A stretch of 40,490 bases of DNA, taken from positions 9,120,192-9,160,681 of the forward strand of contig OZ199840.1 of NCBI GenBank assembly GCA_964304625.1, given 5' to 3'. The notes under the pieces are model-generated. The model had not been told where the DNA came from, ran no database searches, and saw nothing but the letters and a program-made list of their open reading frames with translations. Shown piece by piece: positions 1 through 40,490 of the stretch. The position numbers and the translations under genes are program-made. The DNA is from Kudoa neothunni (taxonomy: Eukaryota; Animalia; Cnidaria). Each line of letters begins with the position of its first letter. Position 1 is the stretch's first letter.

Positions 1-1247
1 TATTTCGAAAAGTGCTGTTTGATACCACCTTCAACAGCATATCTATGCAAAGGTAGTTGAGATGATATCATCGCTACTGATTAAATCACCATCATTAACG
101 GTGGAATTTCTGACGGTTTTTCTTTTTCTGCTCATTCTGTTAAACATAATTCTAGTTAACGTTAAGATTCGCTCAAAACCAGTAATTTTTTAATTCAAGG
201 AATACTTTTCAACTCATGTGTAATTTGGGATTTTTGAAGCTGAAATTTTTTAGTAATTAAATTAACGAAATTTATTTTGTCTTAATATAAACATGGGTGG
301 TTTTGAAGGCATTTTCTCTAAAAATAATACACCTACTTAATCCCCAATTACACTTAACAATCATCAGTATAATCTTTTGTTTTAGCAAAGTCATCATTTA
401 GGCTAGATATGTGGATATAAATTATACATTGTAATGTGAATCGTTATTAAACAGATATTCTAACTCTAATATTTTAAATAGGTGTTTTGTAAACATTTAT
501 TTCTCAGAAATTTTAATCCTGTACGAAGAAAATACAAGTAAATCGTTTAATAAGAATCAGTCAACTTGTATTGAATATTGAATATTATTAATAGGAGAGT
601 GAAATATAAAAGTAACTTTAAATTGGTTGGACAAATTCCTAGACAATAATATTTTATTTACCTTCTTTATTTCAAAAGAATAATATAAATTGAGGCGGTA
701 TGAGGTATGAAGAGTATATAAATTTATAGATTATAATAAGGAATGGTTTAATTAATTATTTTAAATTTAACAGCCAATTAAGTTCTCTTTGTGTCCATAT
801 TGAATAAGTTGATTGTATAATGCTATGGCTATATACTATTGAAGGTAAATAATCTACTGTGTAATATTGTTTGAACAATTATAATTAATATAATATGTGT
901 AAAATAATTTTTGGTCCGTGAATAATAATTTAGATACCTATTGATATACACATTTTGTATCCATAGTAGTTATTTGATATAAAAATATTTAATACGAAAT
1001 TAGCTCAAGCTACATACATAAAATAGCAAACATCTAATAGTTCCTTATAAATACGTTAGTTCTACTCGAGCTTAGTTAGGAAAATGCTGATTTATATTGC
1101 ATCATTGTAGTAGATAAGCATAATATATAATAGTAGTGAAACTGCAAATATGATTAAAGAATATCTATTGGTTGCTCTCTGAAGTTTAGACCATAATTAT
1201 CTTTCAATAGACAGGTGATCAAATCTAATATATCCGAGTCAGATTTG

Positions 1248-2313
1248 ATGGCGCCTACTTCGAAAATGAATATCATGATTAAGTCTACTTTCCGAATAAC
1301 CACTCCTACAATTTTTAATTTGGTTATTTATTACGTATGCTCTATTGTGATATTCCACTTTCGCTACTTACATAATTGATCGATTAATCAGCTAACCAAT
1401 AAAATCTATTAAACTCATGATGCTTTGTTTTAGGTCGTTGCTGGGACATGCCTAGCTCTAGGAATATGGTTGTGGATTGGCTATGATCGATATCTAGAAA
1501 TGGCTAGAGATGTCTACGGTTGGTATCTAACTAGCAGATTGCTCATACTGGTAGCAGTGATATCGTTTTCCTCGGTTGTCTCATTAATATTTGCGTGGAT
1601 AATGGACTCTAAGCGATTAATGATAATTGTAATTGTTTATTTTGCCGACAGCAAAAACAACACACATACAGCTAATGAATGTCTATATTAATCTATTTTT
1701 TAGTTCATAATTTGGCTCTGCATAGAACAACTTATACTAATCGCTATATCAATAGTGTCATTTTATGGTGCCTCAAAAGTATGCTACAATAAAAACACCC
1801 CACACACATGCCTAACTACTGAGATATTTAGTACAACGAAATTTCGGACAGAAATCCAATAGCAATACAACTACGCCAAAACATAAACAGCTACAATCAT
1901 GATCCTTCTAAAGGGAGCATAAGCTACGCTCGAATTCTCGACCAGATCCAATCACATTATGGTTGCTGTGGATGGGAGAATAAGACCGATTGGCACATCA
2001 CCACCGTCTACCACGAAACCGATACGTATCCACATTCGTGTTGTAAACAAACTAAAACAGATCCAGTTGAATCCGTTTGCAACTCAGCTTCATCCTATTC
2101 AGTGGTATAGATGTAATTAGTTCAATACATGACTTACTTTACTCCAGGGCTGTATCTATATGGTGTTTCCTCACTGGAAAAGATTGCATCTAGGTGTTGG
2201 AGTCGTAACCCTACTTAATTGCTTAATAGGAGTAAACAATTTATCCTATTACTAAATTGATAATTTAATGTTAGGCTATAGTAATATCGATTTTGCTTGT
2301 TGGAAGACAATGA
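1248..2313 (+). CDS. Tetraspanin (6 exons)
   Basis: Frame-consistent GT-AG splicing: introns ~1335-1433, 1629-1703, 1779-1831, ~2105-2147 and ~2232-2274. Four hydrophobic TM segments. The large extracellular loop reads LDQIQSHYGCCGWENKTDW...YPHSCC...VC...GCIY (CCG, PxSCC and final GC motifs of tetraspanins; 6 Cys). Ends LLVGRQ*. Confidence 0.92.
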
Positions 2314-2596
2314 AATTTGCTAATTACATTTTACTAATTGGATAACTAGGAAAGCCAATTATAATATCTTAATTATTTAACGTCAACAACCAATTATGTT
2401 ATCATGGTCATTTCAAAACGTCAATTGTATATTTTACGCGGTAAAGGTAAAACACCAATTTGTTCATTGTTTGTGGTGGAAATTGCGCTCATTTACTAAT
2501 TTACTAGTTTTGTGTATGCAATTATAAATAAATACACATTTCCATGGAAATAAGATATATCAGACATTATCACTTTTACGAGCAGTTAAGGGGTAA

Positions 2597-5109
2597 TTAA
2601 TATTGGCGGTGTAAGAGAGAGTAGTCTCAGAGAGATTGTTGCAGTAACGCACATGGTCGTAGGATCCGATTCTGGTACTATTCTATTATATCGGTGTGAG
2701 TGAATATAAGCTGTTTAAGAGTAAAAAAACTAATGTAGTACTTTGTTATCATTTCGATTGGAGGAGGTATTTTTGTACAAAAGTTTGTTAATCACATTCA
2801 TCTGTAACCATTATAATCTTAGAGACAATAATGAGAAAAAAACCAACCTTTGACTCTTGAAGTTGTTCTTGTTTTCGTTGAATGCGTTGTTGGTTCTTAA
2901 TTTTCTTCCTAATTTTCTCTTCTTCCGTATTTTTTGCACTCTTTGTGGATTTTTTAGGTTTAGTCGACTGATCATCCACATTGTCAAATTCGTTGAAATA
3001 AGGAACAGCTTCACCATTTTCGATTTGTTGTTGTCGTTCGATCATTGCTCGCTGAATTTGACAAATAAATGGATATAAACATGTGCAACACATCAGCAAC
3101 TACCTGTCTAGATGTAAGATTCCTTTTATTCGGTTGTTTTACATCATTTACACTTGAATTAGCACTGATATCAAAATCGTCCGACACCAGCTCATTATCT
3201 ACTACTCATTAGTACACAATCAAATCATTACGACGAAAATGGTAGATAAATTACCAAGTGGATCGGATTGCTCCATATCAATAGGATCCTCCTCATCGTC
3301 ATAGGATTTAGTTCTTTTTTTCTTTTTAGTTAATTTCCCTACGACATAAAGTGGCTAAGGCGATGATCATAAATATTACTAGTGTTAGGAAGAGATTTCC
3401 CTCGTTTATTAGGTTTAATTTGTTCTTGATCATTGCCTAAAATATCCAAATAAATTTTATAATTTAAAAAAATACAATAAAATTGATAGTAGGTCAATTA
3501 GATTTGTTCGAGTTAAGACTGGTGGTTAACAATGTGTTTTTCTATTAATTTGAAATAGCTATTGTTTAAAAATGCTATGTCAACTCTCTAACAATCTCTG
3601 GGTCTTAATAATTCCTCCTAAAATTAATTTTTTAAAAATAACAGGAAATAAATTAAACTATTTAAGGCATAATCATTAAACGAATTATGGAGATACTCTT
3701 TTATTTTTATAAAGATTCAGTTATTTTTTAAATTTGGGAACAGTTTGAGTCGTTTAAAAATTTGTCGACTTCAACTAAATCTTTGGTATCAAAAAGTTAA
3801 GTTAATGTGACGATAACAATGAGTAACACAATAGGATACAATGATGATCATAATAGTCAGATTTTGAGTTTGACAATTATCAATCAAAATCCTCAGAAAG
3901 TTGCAGTGAAAAGTTAAGATAATATAACAAGTAAGAATGAGTTAGTTTGGAGTTTAATCAAGCTTTATACATGTAAAACATCGTGAACTCTCGCCTCGAA
4001 TTTTTCATTATTGTTTAAGTTTAAGATTATCAAAAACAATTCTCAATGTTTTAAGACATTTTTTATAGAGTGTATTTATAATGAAATTATCTTAAAATTC
4101 AAATATTTTTAAAAAATCGTAATTTATGTAATAATTTAAGACTACTTCAAACTTTGAATGAAAGCAGAATAAGTAGTGATAATAATATTAGAAGAATGAG
4201 ATGTAGATTTTAAATCCGAAAATGGTAAAAAAATTTATAAAAATGCACGAGTTTTAATAGTTTTAATATCACCTCCAACCATTAAAGAAGTGTTTCAACT
4301 GTTAAATTTAAAATTTTTATTTAAAATAAATATTAGATTTTTACTGGCTTATTTCACAAATTTTTGGAGTTAACATATAACGAAGTGGCATGAAATACTA
4401 TATAGTCGGTTCTAATTAGATGAAGTTGCAATTAACTAAGTTAAGTGAATGATTTTCTTTTTGCAAAAATTTTGTCTGTAAAGATTTTTTTTTGGCGCGA
4501 ACAGACTAATACAATTTCTTCAATTCTGCTATATTAAACAAATTCTACGGTCTTTTTTAACTGGATGACCTTACGAGATAATTTCCTCCAAGCTCGTTAG
4601 GGGGTTAATAAGGATTAAATCAAATTAATACTAAGAAAATATTAGGATGGATGTTCGAACCACAATGTACACAATGAGTCGATCATAATAAATTTAAGTT
4701 TTTAATGTGGCAAAAATTCAAGCGTATTAAAATTGGGAAAATACTTTTTTCTGACGGTTCGCTATTCTCACTAACATCCACACTGTTAGTTTTTGTTTTT
4801 GGTGTTTTGGATGCAAGCATCTAGGGATAGTTACAAAATTACAGAAATAAAATCAGTTATCATCTTGTTTACTTTTGTTTTGGATCTAAAAATAAAAAAA
4901 CCTGTTTATTACTAAATCCAAGGTAGTTAGAAGGATTTTTATACCTAGTGGTGCGTTTCTTTGTGGTTTTAACAGGCAAATCTTCATAGTCTTCATTGAT
5001 TTCTAGATAAGTTGATTTTCTCTTACGCGTCGATTTCCTCAATTGTTCTAAAATAGTTTATTTTAATTATTACTGAAATAACATTCAGTAAGGCAGATTT
5101 ACCGGTCAT
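2597..5109 (-). CDS. INO80B: INO80 complex subunit B / PAPA-1 (Ies2)-like protein, ~10 exons
   Basis: Spliced model MTEQLRKSTRKRK...KRNLTSRQRAMIERQQ...EEEKIRKKIKNQQRIQRKQEQLQESKMNVINKLL...HVRYCNNLSETTLLHRQY*. LTxRQRA, the charged helix and VRYC...TL match the INO80B/PAPA-1 pattern as recalled. One ~1.3 kb intron (~3437-4744). Confidence 0.75.
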
Positions 5110-7378
5110 ATTCTGTTAATGTCTTCGATAAACCTCGATATACGTCGTGAAGCAATTAAACTAAACTTTGCATTGTTTGGCAATTCGCTTAAACTTTTGG
5201 TTAGCTACATAAAAGGCTAGTTTTCTTTCGGATAAACTAAAAAACTTTTTAATTTGAGAATGTAATTATTAGTTCATATCTATATTTGAATCTTGCTATA
5301 GTCTGATTATATATTGGGAGATTTCAATTTAGGCACATACTCTTACATTTATATAACAAAATTAATCTAAAAAATTCTATTTTTCGTCATAGAGTCCTTC
5401 GTTATATCGTGATTTCCTTATAAAGCAATATTTTTACCGAATGTGAGATTAGATATTGCCGGGCTTAGGAAAACTAGAAAGAAAATAGATATAAATCCTC
5501 AGCCACCCCTAGATCGTTTTAATAAATATATAAAGGGTACTGAAAGGAAACAATAACATTGATAAGACTCTCAAATATAATCTTTGTAGTAACCACAGTT
5601 TTATGAAAGCATCGATAAGAATTTGTTGGTCAATCATCGTCCAACGTGATTCTTTCGAATGAGACAAAAGTGTTAAATTAAATTCTGTTAATTATACATA
5701 ATGATTTTCCTCGTAAAAGTACAACTGAATTATCTCCAAGGTAAATGAACTGATTTTTACGGTGATACATCACGGTAAGCTAGTTCCGGGTTACGCTACA
5801 CTGGAATAAGTAGCATTAATCGTTAAAGAGTTGTTCGATTAAGTAAGTTTTCAGGAAACCAGTAATACATACCTTCGAGAAAGTGGTCAAAGAAATATTG
5901 AAATTAGCTTGTTCTTATTGCTATTACTTCTACAAGTCGATATTACATTTACGATTTTTAGAATTTTGTTTATTCGTCATGAATAAACATAATTATAAAA
6001 GATCTTCTAATGTATATATTTTATAAAAATATACTTTATAAGTGTAGGTTTAAACAATAATTATCCGATTACATTGGAGGTTCGAAAATGTATCTGTTTG
6101 TATTAAACTAGCGGATAAAAATATTTGATAAAAATAATGATTGTATGAATTGTCGGCCGCCGCAAAGAATACACAATATTAACATAACTTCAAAATAATG
6201 GCGTTTGTATCAAAACGTCGAGAATCGTCGAATTACAATTCTAAGGGAATATGACTTCGTTTTTCCTTTGTATACTTTATAAAAATGTTCGACTAAAAAT
6301 TACATATTATCAGAGAAAGTGGTTATTTGCATGATAAGTAATAGTCAAATGAATGTAGTTTTGACTATATTTAATTATTTCTGATCTAATGATCCACTTT
6401 TAAGGGTCAGAATTAATTAAGTATGGGAGATTCTACAAAATAAACTGTACACACCAGGTGTAAATAGGAGTTTTTCTAGGATTAAAAATATCCATTAGAA
6501 TATCTACCTCAATTGTAAAATTACTTACATTAATTAATTATATATTTATTATTCAAATTTTATACTTATCTTTAAAGAATGAACAATATTTATGAAATGT
6601 TATTAGATATATTATTTATTTGAAAATTAGAAAGAAAATGATAAAATAAAATCATTTAAATATAAAAATAAATTTATTTCAACTTAGCGTATATTAAAAT
6701 TACAATTATGTTTTAATAGTTCTTGTTAATATCCATTATTTTAATTTTATCAACATAACATTTTCATCTGGTATAATATGAATGTGAAATTTTCTTTAAT
6801 TAATTAATATTTATTATATTTAAAGAATGTTAATACTTTTCAACTTATGATTATGCCAATGGCGTAAAACGCGGGCTAACGTTTGCCAATGAGCGAAATA
6901 CTTTTTTAAGTAATTTATTTAATAGAAAATCAGGTGGGTTTACTGTAGTCAATAGAATTAATTGTTTCAATTTGGAGTGCGAAATACAAATAAACAATGA
7001 CCTATCCCCGTACCATAATTACGAACGATTATACGACATTTACATCAATGCTTAGAATATGATAACAAATATAATATATTGGAAATTGAATTAATGGTAA
7101 AGACTATTCATTTTAATCCTACTAAAAATTTGATTCACAATTACTTAAAAATTCCAAATTCTAATCAAAGCCATTGTAATTAATAATAGTATTTGATTGC
7201 GTGTTGAACATCTTCAACTCTCAAATGGATATAGAGTTTTGTTTATTCGTAAATATCGTGTTTTTAATTACCTAGAAATTGTTTATCAAGATGCTCAAAC
7301 TACACCTATTAATTCTAATAACTGCGACTAGAGGGGATCTAAACGATAATCGATGATTATAGTTGATCTGATTTTGAG

Positions 7379-8686
7379 ATGATGTCGTCACAAGGTTCCG
7401 ACTCAGATGTTGATGAGGGAACCTTATACACCTATGACTCCTCGATAATGGAAGAAGAATGTAAGTTGAATCATTATATAAGTGCTAATTTTATCTTGTT
7501 ATAAGATGACACTACTGATTCCTACTCATTGGAATCATTGAACAAGTTGAAAACAGATTTAAAAATTTCAGCTCAGGCAGGTCTAAAGCTTTTAAGTGAT
7601 AATAAAATACTTCGAAATCAACTAAATCAATGTGTTCTTATGTATAATAAACTGTTGGAGGTAGTTTTGAGTTGTTCTCGCCATCCTAATATTAATCTAT
7701 CCACAATTAATCATATTAATTTCTCTATCTAAATACATTTGAAAGATTTTATACCTAATAATGAACCATTGACCCAATCTCAAGTTTCCCTTCGTTTAGG
7801 ATTATTCTTTGGAAAGACAACGCAATCTCACAACAAAAACTAAAATTTCAGAAGTATACGAGGAAAGATTATTCGAACTCCAGAGCCAGCTCGAGCAAAA
7901 GGACATCCAAAACACATCCACGATCTTGAATAGTAAACCCTACGAAAAGCTAATGAAAAAATACGATGATGTATTACAATGAACATTAATAACATTTTAA
8001 CTACTCTAATATAATATAATAATTTATATATTTGGTAGATGTCTATGAATGTGAGTGAAATGAAGAATGAATTACGACGTTATGAGAATATTTTCAATGA
8101 AATGAATTCCAATTATAATCATGAAAATTCTCATCCTACAACGCTATCCGACCATTCATCGAATCTCAATGTACGTTTGCGTGGATGAAGCGAAAATTAG
8201 CGCCAATATATTATAGAGTGATCTAACACCAAGTACCGACTATGAGATACTTGAGATAAAACAAACTCAAATGCTTCTGGATGAGATAATTATTTTACGT
8301 AATAACTATCAAAACGAAATCTATAGTGTATATAATTCAAAAACTTTACTATAATAATTAGTATCAATAATTAAGCTTCAACAAAATATTGTAAATATAA
8401 CTAATCAGAACGAAAATCTCAGCGGAAAATTGGAAGAAACCCTCGACGAGTAAGTTCATCTTGTTGTTGGTGTTTATTGTCACGGAAGCTGTTTCTAAGA
8501 TTAAATCATCAAAGCGATGTGTGCTCTAGAGCCATTGACTCTTGTAAAAAACTAAGCATCCAGTTGGTAGATGCGAACAATGAAATTTTAATTCTCAAAG
8601 ATAAAATCCACGGCTCAAAAAAACAGAGCAGGTATGTGTGTACAGTAACATTAGGAATATCTATTTTTTAAAGATTTAAACGATAA
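7379..8686 (+). CDS. Coiled-coil protein with N-terminal CC1-box-like motif (Spindly/BICD/HAP1-TRAK-type dynein adaptor), ~8 exons, ~290 aa
   Basis: Frame-consistent exons: MMSSQGSDSDVDEG...LKTDLKISAQAGLKLLSDNKILRNQLNQC...DYSLERQ...EERLFELQSQLEQ...GSKKQSRFKR*. (S/A)AQxG followed by a heptad helix resembles the AAxxG CC1 box. The last exon is uncertain. Confidence 0.6.
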
Positions 8687-9539
8687 TTGAATTGATCAGG
8701 TTCAAATGTGTGATTATGTCAAACATTTCTCGATGATATATATTTTTTCATTTTCTTTCACTTGCATGGATAGATTTTTGATGCTGCTGAGTCTGTTTTT
8801 TAAATTAAATTTGAGTAAAACTTGCATAATTTTCAAATCATTACACAAAACTCCAGATATTAATCCTTAACTTCTTTCACTTTTCCATTATTTTAAAGTT
8901 TCCTATCATCATCAGCAAGAGAGTCAAATTTTGATGATAAATTTTGTCATGATTTATTTAAAAAAGTTTTCGTACGTTAGAATATATCTGCTTTATGACT
9001 ATTTTTGAGAACGACTGATTTTTTGAAGGCATGACATAAGTCTTCAAAGTATTGGATTATCAGTAGAATATCAGAATTTCTATTGTAATGAGAGATTTAA
9101 TGGCATCGAAATTATACGTTTTTTTTTAAATTCAGGGGCTCAAGAAAATCCTACAAACTAATGATTTTTGCAATTCGTATGCTTAATTTAAAAATTCAAA
9201 GCGATCTAAAACCCAAGTAATATTCGATGGTACTTGTCTCTTATCGGTTCACAAACATACAGTTTTTCTTCCAAAATGAGATTTGGTCTTATATTAATTT
9301 AACAGAAGAAATGGTTATTATGTCTTATTTTATAGTTAGGTCTTATATTTCTATGTGAATATCTAAAAAAGTGATATAAATTAAGTTTTCTATAGCATCA
9401 AATTGTTATTAACTCGATAGAAAACACAATTACCTGACAATGCACTTTCGTTCGTAAAAATTTCGTTCGTTCGCATTTGTGACAACATTTTGGCTAAATT
9501 TTGAATTGTCTCGTTCGTGTTCGCGCCACCATGACAGTT

Positions 9540-9980
9540 TGGAATTAGTCGTTTCACTAATCGAATATCAAGATACTTTTTCCTTAAAAAGGGGACTTTT
9601 TGATTATCATATCGAGGATATTAGTATGAACTCACAGGGTCGAGCTAACACTTGGGATTTCATCAACTATAGCTGTACCTTGTTTAAAGGGAATATTTTT
9701 ATTAAATTTCTCAAAAATATATGATAATCCTTTAAGTTAGTGAATTTAGGTTAGTAGATGTTTATTAAAGTAGGAGTAGTTGAGTTCTAGATCAAGTAAT
9801 AAAGTAGGACTATTAATCTAAAAACAACCTTTTGAGCGTCATTTTTTATCTATTCCTAAGCGATCGTTCATAATTAAATAAATGAAACTCTAAAGTAACG
9901 ATTCAGCTAATTTTTCTATCAAATCTCGAATACAACATCATCGACATTTGCAAAATCTTCATTAAGTTTCAAAAACACAC
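9540..9980 (+). pseudogene. Stop-riddled copy of an unknown repeated ORF (paralog at ~31005-31460, minus strand)
   Basis: YHIEDISMNSQGRANTWDFINYSCTLFKGNIFIKFLKNI aligns with ISIGSQARINVWDLVNFSCTMFIINILNKIIKNS at 31089-31394(-). Similarity continues through several in-frame stops. Confidence 0.6.
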
Positions 9981-11068
9981 TCCATTATTCCTGCATTGAC
10001 TTTTAAATTAATTATATGTCGTAAAAACATTTTTAATAATGTTTTGTTTTCAAAGTTATATGATTCAGGCATTTAATAATAATTAATTATTTTCTATATC
10101 ATTATTTATATATCTACTATAAACTTTTGACAAAATTATTTCAATTAATTAATACATTTTTTAGTTAATATATTTTTTAGGTGAAAATTTATTTGCATTA
10201 AAAGGAGTTAAAATCATTTTATCATTAAAATTTTTTAATCAAACTTTTTAAAAAGCTAAATTAAATAAATAAAAAGTAAAATAAAATGGGATTTAACTAA
10301 GATGATGCATAGTAAACTTCATATAGTTGCACTCTTTTTTTTTGGTAATATATGACTTATAAAAATTTAAGTTTAATCTAATTTAATATTTTCTCAATTT
10401 ATTATTATATTTTAAGGTTTCTATTTTTTATCACGTATGTAAAAAATTTGTAATAAACTTATGTAGGTTAATTGGATGGATTAGCGTATTTCTAGAAATT
10501 GTGATAATAAATTTATATGTTTTAGAATCAATTTGAATATAATATATAATTTGAATTGAGAAAAATTATTAAGAATACAATTTCGTAATGTAAATAGCAT
10601 AAAACATTTGTTATTGTTTTCTTAAGGATTAGTTTATTACTAGTTTAATATTTACCGAGTCATATTTCCAATATATCTCAAAAATTAAACCTCCGCATAC
10701 AAAACTCATGAATATGGTTTCGTTCGTGCTTCGTGTCAAAATTTAGGCATGGTATTTAATTCATGAATACACGAAAGTGGATTTTCTGATAATTACTCAT
10801 TAATGATGTAACTACGGCGTATTAATAAAGTTCTTGCCGAATAATCACCACGAAGTAAATCTGAATCAGTGTCAGCTCTTATCTAAAATCCCCATTAAAA
10901 ATATCGCCAGGTCATATTTTCGAAGAAACATGGTAGCTCAACAATAACATCTCGTCTTTAAAAAACTTATACAATCTAAATTACAATACAATAACGTATC
11001 TTTCATCGCAGTTAAAAATTATGTTTTAAAATATTTTAGAGTCCTTCAAATTAAATCTGTGTAATTAA

Positions 11069-12508
11069 CCCTCTAACGATTTTGGTTTTGGGGGTAAATT
11101 TTACCTCAAAGCGATTTTGTATTGAGCATAACTTTTTATTTCATTCATAAAATCTCACCAAATTTTCAATATTTTTGTAACTTAAACTGATTTACTTTAA
11201 ATTAACAAATTGGAAAAAACTAAAGAAAAGAAAAAATTATATTTAAATATTATTCTCTAACATTTTTGGGGGTAAAATTTATCCCACTTTTTTACTACTT
11301 TAATGTAAAGAGTATCTTGTAAATAATCAAATAATACATTGTCAGTTAAATCAAACGAGTCGATTTGAAGAAAACAATCAACAAAATGACTAGTCGGATC
11401 AATGCACATGCGCGAATATACCTCATCTGGAGGTGAATTTGACGATCAAGTTATTGATTAAAGTGATATATCGGGCGAAGAAATAGATCCCATAAACATT
11501 AACAATAATAATTTAAAAAGTCATTCATTGATTGTTTTTTTGTTATTCTTTGCATCAGAAATCAGTAGTATTATCATAAAATTATCATAAAGTATGCGAA
11601 AAATATGCAAAAAATATGCTTTGGAATCACTATTTCAATGATGAGAGGTATGATACCAATGAAGCTTAATTTAAAGGTTATGTAGACCTACCTTCTAATA
11701 CTAAGCGTTATTCAGAAGGATATACAAGTATCATTGATAATACTGTCATCGATGCGTCTGAAAATTTCCAACCTCATATGATAATGCATTACAATGCAAC
11801 CAAGGATGGGACTGATAATGCGGATAGAATGTTGGCATCAATTTCTAACCATAAGTTTAAAAGAAGACAGCCGCTTATCGTCTTTTTAACATGATTAATG
11901 TACTTGCATTATCCAATGACATATTTGATTCAGAGAAAATATTAAGGAGAAACTTTCTGAAAGAGATTTCTGAAGAATTGTACAATTCACTGTAAATAAA
12001 TTAATTATATCCAGAAATGTCCTCAAAAGAAATTTAAATAAATCTGATATTCGAATAAAGTTTAAATAAAAATCGTCACTTTTAGGTTATTGAGAAAGAT
12101 CAAATGATAAGAGAAACTCTAAATAGGTGTCATAATTGCTGTAAGTTTTATTTCTCCACGCATGCTTCGAAATTTTTTTAAAATGCCAAAATTAATTGTT
12201 GTGCTTATTTTTGTTTTTTTTTTCATTATTTTTTAATGATTTTTTATCAGCCGATAACGTTACTTTAATTTTGTAAACACTTACGGAGAATGTCGATATA
12301 CCTCGATAATGTCATAATCGAGATTAGTTTGAGATTATTCAGCGTAATTAATACAATATTCCAATGATTCTACTCGTTTAAATTTAACAATATTTTCCAT
12401 TACCCAATTAATTATTTTTTTACACACATTGGCTCAATAAAAAGTGTGGTAATTTCTATCACAAAAGTGTTACAGGGGTACACCGTTTTTGAGGCTGTTA
12501 GAGGAGGG
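11069..12508 (+). mobile_element. Internally deleted, decayed piggyBac DNA transposon with both ends
   Basis: Left end TTAA|CCCTCTAAC (11065-) and right end GTTAGAGGAGGG|TTAA (-12512) give a TTAA target duplication and CCC...GGG termini. The subterminal repeat TTTTGGGGGTAAA(A)TTT occurs twice (~11087, ~11263). Residual peptide PHMIMHYNATKDGTDNADRML...KRRQPLIVF matches the piggyBac YNxxKGGVD...RRWP motif. Confidence 0.88.
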
Positions 12509-12595
12509 TTAAGTAACTGTTTTATTTTACGCAAGCGCACGCAATTCCAATTTGTGTTGTGGAGGGGAGATAATATTATGTATACTAGTTAGTTA

Positions 12596-13318
12596 TTATA
12601 TAAACGTTGGATTTAATTGGGGATGAGATGTTTTTTTGAGAATTCCCTCACAAAATTCAATTGTTCTACTCCCAAATTTATTTGGGGGCGGGAACTTTTG
12701 ATCAAACTAATGGTTTCCTCTACACTCATTCCATGTTTCTATTTATTCAATCAGATTCGACAAACCACATCAAATCAACATACTCTAATTAAATAGCACA
12801 TCACCATCAATACACTCCTTCCTTTACCAGCTTTGCAGTGGACGTAAATTTCATTGTTGGAATCTCTCCCCAGAACGCCATCCATAAAATCCAGCCCCCT
12901 TAACACATCGTCTTCCAATGGTAACATATCAAAATCATAGCATGGAACCACACATTGTTCAATCTCATATTTTTTCCATTTCTATCCACCAAAGAGATTA
13001 TTTTTGTTTCAGTTTCAAATGAATAAACCTCCTCGGATGGAGTAAATAGTAGTTCATGAGGCGACAGTATTGAGACTACACCTCGTAATCGGTCATTTTT
13101 CACCAACTTATAAATCAAAAATTCAATTTTTCTCCTCCACCAATAACACAAATAACCTTTTTATATACACTATTCGTTGGATAACCTCCAAGGATTATGT
13201 TTGGTGTGATTTGATTATACCATGTGAGTCCATTTCGGTTCTGAACGCTTAAATTCCAGAACAATGTAATAGGGAAAGCTACAATAGAGCCTAATCTAGT
13301 TTGAAGTATCCATTGCAT
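12596..13318 (-). CDS. PTPMT1: Mitochondrial phosphatidylglycerophosphatase / dual-specificity phosphatase PTPMT1 (4 exons)
   Basis: Spliced: MQWILQTRLGSIVAFPITLFWN...WYNQITPNIILGGYP...RGVVSILSPHEL...KWKKYEIEQCVVPCYDFDMLP...IYVHCKAGKGRSVLMVMCYLIRKHGMSVEETISLIKSSRPQINLG. FPxTL, WYxxI and the CX5R P-loop are typical of PTPMT1. An alternative upstream ATG lies at 13372. Confidence 0.88.
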
Positions 13319-13639
13319 TGAACGCGCATGTGCACCTACCAATAAATTATGATACGCACAGTTAAGACTCATTTTTCGAAATTCCCTCGAGAAAGACAAA
13401 AAAAAATTTTAAAACTACCTGATTGGGTTAAAATTTCAAAAATTATAGTCGTGTTAAATGCTCATTGGATTTACACGATTAATAGCAGTTTTCTCTCTTG
13501 TTGACCCCTTCGAATTATCTAAATTTCCTAAAACTGAGTATATTCGTATACAGTTTCTTATACTGTATGCCTGTCAAATAAGTTTGAAATATCGTTAATG
13601 AATGAAAAATAAAATAAAAATTATACATTTGGTACTTTT

Positions 13640-14650
13640 GTGGTCTAATTGACCCCATAATTTTATTTTATCATTTTATGTACAAAATTATAATAAACTG
13701 GAATTGCGAATATTAGCAAAATCTATCGACGAAATAAAGAGACAAATGAGATATACTTTCCTGCGAGTTTATACGACTATACACGAACCGAGATTATTAC
13801 GGAAATTTGTCCTTGTGGAGGCCTTCAACGAAATATATTCCGCCTATTATAATTCCGATTTCTGAAAAATCAGATGAATCGATGATTCTACTGATTCTAC
13901 CATTGATTTATCTAAATATTATGACAACAATCTTATCTGGGCTGCAGAAGCATTGAAAACCTCCAAAATATTAAAAGCCAACTTTTAAAGGAAGGCCTTA
14001 TGAATGTTGCAGTTCAGAGAATCTTTCATATAACAGATTTTTTGACATATTTGTTAGTGACAATTTTTACAGAAATGTTGCGTGTAATGCTAATATGCTT
14101 GACTTTCATTATTATAATCTTATGATCATTGTTGCTAAGAGCTTTCAGCTATTGAGAATGATTCTTACCGTAGCTAGAACATTTTGGGCTAATAAGAAGA
14201 ATGCTCCGCGTGTAATGGAAAAAAATAAAACAGGGGGATTATTTTGCACACTTTTTCTGTTAAATGAAAAGAAATTCTAGCTTTTTAGTCCCTAAAATAA
14301 TAAGGGTTTATTAATTTTAGCCAATTCAAACAGATTATACAAATATATCGAACTATGAAAGAAAGAAAGAAACCAGGTAACATCAATTATTTTAACAAAA
14401 TTAACCCCCGATGATTCTGGGATAGAATCTACACCAATGCGATTTTAAAATTCATATATCTCATTATGTTGGAAATGTTCGCGTTTAAGATTCTATGCAT
14501 TCCTGGGTAATTATAAAACCTGTGACATCTGAAAAAACACTTCTTGGAGCATTTTTTGGTCGCTAATTTTTTTACGATTCTTATTAATAAACTAAATAAA
14601 CAAATATGGAGAGAAAAATCGTCCCCCTGTGTAATCTCCCCTTTGTTTAC
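13640..14650 (+). mobile_element. Decayed piggyBac transposase remnant
   Basis: Frameshifted fragments IWAAEA, VSDNFY, VAKSFQLLRMILTVARTFWANKKNAPRVM and SP*NNKGLLIL follow the order of piggyBac motifs (K-W, DNFFT...LTxVGTLRxNKxxxP, PKKNKxVLLLS). Termini were not clearly found, so boundaries are approximate. Confidence 0.68.
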
Positions 14651-15417
14651 AAAAACTTACCGGTTTCATTATTTGTCACATATTTCAACGTATTCGATAT
14701 ATTAAGTCACTTAAATTATTTTTTAAGATAATTTAAGTTTAAGTGCTCATTATAATGGTGTTACATTTTACAAACTGAGCGAATCAATTTGCTCATATCC
14801 AATCGATGAAATCTAAATCTCATTGCGATTTATTATGCTAAAACATGATGTTTAGTTTTTAATTTTGTTTCGTAAATTTATATTTACTGGATAAAGTATC
14901 ATACACAAGTTTTTGAATTACTCTATTTGAGTAAATGTAAAAAATCTGAAACGTTGAAAAAATCGTTTTTTAATAGCATTTAATAACTGATTTTATGTAA
15001 ATATAATAGTTTGTCGAGAATGTGAATGTAGAATTATTCAAGTACAATAAATGAACTAAATAATTTTTTGAATTCCCCGTCAAATAATCCTTATCAGATA
15101 TCAAAATCTCCATGTAAGTGAATATAAAAGTAATATTTTTTTATATTCAAAATTTCTGTCATATTTTTTAATGACATTATTCAGCTGGCAGATTTTCTAA
15201 GTGTACACAAACATTTAATTATTTTTATATAAAAATTATTAAAATTTTGCCTTAACTAAATTCAGAAAATGTTAGTGTATCTAATGAATTCTTAAATAAC
15301 TAACCTATCGTTATTGGAATAGTTGATTTGTCTATTTGTGTTAACATCGACTTTTTGAACATAGAAAAAAAACAAAAATATGAATATTTTCAATAATCTA
15401 ATTATAACAAAGATAAA

Positions 15418-15870
15418 TTATTCTAAAATGTTGTTGAGAAGATTTATTTCTTCGCCCATGATAAATCGGTACCATTCTTCAATAAAGTATTCCTCAAGAT
15501 TTGAGAATGATACCCCCCGTTTTATGCAAAGTAATTTTGTTTTTTGCCTCCCCCGGCATCCGTCGATAGTATTTGTATGGGCATCATTCTGCACATTTCC
15601 CCTTGAGTGGTTGACCTTAACATGATCATAGCCAAGCTCACGTATACCATTATAGGTGGCCATTCATCATCACTGGATATGGTTGACCCTTTTTGGATTT
15701 CTCTTTCGATGATGGTCAAAAGTGTCGCCGAATTCCGCTTCTCTACATAGAAGTACCTCACTTCTACGAGCCCATGTCGGCAAGTTTACGCTGAGCCAAT
15801 CCGAAAATACAAGGAACGTCAACCCTTCCATCATATTTTCCTCTCCTTAGTGCAGCATCTATTTACATTA
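15418..15870 (-). mobile_element. Merlin / ISXO2-like (IS1595 family) transposase remnant, frameshifted
   Basis: YFYVEKRNSATLLTIIEREIQKGSTISSD.EW / YNGIRELGYDHVKVNHS...AHTNTIDGC...K...RGVS..NLEEYFIEEWYR matches the DDE_Tnp_IS1595 signature (R..TL..I...G.I.SD.W.AY..L....H..VNHS...HTNTIE..W..K). It is split across two frames. Confidence 0.88.
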
Positions 15871-16761
15871 TTTAATCAAGTAATGACATCATAAAGTATT
15901 GTAGAAGGATTAATCAAAAAAATTCAACTTCTGTGAGGAAATAATCGTTACCACTTCCATCGTCGGCATCTATTAAGTAAAAGGAATACGTTATATAAAT
16001 AATTATATCAAATTCGAGATTTGGTACCTGACTTTAAAAATTCTTTATTTTAGGAGTTTTCCATACGTCTCATTGAAGATACCGACCTCGATTATTTTTT
16101 CTTTTTCCGTGGAGGAGGCATTCATCAATTTCTACCATGAAAACTTCCCCGACAAGTTTGTTTTTGTTCTCGAAGGGTGATTTGCAGAGTTGTCAGATTT
16201 TGCTTAACCACTCTGAAACTGTAAGCATATTTAACCCATTTTTTTGTTGTCTTTTAAATAGTTTCATCTCCCGAACCCGCGATATAATATTTTAAAATTA
16301 TACAATGTTATAGAAGTTATTCAAGACCATGAAATATAAATATTATTTCTCTCTCTGTACCATTAGACATACAAATAGGAAAGGATTAAACATGAGTTAT
16401 TAGTTTTTATCTGTAAATATATTTAAATCTTAAAGAAAAATATTCATGGGATTATTATGTTTTTGTCGATTAATTGCAATATGTCGATTTTGATTTTGAT
16501 TATGATACCCTATAAATCAGAAATGTATTGATAAATTAACAAAACCACACATTATTAAATTGTGTGAGTATTATTTTGTTATTTTCTGGGAATATATAAT
16601 ATTTAATTTAAATAATACTAAATATATATTAAGGTGATTACATATATAAAAATATTATGACGTGATTGGTTACTAATCAATAATGGGCGCATAAAATTAG
16701 ATTCAATTCAAATACTAATTCCTAAAATTCCATCGAAACAAATTACTAAACTTTTATAGAA

Positions 16762-19700
16762 CTATCTACTAGTAATAGATCTGGTGCGTCGTCTATTGGC
16801 ACGATTTCTTCTGAGGTTTCTTGTTTTAACTCCAAAATGTTGACGAGTTATAGGTTTTTGGATGTGTCTAATAGCGTAGGACGATCTATCCGACATCATT
16901 GGGACGTATTTGGTCTTGTCGGAAACAAGTTTAAGAGAGAATCTCTCAAATTTGTTCATTCTCACCATTGGTTTATTCAAAACTAAACCAATCGAAATTT
17001 GCACACACAGAATAAATAAAAAATGTTACGTTGTGTTAGAGCAGCTTGAATTCTTATGAGACAATTTTGAATTATTGATTCCGAGCAACCAAATGCTAAC
17101 TCGTCCGACGAAGCCATATTTGATAGTTCCAATTGGTTGAAATTATGACCAATACCAACCGTCACAATGGTAACTCCAAAGTTTTTGATGAGGTTGCTGT
17201 AGTAGGTGGGATTTGTGGTGGATGGTCTGCTGCTGAGTACAAACAATAATGTCTGTCTTTTACGAATGTATCGGTTGGTTAGTATTCTTTGGTGGACGTA
17301 GCGAAGAAGATTACGGAGGTTTGGTTGAGGGGAGTATCTTTTGGTGTACACGTAACGCCTGTTGTAACGCGCGATGGCTAGAATTCCTCTTGGCAGTTTT
17401 TTGTACGTGTATTGACGATAAATATTTCGATGGAACGAAACAAGTGTTACACGTACTCTGGAAGTGTGGAACATTGCGATTATTTCGGAGGCTGTCTGTC
17501 TAACCACATGGAAGTTCGTTTTTTGACTTATATCTACTGCCACGATCACATTCAAAAATCCTGTTATAGTTTCATAGGAAATGCTGTTGGTAAGGACATC
17601 GTAACGATTGAGTTGTTGGAGGTTTTGAACATTTGTCATTCCAAAAATGGAGAGGAAAGAATCTAAATAAACAGATGTTGATGTTTTGGTGGTTCAGTGA
17701 AATTACTTGATGGTGTAGGTTCCACATCCGCATATTTCCTAAAGATTGCATCTCCAGTTGATGAGTAATATTTTCTAAATGGTTCAACTGTGTATGTGTA
17801 TTTGTTTTCGTAACCAAAATCTGAGGATAAATCGCTTTGAACTCTGGTGAATCGACGGGAAATTGAATTATATCTTATTTTGTAATATCTCATAGATATT
17901 CTTTTGAATATTCTATCATATCTTCGATTTGCTATGTAATTTTCTAAATAAAATTATCAGCACTACGACAATTAGGAAGTGAGTTGAGTTTACTTGTGTA
18001 TATAAATGTGTATAATTTAATTCCTTGGAATTTCAAATGTCCACTAATACGATCCAATTCCCTTACATTTGAGTTGTAATATCGATGACGGTATCGGTCG
18101 GTGGGATAGCCAGCCAAAATCAAAAATATCACTTTCGGCCAATGTCCCTTTGATCGACTGAAAAAGTTTGATCTCGATTTCAAATAATAGATAATATTTC
18201 TAATTGTTCTCGAACGATAGCGCAACCTTATCACTCGTCTTCTCAGTTTGGGACGAGCTGCCGCTCTGTACTTGTCTTTGTTGACATTCATTTCATTGAC
18301 CAACTTTGCTATCTCCGCCTTAGACGCATCATCCACGTAATTTTTGCCTGGAGATGGGCGCGCCAACTTTTTCCTCCTATAAACAATCTTGCGTGCCCTC
18401 ACTCTGGGTCTTGGTTTTTTCACGATTGGTACAACAACTTTTTCAGATGGTAAATTGTTAATGCCACGTAGATATAAGTCCGGTTTAGGTTTCAATCTTG
18501 CCATTCTATGTGGTCTCAAACCAACTGAAACGTCTTGAAAATTCGCAGGATTTAGTTTGTCGATTCCTAGGTTAGTATTGATTAATATTACCAGGTTTTG
18601 TAAATTCAAACAAAAAACTTTTTTGATGCTTAATTTAATTTTTACATCTTTAAAAATGGTGTAAAATAAAATTTGGATAGTCTAAATTTTAAAAGAAGTA
18701 TAATTAATTTATATTAAACATTTAAAAATTTACTTTAATCCAAAATTGTAATATTTTTATTTATATGAATGAATAACAGGAAAAATTAAAAATAAAGTTA
18801 TTAATTAAATTAGTTTATTAGATTTTTGGTATCTCTTATAGGTTGTGAAAAAACTACTTAAAATTAATTACGCCGTTTTCACGCGATTTTGGAACTGCTT
18901 ATGTAATAACATAGATAATAGTTAATTAATATAATAAAGACTAAAAACTTATTATTTACGTAATCTGAACAAATTTTAAAAGAAATTCAAATATATCTTT
19001 CTCCAAGTACTCTAGCAGGACTGTTACATCATATTTGTGAATATTGATAAATCTTTTTAATTCTATTAAATATAATAAGTTGCAATAACAACACCGCCAA
19101 ATATTCGGAAAATTTAGATTTCTTTTTTTAAAAGTCATCAGGGTGAATATGAAGGTTATATTAAGTGTCCCACAGTAGAAGATTCATCCCTGTTTAAAGT
19201 GGATTATCGCAACATTGATTAAGTTAAATGTAATTAATCCTCCAACTATCTTTGGGTTAAAAATAACTCCCGTTTTTTCTACTCACACTGTTTAAAAAAT
19301 TAATTCAAAATGAATCTAAAAGTAAAAATAAATTCCATGGCTGAATTTTATAGAAAAATGGTAATTTTTACAATAACAAATCTTCAATAATCCGACTCGC
19401 TTAACTCGGCTTTTATTCGTAAAGTGTCGTTAAAAAATAACCGCTGTAAACGTAGTTTTTCACCTTTTAAACCCCGATTACCGATTAACGATATTTAATA
19501 ATATAATATTCGACAAAAATTTTATAATTATTGCATTGTTATCTACTAGCTCATTGACAATGACTTCAATTTTAGTACACCACCAAAACCTTTCGAAGTG
19601 TACAATAATCACATCGATTTGGATTAATGGGGTTTAAATGAAGAAAGTGGTTCGGATTTTCTCAAAATTAATGTGATAAAATTTTTAAAATTAGATAAAT

Positions 19701-22700
19701 AATTTTGCTGAAATATTAATTGATAAAAACTGGGATTATTCCCGCCCTATAAACAATGGATAATTCGTTGGAGGGTGATTACTTTCGAATAAAAGAGAGT
19801 TATTTAAGTTTCTCAACAAAATAGCCCAAGAAAAGTGCGAAAAACACGTGACAGTAATTATGAATAATCCTTATCTATTTCCATATATATATATATATAT
19901 AAATCTGATCTAAATTTTTCAATTAATATATTTAGAAAATATTATATATATGATAAATTCAACTATTCAAAGTTTATCTATTTTAATAGTTAAGTTGAAT
20001 TTTTCGCGGATTGTATAAAATGTTTAAAAAAATGAGATTATAATATTCTTATTATTTTCAACACTTAAAATTCAAATATTTTCTATATATGATGAAAATT
20101 TTAATACCATCTGATCGAATAATTTAATGTTAATGTAAATTATCATACTTGGCGTCCTAATTCTAGGCTTTCTTCGTTGTGACAAGCCTACATTGGTGAG
20201 TAATTTTTTAGCGAGTGGAATACTTCTGAATGGATTTAACAATGGAGTTCGTATATTTTTGTTCACGTTTGTTACTCCTCTCGGCCTGTAGTTCGGATAT
20301 CCATATAGAGATCTCTTGAAGTTTTCGGATGAATGTGGGTTAGTGGGCTATATAACCGTTAAAATACTTTACGAATACTTTCATAAATATTTACAGTATC
20401 TCTTATATTTGATGGATTTTCTATCACCTCTTTGCGAGAACGACGTAGCAACTTGAAGGGTCGACGACCTCTTCGTCTATTTCTAGGACGTCTACGCCTT
20501 CTCCTTCTATATATTCTTCGTTTGACACTGTTCGAAATGAGGGACTGGAATGCAAATATTTTGTCGGATTCGCTTCTATAGTAGGTCATTAAACGCAGTA
20601 GACGAGAGAGTTTGCTGGTAAGTCCCAACACATCCAGCGACATTCTGGTGTAAGGGTCAAATAAACGTAGTATATTATGGCCTAATTTGATGTTGTAATC
20701 AGGAGATGCGGTTGTGTCGATTAGAAAAGCTGCTTCGATTGGATTGAAAGAGAAACTCAATTTGTACATATTTTTATTGTTCCATATCCATGTTTTGGCG
20801 ATTTGTCGATCAGACAAAGTTGAAGCAATTGAGTATTTTTTATTGACAACACCACAAACACTTCTCATAATTGCAATAATTCGATTTGCAGATTTGATCA
20901 TATGGTTAGGATTCATTACGAATGATAGGTATTTAGATCCTGACATAAATAACACTTGGTTAGATGGAACTTGGTTGTCCACATTGAAAGCGAAAACTCT
21001 AACCCCACTCTTCAACAACAACAGTGACGGTAATTGGAAGTTATCCAATGATTTCCCCCTCATAAAAACCAATAAAACTTTCGGTAGGCCCGGCATACCA
21101 TATGCAAATTGGTCTTGAGCTGCAAACAAAGCTTCGGCTAAATTTGAACTTTTTCCTGCACCTTTTTCTCTGTATCTCGTGGCACTCATCTTAAAGAAAT
21201 ATACAAGTGCAGATTTTATAAATAAAGTACCATTTGTTCTAAGACATTATTGATGTCTTCATCGCTGTTGAACATTCGGAATCTATTCACTAATTTGATG
21301 TTTTTACCGTACGCCAAGATTGATATATAGTTATCATATTTTGTGAAAGATTTCAAAATTCCATAGAGAGTAGTTTTGATTCTTCTTTTTACTTGTAGGG
21401 GCATATTTCTATCGACTAAAACAACTGTGTTTGCTTTTCCCAATACTAAACATATCTATTAGATGTAAGGATACAATATACAGCTACAATTTTTGTATCC
21501 AAAGTTAAATTTTCTGTACGCAAATCCGACAGACGCCCTTCGTCGTCGTTGTCTACGTTGTCTACGTCTTCGGCGACGATATCTTCTAATTGGTCTCCTT
21601 CTTCTAAGCACTCTTCTAGTTGTTCTCGCCCTTCTCCTTCTTCCTATTGTATGTATTCTTCTGAAAACTCTATTTGATCGGGTTCCAGTTGTTGGACGCC
21701 TAGCAAAAGCTCTTCTGATTTTAGATCCAATGTTCCTCAAACTAAATCTTCTAAGCAGACCTGAAGTACGTAAATGTGATAGCCTATTTCTATTTGTGGG
21801 ACGCACAATATCTTGACGTCTAAATCGTGACCTAATCGAAGCGAATTTATCTCGAACACGCTTAGAAGGCATAATTCTTTTTAATATATTTCGATTCCAT
21901 CGACTTCTTCTTGGGCTGGCCAACCTTGTTTTACGTAAAGGTGACCGTTGTGGACGCCTTAGTATTCGTGATATTTTTGGTACATTTATATTTAGTCGTC
22001 GTGTTGGTCTTCTTCTTCTCCGACGCACCTTTCGTCTTCGTGGTCGACGTAATTTCCTTGGTCTACGTCTTCTCGATAGTCTTCTTACAATCCTTCGTTG
22101 TACAGGGCCTCTGTCAATCGTTAAATGATTGATTCCACGTTGAGCGCCAAACTCTAAAGATGTTTTATTTAACAAAAATTCGAAACCGATAACTAACCTC
22201 GTCTTAGTTGGTAATGTAACCTTCGCATGAGGTTGGGCTCAAAGAAAGAGTTGAAAGATGGTGAAAGGAACAATCTTGAAGGTGGTGCCAATAATCCAAG
22301 TGGAGCAGCTTGTTGTGAAAGGCCTGGCCCCAGAATATAAAGCTAATTATCATTTAATTTAAAAATTGGAATATCTCTATCAATGTTGTTACTTTCATTT
22401 GGGATCCTTTCACTAATTTGGAGAGGTCCCTGTATCCCATAAAATCCAGAACATTGTGGGTGAGTATAAGGAAAACGACAGTTTTTCGATTGAGATGACG
22501 TCTTCTAATTAATATTTTGGCTATTTTGAGAATAGATGGTACGGTGATAACACCTCGGCCGCGATATTGTGGAATTTCGTTTGTAATTTTCTAAACCGTT
22601 ATTTTCAAACAACCAAAAAATAATCATCCACTCACTTCGATGTCTTCCAAAACAGAGAACACCTTATTGTTGATAAATTGTTTTTCTCGGAATTGTGTTA

Positions 22701-25700
22701 ATAGTCGTATTGTTGATTTAGACAAGGATGCCGGGAATAAGGAAATAAGTTGATATATCAGCTTCTGGACCATCAAAAACTCCCCACGGTACAAAGAATC
22801 CACCAAAAATATACTATTTGTGGTTCGAATCGTGTTGTAATTCCACTGTTTCACAATTCTTTGCCAGTGTTGTGTGCTTTTAAATTTATCTGATCATCAA
22901 ATTTAGATCAACTATCACAATAATCCACTCACCATATAAGCTTTTTCGAGACAGCAGGTGACTGGTGACCTCATTCCTCTTATAAATTCGTGGTTCATTT
23001 ATGCCAATCAACTTTAACATATCAATATCATCTGATCGGTCAGCTGCTTTCCGGAGATCGCTTTTCCATGCGGTGATAGTGTTGTCTATCTTTACCAGAT
23101 CACCTTTGATAAATCTTAAATTTTTCGACCCTAAAGTTACAAAATTAATTTATTTACTTAAGTACAAATCAATCACATTCCAGCATAATTCGTTGGATTT
23201 CTTGGAGAAAACCATGTTTCAGATGTATCATTTGGCTCTCATTATTTTCCGATTTCGTCCATCCTCCCAACACTACCTGCTTATAATTGCTCAAAAAGAA
23301 TATGCGTTGAGGGTAAGTGATATTGGTCATGTGGCATAGGTCATAGTTATCTCCAAATTGAATTATATATATCTTTATCAATAAAAAATATTACAGCATA
23401 TATATATATATATATAAAAATTCACAACCAAAATCTATATTATATTCCTATTTTTTTATATTGTTCATTTCAACCTCCAACTTATGATCAGCTTAAAGGC
23501 CTAACTGAAAATTAATTTAATAAATTAATTCAATATTTTTTTTATCTACAAAATTATATTTATATTAGTTTTTTTAAGTTATGCGAACATGAACTTTATC
23601 AATCAATTTTAACTGAGAAAAACCTACTAGTTTTATTTACTTTTATAAAAATACATTAAATAAAGGAATAGATCCAAAAATTTTATCTATACAACAATAA
23701 AATAAATATAAATTATTTATATCTGAAATCTGTGTAGTTTATTTGACGGTAAATTTAATCTTTAATAATGCTTAAAAATGCTTTTACAATTTTTTATCGT
23801 GATAATCCTTAATTAGAGGTTAAAGATCAATTTAATTTTTGTATTTAACTAGAATAAAAACTAAACTGAATGGATTAAATTGGAACAAATAAAAACTTTT
23901 ATTATTTAACATAAATTGTAGTTTTCTGACAAAAATGTTTACCTTCTCCTGTCATACTAAAATAAGATTGTTTAATCTTTTTGTATTAAATTCCACCTCT
24001 TTAATTTTTATTGTTTGAAACGTGTAATTTATCTTTATAAATTTCTGCTAATCAGAAAAATATTTTTGTAAATTCAGCAGTATATTTGACTACTTTTAAG
24101 ATTTTATACATTAAAATAGTGAAGTTGGGCTTAATATCAAAGAAATGAATGAATTAATTAATTAATTACATAACAAAAAAGAAATAAAAAATTAGCCTAT
24201 ATATGAACCAAAATGGAAGCAGTTGTCTTAGCAATTTGTAGAGTAATGATAACTTAAAAATACTGATCTGAGAGATCGCGATGTCCATATAAAATAAAGA
24301 GGTCTAATAACTAAAACTTAATAGTATTTCGTGAGTTATTTGTAGATATTCTCGATGAGAATATTTTTTAATATTTATGCATAATTTAATATATATAATT
24401 TATTAAGTTGCCGTTTTAGATATTATTTAATGATATTTTTATCTCAGTATTAATAAAAGTACAGTTATGAAATAGGATATGTTTAAAATGAGATTATAAT
24501 TTTGTATAAATTATATATCCAGCCTTATTTATTTTTGCGCATGCCTACATATAAAACTTAGCTATTTAATGATTTAATCGCATAAATTGAGTTTAAAAAT
24601 AACTGTGTTTATTTAGAATTTAAGCAAATTTGTTATTATAAATAGAGAAAAATTGTTCAAATCTATTTAAAACAATTAAAGATCTATGGAAAGTAATTAT
24701 TGCATTTTAGAAATATCAATACTTTAGTTCTGTTTTAAGATGCCGTTAACAAAATAAAGATATCAAAAACAGTAATTTCAAATTTTCCCCCTTAACCTAG
24801 AAACAAAACTCATATTTAATTTAAGGTTTTATAGTGGTTTAACTAAGGCAATGGCTATTGAAACGGCAAATTCTAACTCTTTATGAATATACGCATGCGT
24901 TGTGTGAAGTTTTAATCCCATTAATTTTTATTATATTAGATCAATTCTTCATTCCTACAAGTCAGAAATAGCTAAAAATAGACAATACTAATGTTACTTA
25001 AATATTATTTACAATGCAAATAATCACGTTAAATATTATTAATAATATTAGGCCACATCACTAAAAATTAAACGAGGCACCAAAGAAAGAGACTGAGAAT
25101 AATTTTATAGATAGCTATTAAAAACGTATTTCCAACAACATTTGAAGCATTTCTGCCAATTTTTTATTGAGTTTAAAATCGCCCTCATCTAATTTTGATG
25201 TTACTAAGGTCACATCCTGTGATTTAAAATTTCCCCCGGTTGAGAATTTCTGCCCTAGTCCAATGCTGTCGGATCAAAATTTAATCCAAGTAAGGAAGGG
25301 GGTTAGGGATGGAAATGGAAGATAAGCTAATGAGCTTTATAGTACAGATTTGGTGCCTTTCTTAAATAATGTGAAGTTAAATAAATATAAAATAACATAT
25401 TTATCATCTATTATTTATTAGTTTTAATTTTATTGGCCAATAAACTTTATTAATAAATCGCATTGTCACGTGGCTAACATTCAGAGAAAATTTTAATTTC
25501 ATTGGTATGGTTTAAATCTAAATATTTCAAGTAGCATGTTTTTTTAAATAAGTATACATTTATTTTGCACATAAATATTAAAATCACACTAATAAAAAAA
25601 ATAAGACGACTTATTGTATTAAAATATCGTTTTTTTTTAATTCATCATTCTAATAAGTTTTTAAATATGTATATTATATCTCAATGATGAAATGATTTAA

Positions 25701-27461
25701 TTGAACTAATCTAGTATTCATAACAGTCAATATTAGGTATAATTTTTTCGTGTATATTATTAAAAATCACTTCACATTTAAGTAAACATTTATTTCAATT
25801 TTAACGGAGTTTTAGATTATCTTTGTCTAAAACTTACTTTTACGTTGTTTCTTTTTGCGACTTCTCCTATTCTATGAGGATAACTATTGTTTGGTTGTTG
25901 TTTACCATTCACAAGGAGGAATATTATTTTCATGGGAGTTTCGATTCGTTTTGAGTTATCGACGATTTCATTAAGCATAGTTGCCAGGGAAAAGTCAATA
26001 TTTCTATCCTTGGCAACTCCAAGGTCTTGAAAAAAACTTTCCCTAAGGAGATTGTTGAATGCGGCGATAATTTCCTTTTTGGGTCGTGTTAAAAGCTCAT
26101 CAGGGGCTTTTATCTACCAAAATAGGTGAGAGATTATTTTGGGAAATAAACAATTACAATGCCAAGACAACTTCGAAAATGTGCCAACTTGATAAACGAG
26201 TCAGCACTGAATAGATTTGCTAGTTGGTAGGAGAATCGCCTAATGAAAGGTTTATTTTTGAAATGAGAGTCTACAAGTATTCCAACGGATGCTCTACCAG
26301 CTTCTATAAACAGTAGTTAGATAGGATATGTGGGTTGAATCAATATATAAAGTAATGTTTATATTGCAATTAATTTTAAAATAATACTCATATTGATTGG
26401 TGTGCGGAATAGTTTTTTCCAATTCCAACTGTTCGACAGTAATCCCTCTACACCGGATGGATCGTCAATGTAATCACGTTTGGAATTGGGGCTGTTGCAA
26501 TGCATCGAACAATAATCCGACATCAATTTTCTTTCTTCAAAAAACCTTTTCAAATTCTAATTTCTGGTCAGCTCATTATGATACTACCTCTGCTGAAGTG
26601 TTGACTGAAACATTGAGGGAGAACACTTGATGACGTGTATCGCATTCCTTTCTTTCAATGATTGTAAGTAGTCGATATGCTGGTTGATTTCCTGCTGTTT
26701 TTTATCGGTACAAAATTCACATTCATCGCCTTCATGGTTGCTGTTTATTGAACTTTGGTTGTAGACCTTATTCTCGAGTAACATATGAGCCTCGTCGTCT
26801 TGAAAATAATTTTATATTGGAAAAATTAAAATTTAAAAGTATGGCCATTGCCGCCAACGTGTCAATCAAAACAATACCATTAATATATTTTAGAATGCGG
26901 TATTTTTTGAATAAAGCATATTCATCAATGAAGCAGGATTGGGATGGAATATTTTTTGGGAACTCATATAAATTTGGTGAAGTGCCAAAATGAGTCTGAG
27001 ACTTTTTAAAATTGGTCTGGCCTGATGAGTAAAGTTCATTTTGAGCATTAAACAAACCTCCTTCTTGTTTGTTGATATCTGAAGATTACCGCTTTTTAGA
27101 AAGTACGTATACAATTAACTATGTATTACTTTTATCTACACCTTGGGAATCGGTGATATAGTTTGCTTGTTGGATGCTAGGTGTAGGAGCATAGATTTTA
27201 AAATTTGCAGTGGAATATGGAAGTGATCTTTGGGAATTAAAAATTTCGTTATCTGAGGCCTGAAACAGCTAAAATTAAATATGAATTTTTAAAATAACAA
27301 GCAAACCGATACATGCTGATCATTTGGTGTACATTCGTCTATATTTTTACGTTTTATTTTTTTACATTTTAACATGACTTCAAAATACTTTGTTCAAGTT
27401 GTAGAATCCATAAAATGTAAAAACAATTTAGGATGCCTAAAGTTGTACATTTTCTTCTCAT
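16762..27461 (-). CDS. Giant secreted protein, ~1,900 aa, ~21 exons: putative signal peptide, Cys-containing N-terminal region, five degenerate VWA domains and very Arg-rich segments
   Basis: All exons join in frame via GT-AG introns from MRRKCTTLGILNCFYILWILQL (27461) to RRTRSITSR* (16762). Two long introns: 23373-25837 (splits KIIFLLVNG...AKRNNVK|IYIIQFGDNYD) and 18567-20148. VWA-pattern strands: VGILVDS, SIFLVDS, TVVLVDR, AAFLIDT, VIVAVDIS; PKVLLVFMRGKS...KSGVRVFAF; KNFGVTIVTVGIGHNFNQLELSNMASS. Confidence 0.82.
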
Positions 27462-30400
27462 AACAAGAGCGTATCTATAAAGTAAGCCGCTGGTTAATCT
27501 TGTACAAGATTTTTTTAGAAAAACTTTACCAATTATTTTATATAGCAATGTTGTTGTCAAATATTGTATAGATGCTGTCGAGTGATGATCTACCAGGAAA
27601 TTTTGAAAGAATTTGACGCCTCTTTAACTATTCAATCTTGTTTGTATAAATAACTTAGCAATGGTGCCATAATATGATAGACTATTTTTATTTGTCAAAA
27701 ATATAATTCGAATTGAATTGCTCCAATTATCACTACTGGATGGTTCAGACATAGAAATAACAGAAAACCTTTTAGAAAAGATGATTTTTTATACTAAGAA
27801 CTAAATGTATCGTTGTTATTATCTTCAATCTTATTTTCTAAGTGCTCTCTTACTATCTCCATAAAATTTCAAACTTTAATAACTTTCTCCTTATAAGATT
27901 TTTATTAATTCTTTATTATGAACGTAGCCGTTCATTCAAATTTAGTTAGTTTCCAACATTTAGTTATATTTGTTTAGAAATAATCATAAAAAAAATGTTG
28001 AATTTTACTCTTAACAACTGATCTAACATTAAAAAACTGTTCTATTTCCTGTTTATATCAACATGGATTATCACTGCAAAAGTATTGCGATATCTCGTCT
28101 TGATTCGATGTAAAATAACTTTTACGTCAATTAATTCTAAAATCCTACGAAAATTATAATTCTGAGTTTGTAGAATCAAGTAATAGTTGTTTATGAAACT
28201 TCAAATGTATAATAAAACCAGCAGGTGGTCATCATTCTCTGTATTATTTAGCAGTTTAAATAAATATTATTACTTCTACTTTAACGTCTAATTATTTATT
28301 ACTGTTATAATCCTTATATACAGTCGGTGACCAGTTACACGAACTTTTTTCGATTATTTCATGTTTATTATTTAGTGAAGTCAATATTCAATGCCAAAAA
28401 ACTGCCACCGTATCAAATTTTCAAATATCTATTATCTCTACTCCTAATGGCATCCTAAAGATGAAAAATAAAATAATCAAAACCTATAAATGTTTGAAGA
28501 ATCTAAAAATAAAAATTATTGGCATCTCTATTTGAACCCATAAATAAAATGTACTATGCCTTTTTAACTATTTTTTAAACCCAGTTATGGAACTCGACGT
28601 CGAATTACGAGACGAGAGTTTAGAGTTCATTAACTAAAGAATTCCTTTGAAAATATTATTAAGTAAAAATTCATGATTTTTGAGGTCTGATCAAAAAATA
28701 TCTTCTGGGACTTAGATTTTAAATACTACTTAAATTATATTCTTCCATATAAGTTTTATTATGAGTCAAAAGCAGAATCAATTTAGAATGAAAATGCTAC
28801 TGGACTGAGTACTCAAGATCTTGTTTACTTTCTTACCAAAAATCTAGATTTCCATTTATTACTGACGAAGTAGATATTTCAAAGGTTTTTAAGCATCGCA
28901 AAATTTATGCTTTTACAAATATTTGAAGTGATGCTTCTTGAAAATGCCAATGAAGGAAACCCCCATTCCATTATACCCCTCAAAGAGACTTACCAATATT
29001 ATTGCTGAAGATAAGGATTTAAATTTGGAGAGTGAATAGATAGAACTTAGCCTGTAAAATAGCGGAAATTTCATTAAAAATCCCCCAAGGAATATTGGTA
29101 TGCGGTCACAAATAAAAGAGGAGAAATATTTAAGTATCGAATACTGTCAAAATTAATGCTGTGTTTACTTGCTTTGTCTCATTCGTCTGGATCTGCTGAC
29201 AGATTATTTTCATTACAGAATAAGAAACGTTAACAAACAGATTTCCATTGGAAGATGATACAGTAAATGCTCTTCTATATCCGAATGTTTAATGAGGGAC
29301 GCTAGTCGCATGAGATGGAATTCATCTGACGAATTAATTAAAATGCTGGAAAAAATAAACTCTATATGATGAGGAGGAGGAGGAGGAGGACAGTGAAACT
29401 GAATTAACATTTTGATGTATAAATAGATCGTGTCAACTATTTTTTCTGTTTCGATTAGTTTACGATTGCTTGAATTATATTTTTTGTATTATTTTTAAAA
29501 TATGATACATTTTTTAAAATTTTAATACGATTTACAAAAATCGTCTGACAATCCTGACTGTAATAAGTGTAGTTACATTGGACTTCCAACTATTATATTC
29601 AACCATGACGTTGGAGTTTTACTTTTATTATACTTAGAAAATAGTAAAGACGTTCTATAACGTTTTTACTTGCATAGGCCGGGTAACTATCACGTGATGT
29701 TGACACGGGAGATTAATGATTAATCCTGGGGGAAAATTTTTATTTTGTTCCGCGTTTAATTGGCACGAAATTAATTCATTATTTATTACATAGATTCAAA
29801 CTGGAGTTATTATATTTTCTTTAAATGCACCACTGTTCCCAAATTTTTGAATAATGGATTAATCGACTGGTTGGTTATAAGTTATAACGATTAATACGTC
29901 ATAGCAGATATAAGACATTTCAATTCCTAGATTAAAACAAAGTCCAATTTAAAGTGAAGCAATGTTTTCTTATACTTTTACGATTATTGAAAGGACAGTA
30001 TTGCAAACAAAGTTATACGTTTAATCCCTTCGTCGATGATTTTACCAAAGCTATAAATAAATCATCGTAACTCAGTGTAATTAATCTAAGCGGAGTAAGG
30101 TTCTACCTGGGTGAAGCCCATTATTGTGGAATATTACCGGAGTGTTAGAATGCTGGGTTTCAGTTATTTCCGTACTCGCAAATTACCAAAAATTAATTAA
30201 AATTTCGAGACCGAGAGGATCATCCGAATTGTTTCTAGGATTAACCAAAAAAGTATTCATCAATATCTACTATATAAATATGAATTATATAAATTAGCGC
30301 AAACTTCAATATTTTGATCATGATGAGGAATATTTTATATTGAAATATCTCTTGAAGCCATTTAAAAATATAGTAATCCTTAAAATTACCACATAGAAAT

Positions 30401-31004
30401 GTATATATACTCCTATATATACAGGAAACATACGTTACAAAGTAGAAAACTTTGAATATAATAGTTATGTTTATTAAAAAAATAAAAACCTGATCATATT
30501 TATGACTCATATTTAACTAAAAATAAATTATAATTAATGGTGTCTACTAGGCGGTAATTTACTAACATTTTATTGTTTGCACCATTTTTTATTTCATTAA
30601 ATTATCCGGTTACAAAAATGTTTATTGCAACAAAAATTGATAATTAATTTTTTTTATTAATTTTAGATCTATCAGAATTAAAAACTTGACTGTAGCGTCA
30701 CTATAAAAATTTAGCGACAAAATTTGTATGATAAAATGATTATAACTATTTTAATGATTAAAATAAATTGTCGAAAAAAATTTATAAACTACAAAACAAT
30801 TATTCAATTGTATTAGTATATTTGAAAGTTAACAGAAATTATTTTAATATGATAAAGAGCATAGTTTGTAAATCAACGTGAAAAGCTTATTTGAATTGTT
30901 GACCGATATCGCAAAATATTGATAACAAAAAAGTATCAAAATTATTTTTAAGATTCAAGCTGAACTTAGAGGTTAATACTTAAGCTATAAAATGGGGTTT
31001 CATT

Positions 31005-31460
31005 GGTTTTTGGCAATTTAGCGAAAATTTAACGAGCGCCGACGATGTTGTATTAAGGATTTATTAGTCGAATTAGAAGTTATGATAATTAGCCGAATCT
31101 TTGCCATTTTTTTGCATTTATTTTATTATAAACAATCACAACAGCGTAGACGAGAAAAATAATTAAGAATGTTTGTAAGATGCCTAATCCAGCTCTATTA
31201 CCTAATCTAAACCCATTTTCTTCAATTTTAACAAACATCTGCTGATCTGAGTTCATTAACCTCAAAAATTGGAAACTATTTTTAATTATTTTATTTAAAA
31301 TATTTATTATAAACATGGTACAACTAAAGTTTACTAAATCCCAAACATTAATTCGCGCCTGTGACCCAATAGATATAATCCACAATATCCACAATATGGT
31401 ACATAAAACATCGCGATCTCGCGATCCTGGGGGAAAATTATATCGATTCTCGACTAATCA
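31005..31460 (-). pseudogene. Second copy of unknown repeated ORF; ends in a hydrophobic segment plus short basic tail
   Basis: Homologous to 9540-9980(+). It has an ATTGTGGAT tandem duplication/frame disruption near 31380-31396 and a TM-like segment ILQTFLIIFLVYAVVIVY. Confidence 0.55.
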
Positions 31461-32039
31461 AATAAAGTCTCGACTGTGTAATCGATTTTTAAACATTAAA
31501 AAATTACTTAGTACTGACTGCAGCCAGAGATAACTACAACAAATTGTTAGTTCAATTCATTAATGAATATATTCATAAAAGTGATTAATACACCATCACA
31601 CATTAACGAAATATATCTAGGATGAATAAGTTCCAACCCATGCAAAGCGTATTATTCAGGGATAATTAAATATTTTATTTTTACTTAAAATGACGATAAA
31701 AAATAACGATATCGTAAAAAAATGGTGAGTTTAGTGCATTAACATGTTAATTGAGAGGATAAAATTATTCTTCGTTTGATTAGTAAAATCTCCTAAAATG
31801 AATAAGTCCACTCTTGGGAGAAAATCTTGTTTTCACATAATCATCAGTAAATTGCGAATAACTCATATTCTCATAGTTTGTGAGACAATATTTAATGATT
31901 TAATTTATTTTATAATAATTTTAATTTTTTTCTAAGAATTATAAAATTGTAATTATATTATATCAATTAATAATTACTTTGATATATACGTAATAGTAGA
32001 CTTTGTAATAAAGTTTGTTGTCACTTTTGTTCACGTTAA

Positions 32040-32760
32040 TGAATCGGTTTGTATACGCTCTAGATTTTGAAGCCTTAGAGATGTTGAACCATGGGAGAAA
32101 ATGAAAAATCCACTTTGAATGAAGATCTTTTAATCATAAGCGGAACTTAGATTATTACTTCATTAAATAAGTCAACAACGCAATATGTGTTATGTGCACC
32201 AATACCATCGCAATGCTCAATGAATCCAATAATCCTGGACATTATAGAACGAAACATTTATTCGAATATTCAACCTACTCAGGAATAGTACGTACTGAAA
32301 TATATTAGATCTTAAACGATGGCTTTTTGTCTAAAAAAGTAATCTTCACAAAACATTAAACGAAAACGACGCAACGACGATAGCCAGACTTTATGTGGTC
32401 GCGGAGTGACACCGACTTATGGATGTGTCCCTTGTACAAAAAAAGTTTGGGACCCTCGGCTTATTTAATTCAAAATTCAAAGGATAATTATTAAACATTA
32501 TATTTTTATGTCAATATGGAGGAGTGTTATTGTGATATAATGACCTCAAAAAATAGTCAACGAAAATGTTGAAGACGATTCAAAAATATGATCAGATGGT
32601 TGGACTGGATATAATCGATTGGCAGATTTAGGTTTTGTTCATAAAGGAGATTTTTCGAATTATCGCGCCCTTACTAATTGAATCGAATCCAATCGAACAT
32701 GCTGGGGAGTCTTCAAATGCAAATACAAACACGCGATCAATTAAAGTCTTATAAGTTTGT
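32040..32760 (+). mobile_element. Highly decayed Tc1/IS630-superfamily transposase remnant
   Basis: Near 32660-32710, ...RPY*...ESNPIEHAG resembles the LPPYSPELNPIE.W motif, and a degraded IVMDN-like segment lies near 32525. Multiple stops and frameshifts; boundaries are approximate. Confidence 0.5.
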
Positions 32761-33795
32761 CAACATATATATATATATATATCATTTTTTATTGATATTT
32801 AAATATAAAAATAAGGAATTGAATATTATATATAAATTTTAAACGATTTTATGCTCAAATTAAAATTATGTCCGATTTTCTCCGAACGTTATTACGCCTC
32901 AATCTGCCCAAAAGTAATGAAAATAACAAAGATTATACGAACTCCCCCTTTTTGAAAAATAATTAAAATAAAATTTCTGATTTCTTTGAGTTTTAAAATT
33001 TTATTTTTTCGTTTAAATTACAATAATTGTAACTCTGATAAAGCTAATATTAAGTTATCGGTTAAATTCGGCGTTAAAAATAGTTCATTATAATTTTTTG
33101 GAAATATTTATTTCTTAAAATAAGAAATTAAAGCGGTTATTAGTTAATGAATTAATTAAATTCTGTGTATTAAACGCATATTACAAATCCAACACAAACA
33201 AAGGATTAACAAAATAATTTCCATCAAAATAAAACCAAATAATCAACTTTAGGATATTGTAGGTTATAAATGAGTCATTATAATTCATTTAACCTGCGCC
33301 TAAGCGAATTCTGTAAGAAATGACGCAACGTGAAAATTTAACCTCAGCTAAGAAGGTATTTACACACATTGCATTAATACGTCTTAATCATCCGGCAGAA
33401 AATATGCACAAATATCATAAAATAATTTATATCACAAAGTATGATATTATTATGTAAAACTTTCTTACCATGATTGATCATATTTTTTGAGACCTCATAG
33501 AAATCACGGAACTAAAGCAACCTGGTTTATTCTTAAACTTCAGTATCCATCGAAAACATAACTCTGGTTAATCACTGAATTAGATTTTTCGTAAGATAAA
33601 TTTAGTTTATTTGTACTAAAATATAATTAAACTAATCCAATATCCCTCCAGCGGACTTAGTTTTAATTCGGCGACATCCCAACGACAATCGATTAAGGAT
33701 TCTTATTATGCTATGCACAAACACAGTGATACCGCACTAACAAATAACTATTTTGCTGGGCTCTCAATTTTGAGTCTTGAAAGTGGCCTAGAATA

Positions 33796-36248
33796 ATGAT
33801 ACCAATAGGAAACTTTGTTTTGCATTTTTTGGTATGGTTCAAAGTGTTATCAAAAATAAAGACAGTAAAAATAGGTGACTACCAAGGTAATAAACTTTCT
33901 TATATATATTTGATTTCATTGAAGTTTTTCCGATAGAAATTGTTGAATTTGAACCCTACATACCCTCTAAAAGAGTGTGTGTATATGAAGCTGTTCTAAC
34001 GTTCAACTATAGAGTGCAATGGATGATCAATAGGAATATGTTACCCGCGTTAGTAGATCGATATGAAGTTGTTGTGAGGTGGCATGATAAAATTTATATT
34101 TTGTGCCAAATTCAAAAAGAAACTATGGTAGAAGAGAATGCATTTGAAAATATTAATTTTAACTTCACGTGCGAATCGAACGCTCTCCAAATTAGTCTCA
34201 AGCCTCAATCGCTGGATGAGCTCACAATTTGCATCAAGATAGGTCAGGGATATAGCTGTCATGCAACCTACAAATTCAGTGGTGAATAAATCTACATAAA
34301 TACCAATTAATTCAATCTAATATTAATTAGAAAATGAAACTCAATGTCAACAACCAACTCTCAATTTTTACAATATTTTAAGTAGGCCCTATTTGAGATG
34401 CATTCTTGCGGACGAAGAATCATATTCCGATGATCTCACCTATCGAATTTTCAATGTTTACAATGTAAATGATGTGAGCTACGGTGAGTATATTGATTTA
34501 TCAAAAAATGTCGACACTTACGCCGAAAGTGAAGCATTTGACTGGTTGTGTGATGTGATGAACGGAAACTTGACAGTGGGTAGAGCGTTAAACTCCTACA
34601 ACACTAGCAATCACTCGAGATATAATACCAAAAAATATTTATTGCACCGTCTTCTTTATTGTAACTAAATTACTGACTTTATGTTGTTTTTTAGTGCCAT
34701 TTAGGTTATTTGCCGATATTAGCCAGTTGTATATTGGTTTTTTTGATTTCAATAATGCTTGTGGTTGCTGGTAAAAAGTACAGTTCTAATAAAAAATATC
34801 TCTCAACTGCTAAATCTTCGAAAAATGAACATACCTCGAGTATTGCCATTATTTGATAGTGATATCTCTTAATTTAACGTCATTAAAGCTGCGACTGTAA
34901 ACCAACTAGATGAAACAATACAAAAATGGCAGTCCTTTAGACATGATCAACTAAGAACACGCTTAACACTAGACAAAGAAACAAAACATCCAATAAATAT
35001 GTAATTTTATGTCTAGAAAATTAGTTGGATTTATTTGATCAATATATTTGTTTTTGGAAGAAAATACAAGGAACTTTGTGGTGCAAACTACGTTATTAAC
35101 TACGATAATGGAGATCTATCGGCGAATCATAATCAGAACTCTCTGCATCAACATTCTGTGGAGTGTATAGGTCGAAAATTGGAGAATGAAAGTATTCGAT
35201 TCAACTGCAACTACTTTAACCTAACACCAATTGGATTGGATTCTCAATATCTGTTAACGTCGGTAAATCACACTCCTTCATCTGAGATGAAGCAGCACGT
35301 TGAACTGGGGTTATCATATCAAGATATGGATTTTGAATTAACACCAATGTATTTGTTAATTATGCTATGCTACGCTTCTTTGCATTATAATTTCTTAATC
35401 ATGCAATAATAAAGTTCTCCATTTATCATTTAATTTTTATAGACATTTTAATATTGTTTCTATAGTAAAAATACTTCTTAGATATAATCTAATATTATTT
35501 AATAAAAATATTATTTTTGATAAAATTAAAATAATCAATTTATAATTTTATGAAACTAATAATATAGTTAATTAAATTTTAATTATGATTTTTAATATTA
35601 ATTTTGTTTAGAAAGCAGCAGATTTTATGGTGCACAGTTATGTACGAAAATTGTACACCAATGGTAGGTGTTGAACTAATAATATTTTATTTCAATAATT
35701 AATAGTCAGTGCTATTAATAATTATTTGAATGTAGGTATATACACCTACATCATCCTCGACCTCATGTATAAAATTGATTCCCAACGAAACAACCAATAT
35801 AAAGGAAGATGGGTCGTCTTCTAATAGCAGCGGCGGCCCCTGCTTTCACTCCTACTCCACAAGGGGTAATCTCATAGTGAACAATTCGCACGTATTCGAG
35901 AAACTATTTCTCTCATCCTATCACATCAACAGGTGATAGATCGTATTTTCGGATAGAATTTTGATTATCTAACTACCCTCGTAGATATTACGAACCCATC
36001 ACAGAGTATACCAAACTTTACACTGGAGTTTCGCTGTTCCAACGCCAACCTCTCCCTCATTCAATCATGTGGGGAGATCAACTGATCGAAAGTCCCTTAG
36101 CAGTAACAACAATGTTTTATTATATCTTGTCCAACTATCAATCATTTGAAAATTCCCCAGTGGTTTCGACAACGTTTGTGTTGGTGGATCAAAGTGTACG
36201 AAAAATATTACATATCAGATTAATTGTGAAGCACTCTTTGATCCATAA
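33796..36248 (+). CDS. Single-pass type I membrane protein with divergent FN3-like ectodomain and long Tyr-rich cytoplasmic region (~10 exons)
   Basis: Frame-consistent exons. Hydrophobic N-terminus MIPIGNFVLHFLVWF. RVQW...VDRYEVVVRW...ISLKPQSLDELTICIKIGQGYS resembles FN3 strands. TM LPILASCILVFLISIMLVVA is followed by GKK, and further exons run through 35409, ~35611-35663, ~35737-35932 and ~35986 onward. The phase of the last exon is ambiguous. Confidence 0.65.
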
Positions 36249-36446
36249 TTGATACGTTTCGGCTGCGGTTGTTCATTAATTGCAAATTTTTTTATCACAT
36301 TTTATTATTTTGTCTCATGTTGTTGTTTTTCGTGTTCGGTGAGTTTTTATTTGTGTGAGAGTACGTAAGGGAGTAGTTTCCATGGAGATGAACATCACTA
36401 AAATTATGCACCGTTTTCGAACGACGTCACTGCAACCTTAAACAAA

Positions 36447-37949
36447 ATGTATACGAAGGGGGGATTTGACTTGGACAGATTGAAGAGGAAGTTTGTACTG
36501 AAAAAGGAGGAAGGGAATTTTGGATTTTCATTGGTGTGCAACTCGAAACGCTTGGGAAATTACATTAAAGATGTTGTACCAGGGTCAGTGGCAGAAAAGG
36601 CTGGAATCAAAGTGATTAACGACTTTGATTAGCAGTTTGACACATACATGAATAAATTAAAACTCTCTATTGGTTTAGTAATGATCATAATTATTGAAAT
36701 TATTAATTTAGCCTGGCGACCGAGTGATACAAATAGGCGATACAAATATAATTGGATTCCAACCGATTGAAATAGTAAAGCTGCTGTCCAACTGTGAGAA
36801 TCTACTGGAGTTGTACGCGGTGGAGGAGAAATTTTATAAGGTCTATCTAAAGCAGAGCGAATATCCGCAAATATCATCTCCAACGTTTGACGAGAAGAAT
36901 ATCGATGGTTCCGTGTTTGTTAGGTCATCGGACGAGCAGTTATCTACCACATCGACAGCAGTGGCAGCAGCGGCTGCGATAAACCAAGCTAAAATGTACG
37001 ATTTTGAGGCTGCGGCTATTGATGCGGCTGCTTCCACAGTCACTACTCCCAATCATGAAACCTATCGTACGTTACATGTAATTATTTTTGTCGGATGGGT
37101 TATTTTGCATTAAGAACTGAATAATAATCTTTTTAAATGTAGGCAGCATCCGAAAAATCACCCTATCAAAAAAAGGATATTCTTTTCAGTGCCTGGAATC
37201 ATATTAAGAGTTGTTTCAAGGGCAACAAAAAGAGCTCCCGCTTCGGTTATTCTCACAGCGAAACCTATAACAGGAATGATGCCACTAGAACAATCAATTT
37301 TCCTACTCCAAAAGATGAAGCGGTCATGACAAACACTAAAGTTTCTGTGTCCTCCACTTTGTCAAATGAGTACGGCATATCCAACGTGAGAACAAAGAGT
37401 AACACAGCAGCCACTAAATCCTCTAAGAATTTCAACGCTACCAAATCCTCTAAAGCAAATAACAGCAAAATAAACTCTGCTCTACCCACCCAAACTAGCA
37501 CCTCAACAGAAGATATGACTGATCACAACAAACATCTGGCAGAAAAGTCGTTGGGGTACACACGACAACAAAACCAAAAACAAGGTGGTTTACCCCCCGG
37601 CATAAAAAAATCTCCACCTAATCAGAGTTGTATGTTTTTTTATAATTATAATTGCACTAAAATTATTTAAATGTATATATTAATATTTATTACATTTTTA
37701 ATATGTGCTAGTGATGGTTTTGTTAAATGATGATTGTTTAGACAGCGTATCAAAATCCAACACCACTAAAAGTCATCCCTTAGTAAGAGATTATTGTGGA
37801 GGAATGGGTTAATCGCGGCGGTAACTGTTTAGCATGATACCAACACCAAACGAAATGAAGTTGTAATTCAATTTGAACATCCCAAAATAATCGTCCTCAA
37901 TTCAACCGAAAGTAAGTTCCCACTCTGTTTAATCTTAATAGACCATTAA
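36447..37949 (+). CDS. NHERF/PDZK1-like single PDZ domain protein with low-complexity Ala/Ser/Thr/Asn tail
   Basis: LKKEEGNFGFSL...GNYIKDVVPGSVAEKAGIK|PGDRVIQIGDTNI...EIVKLL...LELYAVEE is a full PDZ domain across the intron ~36612-36711. Later exons join in frame. The stop is 37949 if two last small introns are used, otherwise 37812. Confidence 0.8.
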
Positions 37950-38213
37950 TTCACATCGATTTCACTTAGGAGACATTGAAGTTTGACATACGCCGCCACA
38001 ATCTATTGGAACTATTTATTTTTCAATATTGGACAATAGTTGGAGCATATTATAATAATTGCTGCTGTTTCAATTAGATTTGTAGCATGCATATCAACCT
38101 GAGTAAAATCACAGTAAAAAATACATTAATAATAAATTATGGAATAAAATAAAAAATATATACTGATCATAAATTAAGGGAATAAAGTCAAGTTAAATTG
38201 AAAAAATAAAAAA

Positions 38214-40282
<2,069 letters not shown>

Positions 40283-40490
40283 TGTTTGGGGCAATTCGTA
40301 ATGAATTCTCACAGATAAATCAACTTAATCAAACGACTACGAGCATTCGAAGTGATAGCAAAATCAAATACAACTATATAAGATTACCTATAATAGACAG
40401 ATTAGAGTGGGAACGAACGAATGAACGATAGCTAGAATTTGTATTAAACTCCTCGAGTATCAGCCAAAGTTTGCTAGATTAACCACTCAG

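What the first reader, a model, noticed from the sequence alone, without database searches (positions are those of the whole stretch)
16762..27461. Giant secreted polycationic multi-VWA protein: candidate new extracellular structural/adhesive system
Seen: about 13 separate ORF-track fragments splice into one ~1,900-aa reading frame. It has a hydrophobic N-terminus, five VWA-like domains, no collagen, EGF or TM segment that I can see, and several extremely Arg-rich stretches. Known: tandem VWA proteins (matrilin, collagen VI, invertebrate glue, shell and cnidocyst proteins) are extracellular assembly modules. I know no family that combines them with protamine-like blocks. Inference: it could be a matrix, spore-wall or capsule protein that condenses with a polyanion (sulfated glycans; poly-gamma-glutamate or chondroitin if the organism is a cnidarian/myxozoan), or an adhesive for anionic host surfaces.
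Basis: partly seen in the sequence, partly recalled or inferred. Interest (0 to 1): 0.85.

Follow-up and report, generated by a model that had tools for sequence, protein, structure and literature searches.

The report
Positively charged polar-capsule VWA protein
This gene of a microscopic fish parasite (a myxozoan, related to jellyfish) encodes a very large, strongly positively charged secreted protein whose counterparts are among the most abundant proteins in the parasite's harpoon-like attachment capsule, so it is a concrete candidate for the glue that holds the fired thread to the host.

Summary
Window 27461-16762 (minus strand; genome matches Kudoa neothunni) is one 21-exon, all-GT-AG gene of about 1,918 aa. 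It has a signal peptide, five VWA domains without the MIDAS motif, two polybasic inserts (one splitting VWA4) and a basic tail; net charge is about +250. Two other myxozoans have the same architecture. One has ten exons of identical length and 35- and 34-nt introns where the window has 2,465 and 1,582 nt. The inserts keep charge and position, not sequence: Arg here, Lys or Arg/Ser elsewhere. Orthologs occur, labelled 'collagen alpha-3(VI)-like', in two published polar-capsule proteomes: Ceratonova shasta (1,899 aa; highest spectral count in the five of eight table parts read) and Myxobolus honghuensis (pI 11.8, iBAQ about 1.5%). A Hydra protein has five collinear VWA domains without inserts. 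It is not collagen VI, matrilin or protamine. Best reading: a major polar-capsule protein (about 85%) whose polycation blocks bind polyanions and act as the tubule's electrostatic glue (about 50%, untested). No RNA reads covered this gene. The scan had not noted it on other DNA.

The parts
16762..27461 (-). Whole gene: 21 exons, about 1,918 aa, net charge about +251, Arg 12.7%, Lys 7.0%
   Evidence: single copy in the genome for the three exons tested
27389..27461 (-). Exon 1: start codon and signal-peptide-like segment (24 aa), phase-1 donor
   Evidence: equivalent 22-aa exon with the same phase in L007; Phobius signal peptide in the C. shasta ortholog
27313..27338 (-). Exon 2: 26-nt micro-exon with a conserved Cys
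   Evidence: 26-nt exon with Cys at the same place in L007
26388..27259 (-). Exons 3-6 (27259-27130, 27078-26878, 26798-26588, 26545-26388): poorly conserved, near-neutral N-terminal region with a few Cys, ending in a W-x-W linker
   Evidence: the exon 3 donor could lie 12 nt earlier
23177..26303 (-). VWA1, exons 7-9 (26303-26158, 26113-25838, 23372-23177); no DxSxS
   Evidence: 42-54% identity to L007; one uninterrupted ORF in L011; weak family-profile hit; collinear by eye with the C. shasta cDNA
23373..25837 (-). Intron 8, 2,465 nt, holding a dispersed repeat at about 24770-25260
   Evidence: 35-nt intron at the same site in L007; no intron there in L011; 40 loci scored at 72-81% identity
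22933..23130 (-). Exon 10: linker between VWA1 and VWA2 (longer and Lys-rich in L007)
22198..22889 (-). VWA2, exons 11-13 (22889-22636, 22590-22393, 22342-22198); no DxSxS
   Evidence: best match is Hydra domain 2
21482..22153 (-). Exon 14: polybasic insert A between VWA2 and VWA3, 223 aa, 36.8% Arg, net +89
   Evidence: counterparts: 207 aa, net +73, Lys-rich in L007; 245 aa, net +50, Arg/Ser-rich in L011
20836..21445 (-). VWA3, exon 15 (21445-21231) and first part of exon 16; no DxSxS
   Evidence: Pfam VWA in orthologs; hhalign 90.6% and 98.2%
20524..20802 (-). W-x-W linker and first half of VWA4 (in exon 16, 21189-20395)
   Evidence: groups with Hydra domain 4 at 98/94
18220..20523 (-). Polybasic insert B inside VWA4: tail of exon 16 (44% Arg), exon 17 (20347-20149), head of exon 18 (from 18566); about 225 aa, net about +56
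   Evidence: a basic insert lies at the same place in L007 and L011; the halves of VWA4 match profile positions 3-91 and 83-137
18567..20148 (-). Intron 17, 1,582 nt, with old repeat fragments at about 19230-19990
   Evidence: 34-nt phase-1 intron at the same site in L007; 11 other genomic matches
17707..18219 (-). Second half of VWA4: end of exon 18 (to 17994) and exon 19 (17943-17707)
   Evidence: Pfam VWA E 0.016; 36-39% identity to L007
17030..17662 (-). Exon 20: VWA5, intact in one exon; no DxSxS
   Evidence: Pfam E 3.6e-9; AlphaFold2 and Foldseek; 51% identity to L007
16762..16982 (-). Exon 21: basic C-terminal tail (net +18) and stop codon
   Evidence: 41% identity to L007 over 53 aa

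Best explanation
A major structural protein of the myxozoan polar capsule (nematocyst), acting as an electrostatic glue or cohesive on the polar tubule. Shown: one secreted-type gene with five MIDAS-less VWA domains and large polycationic inserts, conserved in position and charge in three myxozoan loci; orthologs are abundant in purified capsules of two species. Inferred: the protein enters the capsule through the secretory path. The VWA domains dock, without metal, on the tubule or wall scaffold or on each other. The probably disordered basic blocks are held complexed with capsule polyanions (poly-gamma-glutamate or glycosaminoglycan) in storage. On firing they are exposed on the everted tubule, or expelled with the content, and bind anionic host mucus and glycocalyx, anchoring the spore. 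Capsule location about 85%; this adhesive mechanism about 50%.
For: C. shasta capsule proteome: 1,899-aa ortholog with signal peptide, 717/563/728 spectra, the highest in the five of eight table parts read; next is a second VWA protein at 407/419/346, and nematogalectins have 0-29. M. honghuensis capsule proteome: entry 25635, pI 11.8, 24-25 peptides, iBAQ 1.37-1.61%, against 0.60-0.67% for the nematogalectin group. Its printed start matches fetched protein P0044 from residue 348 on, basic insert included. Charge is kept while sequence is not. The nearest free-living relative found, Hydra LOC100200905, has no basic inserts (net +32). C. shasta capsules stain with cationic dye, have closed tubules and serve for anchoring. 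Precedents: Mlig-ap1 cohesion depends on Lys/Arg blocks and is blocked by heparin; the top Foldseek hits are mussel byssus PTMP1 and VWF A1. That VWF A1 lacks a functional MIDAS and binds anionic ligands is my own knowledge.
Against: No localisation, binding or adhesion data exist for any member in what I read. No RNA or peptide evidence for the Kudoa gene itself. Capsule preparations allowed up to 10% valves. Only the first 400 residues of the C. shasta ortholog are printed, so its basic inserts are not verified. Tryptic proteomics cannot show that the basic blocks survive in the mature protein, and capsules hold PC3-like convertases. A polycation beside poly-gamma-glutamate could as well serve internal packing. 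The Foldseek ranking among VWA structures carries no functional weight at 17-22% identity.
Confidence: 0.5

Rival explanations
1. Internal capsule material only. The polycation complexes poly-gamma-glutamate or chondroitin to pack and stabilise the coiled tubule, tune osmotic pressure, or give the elastic recoil seen in myxozoan tubules. It never touches the host.
For: Same proteomic evidence. Capsules hold an anionic matrix and transglutaminases. Tubule contraction is reported in myxozoans and not in free-living cnidarians (PMC5064783), as the basic inserts are absent from the Hydra relative.
Against: No elastomeric repeat was seen and Cys is 0.8%, so it is unlikely to join the disulfide-linked wall. 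Free-living capsules store poly-gamma-glutamate while the Hydra relative lacks the inserts.
Confidence: 0.3
2. A polyprotein. Convertases cut it in the basic regions into separate VWA modules and free cationic peptides that act on host mucus, membranes or microbes.
For: PC3-like proteases are in the capsule proteomes. There are 15 and 6 R-x-[KR]-R sites in exons 14 and 16, and KR sites flank an acidic spacer inside insert A of L011. In M. honghuensis the acidic N-terminal entry 25636 has 12-35 times lower iBAQ than the C-terminal entry.
Against: The Lys-rich ortholog L007 has only three such sites, none in insert A. Insert B interrupts a folded domain. The iBAQ gap may come from shared-peptide assignment, and the N-terminus of 25636 differs from L011. 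No homologous toxins were found in C. shasta capsules.
Confidence: 0.12
3. A spore-valve or other extracellular matrix protein that co-purified with capsules.
For: Valves made up as much as 10% of particles in the C. shasta preparations. Tandem VWA proteins are typical matrix modules.
Against: Found by two unrelated purification methods (dielectrophoresis after SDS and protease; sonication with Percoll) in two distant species, at or above nematogalectin level. The Hydra relative exists in an animal without valves.
Confidence: 0.07
4. Two or three separate genes, split at the long introns, possibly with a nested protamine-like gene.
For: No transcript for this locus. In-frame stops follow exons 9 and 17 if they are read unspliced.
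Against: The same junctions are 35-, 30- and 34-nt introns in L007. VWA1, VWA2, insert A and VWA3 lie in one 1,011-codon ORF in L011. The C. shasta cDNA is 1,899 aa and reads across the intron-8 site.
Confidence: 0.02

Closest known systems
[quoted passage not shown]
   Same: 1,899 aa against 1,918; signal peptide; several VWA; by eye 19/47 identities over exon 7 and an ungapped 92-residue match (19 identities) over exon 8, continuing into exon 9. Top spectral count among the rows read.
   Different: Its N-terminal region is strongly acidic, while Kudoa's is near neutral. The rest of the sequence is not printed. In the text I read, the paper says only that vWA proteins were found.
Myxobolus honghuensis 25635_MH_MC and 25636_MH_MC (PMC8773148, Dataset S1) = locus L011 / P0044; top BLAST description T. 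kitauei RF11_07124
   Same: Five VWA domains in the same order, basic inserts at the same two places, no DxSxS; detected in purified nematocysts.
   Different: Inserts are Arg/Ser-rich with an acidic spacer; 20-45% identity; far fewer introns. The paper's main text does not mention VWA.
Hydra vulgaris LOC100200905 (XP_065674605.1, P0015)
   Same: Five VWA domains without DxSxS at the MIDAS position, each preceded by a W-x-W linker; domains 2-5 mostly match one to one; all 20 domains fall on one side of a 98/100 branch against canonical VWA.
   Different: No polybasic inserts (net +32); a Ser/Gln/Asn/Gly repeat interrupts domain 1 instead. Its function and expression site were not found in the papers searched.
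Collagen VI N-terminal VWA arrays and matrilins
   Same: Tandem VWA domains in a secreted protein; source of the database label; weak similarity over 40-90-residue stretches.
   Different: No Gly-X-Y, EGF or Kunitz domain found, no MIDAS, and about 450 residues of polycationic insert.
Macrostomum lignano Mlig-ap1 (PMC6410801)
   Same: Giant secreted protein with Lys/Arg-rich blocks around folded extracellular domains; charge-based cohesion. Functional analogue.
   Different: Its domains are C-type lectin, VWD, C8, TIL and EGF, with high Cys; not homologous by architecture.
Mussel PTMP1 and VWF A1 domain
   Same: VWA fold (top Foldseek hits for VWA5, E about 3e-9).
   Different: 17-18% identity; PTMP1 has an intact MIDAS; neither has polybasic inserts.
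Montipora capricornis XP_068757174.1 (P0010)
   Same: Cnidarian tandem-VWA protein that is strongly basic (Arg 16.9%, net +147).
   Different: Intact DxSxS, Arg spread over the domains, no W-x-W linker; groups with canonical VWA in the tree.

Membership tests
VWA superfamily | VWA profile match or fold, domains 3 and 5 | tested here: met
VWA superfamily | VWA profile match, domains 2 and 4 | tested here: met
   Not by Pfam at cut-off; by a profile built from Pfam-positive family domains, 43 and 17 bits against a shuffled maximum of 5.8, and by match to Pfam-positive Hydra domains 2 and 4
VWA superfamily | VWA profile match, domain 1 | tested here: inconclusive
   No Pfam hit; 12.7 bits over profile positions 23-174; Atlas neighbours mostly VWA at 0.93 but with few shared features
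MIDAS-type VWA (collagen VI, matrilin, integrin I domain) | DxSxS metal site after strand 1 | tested here: not met
   Absent in all 15 myxozoan and 5 Hydra domains
Collagen VI | Gly-X-Y triple helix between VWA arrays | tested here: not met
   No collagen Pfam hit in the stretches scanned; none visible in the exon translations; Gly under 4%
Matrilin | EGF repeats and Cys-flanked VWA domains | tested here: not met
   No EGF hit; Cys 0.8%
Matrilin | C-terminal coiled-coil oligomerisation domain | not tested
   No coiled-coil prediction was run; the tail is a 72-aa basic stretch
Minicollagen / NOWA-type capsule wall proteins | Cys-rich domains with six Cys; poly-Pro and collagen segment | tested here: not met
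   At most 3 Cys in any exon
Protamine / sperm nuclear basic protein | Small stand-alone nuclear protein with conserved Arg clusters | tested here: not met
   The block is an internal exon of a signal-peptide protein, in frame with VWA domains in L011 and Lys-rich in L007
Mlig-ap1-type cohesive glue protein | Long Lys/Arg-rich regions in a secreted protein | tested here: met
Mlig-ap1-type cohesive glue protein | VWD, C8, TIL, C-type lectin and EGF core, high Cys | tested here: not met
Mlig-ap1-type cohesive glue protein | Adhesion lost on knock-down or polyanion competition | not testable with these tools
   needs bench work
Myxozoan polar-capsule proteins | Detected in purified capsules | tested here: met
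   For orthologs in C. shasta and M. honghuensis; no data for this species
Myxozoan polar-capsule proteins | Localised to capsule wall, matrix or tubule | not testable with these tools
   No localisation study found
Hydra LOC100200905-like penta-VWA group | Five collinear MIDAS-less VWA domains with W-x-W linkers | tested here: met
   (linker clear before domains 1 and 4, modified before 2, not seen before 3 and 5 in Kudoa)
Hydra LOC100200905-like penta-VWA group | One-to-one orthology by tree | tested here: inconclusive
   Shared branch 98/100 and a domain-4 clade 98/94, but Hydra domains 1, 2, 3 and 5 do not pair with their counterparts; short alignment, long branches, outgroup chosen by an intact MIDAS

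The most novel reading that the evidence does not exclude
Myxozoans turned an older cnidarian five-VWA protein into the main adhesive of the polar tubule by inserting polycationic blocks, one of them into a VWA domain. The blocks are stored neutralised by the capsule's polyanion, perhaps paired with the second, more acidic multi-VWA capsule protein, and switch to binding host mucus on firing. This would be a first molecular account of how these parasites' spores stick to hosts, and a charge-triggered underwater glue.
Probability: 0.35. Interest if true: 0.85.

Novelty: new variant of a known kind. Interest (0 to 1): 0.62.

Why it matters
Polar-tubule anchoring is the first step of myxozoan infection, and I found no paper naming the molecule that does it. 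This locus gives a single-copy gene, conserved across marine (Kudoa, Ceratonova) and freshwater (Myxobolus) lineages, whose orthologs rank at or near the top of capsule proteomes yet carry a misleading collagen VI label. Its architecture makes a direct prediction: attachment should be blocked by polyanions or antibodies. That is testable, and relevant to protecting farmed fish and to wet-adhesive design. VWA proteins in cnidocysts and Lys/Arg-rich glue proteins are each known, which keeps this below categorically new.

Tried and rejected
RNA support: no RNA run holds the stretch. Three metatranscriptomes laid on 17401-23400 gave no reads, and the DNA run gave only short spurious pieces; this is no test. 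Word-index homolog searches were insensitive: exon 20 found nothing, not even its 51%-identical ortholog, and the two Hydra-based searches found only Hydra and collagen VI among capped candidates. They say nothing about the family's range. AlphaFold2 on exon 16 with two sequences failed (pLDDT 40.9). A 24-row alignment of exon pieces was unusable. hhalign of short pieces of V1, V2b, V2c and V4 against canonical VWA gave low probabilities. My first exon 13-14 boundaries were wrong and were corrected from the ortholog. The Hydra nematocyst proteome paper is not held and no paper names LOC100200905, so the Hydra protein's location is unknown. No paralog was found in the genome for exons 14, 16 and 20. 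Rejected readings: collagen VI, matrilin, protamine, split genes. The sequences printed in the two supplements have no reference, so they were compared by eye and by short anchors only.
Full report
Organism. The genome has 40.26 Mb in four contigs (17.15, 12.04 and 11.05 Mb and a small one). The window is mostly 22-38% GC, and an SSU rRNA fragment looks Kudoa-like from memory. The published Kudoa neothunni assembly is 40.2 Mb with N50 12.0 Mb, three chromosomes, GC 30.4% and median intron 49 nt (PMC12239612). I therefore take this to be K. neothunni, a myxozoan fish parasite. It is not human DNA.

Gene model. Stop-free frames on the minus strand fit 21 exons from 27461 to 16762, all introns GT-AG, with no internal stop, 1,918 codons, Arg 12.7%, Lys 7.0% and net charge about +251. 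A phmmer search with exon 16 found P0001 (44% identity), encoded on contig L007 of another AT-rich myxozoan, with shared upstream neighbours. L007 gives a 24-exon, 2,040-codon model with introns of 30-42 nt. Ten exons are identical in length to the window's, including a 26-nt micro-exon, and all 16 paired exon-end phases agree. The window's 2,465- and 1,582-nt introns are 35 and 34 nt there; in the window they contain dispersed repeats. A third, more distant locus, L011, holds VWA1, VWA2, insert A and VWA3 in one 1,011-codon ORF, followed by VWA4 and VWA5 behind tiny introns. One gene is thus well supported by comparison, although no RNA read covers the Kudoa locus.

Anatomy. The order is: signal peptide; about 240 poorly conserved residues; VWA1; linker; VWA2; insert A; VWA3; first half of VWA4; insert B; second half of VWA4; VWA5; basic tail. 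VWA5 and VWA3 are firm. VWA2 and VWA4 score on a profile built from Pfam-positive family domains, and VWA1 is weak. None of the 15 myxozoan domains has DxSxS. Insert A is 223 aa, 36.8% Arg, net +89 here; 207 aa, 26% Lys, net +73 in L007; 245 aa, 25% Arg and 19% Ser, net +50 in L011. Insert B splits VWA4 near profile position 90 in all three. Position and charge are kept while sequence is not, which I read as selection for a polycation rather than for a protamine-like sequence. The Lys bias of L007 goes with its 20.7% GC.

What it is. [quoted passage not shown] Its printed first 400 residues match exons 6-9 by eye: the W-x-W linker, 19 of 47 identities over exon 7, an ungapped 92-residue match over exon 8, and read-through at the intron-8 site. 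It has the highest count in the five of eight table parts I read; per residue it is comparable to nb012a. The M. honghuensis nematocyst proteome (PMC8773148, Dataset S1) lists 25635_MH_MC under the same label, pI 11.8, 24-25 peptides (none unique to that entry), iBAQ 1.37-1.61%. Its printed start follows P0044 from residue 348 through insert A, apart from a stretch read in other frames. So L011 is M. honghuensis or nearly identical to it. Entry 25636 covers VWA1 and is described as T. kitauei RF11_07124. In the passages I read, neither paper describes the architecture, and further searches found no study of it.

Relatives outside Myxozoa. Hydra LOC100200905 has five VWA domains without DxSxS at the MIDAS position and with W-x-W linkers; domains 2-5 mostly match their myxozoan counterparts in order. 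In a domain tree, Hydra and myxozoan domains fall together against canonical VWA (98/100) and domain 4 forms a clade (98/94); the other pairings are unresolved and branches are long. Hydra lacks the basic inserts. If it is the ortholog, the inserts were gained in myxozoans or lost in Hydra; one outgroup cannot decide. Other hits are collagen VI-like arrays with short weak matches. Cnidocyte-specific vWFA proteins are known in Nematostella (PMC12549020).

How it most likely works. Shown: gene, architecture, charge conservation, and capsule proteomics of orthologs. Inferred: secretion into the capsule, metal-independent docking through VWA domains, storage of the basic blocks against the anionic matrix that C. 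shasta capsules appear to contain, and exposure on firing to bind anionic host surfaces. C. shasta tubules are closed and serve for anchoring; Myxobolus tubules anchor, contract and in some species release content (PMC5064783). The functional precedent is flatworm Mlig-ap1, whose Lys/Arg blocks give cohesion that heparin blocks. I put capsule location at about 85% and the glue mechanism at about 50%. Rivals: internal packing or elasticity 30%, processing into cationic peptides 12%, valve or matrix contaminant 7%, split genes 2%.

Verdict. The feature is real and correctly described. It works like a polycationic glue or matrix protein but is not a member of collagen VI, matrilin, minicollagen, protamine or the Mlig-ap1 family. 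It is a new variant of a known kind: a cnidocyst VWA protein, already detected but mislabelled, with a polycation-insert design I did not find described. Interest 0.62; 0.85 if it proves to be the tubule adhesive. The scan's earlier notes on this genome concern Cys-rich capsule candidates and did not affect this reading.

Noticed in passing
L003 and L004 (G000 C1, about 2.637-2.642 Mb): A second multi-VWA gene. By eye it resembles M. honghuensis 15837 (pI 5.97) in the orthogroup shared by all four myxozoan capsule proteomes, which probably includes C. shasta DN21450, the second most abundant row read. A possible acidic partner of the protein studied here.
   Followed up: partly
L002 1429-2213 (G000 C1, about 5.432 Mb): A further VWA-domain gene, split by introns.
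   Followed up: no
window about 37850-40250 (-) and 36450-37400 (+): A PTEN-like gene (PF10409, E 4e-5) and a neighbouring gene, both syntenic with L007 1.8-5.0 kb.
   Followed up: partly
window about 24770-25260 and 19230-19990: Old dispersed repeats inside the two long introns; the first has at least 40 scored copies at 72-81% identity.
   Followed up: partly
L005 1350-1970 (G000 C2, about 5.426 Mb): Only the 3' third of an SSU rRNA gene, abutting AT-rich DNA; no full-length SSU was returned, but the search was a floor. Possibly an rDNA fragment.
   Followed up: no
P0015 residues about 360-425: Hydra domain 1 is interrupted by a Ser/Gln/Asn/Gly repeat at about the same profile position where insert B splits myxozoan VWA4: a loop that tolerates insertions.
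   Followed up: partly
P0010 (Montipora capricornis XP_068757174.1): Coral tandem-VWA protein with 16.9% Arg, net +147 and intact MIDAS: a separate route to a polycationic VWA protein in cnidarians.
   Followed up: partly
L011 60-540 against published entry 25636_MH_MC: The published entry has a long acidic N-terminus with KR sites that differs from L011 upstream of the shared part, and 12-35 times lower iBAQ than entry 25635: propeptide removal, a paralog, or an assembly artefact.
   Followed up: no
window 12900-13399 (-): Two ORF pieces that look by eye like a dual-specificity (PTPMT1-type) phosphatase; no Pfam hit at E 0.05.
   Followed up: partly
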